A stretch of DNA of 64,000 bases from Gammaproteobacteria bacterium (GTDB taxonomy: Bacteria > Pseudomonadota > Gammaproteobacteria > Eutrophobiales > Eutrophobiaceae), in contig CBDCDS010000003.1 in assembly GCA_965215365.1 (NCBI GenBank), positions 992,001 through 1,056,000 of the forward strand, given 5' to 3'. Both the position numbers and the translations under genes were made by a program. Of the stretch, positions 1-64,000 are shown piece by piece (position 1 is the stretch's first letter; every line of letters starts with the position of its first letter). Under the pieces are notes generated by a model. That model did not search any database, was not told the DNA's origin, and was given only the letters and a program-made list of their open reading frames with translations.

Positions 1-1
1 G

Positions 2-94
2 ATAGAAATGCTGCAACAGGAAATCGCAGAACAGCACGGGTACGAGTTACACGACCATAGTCTGGTACTCTATGTAAAGCCGAAGGCAGGCTAA
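2..94 (+). CDS. fur: Ferric uptake regulator, 3' end (partial)
   Basis: Manual translation IEMLQQEIAEQHGYELHDHSLVLYVKPKAG* matches the Fur C-terminal pattern (EI..x.G..L.DH.L.LY). Confidence 0.8.
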   Translation: MEMLQQEIAEQHGYELHDHSLVLYVKPKAG

Positions 95-155
95 CCCGCA
101 TATCTCACCAAGTCGCTTGTTGTCTTGTGAAACATGATTACTCTCAATAAGTTAT
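93..155. repeat. MITE family A, partial copy
   Basis: AACCCGCATATCTCACCAAGTCGCTTGTT...CAATAAGTTAT is near-identical to the start of the 35331 copy and to the reverse complement of the 3' half of 31062-31201. Confidence 0.85.
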
Positions 156-203
156 GGTAACCTCTAAAAATACCCTCCGTGGTATTTTTAGAGGTTACCA
201 TAA
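152..203. repeat. MITE family B, collapsed hairpin form (23-bp stem); possible bidirectional terminator between convergent fur and btuF
   Basis: TTATGGTAACCTCTAAAAATACC-ctccgt-GGTATTTTTAGAGGTTACCATAA; the left part matches the ends at 14465 and 46687. Confidence 0.8.
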
Positions 204-248
204 GGGCGCAGGAATGACGGGCGCGCATGAAGGAGGGTTGGGGGTGAC

Positions 249-1247
249 TCACAGACCTAGCGGCAGCTTTCCTCGTGCCTGTTCCAGGATTTCGCACAGC
301 TGTCGCGCGCCCAGCAGGATGCGGGGTGTGTGGCGTTGGATAATGTCAGGGTCTATGAAAAACAGGTTGGCGTGTTGAGTCGCGTTCAGGAACGACCATT
401 GTTGCCATTCATCCAGCCAGTCCGGCCGGGCTTCGTTCATGCCACTGGCGATGATCACATCGGGGTTTGCCGTAAGCACGGCTTCCTTGCTGACCTGCGG
501 TGTAGGGGTGTCCAGTGCGGCAAAGATATTTGTGCCGCCGCACAAGCGGATGACCTTGCCGATCAACTGCCGGTCGGTAACGGTAATCAACGGGTTGGGC
601 CAGACCTGGTAGAACACGCTGACTTGTTCCAGCCCCGAGTACTGGTTTCGTAACCGGGAGAGGCTGGCGCGGTACTGCCGTGCAACCCGCCGGGCGTGAG
701 CTTCCCGACCGCCAAGAATGCCGTACCTGACGATATCCCCGGCCACATCTTCAAGCCGGCTTGGCTCAGTGACGAACACGGTCACGCCCAGCTTCATCAA
801 GCGCGCGACCTGTTGGTATTGGTTGCCCTCCTTCCAGGCGATGACCAGATCCGGTTGCAGTGCCAGGATCGCTTCGATACTGATATTGTTATACCCGCCC
901 ACCAACGGCAGCCGCCGCGCCGCCGCCGGGTAGTCACTGTAGCTCACCGCCCCCGCCACCTGCTCACCCACCCCTGCGGCAAACAGGTTCTCGGTGACAT
1001 GCGGGGCCAGACTGACGATGCGTGCGGCCGGTCGTTCCAGTGTCACCGTCCTGCCGATATCATCAACCACCGAAATGGCAGCGGCGCCCGGGGCAATATT
1101 CGGGCTCAGAGCAAAAATCGCCAGTAACAAGGCGCCCCTGAAAATGTCACGGAGGTCATTTTCAGAGGCTGCTGAAACTGCAACACAGCCATTGACCAAT
1201 GGCCGTATTTTTTCTCTGATGGCGGCTATCTGCCCTATACTGTGCAT
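249..1247 (-). CDS. btuF: Cobalamin-binding periplasmic protein (start uncertain)
   Basis: [50 protein letters not shown] motifs; next to cobQ. Confidence 0.85.
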
Positions 1248-1269
1248 CTCAAACGTATTCCCTCTGGTA

Positions 1270-2727
1270 ATGCTTGCTGAAACCATAATGATACAGGGTA
1301 CAACCTCGGATGCCGGGAAAAGTATCCTGGTGGCCGGATTGTGCCGGGTGCTGGCCCGCGCCGGGCTGTCCGTTGTGCCCTTCAAGCCGCAGAATATGGC
1401 CTTGAATTCCGCAGTGACCGTTGAGGGTGGGGAAATTGGTCGCGCCCAGGCCTTGCAGGCCCAGGCTTGCGGGCTGGAACCTGCCAATGATATGAACCCG
1501 GTGTTACTCAAGCCGAATACGGATATCGGCGCCCAGGTCATTGTCCATGGTCGGGTCGATGCGACCCTGGACGCGGTGGCGTACCATGAAAGAAAACCGG
1601 CGTTGCTGCAGGCGGTGATGGAATCCTGGCAGCGCTTGCAGCAGGGTTATGAGTATATCGTGGTGGAAGGCGCCGGCAGTCCGGCGGAGATCAACTTGCG
1701 CGACCGGGACATCGCCAATATGGGTTTTGCCGAGCCTGCCGACTGCCCGGTGGTATTGATCGCCGACATTGACAAGGGCGGCGTGTTCGCGCACCTGGTC
1801 GGCACCCTGGCCCTGCTCAGCGAAACCGAACGGCGCCGGATTATCGGGTTTGTCATCAACAAGTTTCGCGGCGATATGGCATTGTTGCAGCCGGGACTGG
1901 ACTGGCTGGAACAGGAAACCGGCAAGCCGGTACTGGGCGTGTTGCCCTACCTGCACGGCTTGTACCTCGATGCGGAAGATGCCATCTCCACGGCTACGGA
2001 TGTGCCCCCGCAGGAACCCGCCCTGACGGTCATCGCGCCAGTGTTTCCCCGCCTCAGCAACCATACCGACTTCGACCCATTGCGCCTGCACCCACAGGTG
2101 GATTTCAGATTCATCGGCGCCGGCGCCGCGCCTCCGCCGGCCGACCTGATTATATTGCCGGGCACCAAAAACGTACGCGGCGACCTGCAATGGCTGCGTA
2201 CTAACCACTGGCTCCCGGCCATCTGTCGGCACCTGCGTTATGGCGGCAAACTCATCGGCATCTGCGGCGGCTATCAGATGCTGGGCGACGTTATCGCCGA
2301 CCCTAATGGTATCGAAGGCAAACCGGGCAGCAGCGCGGGGCTTGGCTTGCTGCGCATGGAGACGACACTGCACCCGCAGAAACAACTGCGACAGGTACGC
2401 GCCCGCCTGGCGCTGGATAATACCCCAGCCTGCGGCTACGAGATACACGCCGGGGTCACGCAAGGAGCAGCATTGGAAAACCCGGCACTGCTGCTGCCGG
2501 ACCGGCAGGACGGTGCCATCTCCGCAGACAATCAAATTCTGGGATGTTATCTGCACGGCCTGTTCGATGCCGGCACTGCCTGTGCGGCACTACTGCGCTG
2601 GGCCGGCCTGACACCCGCCCAGGCGTCGGATTATCACGACCTGAGAGAACGCCAGCTTGAACGACTGGCTGATGTGGTGGAAGAAAACATCGATCTGGCA
2701 GGAATCTTTCCGGGGATCGATTTATAG
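1270..2727 (+). CDS. cobQ: Cobyric acid synthase
   Basis: [51 protein letters not shown] motifs. Confidence 0.97.
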
Positions 2728-3327
2728 CAAATCCTAAAAATGCCATGGAGGGCATTTTCAGATGGTTCCCATAACAGCTATTTGTCGTCAATCTGTCGGT
2801 GGTTTATGGTATTCTTGTGGGGTTATTTTAACAAGCAAGCTGCAACAGGTTGCAGGGAGATGAAAGACGACTATGCCAACCGTATCATCTGCGGGGACAG
2901 CGAGCAAACACTGAAAGCCCTGCCGGATAATTGTGTCGATCTGGTGTTCACTTCACCACCGTATAACTTTGGACTGGGTTATCAGGAAGGCAACGGTTCT
3001 GCCGATGGTGACGCGACTGACTGGAACTCCTATTTTGCCAAGCTCTTTCAAGTATTTGATGAATGTATCCGAGTGCTGAAATATGGCGGACGCATCATTG
3101 TTAACGTACAACCTTTATTCTCCGATTACATTCCCAGCCATCACATTATCTCTCACTACTTCGTGGAAAAACGGCTGATCTGGAAGGGTGAGATTCTCTG
3201 GGAGAAAAACAACTACAACTGCAAGTACACAGCCTGGGGAAGCTGGAAAAGTCCGTCTTCTCCTTACCTCAAATGTAACTACTCGCCCCCTCCCTCTAAT
3301 TCTACTGAATTTTTTGTCAAGGCGTCC

Positions 3328-3356
3328 TTGACAACATAGCGTCATGGCGTTATGTT
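3328..3356 (+). promoter_or_regulatory. Sigma70-type promoter inside the IS left end, overlapped by two palindromes
   Basis: TTGACA-17 nt-TATGTT; palindromes TTGTCAAGG-cgt-CCTTGACAA and CAACATAGCG..CGTTATGTTG. Confidence 0.6.
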
Positions 3357-3363
3357 GGTCGTC

Positions 3364-4044
3364 ATGGGGAATGCGTACCGAGGGTCGAAAGCCACGACGG
3401 GTCTGTGCCAGCCGCTCATTGCGATGATGCCGCCGCACAGTGTGTACATTGAGACACACTTAGGCGGCGGGGCGATTATGCAGCGCAAGCCGGCGGCGTT
3501 GCGCAACATTGGGATTGATCTTGATGTGCGGGCGTTGGCGGGGTTTACGTGTAGGTATCCGGTGGAGTTGGTGCAGGGGTGTTGTCACCGCTGGTTGGCG
3601 ACTTTTCCGTTTGACGGCACGGAGTTGGTGTACAGCGACCCGCCCTACCTGCACAGCACGCGCAAGTCACGGCACCGTTACCGGTATGACTACGAGGACT
3701 CAGACCATGAGGCGCTGCTGGCGTTACTGCAGGGGCTGCCCTGTGCGGTGATGGTGTCGGGGTATCCTTCGGCCTTGTATGATGAGGTGCTGGCGGGCTG
3801 GCGCAGTGTGTCCTTGCAGGTGATGAATCAGGGCGGGGTGGTGACCGAGCGGGTCTGGTTCAATTTTGTGCCGGACCGGGTGCACTGGGTGCGCTATGCG
3901 GGGCGCAACTTCACGCACCGCCAGCAGGTCAAGCGCAAGGCTGAGAACTGGGGGCGGCGTTATCGTGACTTGCCCCCGGCCGAGCGGCTGGCGGTGCTGG
4001 CGGCGATGATGGCGGTGGAGGCACAGTGCACATGGCCACGGTGA
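3364..4044 (+). CDS. Compact Dam/D12-like DNA adenine methyltransferase (IS passenger)
   Basis: YRGSK (motif X), YIETHLGGGA (motif I), IGIDLD, LVYSDPPY (motif IV), VMVSGY. Confidence 0.85.
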   Translation: MGNAYRGSKATTGLCQPLIAMMPPHSVYIETHLGGGAIMQRKPAALRNIGIDLDVRALAGFTCRYPVELVQGCCHRWLATFPFDGTELVYSDPPYLHSTRKSRHRYRYDYEDSDHEALLALLQGLPCAVMVSGYPSALYDEVLAGWRSVSLQVMNQGGVVTERVWFNFVPDRVHWVRYAGRNFTHRQQVKRKAENWGRRYRDLPPAERLAVLAAMMAVEAQCTWPR

Positions 4045-5549
4045 ACAAGGCCTCATTGCGTGCGGAGTTCGAGGCCATCCGAATGCGTTTTAAGGCGTTG
4101 TGCGCCGACGGCGCGCTGAGTCCCGAAGGGCGTGCGCTGTTCGAGTCGATGTTGCTGCTATTCGAGTTGCTGCTGGCGGTGTTCTTAGAGAAGACCACAC
4201 CGAAGGGGGCGCACAACTCCAGCCTGCCCAGTTCCCGCACCGACCCCGATGACAGTGCGCGCACACGGCCCGGCAAGCAGGGCAAGGGGCCGCAGACCGG
4301 GACGGTGCCCAGCGCGTCCCGGCGCGTGGTGGCTCAGACCCGCACGGTGCCCGTGACCGGCTGCCGGGCCTGCGGGCATGATCTCAAAGGCACCGCCCCC
4401 ACCGGCCATGTGCGACGAGTCAAGGTCGATATAGTCTTCGAGACGACCGAGTTGACCATTGACGCCGAGATAAAAACCTGTCCGCGCTGTGGCACTGAGA
4501 CCCACGGGGCGTTTCCCGATGACATGCCGGGGCCTTTACAATACGGCCCTGGCATCGTGGCTTTCGCCACGCACCTGTTAACGGCCCAAATGCTCTCGCT
4601 CAAACGTACGGCGCAGACACTTCATGCACTGACCGGGCGCGCCGTCGCCGAGGCGACCTTACTGGCCTGGCTCACGCGGGTGCATGAGGCCCTGGCCGGG
4701 TGGGAGCGGGCGGCTATCGCCCGCCTGCTCACAGAGCCCGTGCTGCACGCCGATGAGACCTCCTTGCGCATCGACCGCACACAACACTGGCTGCACAGCA
4801 CCAGTGCCGGGAACCTGGTACTGAAACACTGCCACCGCAAGCGGGGCGGGGACGCCCTCAAGGACATCGGCATCGTCCCCCGCTACGGCGGTGTTCTCGT
4901 GCACGACCGCTGGGCCAGCTACTTCGCCTATGACAACTGCGAGCATGCCCTGTGCGGCAGTCACCTGTTGCGTAACTTGGCCTTTATCGAGGACGCCCAC
5001 GGCCATGCCTGGGCCCAACGTATGAGCCGCCTCCTGCTCAAGACCTGCCGACAGGTGCGCACACATAAAAACAAGGCACTCAGCGAGACCGACTACCAGT
5101 CCCTGCGCACCCGCTACCGGACTATCCTGACACAAGCCAAACGGGAACTCCCCACACCCCCGAAACGGCTCACCGGCCAACGCGGACGGATTGCCCAATG
5201 TGAGGCACAAAACCTCCATGATGCCCTCGTCAAGTACGAAACCGAAGTCCTCCGCTTCGCCCGCGACCCCAACGTGCCGTTCACCAACAACCGCGCCGAA
5301 CGCGATATCCGTATGGCTAAAGTCAAACAAAAAGTCTCCGGCTGCTTCCGAACCACCGCCTACGCCGACACCTACTGCCGCATCTCCAGCTACTTGCAGT
5401 CTATGACCCTGAAGGGCTACAATCCCCTCGCCGCCATCGAGATAGCACTCAAGGGAGACGCCGCCACCATGGTGGAAAAACCGCTCAAAAATAAAACGGT
5501 TAAGAAAAACCAGATCAGAACAAAAGATCAGGGTAAGGGGGGCGAGTAG
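4032..5549 (+). CDS. IS66-family DDE transposase
   Basis: NSSLPSS, CxxC..CxxC zinc finger, LHADETS, VHDRW, CGSHLLR, FTNNRAERDIR..KVKQKVSGCFR. Confidence 0.96.
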   Translation: MATVNKASLRAEFEAIRMRFKALCADGALSPEGRALFESMLLLFELLLAVFLEKTTPKGAHNSSLPSSRTDPDDSARTRPGKQGKGPQTGTVPSASRRVVAQTRTVPVTGCRACGHDLKGTAPTGHVRRVKVDIVFETTELTIDAEIKTCPRCGTETHGAFPDDMPGPLQYGPGIVAFATHLLTAQMLSLKRTAQTLHALTGRAVAEATLLAWLTRVHEALAGWERAAIARLLTEPVLHADETSLRIDRTQHWLHSTSAGNLVLKHCHRKRGGDALKDIGIVPRYGGVLVHDRWASYFAYDNCEHALCGSHLLRNLAFIEDAHGHAWAQRMSRLLLKTCRQVRTHKNKALSETDYQSLRTRYRTILTQAKRELPTPPKRLTGQRGRIAQCEAQNLHDALVKYETEVLRFARDPNVPFTNNRAERDIRMAKVKQKVSGCFRTTAYADTYCRISSYLQSMTLKGYNPLAAIEIALKGDAATMVEKPLKNKTVKKNQIRTKDQGKGGE

Positions 5550-6047
5550 TTACCCTCAAATATACTTGGGAGTTCCTGGAGGTCTTCTGCAAGGGCGATC
5601 TGAAAAAATCGGGCAATGCGCGTGATGCCGACATCAGCCCTGATTCTTTCAAAGAGTGGGTGGTTGCCAAATGGTCCATTGCCCCTGAGCGGCGTATGAA
5701 GGACTTTGATCATCCTGCCATGTTTCCGGAGGAGCTGGCAAGAAGGGTCATGCTGCTGTTCAGTTTCCGGGGCGACACCGTACTGGACCCTTTCGCCGGT
5801 GTAGGCACAACCTGTGTGGCGGCGCAGCACAACCACCGACAGTTTCTTGGCATTGATATTTCGCCCGAGTATTGCGATAAAGCTGAAACAAGATTGATTG
5901 ACCACCAATCATCTCTGGCGTTATACGGAAATCAGGGACTATATCAATTCCCGGCAAGACAAATATGATTACCGCGCGCAAGTTGATAAGCACGTTTTTA
6001 AGGATGGAAAACTGGTAATGGGTAAGGAAAATTGAAACGTTGTCTTG

Positions 6048-6728
6048 TTATTCCGTGATGTCATGGTCGGTTTGTCTGATGAAGGTTTGAACGTCTCTGG
6101 CCTTGCTCAGGCGCCTGATTAATTTGTTTATTTCTTGCATCAGTTCTTCAGGAAGACCGTATTCGATTTCATAGGTAAAATTGTTGATGCTTTTGGCGAG
6201 TTCTTTTGGCCGGTCGTCTTTTGTCATCTTATCTTTCAGGTAGAGCGGGATGGCTTTATTTAATTCCTCCGGGAGTTTTTTGTGTGCAAAGGCGATGTCC
6301 ATATAGTCTCGAATAACCTTTCTTTTTGTAATCGCCGCCAGTTTACTGGCAAGGATATCTATCGGGTGAGCAACCTCTATGCCGTTTTGCGCTGTTATTG
6401 GTGTTTTCACCGGTGCGATGACGTGAAATTCTTCTATGCTGATGAAATTGAATTTTATCTCTCGTTCTTTCCCTTTTACCACTGCATCGACCATCATTCT
6501 GCTTCCTTTGAAGTCTGCTGATTTGAGCCAGGGGATGCTTGATAAGGCCTCTCGTGTAACGGGTCCTGTTCTGAAAAAATCAAAGTCTGTGGATTTTCTG
6601 TGATTTAAGTACAAGGCAAGCGCGGTTCCGCCGTAAAGCCGATAGTCCGGCAAATCGTCGGGTTTCATGGTTTCCCATAAGGACAGCATGTCCTTATCCA
6701 TAAATTGTGTTTTGTCAGGCTTGAGCAT
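6048..6728 (-). CDS. AbiEii/AbiGii-family nucleotidyltransferase toxin
   Basis: LYGGTALALYLNHRKSTDFDFF, DILASKL, RDYMDI motifs; AT-richer DNA. Confidence 0.88.
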   Translation of the reverse strand: MLKPDKTQFMDKDMLSLWETMKPDDLPDYRLYGGTALALYLNHRKSTDFDFFRTGPVTREALSSIPWLKSADFKGSRMMVDAVVKGKEREIKFNFISIEEFHVIAPVKTPITAQNGIEVAHPIDILASKLAAITKRKVIRDYMDIAFAHKKLPEELNKAIPLYLKDKMTKDDRPKELAKSINNFTYEIEYGLPEELMQEINKLIRRLSKARDVQTFIRQTDHDITE

Positions 6729-6729
6729 T

Positions 6730-7167
6730 TTATTTGTACTCGCCTCTGAGTTCTTCCCAGGATTTCTCGTAGGCGTATAACTGGTCTTTCATGTGTAATG
6801 GCTCGAACCATTCCTTGTCTATGTTGACGTGGTCCAGGCCAGCCAGCATTCTGTACAAACGCCAGGAGCGTGTTGATACCTGGCCGGGCCGGCAGGTTTC
6901 TAACATTTCAATCCAGTCTTCTCGAGGGATGGCGTCCCATAAGTAATCCACATCCTCATGTCTGGCATAGTCAATGGCGTGTCGCAGGAACTCGTAGCGG
7001 TTGCGCAGGATGGTCCAGGGATCGCCGTTCCACCACATTGAACTTGCGATGGCGGTTAATTTCGGTGTTGCCGGGAGGGGGTTGTTGACTCGTGGGATGG
7101 GTGTGTTGTGCCAGTCCATCTGCTCCGGGCGAGGGTCATAGCCGAGTGCTTCGATTGAGTGTGGCAT
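6730..7167 (-). CDS. Hypothetical protein, putative antitoxin of the adjacent AbiEii toxin
   Basis: Stop lies 1 nt before the toxin start, same strand and similar composition. Confidence 0.6.
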   Translation of the reverse strand: MPHSIEALGYDPRPEQMDWHNTPIPRVNNPLPATPKLTAIASSMWWNGDPWTILRNRYEFLRHAIDYARHEDVDYLWDAIPREDWIEMLETCRPGQVSTRSWRLYRMLAGLDHVNIDKEWFEPLHMKDQLYAYEKSWEELRGEYK

Positions 7168-7282
7168 CGTGGGTGAGTGAGGGTTACAGGCTTGTCCCTG
7201 TTATAAGGTCAGTCCGATTATTCCCGGAATCGTAGCATATTTTTAATAGCATTGCCGCGTTTCATGCTATCATATCCGCCGT

Positions 7283-7470
7283 ACACAGGAAACGGGAAGC
7301 CTGGTGAACTCCTGCGAGTGATTCCAGCACTGCCCCCGCAACGGTGATCAGCCCTGATTCCGGACGTAAACCACTGTGCCTCAGGCATGGGAAGGTGTCC
7401 GGGATGTTGACTACCGGTACCTCGGCAACGAGTACCAGTCAGCGCTGTCAGTCCGGAGACCGCCCTGTGT
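7283..7470 (+). ncRNA. Cobalamin riboswitch
   Basis: AAACGGGAAGCCTGGTGAA..CACTGCCCCCGCAACGGT, CCACTG..GGGAAGG and B12-box-like AGTCCGGAGACC; ACACAGG/CCTGTGT closing stem; upstream of btuB. Confidence 0.92.
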
Positions 7471-7591
7471 GAGTATCAGGCCAGGCCTTGCCTGACTCTG
7501 GTTATGACATGTTGCGGAGGGCGGCATAGAGCATTTTCCTGCTCCATATCCCCTCTTTGCTGCTGTCTGGATTCATACTAATCCTGCGGGA

Positions 7592-9421
7592 GTGAAGAAA
7601 GTGAAAAGTGTATTTATCCGGGCGCTGCTGGTCAGCGCCAGTTGTTATTGGCCTGTGCTACAGGCTGTGTCTGAGGAAGAAATTATCGTTACGGCAACGC
7701 GTGCGCCGCTTGCGGCCGACCGATTGGCTGCGGCGGTGACCGTGCTTGACAGGGAAGATATCGAGGCGCTGCAAGTTAAATCCCTGCCCGAGCTGCTACG
7801 CGGTATCTCAGGAATTGACGTGACGGTGAGCGGTGGCTATGGCAAGGTCACCGGGATCCGTCTGCGCGGCAGCGAGAGTCAGCAGGTGCTGGTGTTGATC
7901 GATGGTGTCCGGGTCGGGTCGGCAACTAATGGTCTCGCCGCTTTTCGGCATTTACGGCCGGCCCTGATAGAGCGTATCGAGATTGTGCGCGGCCCCCGTT
8001 CCAGCCTGTGGGGCTCCGAGGCACTGGGCGGCGTCATCCATATATTCACCCGCAGAGGTTCGGGCCAGACACCGCGTTACAGTCTGGATGCCGGCAGCGG
8101 TTCTTACGATACTTTCGAGGTGACCGGCGGCGTCAGCGGTGAGTATCGGGATTTCGACTACAGCGCCGCGCTGTCCTGGTTTGAGAGTCGCGGGATTGAT
8201 GCGCGGCGGCCGGTGCCGGGCCGCTTTGGTGTTGATCAACCCGATCATGACGGCTATGACAATCTGTCAGCGCAGTTCCGGGGAGGCTACGAGTTCGGAG
8301 ATGGCGGCAGGGTGGAAGCCTTTATCAAACGGGCGCATGGGACGACCGAGTATGATGGCAACTTCCAGGATAAAAGCGATTTCCTGCAACAGGTCGTTGG
8401 AGGCGCGCTGTCATTTGACCCGGTACCGGACTGGAACACGTCACTACGTTTGAGTGAGTCCCGGGATGAAGCGGATAATTTCGCCCCCTCGGGTGACTTC
8501 TCCTCGCGTTTCGATACCCGGCGGCGGCAGTTGTCATGGCAGAACCAGGTCTCCCTGTGGGATGTGAATCTGCTGGTCTTCGGTGTCGATTACCGCCAGG
8601 ACCAGGTGGGCAGTTCCACTGACTATGATCTGACCAGCAGGGATAATACCGGCGTATTCGCGCAGTACGGCTTGACCTTGCGTGACCACCAGCTGATCGC
8701 CTCGGTACGCCGGGATGACGACGAGGTGGCCGGCGCGCAAACCACCGGCGGCATCGGTTGGAGTTATGCCCTGAACGCGGCACTGCGCGTTTATGCCGCT
8801 TACGGGACCGCCTACCGGACCCCCACCTTCAACGAATTGTTTTTTCCCTCATTCGGCAACCCGGCACTGAAGCCGGAGACTGCCGCATCTTGGGAAGCCG
8901 GGCTGGAAGGTCGGCACGAGTATGTCGGCTGGAGCGTCCGCGCCTATCGAATTGACGCACAAGACCTGATTGCCACTGTCTGTGACCGATCTTTCAACTG
9001 CGCGCCGGAAAACGTCAACGAGGCGCAGATCACCGGCATCGAAGGTGAGTTTTTCGTACACTGGAATGGCTGGGACGCAACCCTGGCCCTGGAATACCTG
9101 GACCCTGACAATGACACCAACGGCAAGCGCCTGCCGCGCCGGACCCGGGAGCGGTTATCCTTTGACCTGAGCCGGACATTCGACCGGTTTACCCTAGGCG
9201 CGCGCCTGTTTGCCGAAGGAAGCCGCTACGACAATGTCGCTAATACCCTCAGAGTTAGTGGCTTCGCGCAGGCAGATTTGTTGGCGGAATACCGCCTGGG
9301 CAAACAGCTGGCACTGCGCGCCAGGGTGGCGAACCTGTTTGACAAGGAATACCAGACCATTAACACGTATAACTCCTTCGAGCGCAACTTTTTCCTGTCG
9401 TTTCATTACCGGAGTCGATAA
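7592..9421 (+). CDS. btuB: TonB-dependent vitamin B12 receptor
   Basis: IIVTATR TonB box, LVLIDGV, IERIEIVRGPRSSLWGSEALGGVI, NPALKPE, NLFDKEY; under a B12 riboswitch. Confidence 0.93.
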   Translation: MKKVKSVFIRALLVSASCYWPVLQAVSEEEIIVTATRAPLAADRLAAAVTVLDREDIEALQVKSLPELLRGISGIDVTVSGGYGKVTGIRLRGSESQQVLVLIDGVRVGSATNGLAAFRHLRPALIERIEIVRGPRSSLWGSEALGGVIHIFTRRGSGQTPRYSLDAGSGSYDTFEVTGGVSGEYRDFDYSAALSWFESRGIDARRPVPGRFGVDQPDHDGYDNLSAQFRGGYEFGDGGRVEAFIKRAHGTTEYDGNFQDKSDFLQQVVGGALSFDPVPDWNTSLRLSESRDEADNFAPSGDFSSRFDTRRRQLSWQNQVSLWDVNLLVFGVDYRQDQVGSSTDYDLTSRDNTGVFAQYGLTLRDHQLIASVRRDDDEVAGAQTTGGIGWSYALNAALRVYAAYGTAYRTPTFNELFFPSFGNPALKPETAASWEAGLEGRHEYVGWSVRAYRIDAQDLIATVCDRSFNCAPENVNEAQITGIEGEFFVHWNGWDATLALEYLDPDNDTNGKRLPRRTRERLSFDLSRTFDRFTLGARLFAEGSRYDNVANTLRVSGFAQADLLAEYRLGKQLALRARVANLFDKEYQTINTYNSFERNFFLSFHYRSR

Positions 9422-9434
9422 ACCGGAGGGCAAC

Positions 9435-10040
9435 ATGTCCAACAATATGACCAGCGCGGATGAACACAAACAGAAGATGCAGGAACAGCAACAGCAGGTG
9501 CGCGCCAAAATCGCGCAGGCGAAAACGCGGCGCGGCATCATCATCTACCTGTACGGCCACGGCAAGGGCAAGAGCAGTTCCGCGTTCGGCACCCTGATCA
9601 GGAGTATCGGCCACGGTCAGCGCGGCGCGGTGGTGCAATTCATCAAGGGCAAATGGAAAACCGGCGAGCAGGCGATTTTCAGACAACTGGGGGTGGAACA
9701 CCTAGTGATGGCCACAGGTTTTACCTGGGATACCCAGGATCGGGAGCAGGATATCGCCGCCGCCGAAGCAGTCTGGAAGCAGGCGGCACCGCTGTTCCGG
9801 GACCCTGCTTACGATATCATTGTGTTAGATGAGATCACCTATATGTTCCAGTATGACTACCTGTCGGTAGCGGCTGTCAGTGAGGTCCTGCAGGCCCGGC
9901 CGGCACAACAGAACGTGATGATTACCGGCCGCGAGCCGATTCCGGAATTACTGGAGATTGCCGATACCATCAGCGAGGTCAAGGAAATTCGCCATGCTTT
10001 CAATCACGGCGTCAAGGCGCAAAAGGGGATAGAGTATTAG
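9435..10040 (+). CDS. cobO: Cob(I)yrinic acid a,c-diamide adenosyltransferase
   Basis: GHGKGKSSSAFG, VQFIKG, LDEI, ITGR, HAF..GVKAQKGIEY; GGAGG RBS. Confidence 0.95.
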   Translation: MSNNMTSADEHKQKMQEQQQQVRAKIAQAKTRRGIIIYLYGHGKGKSSSAFGTLIRSIGHGQRGAVVQFIKGKWKTGEQAIFRQLGVEHLVMATGFTWDTQDREQDIAAAEAVWKQAAPLFRDPAYDIIVLDEITYMFQYDYLSVAAVSEVLQARPAQQNVMITGREPIPELLEIADTISEVKEIRHAFNHGVKAQKGIEY

Positions 10041-11701
10041 ACGCCCAACATCTCCCGGGCATGGTCACGCGACTGTTGTGAAATTCTGACACCACCCAGC
10101 ATACGGGCGATTTCTTCCACCCGTTGCTCGTCGTCTAGTGCCTGCACCTGCGTTTCGGTGGATGCTGCAGCGAAGGTTTTGCTTACCCGGAAGTGGTGGT
10201 CGCCCTGTGCGGCGACCTGTGGCAGGTGGGTGACGCACAGGACTTGCCGGTCTGTCGCCAGCGTGCGCAACAGCGTGCCGACGATTTCCGCAATGCCGCC
10301 GGAGATCCCCGCGTCCACTTCATCAAATATCACCGTTGCCGCACCGCCAGCCTGGTTGGCGCTGACCTGCAGGCCCAGGCTGATACGGGAAAGCTCCCCG
10401 CCCGAGGCGACCTTTCGTAACGGCAGCAAGGCCTGACCGGGATTGGTGCTGATCAGGAATTCGACCTGATCATTGCCGTTGTTGTGGGGCTTTGCATCCG
10501 GGTCTGAGGTGACCTCGAGCTGCACCCTGCCTTCAGGCATCCCCAGGGTGCGTATCCGCTCGGTGACAGTCGTTGCCAGCGCTTGCGCAGACTGGCGGCG
10601 GCGCTCACTCAAGGTCGCCGCCGCAAGCCGGTACTGTGCCAGTGCCTGCTGCTGTTGCTGCTCCAGTTCAGTTGCACGCGTGCGCGCCTGCGCCAGAGCT
10701 GCCAGTTGCTGCGCCAGGGTTTGCCAATGTTCGTATAACTGCTGTGGCTGCACCCGATGTTTGCGCGCCATGTCATGCAGACGGTTCAGGCGCGCCTCCA
10801 CCTGGCTCAGCCGCGCCGGGTCCTGGTCCAGTCGCGCCAGGTAGGCGCGCAGTTCGTCCGCCGCCTCGGCGACCTGTATGGAGGCGTTGTCCAGCAGTTC
10901 GGTGATTGCAGACAGCCCGGCATCGACGCGCGCCAGCGACACCAATTCCTTTTTGATGGTATTAAGGCGGCCGTCTATAGCCTGTTCGTCGGCACACAAG
11001 CCATTCAGCACTCGCTGGGTTGTCTCCTGCAGATTACTCAGGTTGACCAGTCGCTTGTATTCATCTTCCAGTGTCTCCACTTCATTTTCTCCCGGTTCCA
11101 GCCCTTCCAGTTCTTCCACCTGGTAGCTGAGCAGGGACAGCTGCTCTGCGCCGCCGCTACTCTCCGGGCTCAGCGCGTGTAATTCCCGGTTCACTTCATC
11201 CCATTTTCCATAAGCCCGGCTGACCTGCTCCACGATCTCGTCGTAGTCCCCGAAACCATCCAGCAAATGTCTTTGCACCTCCCGGTACAGGAGCCGTTGA
11301 TGCTCATGTTGCCCATGGATGTCGAGCAGCAATATCCCCACCTCACGCAGCAGTTGCCGCGGCACGGCGGTGGTGTTGATATAGGCACGGGAGCGTCCGT
11401 CCCGGTTAATGACCCGGCGCAGCAGCAGTTCGTCATCTGTAACGCTGATGGACTGCTCTCCTAACAGTTGTAGCAGGTCTGCATTGCCAGCCACAGCAAA
11501 GACCGCATTGACCTCGGCGCGCGCGCAGCCGCTGCGTATCACGGCAGTATCAGCCCGGTCTCCCAGCGCCAGCCCCAGGGCATCGATCAATATGGATTTA
11601 CCGGCGCCGGTCTCTCCGGTGAGTACCGTCATACCAGCCTTGAACGACAGTTCAAGCTGCGCTATTACGGCAAGATTGTTGATGCCGAGATGCTTCAACA
11701 T
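10037..11701 (-). CDS. recN: DNA repair protein RecN
   Basis: LTGETGAGKSIL, IHGQHEH, KVASGGELSRI, FDEVDAGISG, CVTHLPQVAA. Confidence 0.97.
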   Translation of the reverse strand: MLKHLGINNLAVIAQLELSFKAGMTVLTGETGAGKSILIDALGLALGDRADTAVIRSGCARAEVNAVFAVAGNADLLQLLGEQSISVTDDELLLRRVINRDGRSRAYINTTAVPRQLLREVGILLLDIHGQHEHQRLLYREVQRHLLDGFGDYDEIVEQVSRAYGKWDEVNRELHALSPESSGGAEQLSLLSYQVEELEGLEPGENEVETLEDEYKRLVNLSNLQETTQRVLNGLCADEQAIDGRLNTIKKELVSLARVDAGLSAITELLDNASIQVAEAADELRAYLARLDQDPARLSQVEARLNRLHDMARKHRVQPQQLYEHWQTLAQQLAALAQARTRATELEQQQQQALAQYRLAAATLSERRRQSAQALATTVTERIRTLGMPEGRVQLEVTSDPDAKPHNNGNDQVEFLISTNPGQALLPLRKVASGGELSRISLGLQVSANQAGGAATVIFDEVDAGISGGIAEIVGTLLRTLATDRQVLCVTHLPQVAAQGDHHFRVSKTFAAASTETQVQALDDEQRVEEIARMLGGVRISQQSRDHAREMLGV

Positions 11702-11739
11702 AACCGGTCCTGTACCTGAACCCCCTTCGATTCAAGGCC

Positions 11740-12606
11740 TTACCCCCAGTTCAACTTATCTCTGAGGATCTTGAAATGATCGTGATCTGCAGGATGTATC
11801 AGCCGGATTTTCTTGTCTTTCTTCTGTATATTCACCTTGTCGCCGGTCATCAGTTCACACACGATCTCGCCGTCGCAGGTCAGGTAGGCGCGGTCGATTT
11901 GCGGGGTGCCCACAATCACTTCAACCACGCTGTTGCCGTCTATGACTACCGGCCGGTTACTCAGGGTATGTGGACAGATCGGCACCAGCACCAGCGCGTT
12001 CAGCGCCGCATGCAGAATAGGGCCGCCGCCTGCCAGCGCATAAGCGGTCGAACCGGTGGGCGATGAGATGATCATGCCGTCCGAGCGCTGGCGATGCAGA
12101 AAGTTGCCGTCCACAAAGGTTTCAAGCTCAATCAGCTTGGCGATATTGCCCTTCTGCAAGATCACGTCATTAAAGGCGTGGCTTTCCAGCAGGGTCTTGC
12201 CCCGACTCTCGATTTCACAGTGTAATTGGAAGCGTTCGTCCTCGATAAAGTTCCCGCGCAGGATTTCATCGAGCCGTTCCACCACGGCGTTGGCAGGGAT
12301 GTCGGCCAGAAACCCGAGGCGGCCGCGATTGATGCCGAGCAATGGCACGTTGTAGTTGGCGAGCATGTGCGCGGCCCGCAACATGGTGCCGTCACCGCCT
12401 ATGGCAATGGCGAGATCGCAGTTCATGCCGAAATATTCCGCATCTCCCAGGGGCAGTTTTATGTTGGGCACCAATCGGGTGGAAAACCCATCTAAGATCA
12501 CCTCCTTGTCACGTTCCTTCAGGTACTCTATAACTGTCTGTAAGGTGTGAATGATTTCAGAAGTGCTATTATTTGCGATAAGGCCTATGGTGTTGAACAG
12601 GGTCAT
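11740..12606 (-). CDS. nadK: NAD kinase
   Basis: GGDGTML, GINRGRLGFL, AFNDV, SPTGSTAY..GGPIL. Confidence 0.96.
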   Translation of the reverse strand: MTLFNTIGLIANNSTSEIIHTLQTVIEYLKERDKEVILDGFSTRLVPNIKLPLGDAEYFGMNCDLAIAIGGDGTMLRAAHMLANYNVPLLGINRGRLGFLADIPANAVVERLDEILRGNFIEDERFQLHCEIESRGKTLLESHAFNDVILQKGNIAKLIELETFVDGNFLHRQRSDGMIISSPTGSTAYALAGGGPILHAALNALVLVPICPHTLSNRPVVIDGNSVVEVIVGTPQIDRAYLTCDGEIVCELMTGDKVNIQKKDKKIRLIHPADHDHFKILRDKLNWG

Positions 12607-12728
12607 GGGTTGTATTGGTTGCGGTCTGTCATCGTGTCCGTTCCGGCCAGTCCCTGCGGTCTTGTGCAAACATGACAGGTCAGGTATAAAATCCTCTGTC
12701 GGGAAACTTTGCCATATTAAACCGAACT

Positions 12729-13787
12729 ATGCCAAAAAATCGTCCACAGTTTATAACAGATTTAGACGAACGCAGCCTGTTATTGTTTAAGTCCCTGGTG
12801 GAACATTTCATCCAGGACGGGTATCCGGTCGGTTCGCGCACCTTGTCTAGGGATACCGGTCTGGCCTTGAGTCCCGCTACCATCCGCAACGTGATGGCCG
12901 ATCTTGAAGACATCGGCCTGTTGCGCTCGCCGCATACGTCCGCCGGACGCGTCCCCACTGCGCGCGGGTTGCGCCTGTTTGTGGACAGCCTGCTCAGTAT
13001 CGAACAACTGGAAGAACGGCAGGTTCGGCACATGACGCAGGAAATGGCTGCGGAAGCTGACATGCAGCATTTGATTGCGCGCACCTCCAGCCTGTTGTCC
13101 GACATCACTAATCTGGCCGCGGTGGTCATGTTGCCGCGCCGACAGATCAGTTCGCTGGAACACATCGAGTTTGTCAGTCTGTCTGATAATCGGATTCTCG
13201 TGATACTGGTGTTAAGCAACAAGGAGATCCAGAACCGGATCATACACACGGCAAAAACCTATACGCAATCGCAATTACAACGATCTGCCAACTATCTTAA
13301 CTCCACCTTGCGCGGCAAGGACTTAGATACGATTCGCGCCGAGGTACTCATGGAACTGAGAAAGTTGCAAGAAGACGTGAACGAGCTGATGCAGGCCGCC
13401 ATTGAAATGGCGCAGCAGGCTTTTGTCTCCCCAACCGCCGCCGATGATGTCGTGATTTCCGGGCAGACCAACCTGATGGGCGTAGCGGAATTGAGCGACC
13501 TGGACAAATTGAAACGCTTGTTCGAGAGTTTCAACCAGAAGCGCGACATCCTGCACCTGCTGGAAAATTCCATCAATGCCAAGGGAATACAGATATTCAT
13601 CGGAGAAGAATCGGGCTATGAGGTGCTGGACGATTGCAGTATCGTTACTTCCCCGTACCAGAGCGAAGGGCGCATCCTCGGGGTACTGGGCGTCATCGGG
13701 CCGACCCGCATGGATTATGAAAGAGTCATCCCGGTCGTGGACATGACCGCAAAGATTCTCAGCGCGGCCTTGAATTCTACCGATTAG
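12729..13787 (+). CDS. hrcA: Heat-inducible transcription repressor
   Basis: PVGSRTL, SPATIRNVMADLE, PHTSAGRVPT, VIGPTRMDY. Confidence 0.97.
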   Translation: MPKNRPQFITDLDERSLLLFKSLVEHFIQDGYPVGSRTLSRDTGLALSPATIRNVMADLEDIGLLRSPHTSAGRVPTARGLRLFVDSLLSIEQLEERQVRHMTQEMAAEADMQHLIARTSSLLSDITNLAAVVMLPRRQISSLEHIEFVSLSDNRILVILVLSNKEIQNRIIHTAKTYTQSQLQRSANYLNSTLRGKDLDTIRAEVLMELRKLQEDVNELMQAAIEMAQQAFVSPTAADDVVISGQTNLMGVAELSDLDKLKRLFESFNQKRDILHLLENSINAKGIQIFIGEESGYEVLDDCSIVTSPYQSEGRILGVLGVIGPTRMDYERVIPVVDMTAKILSAALNSTD

Positions 13788-13796
13788 CCCGCATAT
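13769..13796 (+). promoter_or_regulatory. Sigma32-type promoter for grpE
   Basis: CTTGAA-13 nt-CCCGCATAT upstream of grpE. Confidence 0.65.
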
Positions 13797-13837
13797 CTAC
13801 TCTGCACCAGAAGCACAGGTGCAAAACGAGTTACACC

Positions 13838-14464
13838 ATGGCAAAAGCTAAAGATAAAGAGCAGCAACAGCCCGGGAATGGCGCTGAAACAACCGCGCCG
13901 GAGGAGGCAGCCGCAGAAGCAGCACCTGCCGCTGAGGCGGCCGCGGCGGCAGACAGCGACGCGCAGGATCAAGAACACGAGAGCGCCAGCGCCGCAGAGT
14001 ATGCCGACCTGTTACAGGAAAACGAGCGTCTGCAGCTGCAGCGGCAGGAACACATCGATAAGGCCCTGCGCGCCACGGCAGAACTGGATAACGTCCGCAA
14101 ACGCGCCGCCCGCGACGTTGAAAACGCACATAAATATGCCCTGGAGCGGTTTGTCAACGAGTTTTTGCCGGTGCTGGACAGCATGGAACTGGGCCTTGAT
14201 GCCTCGCAATCAGCGCAAGACCTCGAAGGTCTGCGCGAAGGCCTGCACCTCACCCTGAAAAAGCTGCTCGACTGTCTGGACAAGTTCGGGGTGAAAGCCA
14301 TAGACCCGGTCGGTGAGAAATTCGACCCGGATTGGCATGAAGCCGTCTCCATGCAGGAACTCGAGGGCGCCGCTGCGGGCGACATTGTCACCGTGATGCA
14401 AAAGGGCTATGAACTGAACGGGCGTCTGGTCAGGCCGGCAATGGTGATAGTGGCGAAATCTTGA
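13838..14464 (+). CDS. grpE: Nucleotide exchange factor GrpE
   Basis: RATAELDNVRKR, FDPDWHEA, QKGYELNGRLVRPAMV. Confidence 0.97.
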   Translation: MAKAKDKEQQQPGNGAETTAPEEAAAEAAPAAEAAAAADSDAQDQEHESASAAEYADLLQENERLQLQRQEHIDKALRATAELDNVRKRAARDVENAHKYALERFVNEFLPVLDSMELGLDASQSAQDLEGLREGLHLTLKKLLDCLDKFGVKAIDPVGEKFDPDWHEAVSMQELEGAAAGDIVTVMQKGYELNGRLVRPAMVIVAKS

Positions 14465-14615
14465 GGGAACCTCTAAAAATACCCTCCGTGGTATTTTTAG
14501 AGACGGAAATGAAAAAGTGTGATTTTTCATTTCCTTCATTTTCAAGCACTTACGTGCTTAAAAATGGCAGCACATCCCTGTGCTGTACGGGTGCCTCTAA
14601 TTAATAGAGGCACCC
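14465..14615. mobile_element. MITE family B, full 151-bp copy
   Basis: GGGAACCTCT...AGAGGCACCC ends with a TTGA duplication (14461-64 / 14616-19); near-identical to 46687-46837. Confidence 0.9.
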
Positions 14616-14643
14616 TTGAATTTCACGCGCACAACCCTCATAT
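14615..14643 (+). promoter_or_regulatory. Sigma32-type promoter for dnaK
   Basis: CTTGAA-14 nt-CCCTCATAT. Confidence 0.65.
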
Positions 14644-14685
14644 ACATCTCCAGTTGCACACTCAGGAATAAACGAGGCTTGAAAC

Positions 14686-16632
14686 ATGAGCAAAATTATC
14701 GGTATTGACCTGGGCACGACCAATTCCTGTGTTGCGGTACTGGAAGGTGGTCAGCCCCGGGTCATAGAAAACAGTGAAGGCGGCAGAACCACCCCATCCA
14801 TCGTCGCGTTTGCCGACGACGATGAAGTCCTGGTGGGGCAGTCGGCCAAGCGTCAGGCGGTGACCAATCCCACTAACACCTTATTCGCGGTGAAGCGTCT
14901 GATCGGGCGGCGCTATGAAGACAGCGTGGTACAGAAAGATATCAACATGGTGCCCTATAACATCGTCAAGGCGGACAACGGCGATGCCTGGGTGGACGTC
15001 AAAGGCAAAAAGATGGCGCCCCCGGAGATCTCCGCACGCGTGTTGATGAAAATGAAGCAGACCGCAGAAGATTACCTGGGAGAACAAGTGACCGAGGCGG
15101 TGATCACTGTGCCGGCTTACTTCAACGATTCGCAGCGTCAGGCCACCAAGGACGCCGGCAAGATCGCGGGGCTGGAGGTGCGGCGCATCATCAATGAGCC
15201 TACCGCCGCGGCGCTGGCCTACGGTATGGACAAGAAGCAGGGAGATTCCCGCATCGCAGTTTATGATCTGGGCGGCGGCACCTTCGACGTATCCATCATA
15301 GAAATAGCCGAGATAGACGGCGAGCACCAGTTCGAGGTGCTGTCCACCAACGGCGATACGTTCCTGGGCGGCGAGGACTTTGACCTGCGTATCATCGATT
15401 TTCTCTGCGACGAATTCAAGAAAGATCAGGGCATCGACCTGCATAGCGACCCGCTGGCCCTGCAACGCCTGAAGGAAGCGGCAGAGAAGGCGAAGATCGA
15501 GCTTTCCTCCAGCCAGCAGACCGACATCAACCTGCCCTACATCACCGCCGACGCCGGTGGCCCCAAGCATCTTAATATCAAGCTGAGCCGCTCCAAACTT
15601 GAAGCGCTGGTCGAAGACCTCGTTGAGCGCACCATCGAGCCTTGCCGGGTCGCGCTGGAAGACGCCGGGCATGCCGCCGCGGACATCACCGATGTGATTC
15701 TGGTGGGGGGTCAGACGCGTATGCCCAAGGTGCAGGAAAAGGTTAAAGAGTTCTTCGGCAAGGAGCCGCGCAAGGACGTCAACCCGGACGAAGCCGTCGC
15801 CGTCGGCGCGACCATTCAGGCCGGGGTGCTGGGCGGCGACGTGAAAGACGTGCTGTTGCTCGACGTGACGCCGTTGTCACTGGGTATCGAAACCCTGGGC
15901 GGGGTGATGACCCGGCTCATCGAAAAGAATACGACCATACCGACTAAGGCGCAGCAGGTATTCTCCACTGCGGACGACAATCAGACCGCAGTGACCGTGC
16001 ATGTGCTACAGGGTGAGCGCGAGATGGCGACCGGCAACAAGTCTCTGGGGCGCTTCGACCTGTCGGATATTCCGCCGGCGCCACGCGGGATGCCCCAGAT
16101 CGAGGTCACGTTCGATATCGACGCCAACGGCATTCTCAATGTGTCGGCCAAGGACAAGGCCACCGGCAAGGAGCAGTCCATCATCATCAAGGCATCCAGC
16201 GGTTTGTCCGATGACGAGATCAATAAAATGGTGCAGGACGCGGAAGCTCACGCAGAAGAAGATCGGCATGCGCGAGAATTGGTAGAAGCCCGCAATATGG
16301 CCGAGAATCTGGTGCATTCGTCCAGAAAATCCCTGGAGGAACTGGGCGACAAAGTCGAGGAGCAGGAGCGCAAAGACATTGAGGCCGCCGTGGCCGAGGT
16401 CGAGGAGGCCGTAAAGGGCAACGACAAGGAGGCTATTGAGGAAAAAACCCGGAAACTGACCGAAGCCGCCAGCAAGCTGGCGGAAAAGGCTTACCAGCAA
16501 CAGGCAGCAAGCGCCGACGCCGATACCAATGCCGGGGACGGGGACGCGGGTCAAGGTAAAGCCAACGGCGCGGCAAGCAGCGAGAACGTGGTTGACGCGG
16601 AATTTGAGGAAGTGGATGACAACAGAAAGTAA
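14686..16632 (+). CDS. dnaK: Chaperone DnaK
   Basis: [35 protein letters not shown]. Confidence 0.99.
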
Positions 16633-17762
16633 TGGCTGCACAACGGGATTATTATGAGGTTCTCGGCGTATCGAAAAATGCGTCTGATGCCGATATAAAG
16701 AAGGCTTTTCGCCGTCTGGCGATGAAGTATCATCCGGATCGCAACCCGGACAATAAGCAGGCGGAGGAAAAATTCAAAGAAGCCAAGGAAGCCAACGATA
16801 TTCTCAGCGACAAGCAGAAGCGCGCGGCCTATGACCAGTTCGGCCATGCCGGCGTCGGCGCCGCGGCCGGCGGGCCCGACGCCCAGGGGTTCAGCGGTTT
16901 CGGCGACATCTTCGACAGCGTGTTCGGTGATATCTTCGGCGCCCAGGGGCGTGGCGGCTCGCGCGCCCAGTCTGGCGCCAACCTGCGCTACGACTTGGAA
17001 CTGGACCTGGAACAGGCCATCGCCGGTTCTACCATCAAGATTCGAGTGCCGAGGCTGGTGGCCTGTAGTGAGTGTTCCGGCAGCGGTGCCCGTAAGGGTT
17101 CGAGCCCGATCCCATGCCCTACCTGTAACGGCGCCGGCCAGGTGCGTATGCAGCAGGGGTTTTTCTCGGTACAGCAGACCTGCCCCAAGTGTCGCGGGCA
17201 GGGGAAAATCATCAGTGACCCCTGCCGCGCCTGCCAGGGCCAGGGGCGCGTACGCGACAGCAAGACTATCTCCGTCAAGATTCCCCCGGGCGTTGATAGC
17301 GGCGACCGGATTCGTCTATCCGGAGAAGGGGAGGCCGGTGGGCGCGGCGCGCCGGCGGGAGACCTCTACGTCAATGTTATCGTCAGGGAGCACGATATTT
17401 TCACCCGCGAGGGGTCAGACCTGTACTGTGAGGTGCCCGTCAGTTTTACCGCCGCGGCACTGGGACGGGAAGTCGAAATTCCGACGCTGGACGGCAAGGT
17501 TAAACTACGCATCCCGCCGGAAACCCAGAGCGGCAGATTATTCCGCCTGCGCGGCAAAGGCGTGCGCTCGGTACGGTCGGCAGCCAGGGGCGATTTGTTG
17601 TGTCGGGTGGCGCTGGAAACACCGGTCAATCTGAGCAAAAAGCAAAAAGAACTGTTAGAGCAGTTCGAAGATTCCATGGAAGAAGATGACCGACATTTCC
17701 TGCCGTTGGCCGGCAAGTGGTTCGACAGCGTAAAGAAATTTTTTGATAATGCCAGCCAGTAG
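16632..17762 (+). CDS. dnaJ: Chaperone DnaJ
   Basis: J domain with HPD and four CxxCxGxG repeats. Confidence 0.99.
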
Positions 17763-17781
17763 CATACCAGTCCCGAACTAA

Positions 17782-17810
17782 CCGTCATTCCCGCGTAAGC
17801 GGGAATCGAG
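17782..17810. repeat. Short palindromic repeat (ATTCCC-N8-GGGAAT, dRS3/RPE-like)
   Basis: CCGTCATTCCCGCGTAAGCGGGAATCGAG between dnaJ and dapB. Confidence 0.75.
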
Positions 17811-17846
17811 TGCAATGCCAGTCCCGAAGAGACACCTTATTGACTC

Positions 17847-18659
17847 ATGATAAAAGCAGCCATAAGCGGCGCCGCGGGCCGGATGGGAAAGACCATTCTG
17901 GCAGTGATCGGTGAAACCGACGGCATCACCACCGGCGCGGCCATAGAGCAACCCGGCTCACCGGCGCTGGGCCTAGATGCCGGCGCACAGGCCGGTATTG
18001 GCAATCTCGGTGTCAATGTAACTGATGATCTCGAGGCTGTCACGGACGACTTCGACGTGTTAATAGACTTCACCTGCGCCGCTGCGGCGCTGCAAAACCT
18101 GGCGCGCTGTCGCGCCGGCGGCAAGAAAGTGGTGATAGGCACGACCGGCCTGTCTGCCGGGCAACAGCGGACACTACGCGCGGCAAGCAAGGAGATCGCC
18201 ATCGTATTCGCCCCCAACATGAGTGTGGGCGTCAACCTGTGCTTCAAACTGGCAGAACTGGCCGCCGGCGTCATCGGCGACAGCGCTGATATCGAGATCA
18301 TCGAGGCGCACCATAACCGTAAGATCGATGCCCCTTCAGGCACCGCAATGCGCTTGGGCGAGATCGTAGCTACAACCCTGGGCCGCGATCTGAAACAATG
18401 CGCAGTATATGGCCGGCGGGGCATCACCGGCCCGCGTCCACGCGACGCCATCGGTTTTGAGACCATTCGTGCCGGCGACATCGTCGGCGAGCACACCCTG
18501 ATGTTCGCTGGCGAAGGCGAACGGGTGGAGATCAGACACATCGCCACCAGCCGCAAAACCTTCGCCACCGGCGCCGTACGCGCCGCACAGTGGGTGATGG
18601 AGAAGGAAAATGGCTTGTACAGTATGCAGGATGTATTGGGGTTGAATGCGGCGCGGTAA
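17847..18659 (+). CDS. dapB: 4-hydroxy-tetrahydrodipicolinate reductase
   Basis: [35 protein letters not shown]. Confidence 0.98.
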
Positions 18660-18759
18660 TGATGTTTACCCTCCGCATTCTGGTCGGCATCGATACTCTT
18701 GATGGAGTGATGGCTCAACTGCAGGCATTCTCTCTTGAACTCGAATCATCGGAGGTCGC

Positions 18760-19302
18760 ATGACAGATATTGACTTGCCTGATGACGGCCATGTTGTCCG
18801 TATGTCTCAACCACGTAAGGTCTCCGTGCTGTTCGTCTGCTTGGGCAACATCTGCCGCTCGCCCGCGGCGGAAGGTGTCTTCCGGTGCTATGTCGAACAA
18901 CAGGGCATTGCCGATCACATTGACATCGATTCCGCCGGCACTACCGACTACCACCGCGACAAATCTGCAGACCCGCGTATGCGCGCCGCCGCATCCCGGC
19001 GCGGTTACCCGCTGACATCCGTCGCGCGCCAGGTCCTGCCCGAAGACCTGCACCGGTTCGACCTGATCGTGGCCATGGACCGGGACAACCTGCACTACCT
19101 GCAGGAGCTTGCCGGCGGCCCGCAAACCCGTATCAGACTGCTTGGCTCGTTCCTGCCCGAGCATCAGGGACACCCGGAACAAGCCCCCGAAGTGCCGGAC
19201 CCCTACTACGGCGGCGACCAGGGTTTTGAAAAAGTGCTGGATATGATCGAGCGCGCCTGCCCCGCTCTCTGCGCCGCCTGCCGCAAGCCGGTTGGGGATT
19301 AA
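18760..19302 (+). CDS. Low-molecular-weight protein-tyrosine phosphatase (start may be 18802)
   Basis: VLFVCLGNICRSP P-loop, DSAGT, VPDPYYGG. Confidence 0.95.
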   Translation: MTDIDLPDDGHVVRMSQPRKVSVLFVCLGNICRSPAAEGVFRCYVEQQGIADHIDIDSAGTTDYHRDKSADPRMRAAASRRGYPLTSVARQVLPEDLHRFDLIVAMDRDNLHYLQELAGGPQTRIRLLGSFLPEHQGHPEQAPEVPDPYYGGDQGFEKVLDMIERACPALCAACRKPVGD

Positions 19303-19610
19303 CTGCACAGATTCTACTACCCGGCGAATGTCCACTATCCACTGACAGGGAGTGGGCCAGCGGGTGTTAGGATCCGGGTCGGACAGGAAAGTGGTGACGC
19401 CATTCAGTTGTTTGGCGATGAGGAGTCCCCTGTTTCCCCATTGAACCAAGCCGCGGTAACCGCATGAAATATAGCGGTTGACATGCGCGACAGTTTAACC
19501 GAAACTTCATTACGAAGAGGTGCCAGGGGGCCCAATTTGTAATCTGTTTGCTTGAGCGCTGCAACAATACATATCAAATCAAATATTATCTGAACGGAGA
19601 TCAAGGAGCC

Positions 19611-20003
19611 ATGGGAGCAATCTATACAAACGTTGTTATTCGCAATCCGGCTGATCGGAACAAGAGTTGGGAGGGTCGTTTCCTAGTCGATACCGGCGCT
19701 ACAGAATCACTCGTGCCGGCGCCTTGCCTGGAAGCAATTGGCCTCAAACCCATGGGCCAACGCGTGTATGAATTGGCAGATGGCAGTGAAATAGAGCTGG
19801 GCATTACGCCTGGCGTCATCGAATTCATGGGAGAAATCGTCGGCACCACGTTGGTTTTTGGCGCCGCTGATGCCGAGCCGCTGCTGGGCGTGACCGCGCT
19901 GGAATCGGCAGCCGTGGAGGTTGACCCGCGCCACCAGAAACTCAAAAAATTACCCGCAGGCAAGCTCAAGCGCAAATGTAGCGGATTGCCGCTTGCCGCT
20001 TAA
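19611..20003 (+). CDS. Clan AA (retropepsin-like) aspartic protease
   Basis: FLVDTGAT, YELADG, PLLGVTALE; AGGAG RBS. Confidence 0.88.
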   Translation: MGAIYTNVVIRNPADRNKSWEGRFLVDTGATESLVPAPCLEAIGLKPMGQRVYELADGSEIELGITPGVIEFMGEIVGTTLVFGAADAEPLLGVTALESAAVEVDPRHQKLKKLPAGKLKRKCSGLPLAA

Positions 20004-20017
20004 AAACGCTGCCGGTC

Positions 20018-20419
20018 GTGAGTAAAAGTCTGCTTACCCACAAAGGCGGCTGCCATTGCGGCGCAGTGTGGTTTGAGGTCGATGCGCCAGCAGCGGTCAT
20101 AGTACTGGACTGTAACTGCTCCATTTGCCGCATGAGTGGCTACCTGCACCTGCAGGTGCTGAAAGCGCGCTTCCGGTTACTGCGAGGTGAGGACGTCCTG
20201 TCCACCTACACTTTTAACACCGGTACCGCGCAACACTATTTTTGCCGCGTCTGCGGGGTCAAGTCATTCTACGTGCCGCGCTCCTTCCCCGAGGGTTACA
20301 GTGTCAACCTCAACTGCCTGGACAAAACGCACATCACCTGCATAACAGTAGAAAAGTTCGACGGCGATAACTGGGAAGCGGCTTACGACAGGAAAAAACA
20401 CGCGCCGCAGGATAGTTGA
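20018..20419 (+). CDS. GFA/CENP-V family protein
   Basis: GGCHCGAV, CNCSICR, HYFCRVCG. Confidence 0.92.
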   Translation: MSKSLLTHKGGCHCGAVWFEVDAPAAVIVLDCNCSICRMSGYLHLQVLKARFRLLRGEDVLSTYTFNTGTAQHYFCRVCGVKSFYVPRSFPEGYSVNLNCLDKTHITCITVEKFDGDNWEAAYDRKKHAPQDS

Positions 20420-20479
20420 ACGCGAACGAATTTCCGGTTGCACACATCCGCCCCCAGCGATAGTCGCCGTTATTGGCGC

Positions 20480-21170
20480 TCACGCCGCCCAGTCAACAAT
20501 CATCAGGTTGCGATCAAGGGCTTTGAGGGCGTTTTCAATCTGGCCGATTTCAGAGCGGTGGTCCGGGTCAAGCAGTTTGCGCACTGCGCCTGCGCTCAAG
20601 CCCAGTGTTCGGGCAAGCGCGGTTGTGGTTATATCCTGTTTGCGCATGGCTGTGTACAGCGCTAGTACTCTTTCCATTTAATTCTGACCGGTTCAGAGCT
20701 AACCAGCGCCGCCAGGACAAGGCGCAGCCCGCAGGGAATGGCGCGCCCTTGCCAAGGGCTGTAACGCCGTATTGGCGGCGCTGGTTAGCTCCCTGCGGGC
20801 GGGCCGGGAAGCGGTCGCTCGCGGCGTTACACCGCTTGGCAAGGGCGCGCCATTCCCTGCGCGGCGTGCCTTGCGTTCAACCGCTTCCCGACCCGCTGAA
20901 CCGGTCAGAATTAAATGGAAAGAGTACTAGTTTGGCTGCAACAATCAGCGGCAAGGTGACAAGTTCCTGACCATCGACCGCAGCGCTGGGTTCCGGTATC
21001 CCTTCGCGCGCGTAAACGTATGCGCACAAGGCTGCCACCAGAGCGTCAGTAGCCTGCTCCAGCGCATCACGCCGATCACTCCCGCAGGTAAGGGCTGCGG
21101 GGATATCGGGAAAAGAAACGGAAACGCCGTCTTCTTCCGGTTTTAACATGCATGGGTAGGCGTATTGCAT
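20480..21170 (-). pseudogene. hicB: HicB antitoxin interrupted by MITE family C
   Basis: N-terminal VSFPDIPAALTCG..A; C-terminal HTH ALARTLG..RKLLDPDH. Removing the MITE and one CTAG restores AAK-LALYTAM in frame. Confidence 0.9.
20666..20926. mobile_element. MITE family C (261 bp)
   Basis: Perfect 31-bp TIR TACTCTTTCCATTTAATTCTGACCGGTTCAG; CTAG duplicated at 20662-65 and 20927-30. Confidence 0.93.
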
Positions 21171-21480
21171 CAAAATTCTTCCTTTGCAATATCAAGGGCG
21201 CCTCTAAAAATTAGAGGCACCCGTGCAGCATAAGGATATGCTGCCAGTAACAGCAAGCACGTAAGTGCTTGAAAATGAAGGAAACGGAAAATCGCACTTT
21301 TCCGTTTCCGTCTCTGCTTATGTGCCACGGAGGGCATTTTTAGAGGTTGCCTCAAGTTGCTTCAACATATTACGAAAGGTATCTGTTGCCAGTTCACCAT
21401 ATTTGACCGCTGTGCGTTGATCGCCGACATAAAGTATGCCGTGACTGCCCTTGCCGGAACGGGGATTATATCGATATAGC
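21170..21480 (-). pseudogene. hicA: HicA toxin interrupted by MITE family B and 5'-truncated
   Basis: GKGSHGILY..TAV..GEL...FRNMLKQL; removing the MITE restores KQL-DIAKEEF*, whose stop overlaps the hicB start. Confidence 0.85.
21196..21351. mobile_element. MITE family B, diverged 156-bp copy in reverse orientation
   Basis: GGGCGCCTCT...AGAGGTTGCC ends; TCAA duplication (21192-95 / 21352-55). Confidence 0.88.
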
Positions 21481-21539
21481 CTGCTACTCCCAATGCGGTT
21501 TTTCCAGATCGGCGGGTACATCTATCTGACGCTTGTCCG

Positions 21540-22841
21540 TCATGGTTTTTTCCTGGCGCTCTGTCCGTTCATCACGATACACAGAGTTGCCCCGATTGCG
21601 GCGGCGGCGGGGGCGAAAGCCATTGCACAAACAAGCCAGAGTTGACTTGCTTCGGGCATCGGCTCGCCGGACGTGTAGCCGATAAGGCCAAGTATCCATC
21701 CCAGTAACCATCCCCCCAGACCCAGGCCGATCTTGGATGAAAAGGTAAAGATACCAAATGCAATCAAATCATTGGATCCAGGCGCTGAAGCATTCTGGAG
21801 ACTGTCTGCAAGCATGGTCCAGACCAGAACCCCCATGGCGCTCGTGGTCGAGGCTAAGAGCGCGGTTCCGACGGTGGCATGCGCCATACTGTTTGTCGAT
21901 GTCAAAACAAAATACGCACCCGACGCGAGCACCAGAGCCGTAATGCCCAGAAGTGCCTGCCGACGGGGAAAACGCACCAAAGTGATCACGACCGGCTGGC
22001 TGAGCAGAGTCGCAATCGCGATAGTCGATAGCAGTGACCCCGTTATCCTCACATCGTTAAGAGCGTAAGCTGTAAAAAAAGGCAGCAGTTTTCCGAAGAG
22101 CGGCCACCCAATCGACAGAAAAAAGATTGCGATAAAAAGGCTTCTTAAGTCTCGTTTTCTGATGGTATCGATAAAGGCGCTCCTGAACGAGCCAGGTGCG
22201 CTCTCGCCCCGTTCTGCATCGACAACATCACGCGCCAAAAGATACAAAATTACGGATGTGGCAACGGCAACGACGACAAACGTTAGCGCAGTGGCGGTAA
22301 AACCTTGGGCCTGTTGCGCCAGATCTGCATCACTTAGAACCAGAGTAGCGGCAAACGCAACCGTAAGCGTTGCAAGCGCGCTCAATGCGGTGCGAATCGA
22401 CGAGAGTATTAAACGCTCGTCATCGCTATTCGCCAAGCGCCGCAGCAAAGTATTTTGCGGGACATCGAATAGAGTGTAAGCCGTGCGAAACAGTATGCCG
22501 ACGACCAAGGCATACGCGGTGAGGCCGGTTACATCGAGAGCCGGCTTGAAAAAAACCAACATGAAAGCGCCCGAGCTTAGGATGGCGCCACACAGTTGAT
22601 AGCCGATCAGATCCCTGGTGGATGCCTGCCGTCTCCCAAAAATCATGCCGATCAAAGGGTCGGTTGTGGCGTCCCACAAAAGAAAAACAAGCAGGAGTAT
22701 TCCAAGCGTAGCTGACGGGATCCGGTAAACTTCAGCCAGATAAAAACCGAATAGCAGTTCTGTCGTGTACCAGAACAGGCTCTTGCCGTAATGGGACGTC
22801 GAATAAGCTGCCTGAGTGAGTCTTTGATTTAATTTTTCCAA
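21540..22841 (-). CDS. MFS transporter, GPH/MelB-like
   Basis: About 12 hydrophobic segments; LWDATTDPLIG, AYTLFDVPQ, FTFSSKIG. Confidence 0.88.
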   Translation of the reverse strand: MEKLNQRLTQAAYSTSHYGKSLFWYTTELLFGFYLAEVYRIPSATLGILLLVFLLWDATTDPLIGMIFGRRQASTRDLIGYQLCGAILSSGAFMLVFFKPALDVTGLTAYALVVGILFRTAYTLFDVPQNTLLRRLANSDDERLILSSIRTALSALATLTVAFAATLVLSDADLAQQAQGFTATALTFVVVAVATSVILYLLARDVVDAERGESAPGSFRSAFIDTIRKRDLRSLFIAIFFLSIGWPLFGKLLPFFTAYALNDVRITGSLLSTIAIATLLSQPVVITLVRFPRRQALLGITALVLASGAYFVLTSTNSMAHATVGTALLASTTSAMGVLVWTMLADSLQNASAPGSNDLIAFGIFTFSSKIGLGLGGWLLGWILGLIGYTSGEPMPEASQLWLVCAMAFAPAAAAIGATLCIVMNGQSARKKP

Positions 22842-23027
22842 GATCTGACATGCCGCTCAGGCTTTACATGGTGGGGCGCCGAGCTATCTGTTTTATTGAT
22901 CGCGTTGCAAAACCCGACTCCTGCGTCAAACGCAGGGCGGCGAGAATTCAAGCCGCGGTTAGGGCAACCGCACACTTTGCAAGTACCGGAGAGGCTCCAT
23001 CATGCATAGCAGAGAGTTGTCATGGCT

Positions 23028-24170
23028 TCAGAATGTAAAATATTTATCCTGGAATGGGGTAAGAGACGCGCCGATGGCAGCTGCGTCCCCTCGGCACTCC
23101 GCAGGGATGATTGTGGCATGTTCACGCTCGACTGCTCTGCGTTTGATGTCAAAGAATTTTATTTTTGGAATAAGCCGTTCAGCAAGGACACTTGGCATAA
23201 AGCCGCCCAGCACAATCGCTTCGGTGTCAAGGACCGCGCTAATGGCCGATACAATTATGGAAAGAGCAGGCCGTGTTTCTTCAATCCAGGTATCGATCCC
23301 TATCCAGGAATCATCGAACTTGGTCACCAGCTCGTTGACGGTCTTTATCTCATTGCCCTCTGCATTGACATACTTTCTCAACAACTCCAGGGTCGGTCGC
23401 TTGTCGAATAACTCCAGCGGCACAATACCAGCGAATTCACCGGCGTTTCCGCGCGCGCCTTGCATCAGATTTCCCTCGATTATCAGGCCGCCACCGATGC
23501 CGGCTGCAAAATAGACGTACGCGAAATTGCTCATCTTGCGCCCGACACCCGTCATGTTTTCCGCTAGTGCGGCAGCGTTGCCGTCATTGCCTGCCCAAAC
23601 AGGTAACCTCAGCTCTGAAGAAAAAAAGTCCTCAAGATCGAGAAGAGCAAATTCTTCCAGCGAAGGTGGCGTGTTGAACGTTGCTCCATTACCAATCCGG
23701 AACCCTGTGGTGGCGACTCCCATACCAAAGATCTGTTGTTGATGGATTCCCGCCTTGGAGGTTAGTGACTGCATAGCTTGTGAAACAGCAGAAACAACCC
23801 CCGTTTTTGTCAGTGCACTGGGTTTCGGTTGCTCATAAGCAACGGTGTTGCCGGCAAAATCTGTCAGATTCAGAGCGATACCGTCGGCCATCAAAGACAG
23901 TCCGAAGGTGTAGGCATAATGCGGGTTCAAACCCAGCATGGAGCTAGGCTGTCCGCGCTGATTTTTCAGTTTCGGGGCGCGCCGTGAAATCAGACCTCTT
24001 GCTTCCAAAGCGGTCGCCATCCGGGAGATGGATTGTTGTGATAGCGGTAGCGCCGCGGTGAGGTCCGCTTGTGTACAAACACCACGGCGGAACAGCTGGC
24101 CCAGCAAAAGCTTTTCGCTTTTCAACACGGTCTGACGTTTCTCGTCGATCATGAAAACCGCCGGAATCAT
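23028..24170 (-). CDS. ROK-family transcriptional regulator
   Basis: N-terminal HTH with RGQP, NDGNAAALAE, GIGGGLI..G..GNAGE. Confidence 0.92.
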   Translation of the reverse strand: MIPAVFMIDEKRQTVLKSEKLLLGQLFRRGVCTQADLTAALPLSQQSISRMATALEARGLISRRAPKLKNQRGQPSSMLGLNPHYAYTFGLSLMADGIALNLTDFAGNTVAYEQPKPSALTKTGVVSAVSQAMQSLTSKAGIHQQQIFGMGVATTGFRIGNGATFNTPPSLEEFALLDLEDFFSSELRLPVWAGNDGNAAALAENMTGVGRKMSNFAYVYFAAGIGGGLIIEGNLMQGARGNAGEFAGIVPLELFDKRPTLELLRKYVNAEGNEIKTVNELVTKFDDSWIGIDTWIEETRPALSIIVSAISAVLDTEAIVLGGFMPSVLAERLIPKIKFFDIKRRAVEREHATIIPAECRGDAAAIGASLTPFQDKYFTF

Positions 24171-24280
24171 TGCGTCGCGTGTCACTTTAATCATCCGATT
24201 ATTTGTTATGGGGTATTTCGATAATAACAAAAAAGTCGCGTAATTTGTTTACTCACCAAGCGTAAAAATTTTCAAAACTG

Positions 24281-24320
24281 TTGACTCTCTTTTATTACTT
24301 ACTTATGGTGAGTAATAAAA
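24281..24320 (+). promoter_or_regulatory. Sigma70-type promoter for the TonB receptor, overlapped by a palindromic operator candidate
   Basis: TTGACT-17 nt-TATGGT; TTTTATTACTTAC-ttatg-GTGAGTAATAAAA. Confidence 0.55.
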
Positions 24321-24376
24321 GTCATTCGTCTGCCAGTGCATCAAATTTTTGTACGATATCTGAAGAGGAAATAAAC

Positions 24377-27037
24377 ATGCTGAAAAATACTACTATTTGC
24401 CTGTTAGTCATCTCGGTCCTCACGCCGCCGGCCAGTTGGGCGCAAGATGCCATAACGGGTGGTGCCGATCAGGTGCAGGATGTGGTCGAAGAAATCGTTG
24501 TCAGAGGGACGCGGCGCCAGCTCAGAGACGCAATCATTGAGAAGCGTGAACTCGACCAAATCTCTGATGTCCTCACGGAGGATGATATGGGCAATCTTCC
24601 CGACTTTAACGCCGCTGAGGCCTTAGCGCGTATCCCCGGTGTTACCGTTGCCAATGACCAGGCCGAGGGACGCTTCGTGACGATTCGCGGCCTGAATTCA
24701 AATTTTAATCAGACGACAGTGGATGGCGTTGAAGTTTCTTCAACGGATGTTGATGGGCGTCGCATCGAGATGGATGTCATTCCGGCTTCGCTAGCCGGTT
24801 CAGTTCAGGTTATAAAGTCATTGACACCGGACATGGACGCAAGCGCGATCGGCGGTACGATTAATTTTGTTTCCCGTTCACCCTTTGATTACGAAGATAA
24901 TTTTTTTGCTGTGACCGGCGCAATCGGCGCCTTCGAAAACGGCAGCGGGTACAATGGCGGTTCGCCAAGTGGTAATGCGGATTTTGTCTGGTCAGACAAA
25001 TTTGGCCCTGGTGAACAGTTCGGTCTGGTTGTTTCGGGCAACTACTACCGGCGTGATTCCTACCTGGGTCGAATCGAACAGGGCGATGAAATCCTGTTTG
25101 CAGATGCTTCCCTTGGAGAAACAATAAGTGCGCGCAGTAATCGAACTGAGCCCTATGGCAGCGATCTCTATATTCCGGAGGAGTGGAAGGCCCTGGATTA
25201 CCATAATCTACGCCAACGATACGGGGGCAGTTTCAAATTTGAATACCGACCGTCCGATCGTATGCGTACCTGGTTACGCGGCTATTTTAACCAAGCCGAT
25301 GACGAAGAAGCGCGTATGGAGACAAAAATGTGGAATCGCGAGCGCAACGCGCGTGTCAGCTACGACACGCCGACCACCGGAACCCTGGAAAATACTGAAT
25401 GGACGACCCAACTCGGACGCTTTGATTTCAAACGGCAAACTTTCGGCATAAAGCTTTCGGGCGATTATTTCATCGGTGATAAATTGCTGCTGGAGCCGAC
25501 GCTCAATTATTCGGGTTCCACTTATGAACAGCCGCAAAAATGGCATCGATTTGTGCAAAGATCAGCGGATTTCAATTTCAATACATCGTCAAGAATCACC
25601 CAGTGGATGCCTGCGTCGGATGATGCCTTTGATGCCAGCCTGTTCGACTACCAAAAGCATGAAATCAATACGGACGAATTGGATGAAGATATTTTTTCCG
25701 CCGGCCTGAACCTCGGTTGGAACAACCGGGCCGATGACATCGGTCTTGGTTTCGGCGCTGGCTTTAAGTACCAGCACAAGGAAAAAACCTACGACTATGA
25801 GCGCACCGAGTACCGGTTTGGGGATGGTCTTACGTTAGCGGACATTGAATGGTCGCGCGGTTGTCCCGATGAAATGCCGAGTTGCGACAGCGATATGTTC
25901 ATAACAATGGATTCCGGATCCATTGATTCTCTTACGGAGGCATTTCTTGATTCGGCCGATACAGACCTGCGTGACAACGAAGACGACGACAATAATCGCG
26001 ATTACAACGCGGTTGAGGAGGTCACAGCGGGTTACCTGCTTATTCGCCACGCCGGTGAGAAACACCTGCTTATCGGTGGCGCTCGGTATGAGGACACCAA
26101 CTTCGATTCAACAGGTCGTCGCGAAGATAAAAATCTGGGAGAATTTGTTCCCACCTCAAACAAAAATAATTATGAGAACTGGCTTGGTTCTGCCACGCTG
26201 CGTTACGACCTGGGCGAGAAACTCGTATTGCGTGCAGCTTTCGCGCAGTCAATTTCCCGTCCGAGGCTTTCAAGGCAAGCGGCGCGAGGTGAAAGTCAAG
26301 ACTTTGACGGATCGGAAATCGTCATTACTCGCGGCAACCCGAATTTACGCCCCCGTGAGGCAAACAATTTTGATCTCGGCGTCGAATGGTATTTTGGAGA
26401 GAGCGCCGGCCTGTTGTCGGTTGCAGTATTTTACAAGATCATTGATAACGAAATTTTTCGTACCACACGTGATGCAGAGATTTTGTTTGATCAGGACGGT
26501 AACGGCACAGAAGAGCTCACGTCTGCCCGTATTCGCGAGTATGTCAATGGCGATGACGCAAAGCTGTTGGGGCTTGAAATTGGTCTGACCAAGGAGCTTG
26601 ACGAGTTCATCCCGGGACTGGGTTTTAACTTCAACGTGACCGTGCTCGACAGCAAATTTGACGTGGAATTGGAAGACGGCGAGAGCCGTTCCCCAAGAAC
26701 TTTCATCCAACAAGCAGACTTTACCGCAAATGGTGTTGTTTACTATCAAAGAGGACGGTTCGAGGCGCGTGCCGCTATCAATCATACCGGACTGAAGTTG
26801 AACAACTTATACGCCGGTAATATCAATGACTCTTATCGCGATCAGTATGATAAGGCGCGCACGCAGGTCGATGCACAGTTACGTTATGACGTAACAAACC
26901 GGTTCAGTCTCTATGCAAACGCAACAAACCTGTTGGGCGCGGAGCAATATGAACTTTTCGGGAGGGCTCAGGAACTCACCCGCTGGGAGTCCGATTTCGG
27001 ACGTTCTTTCTTTGTCGGCGCATCTTTTCGCCGCTGA
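24377..27037 (+). CDS. TonB-dependent receptor
   Basis: Signal peptide, EEIVVRG, NAAEALARIPGV, GRFVTIRGL, GNPNLRP, C-terminal F. Confidence 0.95.
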   Translation: MLKNTTICLLVISVLTPPASWAQDAITGGADQVQDVVEEIVVRGTRRQLRDAIIEKRELDQISDVLTEDDMGNLPDFNAAEALARIPGVTVANDQAEGRFVTIRGLNSNFNQTTVDGVEVSSTDVDGRRIEMDVIPASLAGSVQVIKSLTPDMDASAIGGTINFVSRSPFDYEDNFFAVTGAIGAFENGSGYNGGSPSGNADFVWSDKFGPGEQFGLVVSGNYYRRDSYLGRIEQGDEILFADASLGETISARSNRTEPYGSDLYIPEEWKALDYHNLRQRYGGSFKFEYRPSDRMRTWLRGYFNQADDEEARMETKMWNRERNARVSYDTPTTGTLENTEWTTQLGRFDFKRQTFGIKLSGDYFIGDKLLLEPTLNYSGSTYEQPQKWHRFVQRSADFNFNTSSRITQWMPASDDAFDASLFDYQKHEINTDELDEDIFSAGLNLGWNNRADDIGLGFGAGFKYQHKEKTYDYERTEYRFGDGLTLADIEWSRGCPDEMPSCDSDMFITMDSGSIDSLTEAFLDSADTDLRDNEDDDNNRDYNAVEEVTAGYLLIRHAGEKHLLIGGARYEDTNFDSTGRREDKNLGEFVPTSNKNNYENWLGSATLRYDLGEKLVLRAAFAQSISRPRLSRQAARGESQDFDGSEIVITRGNPNLRPREANNFDLGVEWYFGESAGLLSVAVFYKIIDNEIFRTTRDAEILFDQDGNGTEELTSARIREYVNGDDAKLLGLEIGLTKELDEFIPGLGFNFNVTVLDSKFDVELEDGESRSPRTFIQQADFTANGVVYYQRGRFEARAAINHTGLKLNNLYAGNINDSYRDQYDKARTQVDAQLRYDVTNRFSLYANATNLLGAEQYELFGRAQELTRWESDFGRSFFVGASFRR

Positions 27038-27061
27038 TTGAGCAGGTGTATCGAAGGGACG

Positions 27062-28069
27062 ATGAAATTGCCTCTTTACTTTTCCGCAGAGCCAACGTTT
27101 AGAGGCGCTTTTGTAAGAGGCGCCTGCGTATCAATGGCTCTCATGTTGAGCGCTGCGTACTCAATCACGGTGCAAGGAGTAAACGAGCACACCACTATAG
27201 AGGCAAGTCAAAACCATGATGCCGACACAATTATTTGTTTGACCGATCTTATTTTCCAATCGCTCCGCAACAGACAAACAAAGCGCGTTCTCGTGGCCGC
27301 CCATCGCGGCGTCCATCTTAATGCCCCGGAGAACTCGATCGCGGCAATCAATGCGGCTATTGCGCTGGGCGTTGACATTGTGGAGGTCGATGTGAGGCTC
27401 ACGGCTGACGGTATTCCTGTGTTGATGCACGATCCGGATATTTCGAGGACAACAACCGGCGCTGGACCGGTAGGAACGTTTATCTGGAGTCAGCTGAAGA
27501 CATTCCGCCTGCGCTTCTTAAATCAAATCACGGAGGAGAAAGTGCCCAGTCTGGAAATGGCGCTGGCGGCAGCTGCCGACCGTTTGATCGTGAACCTGGA
27601 CATAAAAACTGATGCTGTAGGGGATATTTTAGCGGTGGTATCGGCATCAAAAGCGTTAACTCGGGTAATTTTCTACAACGCTGATTTGGAAGTCCTTGCA
27701 AGGATTCGAGAGATAAACCCTGATGCCCTGGTGATGCCGCTGGCCCGGTCGGAAGCACAGGCCAGGTTTTATACGGACAGGCTTGACCTGGAAGCGGTTC
27801 ACCTCAGCGATGCATACATCAACCGGCAGCTCTCCCGATTTCTTGACGAACGCGGCGCCGCCGGCTGGGTTAACGCGCTTGGCAGAGTGGACGCACTCAT
27901 TGCGCATGGCAGCAGGAATGCTGCCGACAGCCTGATAAGTAACGGTGCAGATATCATTCAAACGGACCAGCCCGAAAGGCTGCTGGCGATTTTGGCAGCG
28001 AGAAAACTTCGTCCGAATTATTTGGGATTAAACGGAAATATCCCCTGCGGCAGATTGAGAATGGAATGA
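27062..28069 (+). CDS. Glycerophosphodiester phosphodiesterase family protein
   Basis: VAAHRG..APENS, VEVDVRLTADG..VLMHD, NLDIK, IIQTD.P. Confidence 0.92.
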   Translation: MKLPLYFSAEPTFRGAFVRGACVSMALMLSAAYSITVQGVNEHTTIEASQNHDADTIICLTDLIFQSLRNRQTKRVLVAAHRGVHLNAPENSIAAINAAIALGVDIVEVDVRLTADGIPVLMHDPDISRTTTGAGPVGTFIWSQLKTFRLRFLNQITEEKVPSLEMALAAAADRLIVNLDIKTDAVGDILAVVSASKALTRVIFYNADLEVLARIREINPDALVMPLARSEAQARFYTDRLDLEAVHLSDAYINRQLSRFLDERGAAGWVNALGRVDALIAHGSRNAADSLISNGADIIQTDQPERLLAILAARKLRPNYLGLNGNIPCGRLRME

Positions 28070-28134
28070 ATATCATGCAAGACGCGTTGGTTCGGCTGAA
28101 ATATGGCCATTTTTTAGAGGTTCCTGCATCGGCT

Positions 28135-28749
28135 TTACGTTGCCAAATACAACTTTTTCAGTTCGGGCAGGTCGGTGGGTACATCCAGGTCAAACCCGGC
28201 TTCGGGTAGGGGCAGTGTCCTGATGCATTCGGCGTTATTTTTCAGAATCGATTTTGCCCCCGTATCGCCCTCCAGCGCCATGATTTGCGGGTAAAACCGC
28301 GCCGGGATAATGGCCGGCGTGCCTACGGTGCCTGCATAAGCGCTAGCCACGATGGCGGACGGATCGGTATTCCACAGCGCCAGCAGCAGGCGCAGCTGTT
28401 GCTCGGTAACCAATGCCTGATCGCATAACGTAACCAGCACGGCGCCACAATCCGGCTCAACACTGTTCAGCCCCGCCTTGAGAGAGGATGCCAGCCCCTG
28501 TCGCCAATCCTTGTTGAGAACAACCTTTACCGGCAAATCACCGACAGCCTGTGCCACCGCCTCCGAGTCGGCGCCGACGACAACAATGATCCGGTCGGGG
28601 GCGAACAGCCCGCTCAGCCTGTCAACGCCAAGCCGAACCAGACTGCAGCCGTTTACTTCGACCAGTTGTTTACAGCGGCCGTACCTGCTCGACCCACCGG
28701 CAGCCAGAACCATAGAAGCCGGCCCTGCTATCGGACGCTTGTCCGCCAT
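28135..28749 (-). CDS. MocA/MobA-like NTP transferase
   Basis: VLAAGGSSRYGRCKQL, W.QGLASSL, LCDQ, LEGDTGAK, DLDVP.D. Confidence 0.9.
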   Translation of the reverse strand: MADKRPIAGPASMVLAAGGSSRYGRCKQLVEVNGCSLVRLGVDRLSGLFAPDRIIVVVGADSEAVAQAVGDLPVKVVLNKDWRQGLASSLKAGLNSVEPDCGAVLVTLCDQALVTEQQLRLLLALWNTDPSAIVASAYAGTVGTPAIIPARFYPQIMALEGDTGAKSILKNNAECIRTLPLPEAGFDLDVPTDLPELKKLYLAT

Positions 28750-28861
28750 AGTCTTTTCAGGGTTATTACTCAAGTTATTTGCGAGAGAGAAAAACGCATC
28801 CGTTTCTAATTCGTCATTGAAGGAGCTGAGATGAGCGGATTCTTGTTTGGATTGTAACCCC

Positions 28862-28916
28862 TTGAGAGCAATTATGTTGCCTAAGGCAACAAGCGACTGG
28901 GTGAGATATGCGGGTT
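28862..28916. repeat. MITE family A, partial copy
   Basis: ...AACAAGCGACTGGGTGAGATATGCGGGTT matches the right end of 31062-31201. Confidence 0.8.
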
Positions 28917-28936
28917 AGTGGGGTACAATACTGCGT

Positions 28937-29935
28937 ATGCGTGTCCTCGGTATAGAAACTTCCTGCGATGAAACCGGCGTTGCCATCTATGATTCACAGC
29001 TCGGGTTATTGGCAAACCAGCTGCACAGTCAGGCGCGTCTGCATGATGCTTATGGGGGGGTAGTGCCGGAGCTGGCCTCGCGCGACCATGTTCGGCGCAT
29101 CACGCCATTACTGGTCGCAGCCCTGGACGAGGCCGGCCTGCAACGGGGCGATATTGACGGGGTTGCCTATACCGCCGGCCCCGGTTTAATCGGGGCCTTG
29201 CTGGTTGGTGCCGGCTTTGGCAGGAGCCTGGGTTATGCCTGGCGCGTGCCTGCGGTCGCAGTGCACCACATGGAGGCGCATCTGCTGGCGGTAAACCTGG
29301 AGGAAGATCCGCCCGACTACCCGTTCCTGGCCCTGCTGGTCTCCGGCGGGCATACCCAGTTGCTGCAGGTCAGGGCCGCCGGTGACTACACGCTGCTGGG
29401 TGAGTCGCTGGATGACGCAGCCGGTGAGGCGTTCGATAAAACCGCGAAACTGTTGGGGTTGGGCTACCCGGGCGGGCCACAGGTGTCGGCGCTGGCGCAA
29501 CACGGGCGGGCGGGCCGCTACCGCTTGCCGCGGCCGCTGACCGACCGGCCCGGCCTAGATTTCAGCTTCAGCGGGTTAAAGACCGCAGTGGCGCTGGTCG
29601 TAAAAGAACTTGCCGACGGAGATGAACAAGCACGCGCCGACGTGGCTTACGCGTTTGTGGACGCGGTAGTGGATACCCTGGCAATAAAATGTGCACGCGC
29701 TTTCAAGCAAACCGGCATCACCCGGCTGGTGGCCGCCGGTGGCGTCAGTGCCAACAGGCAACTGCGGGAGAAGTTGACAGCCATGGCGGCTGAGCGCGGC
29801 GGGCGCATCTTCTATCCACGCCCGGAGTTCTGCACCGACAACGGCGCCATGATCGCTTATACCGGCTACGTCAAACTCAGCACCGGCGCCAGCCAGCCGC
29901 TGGCTTTTGCCGCCTACCCGCGTTGGTCGCTGTAG
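28937..29935 (+). CDS. tsaD: tRNA threonylcarbamoyladenosine transferase
   Basis: [54 protein letters not shown]. Confidence 0.98.
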
Positions 29936-29988
29936 GTTGTTGTTCGTCCCCGGTTCACTATACGCCGGGACCGACTTGCCGGCACCCT

Positions 29989-30582
29989 TCAACGCCCAAG
30001 CCTGATTCTGGTTTCCGTGCCGCGCAACAGATTTTGCATGTTGGAGCGGTGGCGCCAGATGAGGCAGGCGGCCATCACGCCGGTGACCGTGATGTAGGGT
30101 GCGGCGGGGAGTATCAGCCAGCAATAAAGCGGGGTCAGCAGTGCCGCTGTGAGCGCCGCCAGAGAGGCATACCTGAATGCCAGTGCCACCAGCAGCCAGG
30201 TAATAATAAAAGCCGCCCCCAATAGCCAGTTAAAGCCCAGCAGCGCGCCGATCAAGGTGGCCACGCCTTTGCCGCCGCGCAGCTCGAAGAACAGCGGGCA
30301 CAGGTGACCGCCAAAAGCAGCCAGACCGCCCAGCGCGACAATCAGGTCGGGCGCGTGCAGGTAACGCAGCAACAGCACCGGCAGCAGCCCCTTCAATACG
30401 TCGCCGGCCAGAGTCAGCAGCGCGGCGGTTTTGCCGTACAGGCGCAGCACGTTGGTGGCGCCGGGGTTGCCGGAGCCACCCTGCCTCGGGTCGCCCAGTC
30501 CCAGCGCCTTGCACACGAGCACGGCGCTGGCCAGCGAGCCGGCCAGATAGGCGATGATTACCAGCGCAGTATGGATGAGCAT
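29989..30582 (-). CDS. plsY: Glycerol-3-phosphate acyltransferase
   Basis: GSGNPGATNVLR, GGKGVAT, RHRSN. Confidence 0.96.
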   Translation of the reverse strand: MLIHTALVIIAYLAGSLASAVLVCKALGLGDPRQGGSGNPGATNVLRLYGKTAALLTLAGDVLKGLLPVLLLRYLHAPDLIVALGGLAAFGGHLCPLFFELRGGKGVATLIGALLGFNWLLGAAFIITWLLVALAFRYASLAALTAALLTPLYCWLILPAAPYITVTGVMAACLIWRHRSNMQNLLRGTETRIRLGR

Positions 30583-30700
30583 GGGGTCATTATAATGGTA
30601 ACTTCCAGGTTCGTCCTGAAACTCAGCGGTTCCCGGGAGATATTCGGCTTGTATTCCTGGTCTTATCTGCTTTAATCTGGCAACAGCCTGACCAATCACC

Positions 30701-31063
30701 ATGACGATGGATATAATTTACCTGAACGACCTGAAGGTGGACACCGTAATAGGCATCCACCCTTGGGAACGCACCATAAAACAGACCTTAATTTTCGATA
30801 TTGAAATTGCTGCCGATATTGCCACGGCGGCGCAATCCGACCATATCGGCGATACCGTAAGCTATGAGGCGGTGGCCAAGCGTGTGACAAGTTTCGTTGG
30901 CGCGGCAGAGTTTGAATTGATTGAGACCCTGGCAGAACAGGTGGCCGGTATCCTCCTAGATGAGTTCAAGGTGCGCTGGTGCCGGTTGCGGCTGAACAAA
31001 CCCGGCGCCGTGCGCGGGGTGCGCGAGGTGGGCCTTATTATTGAGCGAGGCAGCAGGGATTAA
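30701..31063 (+). CDS. folB: Dihydroneopterin aldolase
   Basis: IGIHPWER..KQ, YEAV, LIETLAE, KPGA. Confidence 0.95.
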   Translation: MTMDIIYLNDLKVDTVIGIHPWERTIKQTLIFDIEIAADIATAAQSDHIGDTVSYEAVAKRVTSFVGAAEFELIETLAEQVAGILLDEFKVRWCRLRLNKPGAVRGVREVGLIIERGSRD

Positions 31064-31201
31064 CCCGCATATCTCACCAAGACCAGCGAGGGCGCATCAA
31101 GCGCAGATGTGTTATGTGGAAAGAGCAGCAGTATTATCATAACTTATTGAAAGCAATTATGTTTCACAAGGAAACAAGCGACTTGGTGAGAGCTGCGGGT
31201 T
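31062..31201. mobile_element. MITE family A, full 140-bp copy
   Basis: TIR AACCCGCATATCTCACCAAG / CTTGGTGAGAGCTGCGGGTT (18 of 20 match). Confidence 0.88.
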
Positions 31202-31204
31202 GAC

Positions 31205-31702
31205 ATGGCGCAGATTTTTATCGGCGTCGGCAGCAACCGGGAGCGGGAACAACATATCCGGGCCGGGATCCGGGCGCTACGGGCAGTGTTTATGAATTTG
31301 CGCATCTCCACGGTGTATGAAAACCGGGCAGTAGGGTTCGACGGCGCAAACTTCTACAATTTCGTTGTCGGGTGCGAAACCGGGCTTGAAGCGCCGGCAG
31401 TCGTCAGGCAATTGCAGCAAATCGAAAATGCTTATGGCCGGGACCGGAGCGGGCCGTGCCCGACCTCCATCAACCTGGACCTGGACCTGTTGCTGTACGA
31501 TGACCTGGTCACTACCCGCACCGGGTTTCGGTTGCCCCGTGCGGACCTCGACCGCTATGCGTTCGTATTATGCCCGCTGGCAGAACTGGCGCCGGCCCTG
31601 CGCCATCCCGTGTCCGGCAAAACCTTTGCTGCGCTGTGGGCTGAATTTGACGCCACCGGACAGACGTTGTGGCCGGTTGCCTGTGACCTGCAAGGGGAAT
31701 AA
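31205..31702 (+). CDS. folK: HPPK (pterin pyrophosphokinase)
   Basis: IGVGSN, FYN.V, LDLDLLLY, FVL.PL.EL.P. Confidence 0.93.
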   Translation: MAQIFIGVGSNREREQHIRAGIRALRAVFMNLRISTVYENRAVGFDGANFYNFVVGCETGLEAPAVVRQLQQIENAYGRDRSGPCPTSINLDLDLLLYDDLVTTRTGFRLPRADLDRYAFVLCPLAELAPALRHPVSGKTFAALWAEFDATGQTLWPVACDLQGE

Positions 31703-31707
31703 GGCGC

Positions 31708-32943
31708 TTGTTGCATGCGGCTGACAGTGCCCGGGACGAGTTTGCGCGGACCCTGCCAGCGCCGGCGCCGGCTGCCAGGGCGCACAGTCAGGCCTTGGCA
31801 GAGATGATCCGGGAGCAGATTCTTGCAAACGGCGGCAGTATCAGCTTTGCGCGCTATATGGAGCTGGCCTTGTATGCGCCGGGACAGGGTTACTACAGCG
31901 CCGGGGCGACCCGCTTTGGCGCGCACGGCGATTACGTTACTGCGCCCGAAGTCTCCCCCCTGTTTTCCCGTTGTCTGGCCCGGCAGTGCCGGCAGGTGCT
32001 GGCGGGGCTGCCCGAAGGCGACATCCTGGAGCTGGGCGCCGGGTCCGGGATTATGGCCCGGGATCTGCTGCTGGAACTGCAAGCATGCGCGGCATTGCCG
32101 GCCAACTACCTGATCCTGGAAACCAGCGCAGACTTGCGCCAACGCCAAAAGGAGCTGTTTTGCGCCGACATTCCCCAGTTGTTGCCGCGCATTATCTGGC
32201 TGGAGACGCTGCCCGAGCAACCATTGCGCGGAGCCATCATCGCTAATGAGGTGTTGGATGCGTTGCCCGTGGTGCGGGTGGCGCCGGCGAACGGGGTGTT
32301 GCGCGAGCTGCGCGTAGGCCATGACGGCGCTGATTTCTGTTGGCTGGAGATGCCGTGTCGGGATGATCGAATCGGCGCGGCCTGGGCAAGTATCAGCGCT
32401 GAGCTGCCAGCACCATTGCCCGCCCCCTACCGCACCGAGATAAACCTGCGCGCCGGCGTCTGGCTGCGTTCTCTGAGTGACCTGTTGCAGCAAGGCCTGA
32501 TGTTATTGATCGACTACGGTTATCCTCGCCACGAGTATTACCATCCCCAACGGAACACGGGAACCCTGCTCTGCCATTACCGGCACCGCGCCCATGCCAA
32601 CCCGTTTCTTTATCCCGGCTTGCAGGACATCACCGCCTCAGTGGATTTTACCGCCGTCGCCGAGTTCGCCCTGGAATGCGGCCTGCAACTGGCCGGTTAT
32701 ACCAGTCAGACTCATTTCCTCATCGGTTGCGGCCTGGACGAACTGGTCGTGTCGGCGCAGGACGGTGCCGCGCAACCCGCCCCCGCCATTGCCGCACAGG
32801 TAAAACGCCTGACCTTGCCGGGGGAAATGGGCGAACGCTTCAAGGCCATTGCCTTTACCCGGGATTTCCCGCAACCGTTGCTGGGCTTTCAATTCATGGA
32901 CCAGCAGGAGCAATTATGGAGAGGGCGCCGCCGAGCCAGCTGA
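31708..32943 (+). CDS. SAM-dependent methyltransferase, MidA/NDUFAF7 family
   Basis: FARYMELALY...GYY, GDYVTAPE.S, ELGAGSG, ANEVLDALP, DYG, QDITASVDF. Confidence 0.92.
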   Translation: MLHAADSARDEFARTLPAPAPAARAHSQALAEMIREQILANGGSISFARYMELALYAPGQGYYSAGATRFGAHGDYVTAPEVSPLFSRCLARQCRQVLAGLPEGDILELGAGSGIMARDLLLELQACAALPANYLILETSADLRQRQKELFCADIPQLLPRIIWLETLPEQPLRGAIIANEVLDALPVVRVAPANGVLRELRVGHDGADFCWLEMPCRDDRIGAAWASISAELPAPLPAPYRTEINLRAGVWLRSLSDLLQQGLMLLIDYGYPRHEYYHPQRNTGTLLCHYRHRAHANPFLYPGLQDITASVDFTAVAEFALECGLQLAGYTSQTHFLIGCGLDELVVSAQDGAAQPAPAIAAQVKRLTLPGEMGERFKAIAFTRDFPQPLLGFQFMDQQEQLWRGRRRAS

Positions 32944-33734
32944 TGGACATCCTGCAAGCAATCATCCTGGGCCTGCTGCAGGGGCTCACCGAGTTCCTGC
33001 CTATCAGCAGTTCCGCCCACCTGATCCTGCTGCCAGAGCTGGCAGGCTGGGATGATCAGGGCCTGCTGTACGATGTCGGCGCGCATTTCGGCAGCCTGCT
33101 GGCGTTACTGCTTTATTTCAGAAAAGACCTGGCGCGCATGAGCGCCGGGTGGGTCGCTTCATTCAGCGCCGGGCCTGACCGCGAGGCAGAACTGGTCTGG
33201 TTAGTGCTCATTGCCACCGTGCCGATCGGTCTGGCCGGCCTGTTGCTGCATCAGGAGACCGCGCACCTGCGCGAGCCGCTGGTTATCGCCGGCGCGACGG
33301 TATTGTTCGGGCTGCTACTGTGGTGGTCGGATCGCTATGGCAAGCGGGAGCGCGGCTTATATCGCTTGGGAGTCCGGGACGCTATCGTGATCGGCCTGTT
33401 CCAGGCATTAGCCATGATTCCCGGCGCCTCCCGCGCCGGTGTCACCATGACTGCCGCACTGCTGCTGGGCCTGAACCGGGAAGCCGCCAGTCGCTTTTCC
33501 TTCCTGCTGGCAATCCCCACCATCCTGATGGCCTCTGGCAATGAATTGCTCAAGGTCTCATTATCCACAGCGCAAGTGGACTGGGCCGCACTGCTTACCG
33601 TAAGCGCAGTAGCGTTCATCAGCGCCTATCTCACCATCCACGGGTTCCTGAAACTGGTCGAGCGCACCGGGATGCTGCCTTACGTCATTTACCGCCTGGT
33701 CCTGGGCGGCGTTTTATTCGCCCTGTTTATCTGA
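32943..33734 (+). CDS. uppP: Undecaprenyl-diphosphate phosphatase
   Basis: LQGLTEFLPISSSAH, PGASRAG, FSFLLAIP. Confidence 0.96.
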   Translation: MDILQAIILGLLQGLTEFLPISSSAHLILLPELAGWDDQGLLYDVGAHFGSLLALLLYFRKDLARMSAGWVASFSAGPDREAELVWLVLIATVPIGLAGLLLHQETAHLREPLVIAGATVLFGLLLWWSDRYGKRERGLYRLGVRDAIVIGLFQALAMIPGASRAGVTMTAALLLGLNREAASRFSFLLAIPTILMASGNELLKVSLSTAQVDWAALLTVSAVAFISAYLTIHGFLKLVERTGMLPYVIYRLVLGGVLFALFI

Positions 33735-33892
33735 ACTCCTGCGCGGCTTGCCCTGAAAACATCCTGACATATACGCGAAATGCTGTTGACAGCCCTGGCG
33801 GCAACTGGTAGGTTGGCAGCCCATGGACGGGGGTGAAATGGCTTTCCGACTTGGAACGAAACAGATAATAACCGTCAACGCAGGCATCCCGA

Positions 33893-34693
33893 ATGAACAG
33901 CCCCGCAACAGCCGCCGACTATATAGCCTTCCTAGAAGAACTCGTCGAACAGGCCGGGCGGATTCCGCTTGAGTATTTCCGTAGCGACCTGGTCGTTACG
34001 GACAAACGGGGGCAGGGCGGGGCTTTCGATCCGGTCACCCGGGCCGACCGGGAAACGGAACAGTTCATTCGCGACAGAATCGCTGCCGCCTATCCCGAGC
34101 ATGGCATTATCGGCGAGGAGTTCGGCACCACCCGGGCGGACGCGGATTTGACCTGGTTGATCGACCCCATCGACGGCACGCGCGGGTTTGTCTCCGGCAC
34201 GCCCATGTGGGGGGTGCTGGTGGGCTTGAAACAGGGCAATGAATGTCTGGCCGGCGCCATGCGCCAACCCTACACCGAGGAAACCTGGATAGGCGACGGT
34301 AGCGTTGCGCATTTCATCCGCCACCGGCAACGTTCCCGGCTCAGGGTGCGTAATCAGGCAAGGCTGGCAGATGCCATCGTTTGTTGCACCCACCCGGCCA
34401 TGTACCCGACTGAGGCGACGCGGCAGAAATTCCTAGATGTGGTTGCCAGCTGCCGGTTTTCCCGCTACGGCACAGAATGCCTGGGCTACGGTATGCTGGC
34501 AAGCGGTTACGTGGACCTGGTGCTCGAAGGCGGCTTGTCGGCCTACGACATCATGCCGTTGATCCCCATCGTGGAAGGTGCCGGCGGCATCATTACCAAC
34601 TGGCAGGGCGAAGCCGCGCTGAACGGCGGTCTGATCGTTGCCGCCTCCTGCAGACAGTTGCACGAAGAAGCCCTGGAATACCTGGCGTTCTGA
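33893..34693 (+). CDS. Inositol monophosphatase family (HisN-like)
   Basis: DPVT.AD, GEE, WLIDPIDGTRGF, YDI. Confidence 0.88.
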   Translation: MNSPATAADYIAFLEELVEQAGRIPLEYFRSDLVVTDKRGQGGAFDPVTRADRETEQFIRDRIAAAYPEHGIIGEEFGTTRADADLTWLIDPIDGTRGFVSGTPMWGVLVGLKQGNECLAGAMRQPYTEETWIGDGSVAHFIRHRQRSRLRVRNQARLADAIVCCTHPAMYPTEATRQKFLDVVASCRFSRYGTECLGYGMLASGYVDLVLEGGLSAYDIMPLIPIVEGAGGIITNWQGEAALNGGLIVAASCRQLHEEALEYLAF

Positions 34694-34761
34694 TCCTCCT
34701 GAATCGACAGCCGCATTTTGTGGTAATCTCTATCCCGTGAAATTTTGCGCCGCCACGGATA

Positions 34762-35253
34762 ATGAACGTGATAGACGAATTGCTGCTTAACAACGCCCGT
34801 TATGCGGAAAATTTTGACAAGGGCGACCTGCCCGGTCCGCCGGGCTACCAACTGGCCGTGGTGGCCTGTATGGATGCGCGTCTGGACCCGCACCGGGCGC
34901 TTGGTCTTAAAGAGGGCGATGCCCACGTCATCCGCAATGCCGGCGGTGTGGTCAGCGAAGATGTGATTCGTTCACTGGTGATTTCCCAGCGCTTGCTGGG
35001 CACTCGGGAAGTCGCATTGATTCAGCACACCGACTGTGGCATGCTGACCTTCCGTGATGATGAGGTCAAAGACCGTATTGAAGCCGAGACCGGCCTGCGT
35101 CCGGCGTTTGCCTTAGAAGCATTCAGGGACCTGGAACAGAATGTGCGCCAGTCTCTGGCCCGCATACATGCCAGCCCGTTTCTCCCCCATAAGGATCAGG
35201 TGCGCGGGTTCATCTACGATTGCGCTACGGGCCGCCTCAACGAGGTAACCTGA
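34762..35253 (+). CDS. Beta-class carbonic anhydrase (short clade D type)
   Basis: CMDARLD, IRNAGG, HTDCG. Confidence 0.92.
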   Translation: MNVIDELLLNNARYAENFDKGDLPGPPGYQLAVVACMDARLDPHRALGLKEGDAHVIRNAGGVVSEDVIRSLVISQRLLGTREVALIQHTDCGMLTFRDDEVKDRIEAETGLRPAFALEAFRDLEQNVRQSLARIHASPFLPHKDQVRGFIYDCATGRLNEVT

Positions 35254-35330
35254 GCGGTAACCGTCAGGGTAACTGTAACCTGTGCCGATACAGCGAGTCT
35301 TACCGCATGCGACCACTTCCCGACTCACTT

Positions 35331-35449
35331 AACCCGCAGCTCTCACCCAGTCGCTTGTTGCCTTGTGAAACATGATTACTATCAATAAGTTATGATAATA
35401 CTGCTGCTCTTTCCCCATAACACACTGCGCTTGATGCGCCCTCGCTGGT
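35331..35449. repeat. MITE family A, near-full copy in reverse orientation, missing one TIR
   Basis: Reverse complement of about 31082-31201. Confidence 0.85.
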
Positions 35450-35466
35450 TGCCGGACAACCGTTCC

Positions 35467-36530
35467 ATGAAAAGCATCACCCTGTTATTCCTGCTTTGTT
35501 GCACTACTCTGGTTTACAGCCAGGGGCAGGCACAGCAGGCGGCGCCGGTCCGGTACACGGAAGCGCTGCGGCAGCCGGTCCAGCAGACCGTGGAGTTACC
35601 AGGCTACCTGGAAGCGCCCTACGTCAGCGTGCTGGCGAGTGAAGTGGAAGGACTGGTGGCCGAACTTAAGGTGCGGGAAGGGCAGCAGGTGACCCGAGGC
35701 CAGCCCCTGGTCGTACTGCGCACCACGGCGCTGGCGTTGCAGCTACAAGCTGCCGAGGCGCGTCTGGCGGAGGCCGAGGCGCGGCGCAAGCTGGCGCAAA
35801 CCAGCCTGACGCGGGCGCAGGGACTGGTAGAGAAAAACACCATCTCACGCCAGCAATTAGATGAGGCCCGCTATGAGTTCGAGGCCTGGCAGGGTCGCAT
35901 TGACACGCTGCGCGCCGAGGCGGCCTCGATCCGGCATGACATCGAACGCAGCACGCTGCGGGCGCCGTTCGACGGCATCATCATTGCCCGCTATACCGAG
36001 GTGGGGCAGTGGCGCGACGCCGGCGCCGGGTTGCTGGAGCTGTTGTCCGACGAAGCCCAGGAAGTCCACGTGGATGTCCCCGAACAATACTTCAGTGAAT
36101 TGCAAACCGGCGCGCCGGTAACCGTCACGTTCGATTCCGTCCCCGGGCGGGAATACCCGGCCTCTATCCGCGCCGTCATTCCCCGCGCTGACCCGGCCGC
36201 CCGCACGTTTCCGGTGAAGCTCCGGCTCCGCGCAACCCATGCTGAAATCGGTGCCGGCATGGCTGCGCGCGCGGCCTTGCAACTGGGCGAACCGACCCCC
36301 GGTACCTTGGTGCCCAAGGATGCACTGGTGCGCCAGGGCGACAACACCTTGGTATTCCTGGTGAAGCAGGGCAGCGCTTTGCTCACGCCGGTGACGGTGG
36401 GCGCGGCCATGGGGGTCTGGGTGGTGGTAAGCGGTGCGGTGTCAGCGGGCGACAAGGTGGTCACGCGCGGCAACGAGAGGTTGTTCCCGGGCCAGCCCAT
36501 CGCGGCTGAACCCCTGGCGTATCCGCGGCC

Positions 36531-36534
<4 letters not shown>
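35467..36534 (+). CDS. RND efflux membrane-fusion protein
   Basis: Signal peptide, SEVEG.V..L.V.EG..V..G, LRAPFDG, RTFPVK. Confidence 0.93.
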
Positions 36535-40552
<4,018 letters not shown>

Positions 40553-40600
40553 CTACCCAAGCTTAACTCAGAGTAACAGAGCAAAAACTCAATCACCGGA

Positions 40601-41515
40601 TCAAATCCTGCTGGCAGGTGGTTTTGTATTCAAGGATTTGCGACCAAGCAAATTTTTAACCAGCAGGTCAGCGATATCTACGGGACAGACCCATTGCAGG
40701 CCGCGCCAGGCGGGTACACTATTCACCTCTAACACTAGGTAATTACCATGCGTGTCGAGAATGATATCAACGCCACCATAAAGAATACCCGTAGCCTGCG
40801 CGGCGCTTTCAGCCAGACTGCGTAGTTTGGGGGTGAGTTCGGCCGGGCGGCATTCGCCGCCGCGGGCGCGGTTGGTGATCCAGTGTTCCGAGACGCGTTC
40901 CATGGCGGCGACTGCCTGGTGGTTAATGACAAAAACCCGCCAATCCCGGCCGTTACGTCCGGCTTGGTCGATGAAACGTTGCAGGTAATACACGCCGTTA
41001 ATGAGCTCCGTATCCAGTTGGTAATTCCGGCCATCGATCAGTTGCAGCCCGCGACCGCAGTTGCCGAACAAGGGCTTCTGCACCACAGCATGACCGTTAT
41101 CCAGTTGCGTGCGGATCACTGCATGGGCCGTTGCTGCGCTGGCACATACCCACACCGGCGGCGTGGGCACCCGGCACTGCCGCAGCAGGAAGCTGGTCAT
41201 GGCTTTGTCCACGGTGCGCTCAATGCTGCGCGCGTCGTTATACACCACCACCCCCGACGCGTGCAGCGCGTGCAGGAGGTCGAGCCGGAACGTCACCTCC
41301 TCAAACGTGCCTGCGGCGATGGCGCGTACAAAGGCCGCATCCGGCAGGGTATCCGTAAAGCCGGGAATGTACAGCCCGGTGGGAGACTGTTCGCTGTCAA
41401 AACGACACTGTGTCAGGGACAGGACTTGGGTGCGTACGCCATCAGCCGCAAAGGCAGCTGCCAGTTGTTGCTCATGCCAGCCGTCGTTCTCGGAAAATAT
41501 GACGATTTGTTTCAT
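40601..41515 (-). CDS. RimK-family ATP-grasp glutamate ligase (Orf5/MyfA-like)
   Basis: FVR.I.AG.FEEVTFRL..LH, IERTVDK, KPLFG..G, DWRVFV, WITN..RGG, EVNSVPAW. Confidence 0.85.
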   Translation of the reverse strand: MKQIVIFSENDGWHEQQLAAAFAADGVRTQVLSLTQCRFDSEQSPTGLYIPGFTDTLPDAAFVRAIAAGTFEEVTFRLDLLHALHASGVVVYNDARSIERTVDKAMTSFLLRQCRVPTPPVWVCASAATAHAVIRTQLDNGHAVVQKPLFGNCGRGLQLIDGRNYQLDTELINGVYYLQRFIDQAGRNGRDWRVFVINHQAVAAMERVSEHWITNRARGGECRPAELTPKLRSLAESAAQATGILYGGVDIILDTHGNYLVLEVNSVPAWRGLQWVCPVDIADLLVKNLLGRKSLNTKPPASRI

Positions 41516-41540
41516 AAGTTGAGAATTATAATGCCAACCC

Positions 41541-42680
41541 ATGGACAATAAATCACTGATCATCATCGGTGCCAGTGCCAGGGCCGCGGCGGAATCTGCC
41601 TGGCGCGCCGGCTACAGCCCGTACTGGCTGGACCAGTTCGGTGATGAAGACCTGCGTCAGCGTTTTCCGGGCCAGACTATCACTGATTATCCGCAGCAGG
41701 CGACCGAACTGATTGAGCAGGCGCCAGCGGCGCCCTTCATCTACACCGGTGCCATGGAAAATTACCCGGAGGTGCTGGACGCGCTAGGCCGACACCGATG
41801 CTTGCTGGGTAATCCTGTGCAGGTTTGCCTCAACACCAGCGACCCGTTCCGCTTGCACGACTTGTTCGAGCAAAGCCGGATTTCCAGCCCTGAAGTACGG
41901 GCCGATGCCCACGTTGGCATAGACCCACGCGTCTGGCTGGTGAAACCCTTGCACGGTGCCGGTGGTGCCGGCATCAGGTTCTGCCAGGAGGCCGACATTG
42001 GCTCCGGTACTGGCTCCGGCATAGATGTCTCCGGCATGGGCTCCAAATCTGGCCCTGACTGTTATCTGCAACAGTATCTGCCCGGCGACAGCTACTCGGC
42101 GGTGTTTGTTGGCACCCGAGACGGCAGCCGGTTACTCGGCGTCACGCGCCAACTGGTTGGTGTGCCGGAATTTCACGCCCCACAGTTCGGCTATTGCGGC
42201 AGTATCGGTCCGGTCGAGTTGGCCACAGCAGAAAGACAGCAATGGGAACGAATCGGCGCAGTACTGGTCGCGGAATTTCAACTGCGCGGACTGTTCGGCG
42301 TGGATGCAATCCGGCACGATGGCAGGGTGCATCCGGTCGAGGTCAACCCCCGCTACACCGCCTCGGTGGAAGTGTTGGAACTGGCCCTGGAGGTGCAAGC
42401 GTTGCAACTCCACTGCCAGGCCTGCGCCGGGCAGCCAATCGAAGTAACAGTCCGGCCACCCCACCGCCTCATCGGCAAAGCCATCCTGTATGCGCCGGCT
42501 GACCTGGTTTTCAAGGCAGTCCCACCGCACGGCTTCTCCGGCGCCGACATCCCCCCCACCGGCGCCCACATCAAGCAGGGTCACCCGGTACTCACCATCA
42601 TAGTGAATGGAACCGCGATTGACGCGATAAATCAGGAGTTGAAGCAAGCGGCAGGGTATATTATGCAGGGGATACAATAA
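41541..42680 (+). CDS. ATP-grasp protein (OrfY/MyfB-like)
   Basis: GASARAAAESA.RAG...LD.FGD.DL, KP..GAGG.GI, Y.GSIGP, GLFGVD, EVNPR. Confidence 0.78.
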   Translation: MDNKSLIIIGASARAAAESAWRAGYSPYWLDQFGDEDLRQRFPGQTITDYPQQATELIEQAPAAPFIYTGAMENYPEVLDALGRHRCLLGNPVQVCLNTSDPFRLHDLFEQSRISSPEVRADAHVGIDPRVWLVKPLHGAGGAGIRFCQEADIGSGTGSGIDVSGMGSKSGPDCYLQQYLPGDSYSAVFVGTRDGSRLLGVTRQLVGVPEFHAPQFGYCGSIGPVELATAERQQWERIGAVLVAEFQLRGLFGVDAIRHDGRVHPVEVNPRYTASVEVLELALEVQALQLHCQACAGQPIEVTVRPPHRLIGKAILYAPADLVFKAVPPHGFSGADIPPTGAHIKQGHPVLTIIVNGTAIDAINQELKQAAGYIMQGIQ

Positions 42681-42753
42681 TCCCGGAATTTTTTACTCTG
42701 ACCCCGGATACGGATAGAATACCCTGTTTGTAACGTTGAGAGAGAGAGAGACA

Positions 42754-43308
42754 TTGGAACAATTCCGAGGAACAACCATCCTGTCGGTGCGGCGGGGTGA
42801 TAAAGTGGTAGTGGGTGGAGACGGTCAGGTATCTCTGGGTGATACCGTGATGAAAGGCAATGCCAGCAAGATCAGAAAGCTGTACCGGGAGCAGGTCCTG
42901 GCCGGCTTTGCCGGTGGCACGGCGGATGCTTTCACCCTGTTTGAACGCTTTGAGGCCAAGCTGGAATCCTACCAGGGCCAGCTGGTGCGCGCCGCAGTGG
43001 AACTGGCCAAGGACTGGCGCACAGACCGCATGTTGCGACGTCTGGAAGCCATGCTATGCGTCGCCGATAAATCCAATTCACTGCTGATCTCGGGCAACGG
43101 CGACGTGATAGAACCGGAGAGCGGCATCATGGCCATCGGTTCCGGCGGCGCCTTTGCCAAGGCCGCAGCGCAGGCGTTGCTGGAAAATACGGAACTGGAT
43201 GCGCGTGCCATTGTCGAAAAAGGGTTACACATTGCCGCCGACATCTGCATTTACTCGAACCGCAACCTCACCATAGAAGAATTGCCTTGTGCAGGAGCAA
43301 AAAAATAA
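42754..43308 (+). CDS. hslV: ATP-dependent protease subunit HslV
   Basis: [28 protein letters not shown]. Confidence 0.98.
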
Positions 43309-44684
43309 TGGAAGCGCAAAAAATAGTGCCAGCCCAAAAAAAAATGGAAACCCGGGAAAGGATGGAAGCGCTCACACCCAAGCAGATCGTGGCCGAGCTG
43401 GACAAGCATATTATCGGCCAGGATGCCGCCAAGCGGGCCGTGGCAATTGCGCTGCGCAACCGCTGGCGCCGCTCCCGGGTCGATGAAACATTGAGAAACG
43501 AGATCACGCCCAAGAATATCCTGATGATAGGCCCCACCGGGGTGGGCAAGACGGAGATCGCGCGCCGCCTGGCTAAACTCGCCAACGCGCCCTTCATCAA
43601 GGTTGAGGCGACCAAGTTTACCGAAGTGGGCTATGTCGGCAGGGATGTCGAGTCCATCGTGCGCGATCTGGCAGATGTGGCGGTAAAACTGACCCGTGAG
43701 GAAGAGCTGGAAAAGGTGCGCGACCGGGCCGAACAGGCCGCGCAGAATCGGGTGCTGGATATTCTGTTGCCACCGCCGCGTACGGGCGCCGAGGAAGAGG
43801 AGCAGCCCAATGCCACCAGAGACAAATTTCTGGTCTTGCTCAACAACGGTGAGCTGGATGACAAAGAGATAGAGATAGAAGTGAATATGCCGGCAATAGG
43901 CGTGGAAATTATGGCGCCGCCGGGCATGGAAGAGATGACCAGCCAGTTGCAGGGCTTGTTCCAGAGCATGGGCAGCGAAAAAAAGCGCACCAGAAAAGTG
44001 CACATCAGGGAGGCGCTGAAGATCCTGGCGGAGGAAGAAGCCGCCAAAATGGTGAACGAGGACGAGATCAAACTGCACGCGCTGGAAAATGTGGAACAAA
44101 ATGGCCTGGTATTCCTCGATGAGATAGACAAGGTTACGCGCCGCGCCGAGGTCAGCGGCGCCGATGTCTCCAGGGAAGGGGTGCAGCGCGACCTGTTGCC
44201 GCTGGTGGAAGGTTCCACGGTAACGACCCGCTACGGTATGGTAAAAACCGACCATATCCTGTTCATCGCCTCCGGCGCCTTCCATTATTCCAAGCCCTCC
44301 GATCTGATCCCGGAATTGCAGGGGCGCCTGCCGATACGGGTGGAACTCGAGGCCCTGGGTGTGGAGGAATTCAGCCGTATTCTGGTGGAACCGGACGCGT
44401 CGCTGACGCAGCAATACCAGGCGCTGATGCAGACCGAGCAGGTGCGCCTGTCATTTTCCAAAGACGGTATTGCCCGTATCGCCGAAATAGCCTGGCAGGT
44501 GAACGAGTCCACCGAAAATATCGGCGCCCGGCGCTTGCATACGGTGATGGAGCGATTGCTGGAGTCGTTATCTTTTGAAGCCCCGGAGCAGCGCGATAAA
44601 TCCTTCACCGTCGATGCCGGCTACGTGGACGAACACCTGAATGAATTGATCAAGGATGAGGATTTGACCCGGTATATTTTATGA
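43308..44684 (+). CDS. hslU: ATP-dependent protease ATPase HslU (start may be 43362)
   Basis: [47 protein letters not shown]. Confidence 0.98.
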
Positions 44685-45034
44685 GGCCAGTGGCCGTCAA
44701 CCTGAAGCAGAAGTCACGCTGCCTGGTGCTGGAATACGAAGACGGCAGCAGTTTCAGCCTGAGTTGCGAGTTGTTGCGGGTGTATTCACCCTCGGCGGAA
44801 GTGCGCGGGCATGGCCCCGGTCAGGAGATCCTGCAGACCGGTAAGGAAAACGTCAATATCGATTCAGTTGAACCGATGGGTAGTTACGCGCTGAAGCTGT
44901 GCTTTGACGACGGGCACAATTCCGGCATTTATACCTGGGATTATCTGTATCAGCTGGGCCAGGACCAGGCACGCCTCTGGCAATCCTATCTGGCGGCGTT
45001 GGAAAAGGCTGGCTACACCCGTCAGACACCATGA
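44681..45034 (+). CDS. DUF971 / GBBH-like N-terminal domain protein
   Basis: [28 protein letters not shown]. Confidence 0.9.
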
Positions 45035-45765
45035 ACGACCGCGTCGATTTCGGTTTCCACAAGGTCGCGCCGGAAGAGAAGGCCCGGCGGGTGGGAGAAG
45101 TGTTCAGTTCGGTTGCCGCGCGCTATGATTTGATGAACGACCTGATGTCGTTCGGCATTCACCGGTTGTGGAAACGGCTGTGTGTACACCTAGCTGGTGT
45201 ACCGTCTGGCAGCAGGGTGCTGGACCTCGCCGCCGGCACCGGCGATTTGGCCGCGCGGCTGCAGCAGTCGGGTTACGAGGTGGTTGCCTGCGATATCAAC
45301 GAGGCCATGCTCAATGCCGGGCGGGACAAGCTGGCCGATCGCGGCTTGGTGCGGGATGTCCACTATGTGCAGGCGGATGCAGAGCGGCTGCCATTTGCCG
45401 AGAACAGCTTCGACTGTGCCACGCTGGCCTTCGGCCTGCGCAATATGACCGACAAGCCGGCGGCGCTGCGCGCCATTCACGGCGGGTTAAAATACGGCGG
45501 TCAGCTCCTGATTTTAGAATTCTCCCGGGTCAGCTCCGGGTTACTCAGGAAGGTATATGACACCTACTCATTCCATGCCATCCCGGCCCTGGGTAAACTG
45601 GTATTGCAGGACTCGGACAGCTATCAGTACCTGGTCGAGTCCATCAGAATGCACCCGGACCAGGATCGCCTGAAAACCATGCTGGAGCAAGCCGGTTTCG
45701 CCCGTGTGGATTACCTGAACCTGTCTGGCGGCATCGTCGCGCTGCACCGGGGATACAAGCTCTAA
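45031..45765 (+). CDS. ubiE: Ubiquinone/menaquinone C-methyltransferase
   Basis: [38 protein letters not shown]. Confidence 0.97.
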
Positions 45766-45792
45766 GGCGCCTCTATACAGCTTGTTTGTCCA

Positions 45793-46599
45793 TCAATTTG
45801 ATTCCGTGTTGACCTCGTTGATCGGATTGCTCAGCACATCGCCGAGGCTGCCGGGACTGCCGCTCCCGTCCTGACCATTCCCCCGACCATTCCTGCCGCA
45901 CTTGCCGGTTTGATCGTCTGATACAGTGATTGCGCTCCAGCGCCCGCAGTTGACCTTTCCGTTTGCCTTGATCTGTGCGCCACCACGCACCACCGCAGTT
46001 CCAAAAACTTCTGCATAGTCAGAAACATAACTACCTGTACCCGTAACCTTCGCATCCCCGTAAACCTTTGCGTCGATGCGGGCGCCATTCAGGATTTTTG
46101 CATTGCCGAAAACTTCTCCCCCCTTGACCCAGGCAGAATCCACTCTGGCATTGCCATAAACTCGGGCCATATCCGCAACGAGGCCGTTGCCAAGGATAAC
46201 CGCATTGCCGGATACCTGGGCGCCATCGGATACCGTGGAGTTAACCACTCTGGCATTGCCATAAACTCGGGCATTCGCAACGAGGCTATTGCCGCGGACA
46301 ACCGCATTGCCGGATACCTGGGCGCCATCAGATACCTGGGAGTTAATCACTCTGGCATTGCCGCAAACGGTTGACAAGGGTCCAACATAGACGGCACTAC
46401 CCACCTGTGCCGTGCCGGCAACCCAACCGCCCCCATTGGGATGAGGCGCGCCCTGAGTTTCCGTCCCGCAAGCTGCAACCGGTCCACTATGGCCACCTGC
46501 ACAACCGCCGGCAAGCTGATCTGCCGTATCGCAAGCTGCAGCCAGCCTACCTGCCAGCGTCAAGGCGATAAATATCGTGGTGAAAAGTTTTAATTGCAT
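45793..46599 (-). CDS. Secreted beta-helix repeat protein, paralog 1
   Basis: Signal peptide, HPNGGGWVA, [VI]xGNAxV repeats, VNCGRW..DDQTGKCG; GGAG RBS. Confidence 0.8.
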   Translation of the reverse strand: MQLKLFTTIFIALTLAGRLAAACDTADQLAGGCAGGHSGPVAACGTETQGAPHPNGGGWVAGTAQVGSAVYVGPLSTVCGNARVINSQVSDGAQVSGNAVVRGNSLVANARVYGNARVVNSTVSDGAQVSGNAVILGNGLVADMARVYGNARVDSAWVKGGEVFGNAKILNGARIDAKVYGDAKVTGTGSYVSDYAEVFGTAVVRGGAQIKANGKVNCGRWSAITVSDDQTGKCGRNGRGNGQDGSGSPGSLGDVLSNPINEVNTESN

Positions 46600-46656
46600 T
46601 AGAATTCTCCGAATGCAATAGCAGGGCATTGCATCTATTTATTCGTCAATATTATA

Positions 46657-46682
46657 GGCAACCTCGTGTAATAGAGGTGCCC
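46657..46682. repeat. MITE family B, minimal 26-bp form
   Basis: GGCAACCTC-gtgtaata-GAGGTGCCC flanked by TATA on both sides. Confidence 0.65.
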
Positions 46683-46686
46683 TATA

Positions 46687-46837
46687 GGTAACCTCTAAAA
46701 ATACCCTCCGTGGTATTTTTAGAGACGGAAATGAAAAAGTATGATTTTTCATTTCCTTCATTTTCAGTCACTTACGTGACTAAAAATGGCAGCACATCCC
46801 TGTGCTGCACGGTCACCTCTAATTAATAGAGGTGACC
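46687..46837. mobile_element. MITE family B, full 151-bp copy
   Basis: GGTAACCTCT...AGAGGTGACC with a TATA duplication; near-identical to 14465-14615. Confidence 0.9.
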
Positions 46838-47505
46838 TATAATGAATCCGATTGGGTATTGACCTCGCTGATCGGATTGCTCAGCATATCGCCGATGTCG
46901 CCAAGGCTGTCGGAACTGCCGCTTCGGTCTTGTCGGTGTTTGCCATTTTTACCACACTTGCCGGTTTGATCGTCGAATATTTCGATGCCGCTCCAGCGCC
47001 CGCAGTTGACCTTTCCATGGGCTCTAATCACTGCTCCACCACGTACCACCGCACTTCCAAAAACTTCAGTATTTTCAAAGACATAAGTATCTCTTCCCAC
47101 AACTTTGGCATTCCCGTAAATGTTTGCGCTGAGGCCATAGACGCGCGCGCCATCCAGGATCTTTGCATTACCGTAAACTTGCCCCCAGACCGTGGAATCA
47201 ATGACTCTGGCATTGCCATAAACATGAGCGCTACCATGAATGTTGCTATAGCCACGGACAACCGCATTGCCGGATACTCTGGCGCTGTTGGATACCACGG
47301 TTGTGCCAGACACTTTGGCATTGCCACAAACAGTTGCTCCGGCCTCGACATAGACGGTACTTTCAACCTTTGCTGTGTCGGCAACCCAGCCGCCCCCATT
47401 GGGATGATATGCGCCTGGGGTACCTCCCGTTTCGGAGCAAGCTACAGCCGGCCCGCTTGCCAGCGTCAGGGCGGTCAATACCACGGGTAAAAGTTTTAGT
47501 TTCAT
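46837..47505 (-). CDS. Secreted beta-helix repeat protein, paralog 2
   Basis: Same motifs as paralogs 1 and 3. Confidence 0.8.
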   Translation of the reverse strand: MKLKLLPVVLTALTLASGPAVACSETGGTPGAYHPNGGGWVADTAKVESTVYVEAGATVCGNAKVSGTTVVSNSARVSGNAVVRGYSNIHGSAHVYGNARVIDSTVWGQVYGNAKILDGARVYGLSANIYGNAKVVGRDTYVFENTEVFGSAVVRGGAVIRAHGKVNCGRWSGIEIFDDQTGKCGKNGKHRQDRSGSSDSLGDIGDMLSNPISEVNTQSDSL

Positions 47506-47638
47506 TAAAATTCCCCAAGTGCCAACAGGTTTGAGGCATTCCTAAAAATCAGATGCCACTTGGCGGCAATTATACTAAAATGACCAGGAAAAGTCAATCC
47601 TGAACATACTCTGACCCCGCATATCCCGGACCAACACA

Positions 47639-48226
47639 TTGAAAGCCATCGAACGCCTGCTGAACAATCTACTGCGCCGGGACCCGGAAACCCTGGACAA
47701 ACTAGCCAGCCTGTCCGGCAAGGTGATCCGGCTGCAACTGCTTAATACGGCACAGCCCATTACCAGTCTGCACCTTGAAACGCACGGCATCCGCATCGAG
47801 ACGGACGCCGCCGGTGAGGGGGATGTCCTCATTCGGGGCACGCCGCTCAATCTGCTGGCCTACCTGCGCGCCGCCGCAGCCGGCGGCGCGGCACTCAGCA
47901 GCAACCTGGAGATCAGGGGTGATCTGGGCCTGGCGCAGGATTTCCAACGCCTGCTGCGCGGCTTCGATCCGGACTTGGAAGAACAGTTGGCGCGTTACCT
48001 CGGTGACACCCTGGCGCGCAAGACCGCCAATCTGGCGCGCGCCGGCGTCGGTTTCCTGCGCCAGTTGCAGCACAAGGTTGAACTGGACTTGGGCGAATAC
48101 GCTCTGTATGAAACCGAAACACTGCCGGAGCGGGACGAGATAGAGCGCTTCAACCACGCGGTGGATACGTTACGCGATGATGTAGAGCGTCTCAAGCAAA
48201 GAGTTGATCGACTATGCTCACTATAG
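47639..48226 (+). CDS. ubiJ: Ubiquinone biosynthesis accessory factor
   Basis: SCP2-like region (LEIRGD..LAQ), DLEE.L...GD, C-terminal LRDDVERL; upstream of ubiB. Confidence 0.88.
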   Translation: MKAIERLLNNLLRRDPETLDKLASLSGKVIRLQLLNTAQPITSLHLETHGIRIETDAAGEGDVLIRGTPLNLLAYLRAAAAGGAALSSNLEIRGDLGLAQDFQRLLRGFDPDLEEQLARYLGDTLARKTANLARAGVGFLRQLQHKVELDLGEYALYETETLPERDEIERFNHAVDTLRDDVERLKQRVDRLCSL

Positions 48227-49872
48227 GCCAACTGTTCAGATTGTTAGCCATCCAGCGCGTGCTGGTGAAACACGGCCTGGATGAGCTGGTGTTTACCCTG
48301 CGCCTGTTCCAATCGGTCAGGTGGTTGCAACGCCTGTTGCCTTGGAACTGGTGGCGGCGGCTGGATGCGTCCCGGGGTGTCAGGCTGCGGCTGGCACTGG
48401 AAGATCTGGGGCCGATTTACGTCAAGTTCGGCCAGTTGCTATCAACCCGGCGCGATATGCTGCCGGACGACATTGCCCTGGAATTGGCCAAGCTGCAAGA
48501 CAAAGTGCCGCCGTTTCCGGGCTCTCAGGCCCGGGCCATCGTCGAACGTTCGCTGGGAAAGAAGATAGAGGAGATATTTCAGGCGTTCGATGAAACGCCG
48601 CTGGCATCGGCTTCGGTGGCCCAGGTACATGCCGCCACGCTGCATGACGGCCGCGCTATGATCGTGAAGGTGATACGCCCGCAGATAAAGAAGGTCATCA
48701 GCAGCGATCTCGGTATCATCCACCTGCTGGCGGAGACCCTGGAACGTTATTCCCGGGATGCACGGCGGTTAAAGCCCACCGCCGTCGTGGATGAGTTTGA
48801 AAAAACTCTGGTAAACGAGCTCGACCTGATGGGGGAAGCGGCTTCGGCGTCGCAGTTGCGCCGTAATTTTGCCAACTCGGAGGTGTTATACGTCCCGGAT
48901 GTGGTATGGGAGTTGACCGGCCGGGATGTGATGGTGATGGAACGCGTCAGCGGCATACCCATCAACGACTTGGAGGCGCTGCGACAGGCGGGTGTGAATT
49001 TGCAGTGGCTGGCCGAGCGCGGCGTGGAAACTTTCTTCACCCAGGTGTTTCGCGACAGCTTCTTCCATGCCGATATGCACCCCGGTAACATCTTCGTGCA
49101 GCCGCAGGAAGGGGGGCGGGCGCGCATCATGATGGTGGATTTCGGCATTATGAGCTCGCTCAGCGAATACGACCAGCGGTATCTGGCGGATAACTTCCTG
49201 GCTTTTCTGAACCGTGACTACCGGCGGGTCGCCGAACTGCACATCGAGTCTGGCTGGGTGCCGCCGGATACCCGCGTGGATGAGTTTGAGTTCGCCATTC
49301 GCACCGTCTGCGAACCCATGTTTGACCGCCCCATGAGGGAGATGTCCATCGGCACTCTGCTGTTGCGCTTGTTCCAGACAGCGCAGCGGTTCAATATGAG
49401 GATCCTGCCGCAACTGTTGCTGTTACAGAAAACCCTGGTCAGCGTCGAAGGACTGGGGCGCCAGCTGTACCCCGACCTGGACCTGTGGGCTACGGCCAAA
49501 CCCATTATGCAACGCTGGATGGACAATCGCATCGGTGCCCGCGCCTTGCTGAAAAGTGCCCGGGACAGCGTTCCCTACTGGGTCAACCGCCTGCCCCAGT
49601 TCCCGCACAAGGTGATGGAGCTGGTGGACCGCCTGCATGACGGCAGGTTGCAGGTGGAACTCAAGTATGGCAGCGATGAGTTACGCGAAGAGATCCGCAG
49701 GTACGGAAAGAGCAATGCCCGTCTGGTTATAGGCTGTGTCCTGCTGCTGGTGGCGCTGGCATTCTATCTGATCGGCCCGCGCACCTGGCTGCTGAGCAGC
49801 TTCCCCCTGCTACCCCTGCTGTTCGGCATCGCCGGCGGCTGGCTGGTGATGAAGGTGTTGAACGAGTTGTAG
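48214..49872 (+). CDS. ubiB: Ubiquinone biosynthesis kinase-like protein
   Basis: LGPIYVKFGQ.LSTR.D, ASASVAQVH, VKV.RP, FFHADMHPGN, DFG. Confidence 0.97.
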   Translation: MLTIGQLFRLLAIQRVLVKHGLDELVFTLRLFQSVRWLQRLLPWNWWRRLDASRGVRLRLALEDLGPIYVKFGQLLSTRRDMLPDDIALELAKLQDKVPPFPGSQARAIVERSLGKKIEEIFQAFDETPLASASVAQVHAATLHDGRAMIVKVIRPQIKKVISSDLGIIHLLAETLERYSRDARRLKPTAVVDEFEKTLVNELDLMGEAASASQLRRNFANSEVLYVPDVVWELTGRDVMVMERVSGIPINDLEALRQAGVNLQWLAERGVETFFTQVFRDSFFHADMHPGNIFVQPQEGGRARIMMVDFGIMSSLSEYDQRYLADNFLAFLNRDYRRVAELHIESGWVPPDTRVDEFEFAIRTVCEPMFDRPMREMSIGTLLLRLFQTAQRFNMRILPQLLLLQKTLVSVEGLGRQLYPDLDLWATAKPIMQRWMDNRIGARALLKSARDSVPYWVNRLPQFPHKVMELVDRLHDGRLQVELKYGSDELREEIRRYGKSNARLVIGCVLLLVALAFYLIGPRTWLLSSFPLLPLLFGIAGGWLVMKVLNEL

Positions 49873-50045
49873 CTGCTCTGTAGCCCCGGTCTTGCGTCTG
49901 GCTTCTTCCAGATCATAGTCGTCCTGCAATCCCAGCCAGAACTTTTCACTGCTTAGCCACCTGTCTTACCTAATGATAATCAACGATTTCAACCTGGTAC
50001 GCATTGCCTTGTCGCCAGATAAAACAAATTCGGTACCGATCATTC
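49873..50045 (-). pseudogene. higBA toxin-antitoxin relic
   Basis: Minus strand reads NDRYRICFIWRQGNAYQVEIVDYH* (HigB tail), then GTG and SEKFWLGLQDDYDLEEAR (HigA tail). Confidence 0.8.
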
Positions 50046-50078
50046 GTGGATTATAACGCCAGGCGTTAGACAAAATAA

Positions 50079-50106
50079 GGTCACCTCGTGTTTGTGAGAG
50101 GCACCC
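50079..50106. repeat. MITE family B, minimal form
   Basis: GGTCACCTC-gtgtttgtga-GAGGCACCC. Confidence 0.6.
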
Positions 50107-50151
50107 TTATACAGCAAAAATCAGCTGGCGCCTCTTATCTGCCTGTCAATT

Positions 50152-50760
50152 TTATTCCGATTCGGTGTTGACTTCGTTGATCGGATTACTCAGCCTATCG
50201 CCGAGGCTGTCGGAACTGCCGCTTCTGTCTTGTCGGTCCCGGCCATTCCTGCCGCATTTGCCGGTTTGATCGTCGAATACTTCGATTCCGCGCCAGCGCC
50301 CGCAGTTGACCTTTCCGTTTGCCTTGATCTGTGCGCCACCACGCACCAACGCAGTTCCAAAAACTTCCCCCACGACCCAGGCAGAATCCACTCTGGCATT
50401 GCCATAAACCCGGGCCGTATCCGCAACGAGGCTATTTCCACGGATGACCGCATCGCCGGATACCTGGGCGCCATTGACTACTGTGGAGTTAACCACTCTG
50501 GCATTGCCATAAACCCGGGCCGTATCCGCAACGAGGCTGTTTCCACGGATAACCGCATTGCCGGATACTCTGGCATTGTCGCAAACAGTTGATCCGGGCC
50601 CGACATAGACGGTACTGTCAACTTGTGCTGTGTCGGCAACCCAGCCGCCCCCATTGGGATGATATGCGCCCGCGGGACCTCCCGTCTCGGAGCAAGCCGC
50701 AGCCGGCCTCCCTACCAGCATTAAGGTGACAAATACCAAATAAAAAAGTTTTAGTTTCAT
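50152..50760 (-). CDS. Secreted beta-helix repeat protein, paralog 3
   Basis: Same motifs; internal near-identical repeat with a 105-bp period. Confidence 0.8.
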   Translation of the reverse strand: MKLKLFYLVFVTLMLVGRPAAACSETGGPAGAYHPNGGGWVADTAQVDSTVYVGPGSTVCDNARVSGNAVIRGNSLVADTARVYGNARVVNSTVVNGAQVSGDAVIRGNSLVADTARVYGNARVDSAWVVGEVFGTALVRGGAQIKANGKVNCGRWRGIEVFDDQTGKCGRNGRDRQDRSGSSDSLGDRLSNPINEVNTESE

Positions 50761-50879
50761 CAAAATTCTCCAAGCGCCAACAGCTTTGAGGCATGCCAAC
50801 GGTTACCCCTGAAAATTAGTAGCCACTTGACGGTAATTGTACCAGAATGATCAGGAAATGTCCACCCGGACACCCGGAC

Positions 50880-51004
50880 ACCCGGCGCGATATGCTGCCG
50901 GACGACATTGCCCTGGAACGTTATTCCCGGGATACATGGCGCGGTTAAAGCCCACCGCCGTTGTGGATGAGTTTGAGTTCGCCATTCACACCGTCTGCGA
51001 ACCC
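50880..51004 (+). pseudogene. Collapsed duplicate of ubiB (three fused fragments)
   Basis: Matches ubiB 48445-48483, 48737-48800 and 49276-49317 in order. Confidence 0.9.
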
Positions 51005-51023
51005 TAACCCGCATATCTCGCCA
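51005..51023. repeat. MITE family A, single terminal repeat
   Basis: TAACCCGCATATCTCGCCA. Confidence 0.65.
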
Positions 51024-51088
51024 GGTGATGCGAAGCTCGAAATGAAATATCGGTAGCCATCACCGAATTTTCATGGTAGTATAAAACC

Positions 51089-52240
51089 ATGATAGTTCGA
51101 GACAAGCATGCCGAAGAAATTATCAGACGCCTTGGAAACTTCGAGGTCGTCGCTATCTTAGGGCCACGCCAGATTGGCAAAACCACCTTGGCACGGCAGG
51201 TGGCCGAACGCTATCACACGCAGACCCACCACTTTGACTTGGAGGACCCTGCGGCGCTTTCCCGACTTGAAGGAGATGCCAAATTCACACTGCAACATCT
51301 GAAGGGGTTGGTCATTATCGACGAGATACAGCGCTTGGCCGACCTGTTTCCAGTGCTTCGAGTGCTGTCTGACCGCAGACCGGGGCCGGCGCGTTTTCTG
51401 GTTCTGGGCAGCGCCTCACCGAACCTGTTGAGACAATCCTCCGAGTCGCTTGCCGGCCGTATCAACTACTACGAACTGGGCGGACTGGGGCTGGATGAAA
51501 CGGGTCATAACCGGCTTGACCGGCGTTGGCTGCGCGGCGGTTTTCCGAAGGCCTACCTGGCCAGGTCGGACCGGGACTGCTTTGAATGGCTGGAGAGCTT
51601 TACCCGGACTTTCATCGAACGTGATCTGGCACAACTCGGTGTGCAAACACCGGGCACGACCCTGCGCCGTTTCTGGGCGATGCTGGCACACCGGCATGGT
51701 CAAATCTGGAACTCGTCGGAGTTTGCCCGTTCCTTCGGTGTTGCCGACACAACTGTGCGCCGCTACCTTGACATTCTTACCGACGCGCTGGTCGTCAGAC
51801 AACTGGCGCCCTGGTTTGCGAACCTGAAAAAGCGCCAGGTCAAAGCGCCAAAAGTTTATCTCAGGGATGCGGGACTGGTACACTCCCTGCTTGGTATCAG
51901 CGATGCCGGGACCCTGGACGCACATCCAGCGCGGGGCAGCACCTGGGAAGGCTTGTTGCTGGAGTTGGTTATGGACCAACTCAGGGGGCCGGGCCGGGAA
52001 TTTTATTACTGGCGCACCCATACCGGTGCGGAACTCGACCTGTTCATGCCCTCGGCACGGGCGCGGCTGGGCGTCGAGATCAAGTTATCTTCGGCGCCGA
52101 TAATCACCCCCTCAATGCGCCACGCCATGACAGATCTCGAACTTACGGAATTAGTCGTGGTACATGCCGGCGAGGAATCCTATCCCTTAGGCGAGAAAAT
52201 ACGTGCCGTAGCGGCCCGACGTTTGTTGACGGATTTGTAG
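51089..52240 (+). CDS. AAA+ ATPase (AAA_14) with DUF4143 domain
   Basis: GPRQIGKTT, IIDEIQ, LGSAS, ESLAGR, KAPKVY.RD.G, E.D....EIK. Confidence 0.92.
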   Translation: MIVRDKHAEEIIRRLGNFEVVAILGPRQIGKTTLARQVAERYHTQTHHFDLEDPAALSRLEGDAKFTLQHLKGLVIIDEIQRLADLFPVLRVLSDRRPGPARFLVLGSASPNLLRQSSESLAGRINYYELGGLGLDETGHNRLDRRWLRGGFPKAYLARSDRDCFEWLESFTRTFIERDLAQLGVQTPGTTLRRFWAMLAHRHGQIWNSSEFARSFGVADTTVRRYLDILTDALVVRQLAPWFANLKKRQVKAPKVYLRDAGLVHSLLGISDAGTLDAHPARGSTWEGLLLELVMDQLRGPGREFYYWRTHTGAELDLFMPSARARLGVEIKLSSAPIITPSMRHAMTDLELTELVVVHAGEESYPLGEKIRAVAARRLLTDL

Positions 52241-52243
52241 CTG

Positions 52244-53554
52244 CTACTCCGTGTCAGCGCCCAGTATCTGCAAGCCCTTGAGCAGGTTCAGGGCTTGTTG
52301 CAGGTCGTAGTCTTCGGCGAGGAGCGCGGTGGTTTCCTGTGCCGTGTCCGCGGCCTCGTCGGTTGCTTCCGGGGTTTCCCCGTTTTCGTTATCCAGGCGT
52401 TGTCTGAGGTTGTCTTCGGTGACGGGCAGCGCTTCCTCAACTGCCAGGGATTCGACCTTCACCCGGCTCAGGGTGATGTCGGGTTCGATGCCGTAAACCT
52501 GTATAGAGCGGCCTGAGGGCGTGTAATAACGGGCGGTAGTCAGTTTCAGCGCGGCGTTGGAAACCGGTAGCACGGTCTGTACCGAACCTTTGCCGAAGGT
52601 CTTGTGTCCCATGATGATGCCGCGCTGGTGATCCTGCAGGGCGCCTGCTACGATCTCTGAGGCGGACGCCGAGCCGGCGTTCACTAGTGCCACGATGGGC
52701 GCGCCGTCTAGCAGGTCAATGGGTTTGGCGTCGAAACTCAGTTTTGAATCGTCCACCCGGCCTTCCGTGTAAACGATCAGGCCCGAGTCCAGGAACAGGT
52801 CGGCCACACCCACGGCCGAGCTCAGGATGCCGCCGGGATTGTTGCGCATATCCAGAATCAAGCCATGCAGTTGGCCGCCGTTGTCCTGCTTCAGTTGTTG
52901 CAGTGCAGCCCTGGCGTCTTCCCCGGTGCGGGACTGGAAGTGCGAGATGCGCAGGTAGCCGAAGCCCGGCTCCAAGGTCCTGGTGCGGACGCTTTTGACC
53001 TTGATCACGTCTCTGGTAATGGTCACTTTCAGCGGTTTTTCCGCGCCGTCCCGGATAATGGTCAGGGTGATGTCGGTGCCCGGCTCGCCCCTCATGCGCG
53101 CCACCGCGTCGTTCAGGGACATTCCTTTTACCGGCGTTTCATCCAGACGGATGACCAGGTCGCCGGCCTGCAAGCCCGCTTGCTGCGCCGGGGTATCGTC
53201 AATGGGTGAGATGACTTTGATGAACCCGTCTTCCATGCCCACCTCGATACCGAGGCCGCCGAACTCGCCGGTAGTCCCTTCCTGCAGGTCCAGGTAGGCT
53301 TCCTCATCTAGGTAGCTCGAATGCGGGTCCAGGCCTTGCAGCATGCCCCGGATAGCATCTTCCAGCAGGGCCTTGTCCTCGACCTCTTCCACGTAGTCTT
53401 GCTTGATCCTGGCAAATACCTCCGCAAACGCCCGGATCTCATCGACAGGCAGTTCTCCCGGCCCGGTAGCCGCCGGCACTTCTGCGCGCGCCGGTAGCGC
53501 GATGACCAACAGGCAGCAGCCAATGGCTCTAATTAGATTCGTGTTCATACCCAA
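52244..53554 (-). CDS. ctpA: S41 carboxyl-terminal processing protease
   Basis: LDPHS, PDZ GLGI, LDMRNNPGG, SASASEIVAGALQD, TFGKGSVQ. Confidence 0.95.
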   Translation of the reverse strand: MGMNTNLIRAIGCCLLVIALPARAEVPAATGPGELPVDEIRAFAEVFARIKQDYVEEVEDKALLEDAIRGMLQGLDPHSSYLDEEAYLDLQEGTTGEFGGLGIEVGMEDGFIKVISPIDDTPAQQAGLQAGDLVIRLDETPVKGMSLNDAVARMRGEPGTDITLTIIRDGAEKPLKVTITRDVIKVKSVRTRTLEPGFGYLRISHFQSRTGEDARAALQQLKQDNGGQLHGLILDMRNNPGGILSSAVGVADLFLDSGLIVYTEGRVDDSKLSFDAKPIDLLDGAPIVALVNAGSASASEIVAGALQDHQRGIIMGHKTFGKGSVQTVLPVSNAALKLTTARYYTPSGRSIQVYGIEPDITLSRVKVESLAVEEALPVTEDNLRQRLDNENGETPEATDEAADTAQETTALLAEDYDLQQALNLLKGLQILGADTE

Positions 53555-53565
53555 CTTATATCATC

Positions 53566-55128
53566 TCATCTCAGCCTGAACAAGGCGTTGCCGGTCATCT
53601 CCGGCGGCTTTTCCATGTCCATGAGGTACAACAGGGTGGGTACCACATCGCACAGGGCTGCGCTGGCGCTGGGCATCACTTCTGCCGGACGGCCCACATA
53701 CAGGAACGGCACCAGATTTTCCGTGTGCGCGGTATGCGCCTGCCCGTTGCTTTTTTCCGTGATGAACGAGCGCATCTGCTCGGCATTGCCGTGATCGGAG
53801 GTGAGTAGCAGTTCGCCGCCGACGCGCCGGGTCTGCTCAAGGATTTGACCGAGGCAGGCATCGATGGTTTCGACGGCCTTGACGGCCGCGTCGAAGTCGC
53901 CGGTATGCCCCACCATGTCTGCATTGGCGTAGTTACAGATGATCACGTCAAATTTTTCCGAAGCAATTGCCGCAGTCAGACGCGCCGTGACCTCCGGCGC
54001 GCTCATCTCCGGACACAGGTCGTAGGTAGCCACGTGCGGGGAGGGTACCAGGATGCGTTCCTCACCGTTGAACACGCGCTCCTCCCCACCGTTAAAGAAG
54101 AACGTAACGTGGGCATATTTTTCTGTTTCCGCGATGCGCAGCTGCCTCAGGCCCGCTGCGGCCAGATACTCACCCAGCACGTTGTTCAGGCGGGCCGGGG
54201 GGAACAGCGCCGGAAAATCAAAGTCCGCGCGGTATTCCGTCATGCTGATGAACGCGCCCAGGTCTATCGGTGCGCCACGCTCAAACGCGTCGAACTGCGT
54301 GGCGCTGAACGCCTCGGCCAGTTGCCGGGCCCGATCGGCCCGATAGTTACTGAAGATGACCACATCGCCGGCCTCGACCCGCGCCGCGCGGCCGCCTCGG
54401 GGTAAAATCGCAGTCGGCTTCACAAACTCGTCCGTCTCGCCGCGGATGTAGGCCAGCTCCACTGCGCTGAACGCATCGACCGCCTGGTACTCGGCCGCCG
54501 CCGCGGTGATCAGCCGGTAGGCGACCTCAGTCCGCTCCCAGTGCTGGTTGCGGTCCATGGCATAATAGCGCCCGACTACGCTGGCAAAGCGGCCCTTGCC
54601 CAGTTCCTGCATTTTCAGGTGTGTCTCATCTAGGTACGCTCCCGCGCTTTTGGGTGGCGTATCCCGACCGTCTAGGAACGCATGCAGGTACAGCTCGCGC
54701 ACATCATATTGCGCGGCAAACTCCAGCAGGGCAAAGATATGCTCCTGGTGGTTGTGCACCCCGCCCGGTGACAGCAGGCCCATGATATGTACTGCGCGCC
54801 CGTTACGCGCGGCGCTGCCCAGAGCTTCCTTAAGTACCGGGTTTGCAAAAAAAGACCGGTCCTCAATCGCCTTGGTAATACGACTGAACTCCTGGTCAAC
54901 GATACGCCCGGAGCCGATATTCATGTGGCCCGTTTCCGAGTTCCCCATCTGGCGCGTCGGCAGGCCCACATCCGGGCCGGATGCGTTCAGCAGGGTATGG
55001 GGATAGTTGTCCCATAACTGGTCCCACACCGGTTTGCTGGCACTGTGGATGGCGTTATAAGCGGTGGCTTCGGAATAACCCCAACCATCTAGGATGAGCA
55101 ATACCATAGGGCGATGAGACAGGCGCAT
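53566..55128 (-). CDS. gpmI: 2,3-BPG-independent phosphoglycerate mutase
   Basis: LLILDGWG, MGNSETGH, DGRD, GRYYAMDR, AETEKYAHVT, DHGNAE. Confidence 0.98.
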   Translation of the reverse strand: MRLSHRPMVLLILDGWGYSEATAYNAIHSASKPVWDQLWDNYPHTLLNASGPDVGLPTRQMGNSETGHMNIGSGRIVDQEFSRITKAIEDRSFFANPVLKEALGSAARNGRAVHIMGLLSPGGVHNHQEHIFALLEFAAQYDVRELYLHAFLDGRDTPPKSAGAYLDETHLKMQELGKGRFASVVGRYYAMDRNQHWERTEVAYRLITAAAAEYQAVDAFSAVELAYIRGETDEFVKPTAILPRGGRAARVEAGDVVIFSNYRADRARQLAEAFSATQFDAFERGAPIDLGAFISMTEYRADFDFPALFPPARLNNVLGEYLAAAGLRQLRIAETEKYAHVTFFFNGGEERVFNGEERILVPSPHVATYDLCPEMSAPEVTARLTAAIASEKFDVIICNYANADMVGHTGDFDAAVKAVETIDACLGQILEQTRRVGGELLLTSDHGNAEQMRSFITEKSNGQAHTAHTENLVPFLYVGRPAEVMPSASAALCDVVPTLLYLMDMEKPPEMTGNALFRLR

Positions 55129-55184
55129 AGCGGGTCGGTCAGTTACAAGTCTTGTTTGCGCCTGCGGTTTCGGCGCAGTGTGAA

Positions 55185-55388
55185 TTACAGGAGTTTATCA
55201 AAAACACCGAGGGCGATGAGCAGGCCCACACCGATAAGCAGCATATCGACTTTCGCCTTGAGAACGGTGACATCATGTCTCAGCGAAGTGACGTCAACCT
55301 TGTAGTGATCGATCTCTTCTGCGGCATTTGTCGCCGTGGTTTCAGATACTTTCGCTTCAATCAGCGCCTTGTAAAGTAGTGTACTCAT
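55185..55388 (-). CDS. Small coiled-coil / tail-anchor protein, tandem copy 2 (67 aa)
   Basis: MSTLLYKALIEAKVSE...KVDMLLIGVGLLIALGVFDKLL; paralog next door. Confidence 0.75.
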   Translation of the reverse strand: MSTLLYKALIEAKVSETTATNAAEEIDHYKVDVTSLRHDVTVLKAKVDMLLIGVGLLIALGVFDKLL

Positions 55389-55455
55389 GGTATTTTTCCC
55401 TGATTCGAGCAGAGGCTCTCCTAGTTGTCGCCCGCTATTCCGGTGCAGTGTGAGT

Positions 55456-55638
55456 TCAGAGGAGTTTATCGAAAACTCCGAGGGCGATGAGCAGACCCAC
55501 ACCGATGAGCAGCATATCGACTTTGGTTTTGAGCGCGGCTACGTCACGCTTATAGCTATCAAGCTCTGCTGCGGCCTTTGTCGCGGTCGCTTCAGATACC
55601 TTCGCTTCAATCATCGCTTTGTAAAATAGTGTGCTCAT
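55456..55638 (-). CDS. Small coiled-coil / tail-anchor protein, tandem copy 1 (60 aa)
   Basis: MSTLFYKAMIEAKVSE...KVDMLLIGVGLLIALGVFDKLL. Confidence 0.75.
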   Translation of the reverse strand: MSTLFYKAMIEAKVSEATATKAAAELDSYKRDVAALKTKVDMLLIGVGLLIALGVFDKLL

Positions 55639-55825
55639 ACTGGTACCCCTGATTATTATTGCATATCGTTTGACATTAGCTGTAGTGTTTTCTTCCGTAA
55701 GCGTTCCTGATACGTAACTATACACGTTTGCAGCGGGAATGAAAATACTTACTCGCTTGCTGTGGATGGTATTTTCACAGGTTCCCTGTATAATACCCAT
55801 CACCCGTTACCTGTTTGCTGCCGGC

Positions 55826-56251
55826 ATGGAAAAATTACCCGAATTCATTGCCAATCACCTGTGGCTGGTGTGCCTGTTTGTGGCGCTACTGGCCTTGTTA
55901 TTGTGGAACATCTTCGGAGCCTCCATGTCCGGTCTGACCCAGGTCGGGCCGGTGGAAGTCACGCGCCTGCTCAACCATGACAAGGCGCTGTTGCTGGACT
56001 TGCGCACGAGCACCGACTTTGCCGCCGGCCACATCATCAGCGCACGTAATATCCCGGCCGCGGAGTTGGCAGACAGGCAGGAGGAACTGCAAAAATTCAA
56101 GAGCAACCCGATCATCTTCTGTTGCAGTCGCAACTCGGATGGGGTCAAGGCGGGACGCATACTCAAACCGGCCGGGTTTGAAAAAATCTATTCATTAAAG
56201 GGTGGCTTGGAGGCGTGGCGTACTGCCAACCTGCCAATCACCCGCGAGTAA
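55826..56251 (+). CDS. Rhodanese-like membrane protein (YibN-like)
   Basis: EFIANH..L, LLDLR...F..GHI..A.NIP, LKGG..AW..NLP; upstream of secB. Confidence 0.9.
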   Translation: MEKLPEFIANHLWLVCLFVALLALLLWNIFGASMSGLTQVGPVEVTRLLNHDKALLLDLRTSTDFAAGHIISARNIPAAELADRQEELQKFKSNPIIFCCSRNSDGVKAGRILKPAGFEKIYSLKGGLEAWRTANLPITRE

Positions 56252-56332
56252 GGCGGCCTTCGTGGGTCCCCGGCTGACGACAGGCCGGGGCGGGTAAAAC
56301 TTAAACAGCAAACTACAACTAGGTAAAAGATA

Positions 56333-56821
56333 ATGACAGAGGAACAGGAAAACCAACCCGTAGCGACCGAGGAAACCGGCGCCCGCGGGCAGTTTGAAAT
56401 ACAGAAAATCTACGTCAAGAACGTGTCGCTGGAAACCCCCAGCTCGCCGCAGATATTCCGTGAGCAATGGAAGCCGGCCGTACATATGGACATTGCCAAC
56501 TCTACAGACAATCTTGGCGATAATCTGTACGAGGTCACCTTATCGGTCACTGCGACGGTGAAGCACGAGGAAAAAACGGTCTATCTGGCCGAGGTGCAAC
56601 AGGCCGGTATCTTTCGCATGGTTGATTTTCCCAAAGAGATAACCGGGCGGCTGCTGGCGACCATGTGTCCCAACATCCTGTTTCCGTTTGTGCGGGAAAT
56701 GATATCCGACCTGGTGACCCGCGCCGGTTTCCCGCAACTGCTGCTGGCGCCGATCAATTTTGACGCCGTGTACCAACAGCACCTGCAGCAGCGCGCGGCG
56801 GCAAGCGAAACACAGCATTGA
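56333..56821 (+). CDS. secB: Protein-export chaperone
   Basis: IQKIYVKNVSLE.P, EVQQAGIF, CPNILFP, GFPQLLLAPINFD. Confidence 0.97.
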   Translation: MTEEQENQPVATEETGARGQFEIQKIYVKNVSLETPSSPQIFREQWKPAVHMDIANSTDNLGDNLYEVTLSVTATVKHEEKTVYLAEVQQAGIFRMVDFPKEITGRLLATMCPNILFPFVREMISDLVTRAGFPQLLLAPINFDAVYQQHLQQRAAASETQH

Positions 56822-57828
56822 CGCAACATCCTCGGCGCCGGGTAATGGTTGTCGGCGCGGGGTCCTGGGGCACCGCACTGGCTTTGGTGCTGGCGCGCAA
56901 CGGGCACAGGACTTTTCTCTGGGACTGCCTTGACGCGCATCTGCAGCGGCTGCTTGCGGAAGGCTGTAACAACCGCCATCTGCCCGGCCATGAGTTTCCG
57001 CAGACGTTGACCGTTGTGCGCCGGTTTACGCCCCTGCCGGCGGGCGTGCGCCAGGTCCTGCTGGTGACTCCCTGTGCCGGACTCACAGACGCGCTGGCGC
57101 AGTTGCAGTCGCAACCGGCGCGGGATTTCAGCATCTGTCTGGCCTGCAAGGGCATCGAACCGACTACCCTGGAGCTGAATCACCTGCTGGTGGAAAAATA
57201 CCTGCCCGAAGTACCGCTGGCGGTGTTATCCGGCCCCTCGTTTGCGCGGGAAGTGGCGGCGGGTTTGCCCACCGCAGTGACCATTGCCGCACGGGAGGCG
57301 GCCGTTGCCACGGATTTTGCCGCATTATTCCACAGCGAGAGGTTCAGGACCTATACCCACGACGATATCGTCGGCGTGCAGGTTGGCGGCGCGGTCAAGA
57401 ACGTCATGGCCATTGCCGCTGGCATTGCCGATGGGTTGCGCTTCGGTGCCAACGCGCGCGCCGCGCTGATCGCCCGGGGGTTGGCTGAGATCATGCGCTT
57501 AGGTCAGGTGCTGGGCGGCAGGAGTGACACCTTTATGGGACTGGCCGGCCTGGGTGATCTGGTGCTCACCTGCACCGACGACCAATCCCGCAACCGCCGC
57601 TTCGGTCTGGCACTGGCCCGGGGCAGCAGTCCGACACAGGCCTTAGCTGAGATCGGTCAGGCCGTCGAAGGGCTGCACACTACCCGCGTAGTCTGCGCCC
57701 TGGCAGACAAGCACGGCGTTGACATGCCCATCAGCGCCCAGGTCTTGCAGGTCATCGACGGCAAGGCCAGCCCGCAACAGGCGGTGCATGAACTGCTGAC
57801 GCGAGAACCGAAGGCGGAAACAGGTTAA
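56818..57828 (+). CDS. gpsA: NAD(P)H-dependent glycerol-3-phosphate dehydrogenase
   Basis: GAGSWGTALA, SGPSFA.EV, GGAVKNV, GLGDLVLTC..QSRNRR.G. Confidence 0.97.
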   Translation: MTQHPRRRVMVVGAGSWGTALALVLARNGHRTFLWDCLDAHLQRLLAEGCNNRHLPGHEFPQTLTVVRRFTPLPAGVRQVLLVTPCAGLTDALAQLQSQPARDFSICLACKGIEPTTLELNHLLVEKYLPEVPLAVLSGPSFAREVAAGLPTAVTIAAREAAVATDFAALFHSERFRTYTHDDIVGVQVGGAVKNVMAIAAGIADGLRFGANARAALIARGLAEIMRLGQVLGGRSDTFMGLAGLGDLVLTCTDDQSRNRRFGLALARGSSPTQALAEIGQAVEGLHTTRVVCALADKHGVDMPISAQVLQVIDGKASPQQAVHELLTREPKAETG

Positions 57829-57908
57829 GGCCACCTCTTGTTCCTGGCTCAGGCTGATTTTTTCTATCATCCGGAAATTTTGCGCATAAGCATCAAACTT
57901 GTGCTACA

Positions 57909-58148
57909 GTGTCTGGCGTGTCGAAGCTTGATGAATTAAAGGAGAGAATCTCACTCTTGAGCAAATTATTTTTCGTGATCGTTGGCTTGATTGTGCTCAT
58001 TGTGGGTGGATTAGTGACTGTATTCACATCCGGGGACGTGAATGCGGTATTTTGGCTGGGTATGGCTCTTGTGGTAGTATTAAGCTGCGCGAACGTAGTG
58101 ATTTTTAAGCGTATTCAGGATCACATTGAAGAGATAGGAAAAATATGA
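57909..58148 (+). CDS. Small two-TM hypothetical protein
   Basis: 79-aa ORF with two hydrophobic helices in AT-richer DNA. Confidence 0.65.
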   Translation: MSGVSKLDELKERISLLSKLFFVIVGLIVLIVGGLVTVFTSGDVNAVFWLGMALVVVLSCANVVIFKRIQDHIEEIGKI

Positions 58149-58225
58149 TCGAGTTCCTTGCACTAGCTGCTGTCGTCTGTTTTTTTGTGGGCACGCTGAT
58201 CTATGGCATCCTGAAGATAGGATGA
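58145..58225 (+). CDS. 26-aa single-TM peptide
   Basis: MIEFLALAAVVCFFVGTLIYGILKIG*; ATGA overlap with the upstream stop and AGGA RBS. Confidence 0.55.
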   Translation: MIEFLALAAVVCFFVGTLIYGILKIG

Positions 58226-58268
58226 GCCTCGCAGGACAGAGTAAAGATCTTCCGGCAAAGCCGGCGGA

Positions 58269-59087
58269 TTACTTATCCGATTTTCTCGCAGGGCGTTGTA
58301 GCCACTCCACGGCTATCAGCAGCAGCAGCGCAATCAGTATCAGAAACGTCGCCGCGGCCAGGATGGCCGGGCTGATTTCTTCGCGGATGCCGGACCACAT
58401 CTCCCTGGGGATGGTGCGTTGCTCGATGCCGCCCATGAACAGCACCACCACCACTTCGTCCAGCGACGCCGCGAACGCGAACAGGGCGCCGGCAATGACG
58501 CCCGGACTGATAATGGGCAGCTGTACCTTGAAGAAGCTGCGCACCGGCCCGGCGCCGAGACTGGCAGCCGCCAGCAGCAGTTCACGATTGAAGCCGGCCA
58601 TGGACGCGGTGACCGTGATCACCACGAACGGCGCGCCCAAGGCTGCATGGGACAGGATCAACGCGGTGTAGGTATGGGTCAGGTTCAGGCCGGAGTAGAA
58701 GAAGAACATGCCGGTAGCGCTGATGACGATGGGCACGATGAGAGGGGAAATCAGCAATGCAGTCAGCGGGCGCCGCCAGGGTAGGGCCGGACTGCACAGA
58801 CCCAGGGCCGCCAGAGTGCCCAGCACGGTGGCCAGAACCGTGGCCGCCACGCCGATGATGAGCGAGTTCAGTGCCGCCCGTTGCCATTGTTCACCGAAGA
58901 TGACCTGCTCGTACCAGCGCAGGGAGTAGGCGTCCGGGTCCAGCTCCAGCATCCCCCTGGTAAAGGTGAAATAAGGCTCGGCGTTGAAGGACAGCGGGAT
59001 AATCACCAGAATCGGCGCCACCAGAAACAGGAACACCAGGCCACAGAACAGCCGTAGCGTCAGTTTCCCGGGTTCCTTTATCATCAT
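58269..59087 (-). CDS. Polyamine-type ABC permease (PotC-like)
   Basis: LIISP.IVP, AAASLGA, SLDEVVV. Confidence 0.9.
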   Translation of the reverse strand: MMIKEPGKLTLRLFCGLVFLFLVAPILVIIPLSFNAEPYFTFTRGMLELDPDAYSLRWYEQVIFGEQWQRAALNSLIIGVAATVLATVLGTLAALGLCSPALPWRRPLTALLISPLIVPIVISATGMFFFYSGLNLTHTYTALILSHAALGAPFVVITVTASMAGFNRELLLAAASLGAGPVRSFFKVQLPIISPGVIAGALFAFAASLDEVVVVLFMGGIEQRTIPREMWSGIREEISPAILAAATFLILIALLLLIAVEWLQRPARKSDK

Positions 59088-60271
59088 CCCAGCCTCATTT
59101 TATCCAGGCCCAGCACCCGGTCGTAGAGCAGGAATAACAGCAGCACCGCTACGAACAGCACACAACCCAGGGCTGCGGCCAGGCCCCAATTCAGCGAGGT
59201 CTGGATATGATAGGCGATGAAATTGGAAATCAACTGGCCGCTCTGCCCGCCCACCAGCGCCGGCGTGATGTAATAGCCGATGGCGAGGATGAACACCAGC
59301 AGGCAGCCGGCGCCCACCCCCGGCAGGGACTGCGGCAGATATACCCGGTAAAACGCTCTGAGCCAGGACGCGCCCAGCGAGGTGGCCGCCTGCATCTGCA
59401 CCGCCGGGATACCGCGCATCACGGAATAAATCGGCAGGATCATGAACGGCAGCAGCACGTGCGTCATTGCCACCAGGGTGCCGGTCATGTTGTGGATCAT
59501 CGTCAGCCGTTGTGCATCGGCGACCAGGCCCAGCCACACCAGCAGCTCGTTGAGCACGCCCTGTTGCTGTAGCAGCACGATCCAGGAGGTGGTGCGCACC
59601 AGCAGTGAGGTCCAGAACGGCACCAGCACCAATACCAGCAGCAGGCGGGCGCGGCGCGGAGACGCCTGAGCGATCAGGTACGCCACCGGGTAGCCCAGTG
59701 CCAGACACAGCAGGGTGATGGTCAGGCTGACCCGGATGGTCTTGATGAACAAGGTGGTATAGATACGGCGCTCCTCGGGTTGGCGCACGATGTTGCCGTC
59801 GCTGCCAACGGTCAGGTCCAGAGCGTTCAGGTAATACACGGGCGTCAACCGGGCGCCGGTGCGCGCCAACGCCTGCCAGATTGCCGCTTCCCCCCAGGCC
59901 GCATGTATGGCCGGCAGGGACTCAGACCAAGGCGCGCCGCCCTTGCGTTGCAGTCCTCTGGCGGTGCGCATGACCGCACTGCGCAGACCTGAGGTATCCC
60001 GGTTCAGCCGCGTGGCCAGCTTGCCGATAGTCTTCTGTTCGCGCGCCTTGCCAAGCTCCTGCGCCGCCAGCGCGTAAACCTGTTCCGGCGGCAAGCCGCC
60101 ACCGTCCCATTGGGCCAGTGCAGCAACGGTCTCGGGCATGATGTCCGCGACCAGCGGGTCGTACAGGCTGCGCATGAACATACTGCCCAGGGGCGCAACA
60201 AATGTTACCAGGATAAACGCCGTCAACGGCAACGCCAGTAATATTGCGGTGGTGCGGGGTTTGTTCACCAT
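59084..60271 (-). CDS. Polyamine-type ABC permease (PotB-like)
   Basis: LGYPVAY, PFWTSLLVR, HVLLPFMILP, GYYITPALVGG. Confidence 0.9.
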   Translation of the reverse strand: MVNKPRTTAILLALPLTAFILVTFVAPLGSMFMRSLYDPLVADIMPETVAALAQWDGGGLPPEQVYALAAQELGKAREQKTIGKLATRLNRDTSGLRSAVMRTARGLQRKGGAPWSESLPAIHAAWGEAAIWQALARTGARLTPVYYLNALDLTVGSDGNIVRQPEERRIYTTLFIKTIRVSLTITLLCLALGYPVAYLIAQASPRRARLLLVLVLVPFWTSLLVRTTSWIVLLQQQGVLNELLVWLGLVADAQRLTMIHNMTGTLVAMTHVLLPFMILPIYSVMRGIPAVQMQAATSLGASWLRAFYRVYLPQSLPGVGAGCLLVFILAIGYYITPALVGGQSGQLISNFIAYHIQTSLNWGLAAALGCVLFVAVLLLFLLYDRVLGLDKMRLG

Positions 60272-60290
60272 ATCCTGGTCGGGGCTGTAT

Positions 60291-60357
60291 GGGGTCAGAG
60301 TAGTGTTGCTGCCACCAGAGGCGCTGGCAGTGCCGGGGATAATTTTACTCTGACCCC
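60291..60357. repeat. Inverted pair GGGGTCAGAGTA / TACTCTGACCCC (REP-like)
   Basis: 12-bp inverted repeat; the same motif occurs at 42694 and 47607. Confidence 0.6.
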
Positions 60358-60380
60358 TTAATCTGTTGAATCATCCGGGT

Positions 60381-61478
60381 TTATTTAATCAGCCAGGCCG
60401 CGAAGCGTTCATTCATCTCATCCTGGTTGTCGGCCCACCATACCGGGTCTTCGTGCACGGCGTTGAGCATGTTCTGCGGCGCGTTGGGCAGGTGCGGCTG
60501 CATGGCCATGCCGGTTACCTCATGCGTATCCACCAGCGCCAGAGATGAGTGGCGCAAGGGGCCGTAGGAGATGTATCGGGTTACGTTAGCCAGCGACTGA
60601 GTACTGGTTGCAAACGCAACAAATTGTCGGGCCAGTTCCAGTTTGGGGGTGCCGGCCACAACCACCTGGTAAGTGGTAGCCAGTACCTGCCCGTCCCAGA
60701 CGATGGTCAACGGCTGGTTTTCCAGCGCCCAGGCATTGAAGATACGGCCGTTATAAGCCGTACTCATGACCACTTCGCCATCAGCCAGCATCTGCGGTGG
60801 CTGCGCGCCGGCTTCCCACCAGATGACCTGATTCCTGATGGTATCCAGTTTGCGGAATGCGCGCGCAACACCCTCCTCGTCGGACAGGACTTCATACACC
60901 TGGTGTGCCGGCACGCCGTCCGCTACCAGGGCAAATTCCAGATTGGCATTGGGTACTCGCCGCATCCCACGCCGCCCCGGAAATTTATCCAGATCAAAGA
61001 AGTCTGCCATGGTCGTCGGTTTCTGTTCCGGGAATCGGGTGTCGTTGTAAGCATACACCGTGCTGTAAACAATGCTTTTAGCGCCACACCCGACGTCATA
61101 AACGTCCAGGAAATCCGCCGCCGCCGCCGTACCGTCCGGGGCTGCCGGCAGCGTGTCCTCGTCCACCGTTTCCAGCAGCCCTTCGTCGCAGCCCAGCAGC
61201 GCATCGCCGGCCTCCATGTCCACTACGTCCCAGGAGACATTGCCGGTCTCCGCCTGCGCCCGTACCTGCGCCAGACCGCCGTTATACTCATCCAGCTTGA
61301 TTTGAATGCCGGTTTCCTGCTCAAAGCGTTCATGGTAGGCCTTTACCGAGGCGCGGGCATAAGAGCCGCCCCAGGATACGACGGTGATGAAGTCGTGGTC
61401 CTGGGCGCCGGCCGGAATGGTTGCGCCGACCACGGCCAGCGTTGCAATGAGACGGATTGATGTGTTGATGATATTCAC
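60381..61478 (-). CDS. Polyamine-type ABC substrate-binding protein
   Basis: VVSWGGSY, WDVVD, FFD..KFPGRR, E.AL.ADGV, AYNGR. Confidence 0.9.
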   Translation of the reverse strand: MNIINTSIRLIATLAVVGATIPAGAQDHDFITVVSWGGSYARASVKAYHERFEQETGIQIKLDEYNGGLAQVRAQAETGNVSWDVVDMEAGDALLGCDEGLLETVDEDTLPAAPDGTAAAADFLDVYDVGCGAKSIVYSTVYAYNDTRFPEQKPTTMADFFDLDKFPGRRGMRRVPNANLEFALVADGVPAHQVYEVLSDEEGVARAFRKLDTIRNQVIWWEAGAQPPQMLADGEVVMSTAYNGRIFNAWALENQPLTIVWDGQVLATTYQVVVAGTPKLELARQFVAFATSTQSLANVTRYISYGPLRHSSLALVDTHEVTGMAMQPHLPNAPQNMLNAVHEDPVWWADNQDEMNERFAAWLIK

Positions 61479-62578
61479 TTGGTTTGCTCCTCAACCCTCA
61501 CATCCAGCGCCCGGCAATCGGTGACCAGCCAGCCCAGGGTCACGGTGTCCCCCGGCAGGATACCGCCGTGGCCGATGGTATTGGGTATTTTAACGATAAA
61601 CTGAGTCTGTCCCAGCAGCGTGGCATGGATGCGCAGGTAGTCACCCATGAAAATAATATCTTCCACTTTGGCCTTAAAGCAGTTCGGATACCGGTCGGGC
61701 GCGGGATTCAACGCCACTCGCTCGGGGCGGATGGTCACACTGGTTTGCACGTCGTTTTCAGTGATGGCCACGGGAAACGCCCGCACAATCTCTCCGGCCA
61801 CTTCAACCTGACACTCAGCGGGTCTGTAAGCGACCACCCGGCCCTCAAGCCGGTTATTCTCGCCGATGAAACTGGCCACGAACAGGCGCTGCGGTTCCTC
61901 ATACAAGGCTTCCGGCGAGGCAACCTGGGAGATCCGGCCCTGTTCCATCACTGCTACCCGGTCCGACAAGACCATGGCTTCATTTTGGTCGTGGGTGACG
62001 TAGATCATAGTCACCCCCAGCCGTTGTTGCAAGGCGCGGATTTCGTACTGCATTTCTTCGCGCAAACGCCGGTCCAGCGCGCCTAGGGGCTCGTCCATCA
62101 GTACCAGGTCAGGTTCAAACACCAGCGCCCGGGCGATAGCAACGCGTTGCTGTTGACCACCGGACAGCTGTGCCGGCCGCCGTCTGGCAAAATCCCGCAA
62201 CTGCACCATATCCAGCGCGCGCATGACGCTCTGCGCTACCTTTTCCCTGGCGATACGCCGCGCCCTTAAGGGAAATGCAAGGTTTTCGGCAATCGTCATG
62301 TGCGGGAACAGGGCATAGTGCTGGAACACGACCCCGATATTCCGTTTCCAGGGCTTTAACTGGTTCACAGGCCGGCCATTGAGCCAGATTTCGCCGCTGT
62401 TGGGCTGCTCAAATCCGGCCAGCATCTTCAGGCAGGTAGTCTTGCCCGAACCGGAGGGGCCAAGCAGAGTAACAAATTCCCCGCGGGCGACGCTCAGGCT
62501 GAAGTCCTGCACGGAAAACGTGTGCCCGTCGTAGCTCTTGCTGACTTCCGAGAATTTTACAAAGGCATCATCATTCAT
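61475..62578 (-). CDS. Polyamine-type ABC ATP-binding protein (PotA-like)
   Basis: GPSGSGKT, VFQHYALFPH, LSGGQQQR, MDEP, TOBE tail. Confidence 0.93.
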   Translation of the reverse strand: MNDDAFVKFSEVSKSYDGHTFSVQDFSLSVARGEFVTLLGPSGSGKTTCLKMLAGFEQPNSGEIWLNGRPVNQLKPWKRNIGVVFQHYALFPHMTIAENLAFPLRARRIAREKVAQSVMRALDMVQLRDFARRRPAQLSGGQQQRVAIARALVFEPDLVLMDEPLGALDRRLREEMQYEIRALQQRLGVTMIYVTHDQNEAMVLSDRVAVMEQGRISQVASPEALYEEPQRLFVASFIGENNRLEGRVVAYRPAECQVEVAGEIVRAFPVAITENDVQTSVTIRPERVALNPAPDRYPNCFKAKVEDIIFMGDYLRIHATLLGQTQFIVKIPNTIGHGGILPGDTVTLGWLVTDCRALDVRVEEQTK

Positions 62579-62654
62579 GGACGCGCGGATTATTGCCTGC
62601 ATTATCAAACTTTTTACTGTTTTATCTGGTATATCCTGTATATCCTGTACATCC

Positions 62655-63638
62655 ATGTCAGCAACCCACAGCAAACTGGCTATCGACTTCTGCGGCCTGC
62701 GGTTCAATACACCGCTGGTGTTGCTCTCCGGCTGTGTCGGCTTCGGTGAAGAATACACCAGAGTTCAGGGTTTTTCCAATCGGGATACCGGCGCGGTGTG
62801 CCTGAAGGGCACCACACTGGCGCCGCGCCTCGGCAACCCGCCGCACCGTATTGCCGAGACCTGGACGGGTATGCTGAACTCGATCGGCTTGCAAAACCCC
62901 GGCGCCCGCGCAGTGGTGGCTGACTACTTGCCAAAGCTGGATTTTTCCGAGACCCGCTTCATCGCCAATGTGTGTGGCTCAACCATCGAGGAATATGCCG
63001 AAATCACCCGTATCTTCAATGATTCGGCTATTGACGCCATTGAGATCAATATCTCCTGTCCCAACATCAGGGAAGGCGGCGTCAGTTTCGGCAATTACCC
63101 GGAGATGTCGGCGCGGGTGGTGGCCGCCTGCCGGCGCGCAACCGACAAGCCACTCATCACCAAGCTGTCGCCGAACCAGACCGATATTGTGGAAAACGCG
63201 CGCCGGTGCATCGCCGCCGGCAGCGATGCGCTGGCCGTCATCAACACCGTTACCGGCATGGCCGTGGACCTGGACACGCGCACACCCGTCATCGCCACCG
63301 GCCAGGGCGGACTGTCGGGCCCGGCCATCAAGCCCATCGCCCTGCTCAAGACCTGGCAGGTGTATCAGGTGGGCAGGGAACAGAACATACCGATAATCGG
63401 TCAGGGCGGCATCACCACCGCCACCGACGCCCTGGAATTCCTCATCGCCGGCGCCAGCGCCGTCGGTATCGGCACCGCCCTGTTCTACGACCCCCTGGTA
63501 TGCCAAAAGATCAACACCGGCATCGTACAATACCTGGATAAGCACGGCCTAGACAATGTTACGGAACTGGTGGGGACGTTGCACACAACACAAATTTCAA
63601 GGAACTGCTGGCCAGAGCGGAGGTGCCGAGTTAAATGA
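62655..63638 (+). CDS. pyrD: Dihydroorotate dehydrogenase, class 1
   Basis: GMLNSIGLQNPG, EINISCPN, KLSPN, INT, GGLSGPAIKPIA. Confidence 0.93.
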   Translation: MSATHSKLAIDFCGLRFNTPLVLLSGCVGFGEEYTRVQGFSNRDTGAVCLKGTTLAPRLGNPPHRIAETWTGMLNSIGLQNPGARAVVADYLPKLDFSETRFIANVCGSTIEEYAEITRIFNDSAIDAIEINISCPNIREGGVSFGNYPEMSARVVAACRRATDKPLITKLSPNQTDIVENARRCIAAGSDALAVINTVTGMAVDLDTRTPVIATGQGGLSGPAIKPIALLKTWQVYQVGREQNIPIIGQGGITTATDALEFLIAGASAVGIGTALFYDPLVCQKINTGIVQYLDKHGLDNVTELVGTLHTTQISRNCWPERRCRVK

Positions 63639-63711
63639 GTGGAGAGCAAAAACCTGACAAGGAAATATGCTAAAATTGCAGGTCATTTCAACAGACACAC
63701 AGGAATTACAG

Positions 63712-63933
63712 ATGCAAGCCCAACTTGCAACACGCATCGAAGGCAAAATCAAGCGCGCGGTGAAGAGAGTATGTCAGTCGCAAGGTCTCAAGATGAACCA
63801 CTTCATCGAAGAGGCCCTTCTCGATAAGCTGGAAGAACTGGAAGATACCAAGGATCTGAAAAAAATCCAGAGTGAACCACGTAAACCATTGGAAGTAGTT
63901 TTAAGGGACTTGGAACTCAGTGGCAAACTATAA
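63712..63933 (+). CDS. RHH-type antitoxin
   Basis: QLATRI...K.....C...G.K...FIEEAL.DKLEELED; overlaps the toxin start. Confidence 0.75.
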   Translation: MQAQLATRIEGKIKRAVKRVCQSQGLKMNHFIEEALLDKLEELEDTKDLKKIQSEPRKPLEVVLRDLELSGKL

Positions 63934-64000
63934 TATTGAAATATCAGCGACCGCAGAGAGACAGCTTCGGAAGATTAACAAACAGGACCAAGTCCGCGTC
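63920..64000 (+). CDS. RelE/ParE-family toxin, 5' end (partial)
   Basis: GTG start, ANYNIEISATAERQLRKINKQDQVRV. Confidence 0.75.
   Translation, partial: MANYNIEISATAERQLRKINKQDQVRV

What the first reader, a model, noticed from the sequence alone, without database searches (positions are those of the whole stretch)
3267..5561. IS66-type element carrying its own DNA methyltransferase, inserted into a different DNA methyltransferase gene
Seen: the TIRs and 8-bp target duplication enclose two overlapping ORFs, a DPPY Dam-like MTase followed by the transposase, and the insertion splits an SPPY beta-class MTase. Established: IS66 elements normally carry TnpA/TnpB accessory genes or a transposase alone. 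Inference: this is a methyltransferase-transposase unit that may regulate or protect its own transposition by methylation. Here it also replaces one host methylation activity with another. Whether the target choice is chance cannot be told from one copy.
Basis: partly seen in the sequence, partly recalled or inferred. Interest (0 to 1): 0.85.

Follow-up and report, generated by a model that had tools for sequence, protein, structure and literature searches.

The report
Insertion sequence carrying Upf31-like regulator gene
A jumping gene present in 13 copies in this genome carries, ahead of its transposase, a conserved methylase-like gene that most likely works as a built-in repressor, and the same gene cassette also sits inside unrelated families of jumping genes.

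Summary
Window 3275-5553 is a 2279-bp IS66-family insertion sequence with perfect 16-bp inverted ends and an 8-bp target duplication. It splits a host N6/N4 DNA methylase gene.

The element is active. The genome holds 13 full copies that are at least 99.9% identical, and 10 of them have their own different 8-bp duplications. Only this copy hits a methylase gene, so the target looks like chance.

ORF1 (3364-4044) has a Dam-like fold with an invariant DPPY motif, but it lacks Dam's target-recognition domain. It is 45% identical over its full length to Upf31 of IncP-1 beta plasmids. One paper reports that Upf31 shows no detectable methylation and represses its own promoter through an inverted repeat. 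A matching repeat lies in the conserved promoter upstream of ORF1.

Close ORF1 relatives (66-90% identity) are followed by an IS66-type transposase in 64 of 79 loci from 32 genomes. Others lie inside the inverted ends of an ISKra4 element and of an unclassified DDE element. The ORF1 tree does not follow transposase type.

My best reading is a portable promoter-operator-repressor cassette that governs transposase expression. Methylation-based control remains a live rival. I found no published description of this arrangement.

The parts
2860..3274 (+). 5' part of the host N6/N4 (beta-class, SPPY) DNA methylase gene, cut by the insertion
   Evidence: PF01555 E 5.7e-10, profile positions 1-84. The motif FTSPPYNFG is in the translation.
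3267..3274 (.). Left copy of the 8-bp target-site duplication CCTCAAAT
   Evidence: (D16)
3275..3290 (+). Left terminal inverted repeat GTAACTACTCGCCCCC
   Evidence: Perfect 16-bp inverted repeat with 5538-5553 (I2). The same ends occur on 13 copies.
3328..3356 (+). Sigma-70-type promoter: TTGACA, 17-nt spacer, TATGTT. ATG 3364 lies 7 nt after the -10 hexamer, so the mRNA is probably leaderless (inference).
   Evidence: 10 of 12 matches. The motif CTTGACAnCATAG-N10-CTATGgT is found in 66 of 71 distinct upstream regions of ORF1 relatives.
3332..3357 (.). Operator-like inverted repeat CAACATAG-N10-TTATGTTG between -35 and -10. It is the counterpart of the CAGCATCG repeats in the upf31 promoter.
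   Evidence: 7 of 8 positions complementary here; 8 of 8 in L063, L066 and pB3. pB3 sequence. The extended form occurs only inside IS copies in this genome, 16 of 16.
3364..4044 (+). ORF1, 226 aa: a Upf31-family protein with a Dam-like Rossmann fold, motif I HLGGGA, motif IV DPPY, no target-recognition domain, and two basic C-terminal helices
4032..5549 (+). IS66-family DDE transposase, 505 aa from ATG 4032 (GTG 4026 is also possible). It overlaps the ORF1 stop by 13 nt.
   Evidence: PF03050 E 2.1e-42. NF033517 at 249 bits. Relatives align from residue 3 of the GTG-started frame.
5538..5553 (-). Right terminal inverted repeat
   Evidence: I2
5554..5561 (.). Right copy of the target-site duplication CCTCAAAT
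5554..5968 (+). 3' part of the split host N6/N4 methylase gene
   Evidence: PF01555 E 1.1e-22, profile positions 121-220. The frame is continuous with the 5' part after in-silico excision.

Best explanation
Window 3275-5553 is one of 13 near-identical copies of an active, single-transposase IS66-family insertion sequence.

Its first gene, ORF1, together with the promoter in front of it, forms a portable regulatory cassette of the Upf31 family. A strong sigma-70 promoter at the left end carries an inverted repeat (CAnCATAG-N10-CTATGnTG) between -35 and -10. It drives ORF1 and the overlapping, probably translationally coupled, transposase gene.

The ORF1 protein has a Dam-like fold without a target-recognition domain, plus a basic two-helix C-terminal domain. 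I propose that it binds this repeat and represses its own operon. That would keep transposase output low and independent of copy number and of the host.

Shown here:
- the element, its copies and its mobility;
- the fold and motifs of ORF1, and strong purifying selection on it;
- homology to Upf31;
- the conserved promoter and repeat;
- the presence of the cassette inside elements with unrelated transposases.

Inferred:
- that ORF1 binds the repeat and represses, by analogy with the published Upf31 result;
- that this limits transposition.

Whether the conserved SAM/adenine pocket still transfers methyl groups is open.

The insertion into a host methylase gene is incidental.
For: Mobility:
- 13 full copies differ at 2 positions or fewer, or by one 1-bp deletion. 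10 of 13 have distinct perfect 8-bp duplications.

ORF1 identity:
- G38, D96, P97 and P98 are invariant and Y99 is over 90% conserved in 42 sequences of 38-90% identity.
- A PDB profile search hits DpnM (E 1.9e-9) and E. coli Dam (3.3e-5) in two pieces. DpnM residues 82-168 have no counterpart.
- The AF2 model has pLDDT 90.2. The top Foldseek hit is E. coli Dam 4rtl, E 9.3e-7, TM 0.51.
- ORF1 is 45% identical over 220 aa to pB3 Upf31.0, E 4e-67, C-terminal helices included.

Published data on Upf31 (10.1101/2024.02.05.579024; abstract and sections 9, 11, 12, 13 read):
- No methylation by SMRT sequencing in a methylase-free E. coli, and no GATC methylation.
- upf31p is repressed from 4.76 to 0.09 XylE units by full-length hybrid Upf31.
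- The proposed operator is a pair of inverted CAGCATCG repeats. The C-terminal domain is needed.

The promoter and repeat here:
- The same architecture is present here.
- It accompanies ORF1 whatever transposase follows.

Selection:
- ORF1 dN/dS is 0.10-0.19, against 0.24-0.45 for the transposase in the same 6 pairs, with similar dS.

Modularity:
- 64 of 79 loci have an IS66-type transposase directly downstream.
- L061 is an ISKra4 element (NF033572, 345 bits). Its own 16-bp inverted ends and 7-bp duplication enclose ORF1, and its ends recur at contig ends.
- L024 is an unclassified DDE element with 16-bp inverted ends and a 9-bp duplication enclosing ORF1.
- 0 of 80 metagenomic relatives of the L024 transposase carry ORF1.
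- Transposase types are intermixed on the ORF1 tree. L061 (ISKra4) is sister to L069 (IS66) with support 99/96.
Against: - No binding or repression was measured for this protein. The function is transferred from a relative at 45% identity, from a single paper.
- Strict conservation of DPPY and the SAM-binding glycines across the family is not explained by a pure repressor role. It suggests that catalysis or SAM/adenine binding still matters.
- The repeat overlaps the -10 hexamer, so part of its conservation is promoter conservation. In many copies only the inner 5 bp (CATAG/CTATG) are complementary.
- The Upf31 work was done in E. coli with over-expression. A negative methylome does not exclude activity on rare sites or on special DNA forms.
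- I could not see that paper's supplementary tables and figures.
Confidence: 0.58

Rival explanations
1. ORF1 is an active site-specific adenine methyltransferase. It methylates sites in its own promoter or ends (for example the A in CATAG), so that transposase expression or end activity is switched on only when the DNA is hemimethylated after replication. Host Dam does this for IS10, IS50 and IS903. The cassette would then be a host-independent 'private Dam'. This reading can coexist with operator binding.
For: - DPPY and the motif I glycines are invariant in 42 diverse family members.
- ORF1 is under strong purifying selection.
- The fold is closest to Dam.
- Type II MTase models hit the region from motif IV onward (PDLC03244, E 6.1e-21; phrog_56, E 3.9e-20).
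- The conserved ATAG next to the -35 hexamer is not a normal promoter element.
- One copy in this genome interrupts a GmrSD_N gene, a family of modification-dependent restriction enzymes. This is a single case.
Against: - The only tested family member, Upf31, gave no detectable methylation by SMRT sequencing or by GATC-sensitive digestion (10.1101/2024.02.05.579024, section 9).
- The Dam target-recognition domain is missing.
- Curated Dam thresholds are not reached: PF02086 18.6 against 22 bits; TIGR00571 22.9 against 114.85 bits.
Confidence: 0.25
2. ORF1 is a cargo gene that benefits the carrier rather than regulating the IS. It could be an anti-restriction or anti-defence function inherited from conjugative plasmids, or a regulator of host or plasmid genes. 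Its position ahead of the transposase would then be only a matter of sharing a promoter.
For: - 190 plasmid records carry stand-alone relatives, 133 of them on conjugative plasmids.
- Upf31 changes expression of plasmid and chromosomal genes (abstract of 10.1101/2024.02.05.579024).
- L065 has ORF1 with no transposase next to it.
Against: - In 73 of the 75 close-relative loci with room downstream, ORF1 is followed by a transposase gene (64 IS66-type; L024, L026, L027, L029; L061; L037-L041).
- Where measured, the gap was mostly -41 to +18 nt.
- The extended operator occurs nowhere else in this genome: 0 outside, 16 inside IS copies.
- KorB, the partner proposed for Upf31, is a plasmid protein and is not part of these elements.
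Confidence: 0.1
3. ORF1 is an accidental, functionless passenger that was trapped once between IS66 ends.
For: Insertion sequences with passenger genes are known (recalled from the ISfinder literature, not from a call).
Against: - dN/dS is 0.10-0.19, lower than for the transposase.
- The frame is intact in all 13 full copies.
- The cassette is found with at least three unrelated transposase types, in loci whose record titles and tree labels name three phyla: Pseudomonadota, Chloroflexota, Acidobacteriota.
- The promoter and repeat are conserved in 66 of 71 distinct upstream regions.
Confidence: 0.03

Closest known systems
Single-transposase IS66-family elements (ISBst12-like group; the group name is recalled). 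For example, the 'IS66-like element ISGst1 family transposase' annotated on a Geobacillus plasmid.
   Same: PF03050/NF033517 DDE transposase, no TnpA or TnpB, inverted ends beginning GTAA, 8-bp duplication. The best plasmid-borne relatives are 34-36% identical. ORF1-less relatives in sampled genomes are single-gene elements with host genes upstream.
   Different: This element has an extra 226-aa Upf31-like gene with its own promoter and operator between the left end and the transposase. No plasmid record holds a transposase more than 36% identical.
Upf31 (upf31.0) of IncP-1 beta plasmids (pBP136, pB3, R751)
   Same: 45% identity over the full length, including the C-terminal helices. Same Dam-like fold prediction. 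Same promoter layout, with an 8-bp inverted repeat spaced by 10 bp between -35 and -10 (section 11 of 10.1101/2024.02.05.579024).
   Different: Upf31 is a stand-alone backbone gene next to trbP/upf30.5. It is proposed to act through KorB. Here the gene heads a transposase operon inside an IS, with no Kor system. The half-site is CATAG rather than CATCG.
Dam / DpnM alpha-class N6-adenine DNA methyltransferases (PF02086, TIGR00571)
   Same: Rossmann fold, motif X/I (Y.GsK ... hLGGGA) and motif IV DPPY in the same order.
   Different: The roughly 87-residue target-recognition domain is absent. Scores are below both curated cut-offs. The tested relative shows no methylation (paper, section 9).
Dam-regulated IS10, IS50 and IS903 (recalled; also summarised in the discussion of PMC9296519)
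   Same: The idea of coupling transposase expression to the methylation state of the element's own promoter. This is what the methylation rival would work like.
   Different: Those elements rely on the host Dam and GATC sites, and they carry no methylase-like gene.
Insertion sequences with a self-encoded repressor or inhibitor (IS1 InsA, IS911 OrfA, Tn5 Inh; recalled), and 'transporter IS' elements with passenger genes (recalled)
   Same: An upstream small gene product that limits transposase expression, and an extra gene inside the inverted ends.
   Different: Here the regulator has a methyltransferase fold, comes with its own promoter and operator, and is shared between unrelated transposase families.

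Membership tests
IS66 family | DDE_Tnp_IS66 transposase | tested here: met
   PF03050 E 2.1e-42. NF033517 at 249 bits, above the cut-off of 180.
IS66 family | Terminal inverted repeats, typically starting 5'-GTAA (the hallmark is recalled) | tested here: met
   Perfect 16-bp GTAACTACTCGCCCCC. Relatives L018, L030 and L075 also begin GTAAC.
IS66 family | 8-bp target-site duplication | tested here: met
   10 of 13 copies have a perfect 8-bp duplication.
IS66 family (canonical IS66 group) | Accessory genes tnpA and tnpB upstream of the transposase | tested here: not met
   Only two genes lie between the ends. ORF1 matches only PF02086, weakly. The element therefore belongs with the single-transposase branch.
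Dam / D12-class N6-adenine methyltransferases | Motif I (SAM binding) and motif IV DPPY | tested here: met
   G38, D96, P97 and P98 invariant; G40 and Y99 over 90% conserved, in 42 sequences.
Dam / D12-class N6-adenine methyltransferases | Target-recognition domain between motifs III and IV | tested here: not met
   The profile aligns to DpnM 17-81 and 169-266 only.
Dam / D12-class N6-adenine methyltransferases | Curated family score | tested here: not met
   PF02086 18.6 against 22 bits. TIGR00571 22.9 against 114.85 bits.
Dam / D12-class N6-adenine methyltransferases | DNA adenine methylation activity | not testable with these tools
   For the relative Upf31, no methylation was detected (10.1101/2024.02.05.579024, section 9).
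Upf31 family | Full-length similarity, including the C-terminal domain | tested here: met
   45% identity over 220 of 226 aa, E 4e-67. C-terminal helices at 187-205 and 209-226.
Upf31 family | Own promoter with an 8-bp inverted repeat between -35 and -10 | tested here: met
Upf31 family | Autorepression | not testable with these tools
   Shown for Upf31 with a xylE reporter (paper, section 11). Inferred here.
IS with passenger or accessory gene ('transporter IS'; the term is recalled) | A non-transposase gene inside the inverted ends that moves with the element | tested here: met
   ORF1 is present in all 13 full copies.

The most novel reading that the evidence does not exclude
The Upf31-like cassette (promoter, operator, Dam-fold protein) is a self-contained 'transposition governor' that unrelated IS families (IS66, ISKra4, an unclassified DDE family, perhaps IS701) have captured repeatedly. 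Its strictly conserved SAM/adenine pocket is functional. The protein flips or methylates the adenines of its own operator, or senses SAM. Transposase expression is thereby tied to replication or to metabolic state, in any host and without host Dam. This would also explain what Upf31 does on IncP-1 plasmids.
Probability: 0.2. Interest if true: 0.8.

Novelty: new variant of a known kind. Interest (0 to 1): 0.6.

Why it matters
Insertion sequences are usually described as a transposase, plus or minus family-specific helpers. Here a highly conserved cassette with a methyltransferase fold accompanies transposases of unrelated families and is under stronger selection than the transposase itself. That points to a general, exchangeable control module for transposition.

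It also gives the recently studied but mechanistically unclear plasmid protein Upf31 a second, much simpler natural context: one promoter, one operator, one downstream gene, and no Kor network. Its core activity can be tested there.

It also warns against annotating this family as 'DNA adenine methylase' and inferring methylome changes from it.

Tried and rejected
- Homodimer prediction for ORF1: no verdict (score 0.21, mark 0.42). I do not use it either way.
- RNA evidence: no RNA holder was listed. I did not use read laying, because only contigs were on offer.
- The Siguier et al. review (PMC7190074) is not held. What ISfinder or TnPedia say about passenger methylases and the ISBst12 group is therefore recalled, not checked.
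- Literature searches found no paper describing a methylase-like or Upf31-like gene inside IS66, ISKra4 or other IS elements. PMC9296519 (passages and section 13 read) only speculates that orphan methylases might control transposons. PMC6563490 (passages read) was irrelevant. ISfinder itself could not be queried, so an existing ISfinder entry cannot be excluded.
- IS701-like loci L037-L041. The cassette is followed by an IS701-type gene (169.2 bits against a cut-off of 170). All copies run off contigs or are interrupted, so I could not show that ORF1 lies inside that element's ends. In L038 the IS1634-type gene is a nested insertion.
- The L026, L027 and L029 copies carry a nested insertion of about 3.3 kb in the transposase gene.
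- A stem-loop or palindrome just after the -10 hexamer in long-leader variants. The first test used the wrong start (mean z +0.41). The repeat gave mean z -0.86, with 5 of 23 below -2. This is suggestive only.
- Two rows of the dN/dS table that involve L030 were dropped, because I gave the wrong frame.
- The regular expression also picked up unrelated sites in some loci (for example L024, L025, L028, L034, L036). I therefore use its column counts only qualitatively.
- Supplementary files of the Upf31 paper (Table S3, Figures S4-S6, Data S5) were not seen.
Full report
**1.

Window 3275-5553 is bounded by perfect 16-bp inverted repeats, GTAACTACTCGCCCCC (I2). An 8-bp direct repeat, CCTCAAAT, sits at 3267-3274 and 5554-5561. 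Two overlapping frames lie inside.

The second frame is an IS66-family DDE transposase. It matches PF03050 at E 2.1e-42 and NF033517 at 249 bits against a cut-off of 180.

The two flanks are the two halves of one PF01555 N6_N4 methylase gene. The left half covers profile positions 1-84 and the right half covers 121-220. The left half carries the motif FTSPPYNFG. Taking out the element and one repeat copy in a script restores one 313-aa frame.

**2. The element is an active, multi-copy IS**

The assembly is 2.73 Mb in 3 contigs. It holds 13 full-length copies. They differ from the window copy at no more than two positions (279 and 2250), or by one 1-bp deletion. There are also several truncated or interrupted copies.

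Ten of the 13 copies have a perfect 8-bp duplication, each different. The other three lack one. Three copies share the same right-hand flank, which suggests recombination between copies.

Five of the 13 insertion sites lie in long frames of 313, 440, 563, 594 and 781 aa.
- The 313-aa frame is the methylase.
- The 594-aa frame has a GmrSD_N domain.

So only 1 of 13 copies hits a methylase gene, and the target choice looks incidental.

**3. What ORF1 is**

The real start is ATG 3364. The ATG at 3352 lies inside the -10 hexamer of a promoter, TTGACA-17-TATGTT, at 3328-3356. Relatives begin MGNAY.

Sequence evidence:
- ORF1 matches Dam models only weakly. PF02086 gives 18.6 bits against a cut-off of 22, and TIGR00571 gives 22.9 against 114.85.
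- Type II methylase models from PADLOC and PHROGs match from motif IV onward.
- In an alignment of 42 family members (38-90% identical to ORF1), G38, D96, P97, P98, H29 and H119 are invariant. G40 and Y99 are over 90% conserved.
- A profile of that alignment finds DpnM (E 1.9e-9) and E. coli Dam (3.3e-5) in two pieces. These are DpnM 17-81 and 169-266. About 87 residues, the Dam target-recognition domain, have no counterpart.

Structure evidence:
- The AlphaFold model is confident, with pLDDT 90.2 and pTM 0.85.
- It is a Rossmann methyltransferase fold followed by two helices at 187-205 and 209-226.
- The top Foldseek hit is E. coli Dam, 4rtl_A, E 9.3e-7, TM 0.51.

**4. The wider family**

An exhaustive search finds 6131 50%-identity representatives at E <= 1e-3, and 608 at E <= 1e-30.

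In 72,556 plasmids, 190 records hold a relative. All are below 60% identity, and 133 of the records are conjugative. The two I opened are stand-alone genes:
- upf31.0 of the IncP-1 plasmid pB3, next to trbP and upf30.5;
- a 'DNA adenine methylase' on a Xanthomonas plasmid.

ORF1 is 45% identical to pB3 Upf31.0 over 220 residues, C-terminal helices included (E 4e-67).

**5. The close clade is tied to transposases**

A word-based search lists 4566 clusters. The best 120 are 75-90% identical, and several occur on many contigs.

In one genome per species (185,579 species), 168 stretches encode a relative. The best 79 loci come from 32 genomes. Their record titles and tree labels name Pseudomonadota, Chloroflexota and Acidobacteriota.

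What follows ORF1 in those 79 loci:

| Downstream of ORF1 | Loci |
|---|---|
| IS66-type transposase starting within 800 nt, same strand | 64 |
| Contig ends too soon to tell | 4 |
| Something else | 11 |

The IS66-type transposases range from 78% down to about 33% identity to the window's, while ORF1 stays at 66-90%.

The 11 other loci are:
- L061. The downstream gene is an ISKra4-family transposase (NF033572, 345 bits against a cut-off of 205). A perfect 16-bp inverted repeat and a 7-bp duplication enclose ORF1 plus this transposase. The ends recur at contig ends in that assembly. A relic resembling an IS66 left end lies upstream of ORF1.
- L024. The downstream gene is an unclassified DDE transposase (PF01609, E 2.2e-4, below the cut-off; no NCBIfam hit). 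A perfect 16-bp inverted repeat and a 9-bp duplication enclose both genes.
- L026, L027 and L029. The transposase is related to that of L024, and the left-end sequence resembles L024's inverted end. All three carry the same nested insertion.
- L037-L041 (four loci). An IS701-type gene follows. The boundaries are unresolved.
- L065. No transposase is adjacent.
- L072. Not resolved.

The association depends on the cassette, not on the transposase lineage:
- None of 80 metagenomic relatives of the L024 transposase (25-63% identity) has ORF1 in the locus. 31 of the 80 have at least 750 nt upstream.
- In a sample of 400 other genomes of the same phylum, none has ORF1 at E <= 1e-60.
- 15 of those 400 have IS66 transposases at E <= 1e-40, 31-54% identical.
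- None of the 10 such loci I scanned has an ORF1 match (best E 0.29).
- The two I annotated have host genes directly upstream.

**6. Tree and selection**

On a maximum-likelihood tree of 48 distinct ORF1 proteins plus 7 representatives, the IS-linked clade is separated from four plasmid-type rows with support 100/99. Three divergent representatives nest inside it.

Transposase types are intermixed within the clade. The tree needs 19 label changes where 6 is the minimum. For example, L061 (ISKra4) is sister to L069 (IS66) with support 99/96.

Within one IS66 lineage the two genes have similar synonymous divergence. ORF1 is the more constrained of the two. Its dN/dS is 0.10-0.19 against 0.24-0.45 for the transposase, in 6 pairs. 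Two further rows were dropped for a frame error of mine.

So the two genes co-diverge within a lineage, but the cassette has moved between lineages and families.

**7. The promoter travels with the gene**

In 66 of 71 distinct upstream regions, ORF1 is preceded by CTTGACAnCATAG-N10-CTATGgT. This holds whatever the downstream transposase is.

The sequence is a -35 hexamer, a 17-nt spacer and a TAnnnT -10 hexamer (for the window). An inverted repeat, CAnCATAG/CTATGnTG, sits between the two hexamers. Its complementarity is:
- 8 of 8 positions in L063 and L066;
- 7 of 8 in the window;
- only the inner 5 bp in many others.

pB3 upf31.0 has the same layout with CAGCATCG-N10-CGATGCTG. In this genome the extended repeat occurs only inside IS copies: 16 of 16.

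**8. Published work on the relative**

I read the abstract and sections 9, 11, 12 and 13 of Elg et al., bioRxiv 10.1101/2024.02.05.579024. For Upf31 of pBP136 they report:
- no GATC methylation;
- no base-modification signal by SMRT sequencing in a methylase-free E. coli;
- a 68-bp promoter that full-length hybrid Upf31 represses from 4.76 to 0.09 XylE units;
- inverted 5'-CAGCATCG-3' repeats as the likely operator;
- a C-terminal dimerisation domain that is required for the phenotype.

I did not see their supplements.

**9. Mechanism**

I propose that ORF1 binds the repeat in the left-end promoter and represses the ORF1-transposase operon. The 13-nt overlap between the ORF1 stop and the transposase start fits coupled expression. 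The result would be a copy-number-buffered, host-independent brake on transposition that can be moved in front of any transposase.

The binding and the repression are inferred, not shown.

What this does not explain is the invariance of DPPY and the SAM-binding glycines. The rival, in which the protein methylates (or flips, or senses through SAM) adenines in its operator and so couples expression to replication, therefore stays alive at about 0.25. The two readings can coexist.

A cargo or anti-restriction role is less likely, and an accidental passenger is contradicted (see the rival explanations).

**10. Comparison and novelty**

The transposase and ends place the element in the IS66 family, in the branch without tnpA and tnpB. 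The best annotated relatives are 34-36% identical, for example an 'ISGst1 family' transposase.

ORF1 is a member of the Upf31 family. It is not a bona fide Dam-family member, because the target-recognition domain and the curated scores fail.

I found no paper that describes this gene inside insertion sequences. ISfinder could not be consulted.

I rate it a new variant of a known kind: an IS with a self-encoded regulator. What is unusual is that the regulator has a methyltransferase fold and comes as a promoter-operator-gene cassette shared by unrelated transposase families.

**11. Limits**

- All functional statements rest on homology at 45% identity and on one paper.
- The survey covers the best 79 loci only.
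- The IS701 case is unresolved.
- No expression or methylation data for this organism were available.

Noticed in passing
window 6048-6728 (-) and 6730-7167 (-): Directly downstream of the split methylase gene lies an AbiEii-type nucleotidyltransferase toxin gene (PF08843, E 7.5e-14). A 145-aa partner frame next to it has no Pfam hit. The split methylase therefore sits in a defence or toxin-antitoxin neighbourhood.
   Followed up: partly
G000:C3:536866-539144 (locus L004 1501-3779), outside the window: Another copy of the IS interrupts a 594-aa frame. Its N-terminal part is a GmrSD_N domain, a family of modification-dependent restriction enzymes (E 4.3e-30). This is a single case, but it is notable if ORF1 were an active methylase.
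   Followed up: partly
G000:C1:66951-69229, C3:879837-882115, C3:1921378-1923656: Three copies share the same right-hand flank (CTTGAAAT followed by identical sequence). Two of them lack a matching left duplication. This suggests recombination between copies, or a duplicated segment next to the IS.
   Followed up: no
G000:C1:73270-75116 and C3:973530-978586: One copy has a 272-bp internal deletion (element positions 59-330) that removes the promoter and the 5' end of ORF1. Another copy is split into three pieces by other inserted DNA.
   Followed up: no
window 3314-3334: A 9-bp perfect palindrome, TTGTCAAGG-cgt-CCTTGACAA, overlaps the -35 hexamer. It puts a second TTGACA on the opposite strand, facing outward. 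It is not conserved in L016 or other relatives.
   Followed up: partly
L039 3968-3991, L052 3964-3988, L071 479-507, L061 3960-3990 and others: In relatives with a longer leader, an 8-10-bp palindrome of varying sequence starts 1-4 nt after the -10 hexamer. Folded as RNA, the mean z is -0.86, and 5 of 23 are below -2. The window's subgroup lacks it and appears leaderless.
   Followed up: partly
L061, about 130-150 nt inside the left end (upstream of ORF1): The ISKra4-type element keeps a sequence resembling an IS66 left end (GTAACGACTCACC) in front of the cassette. This hints that the cassette was captured from an IS66-type element.
   Followed up: partly
window 3275-5553: The near-identical element (at least 0.95 of sampled words) is held by contigs of sequencing runs from three studies under three coded organism labels. 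One of these may be the source sample.
   Followed up: no
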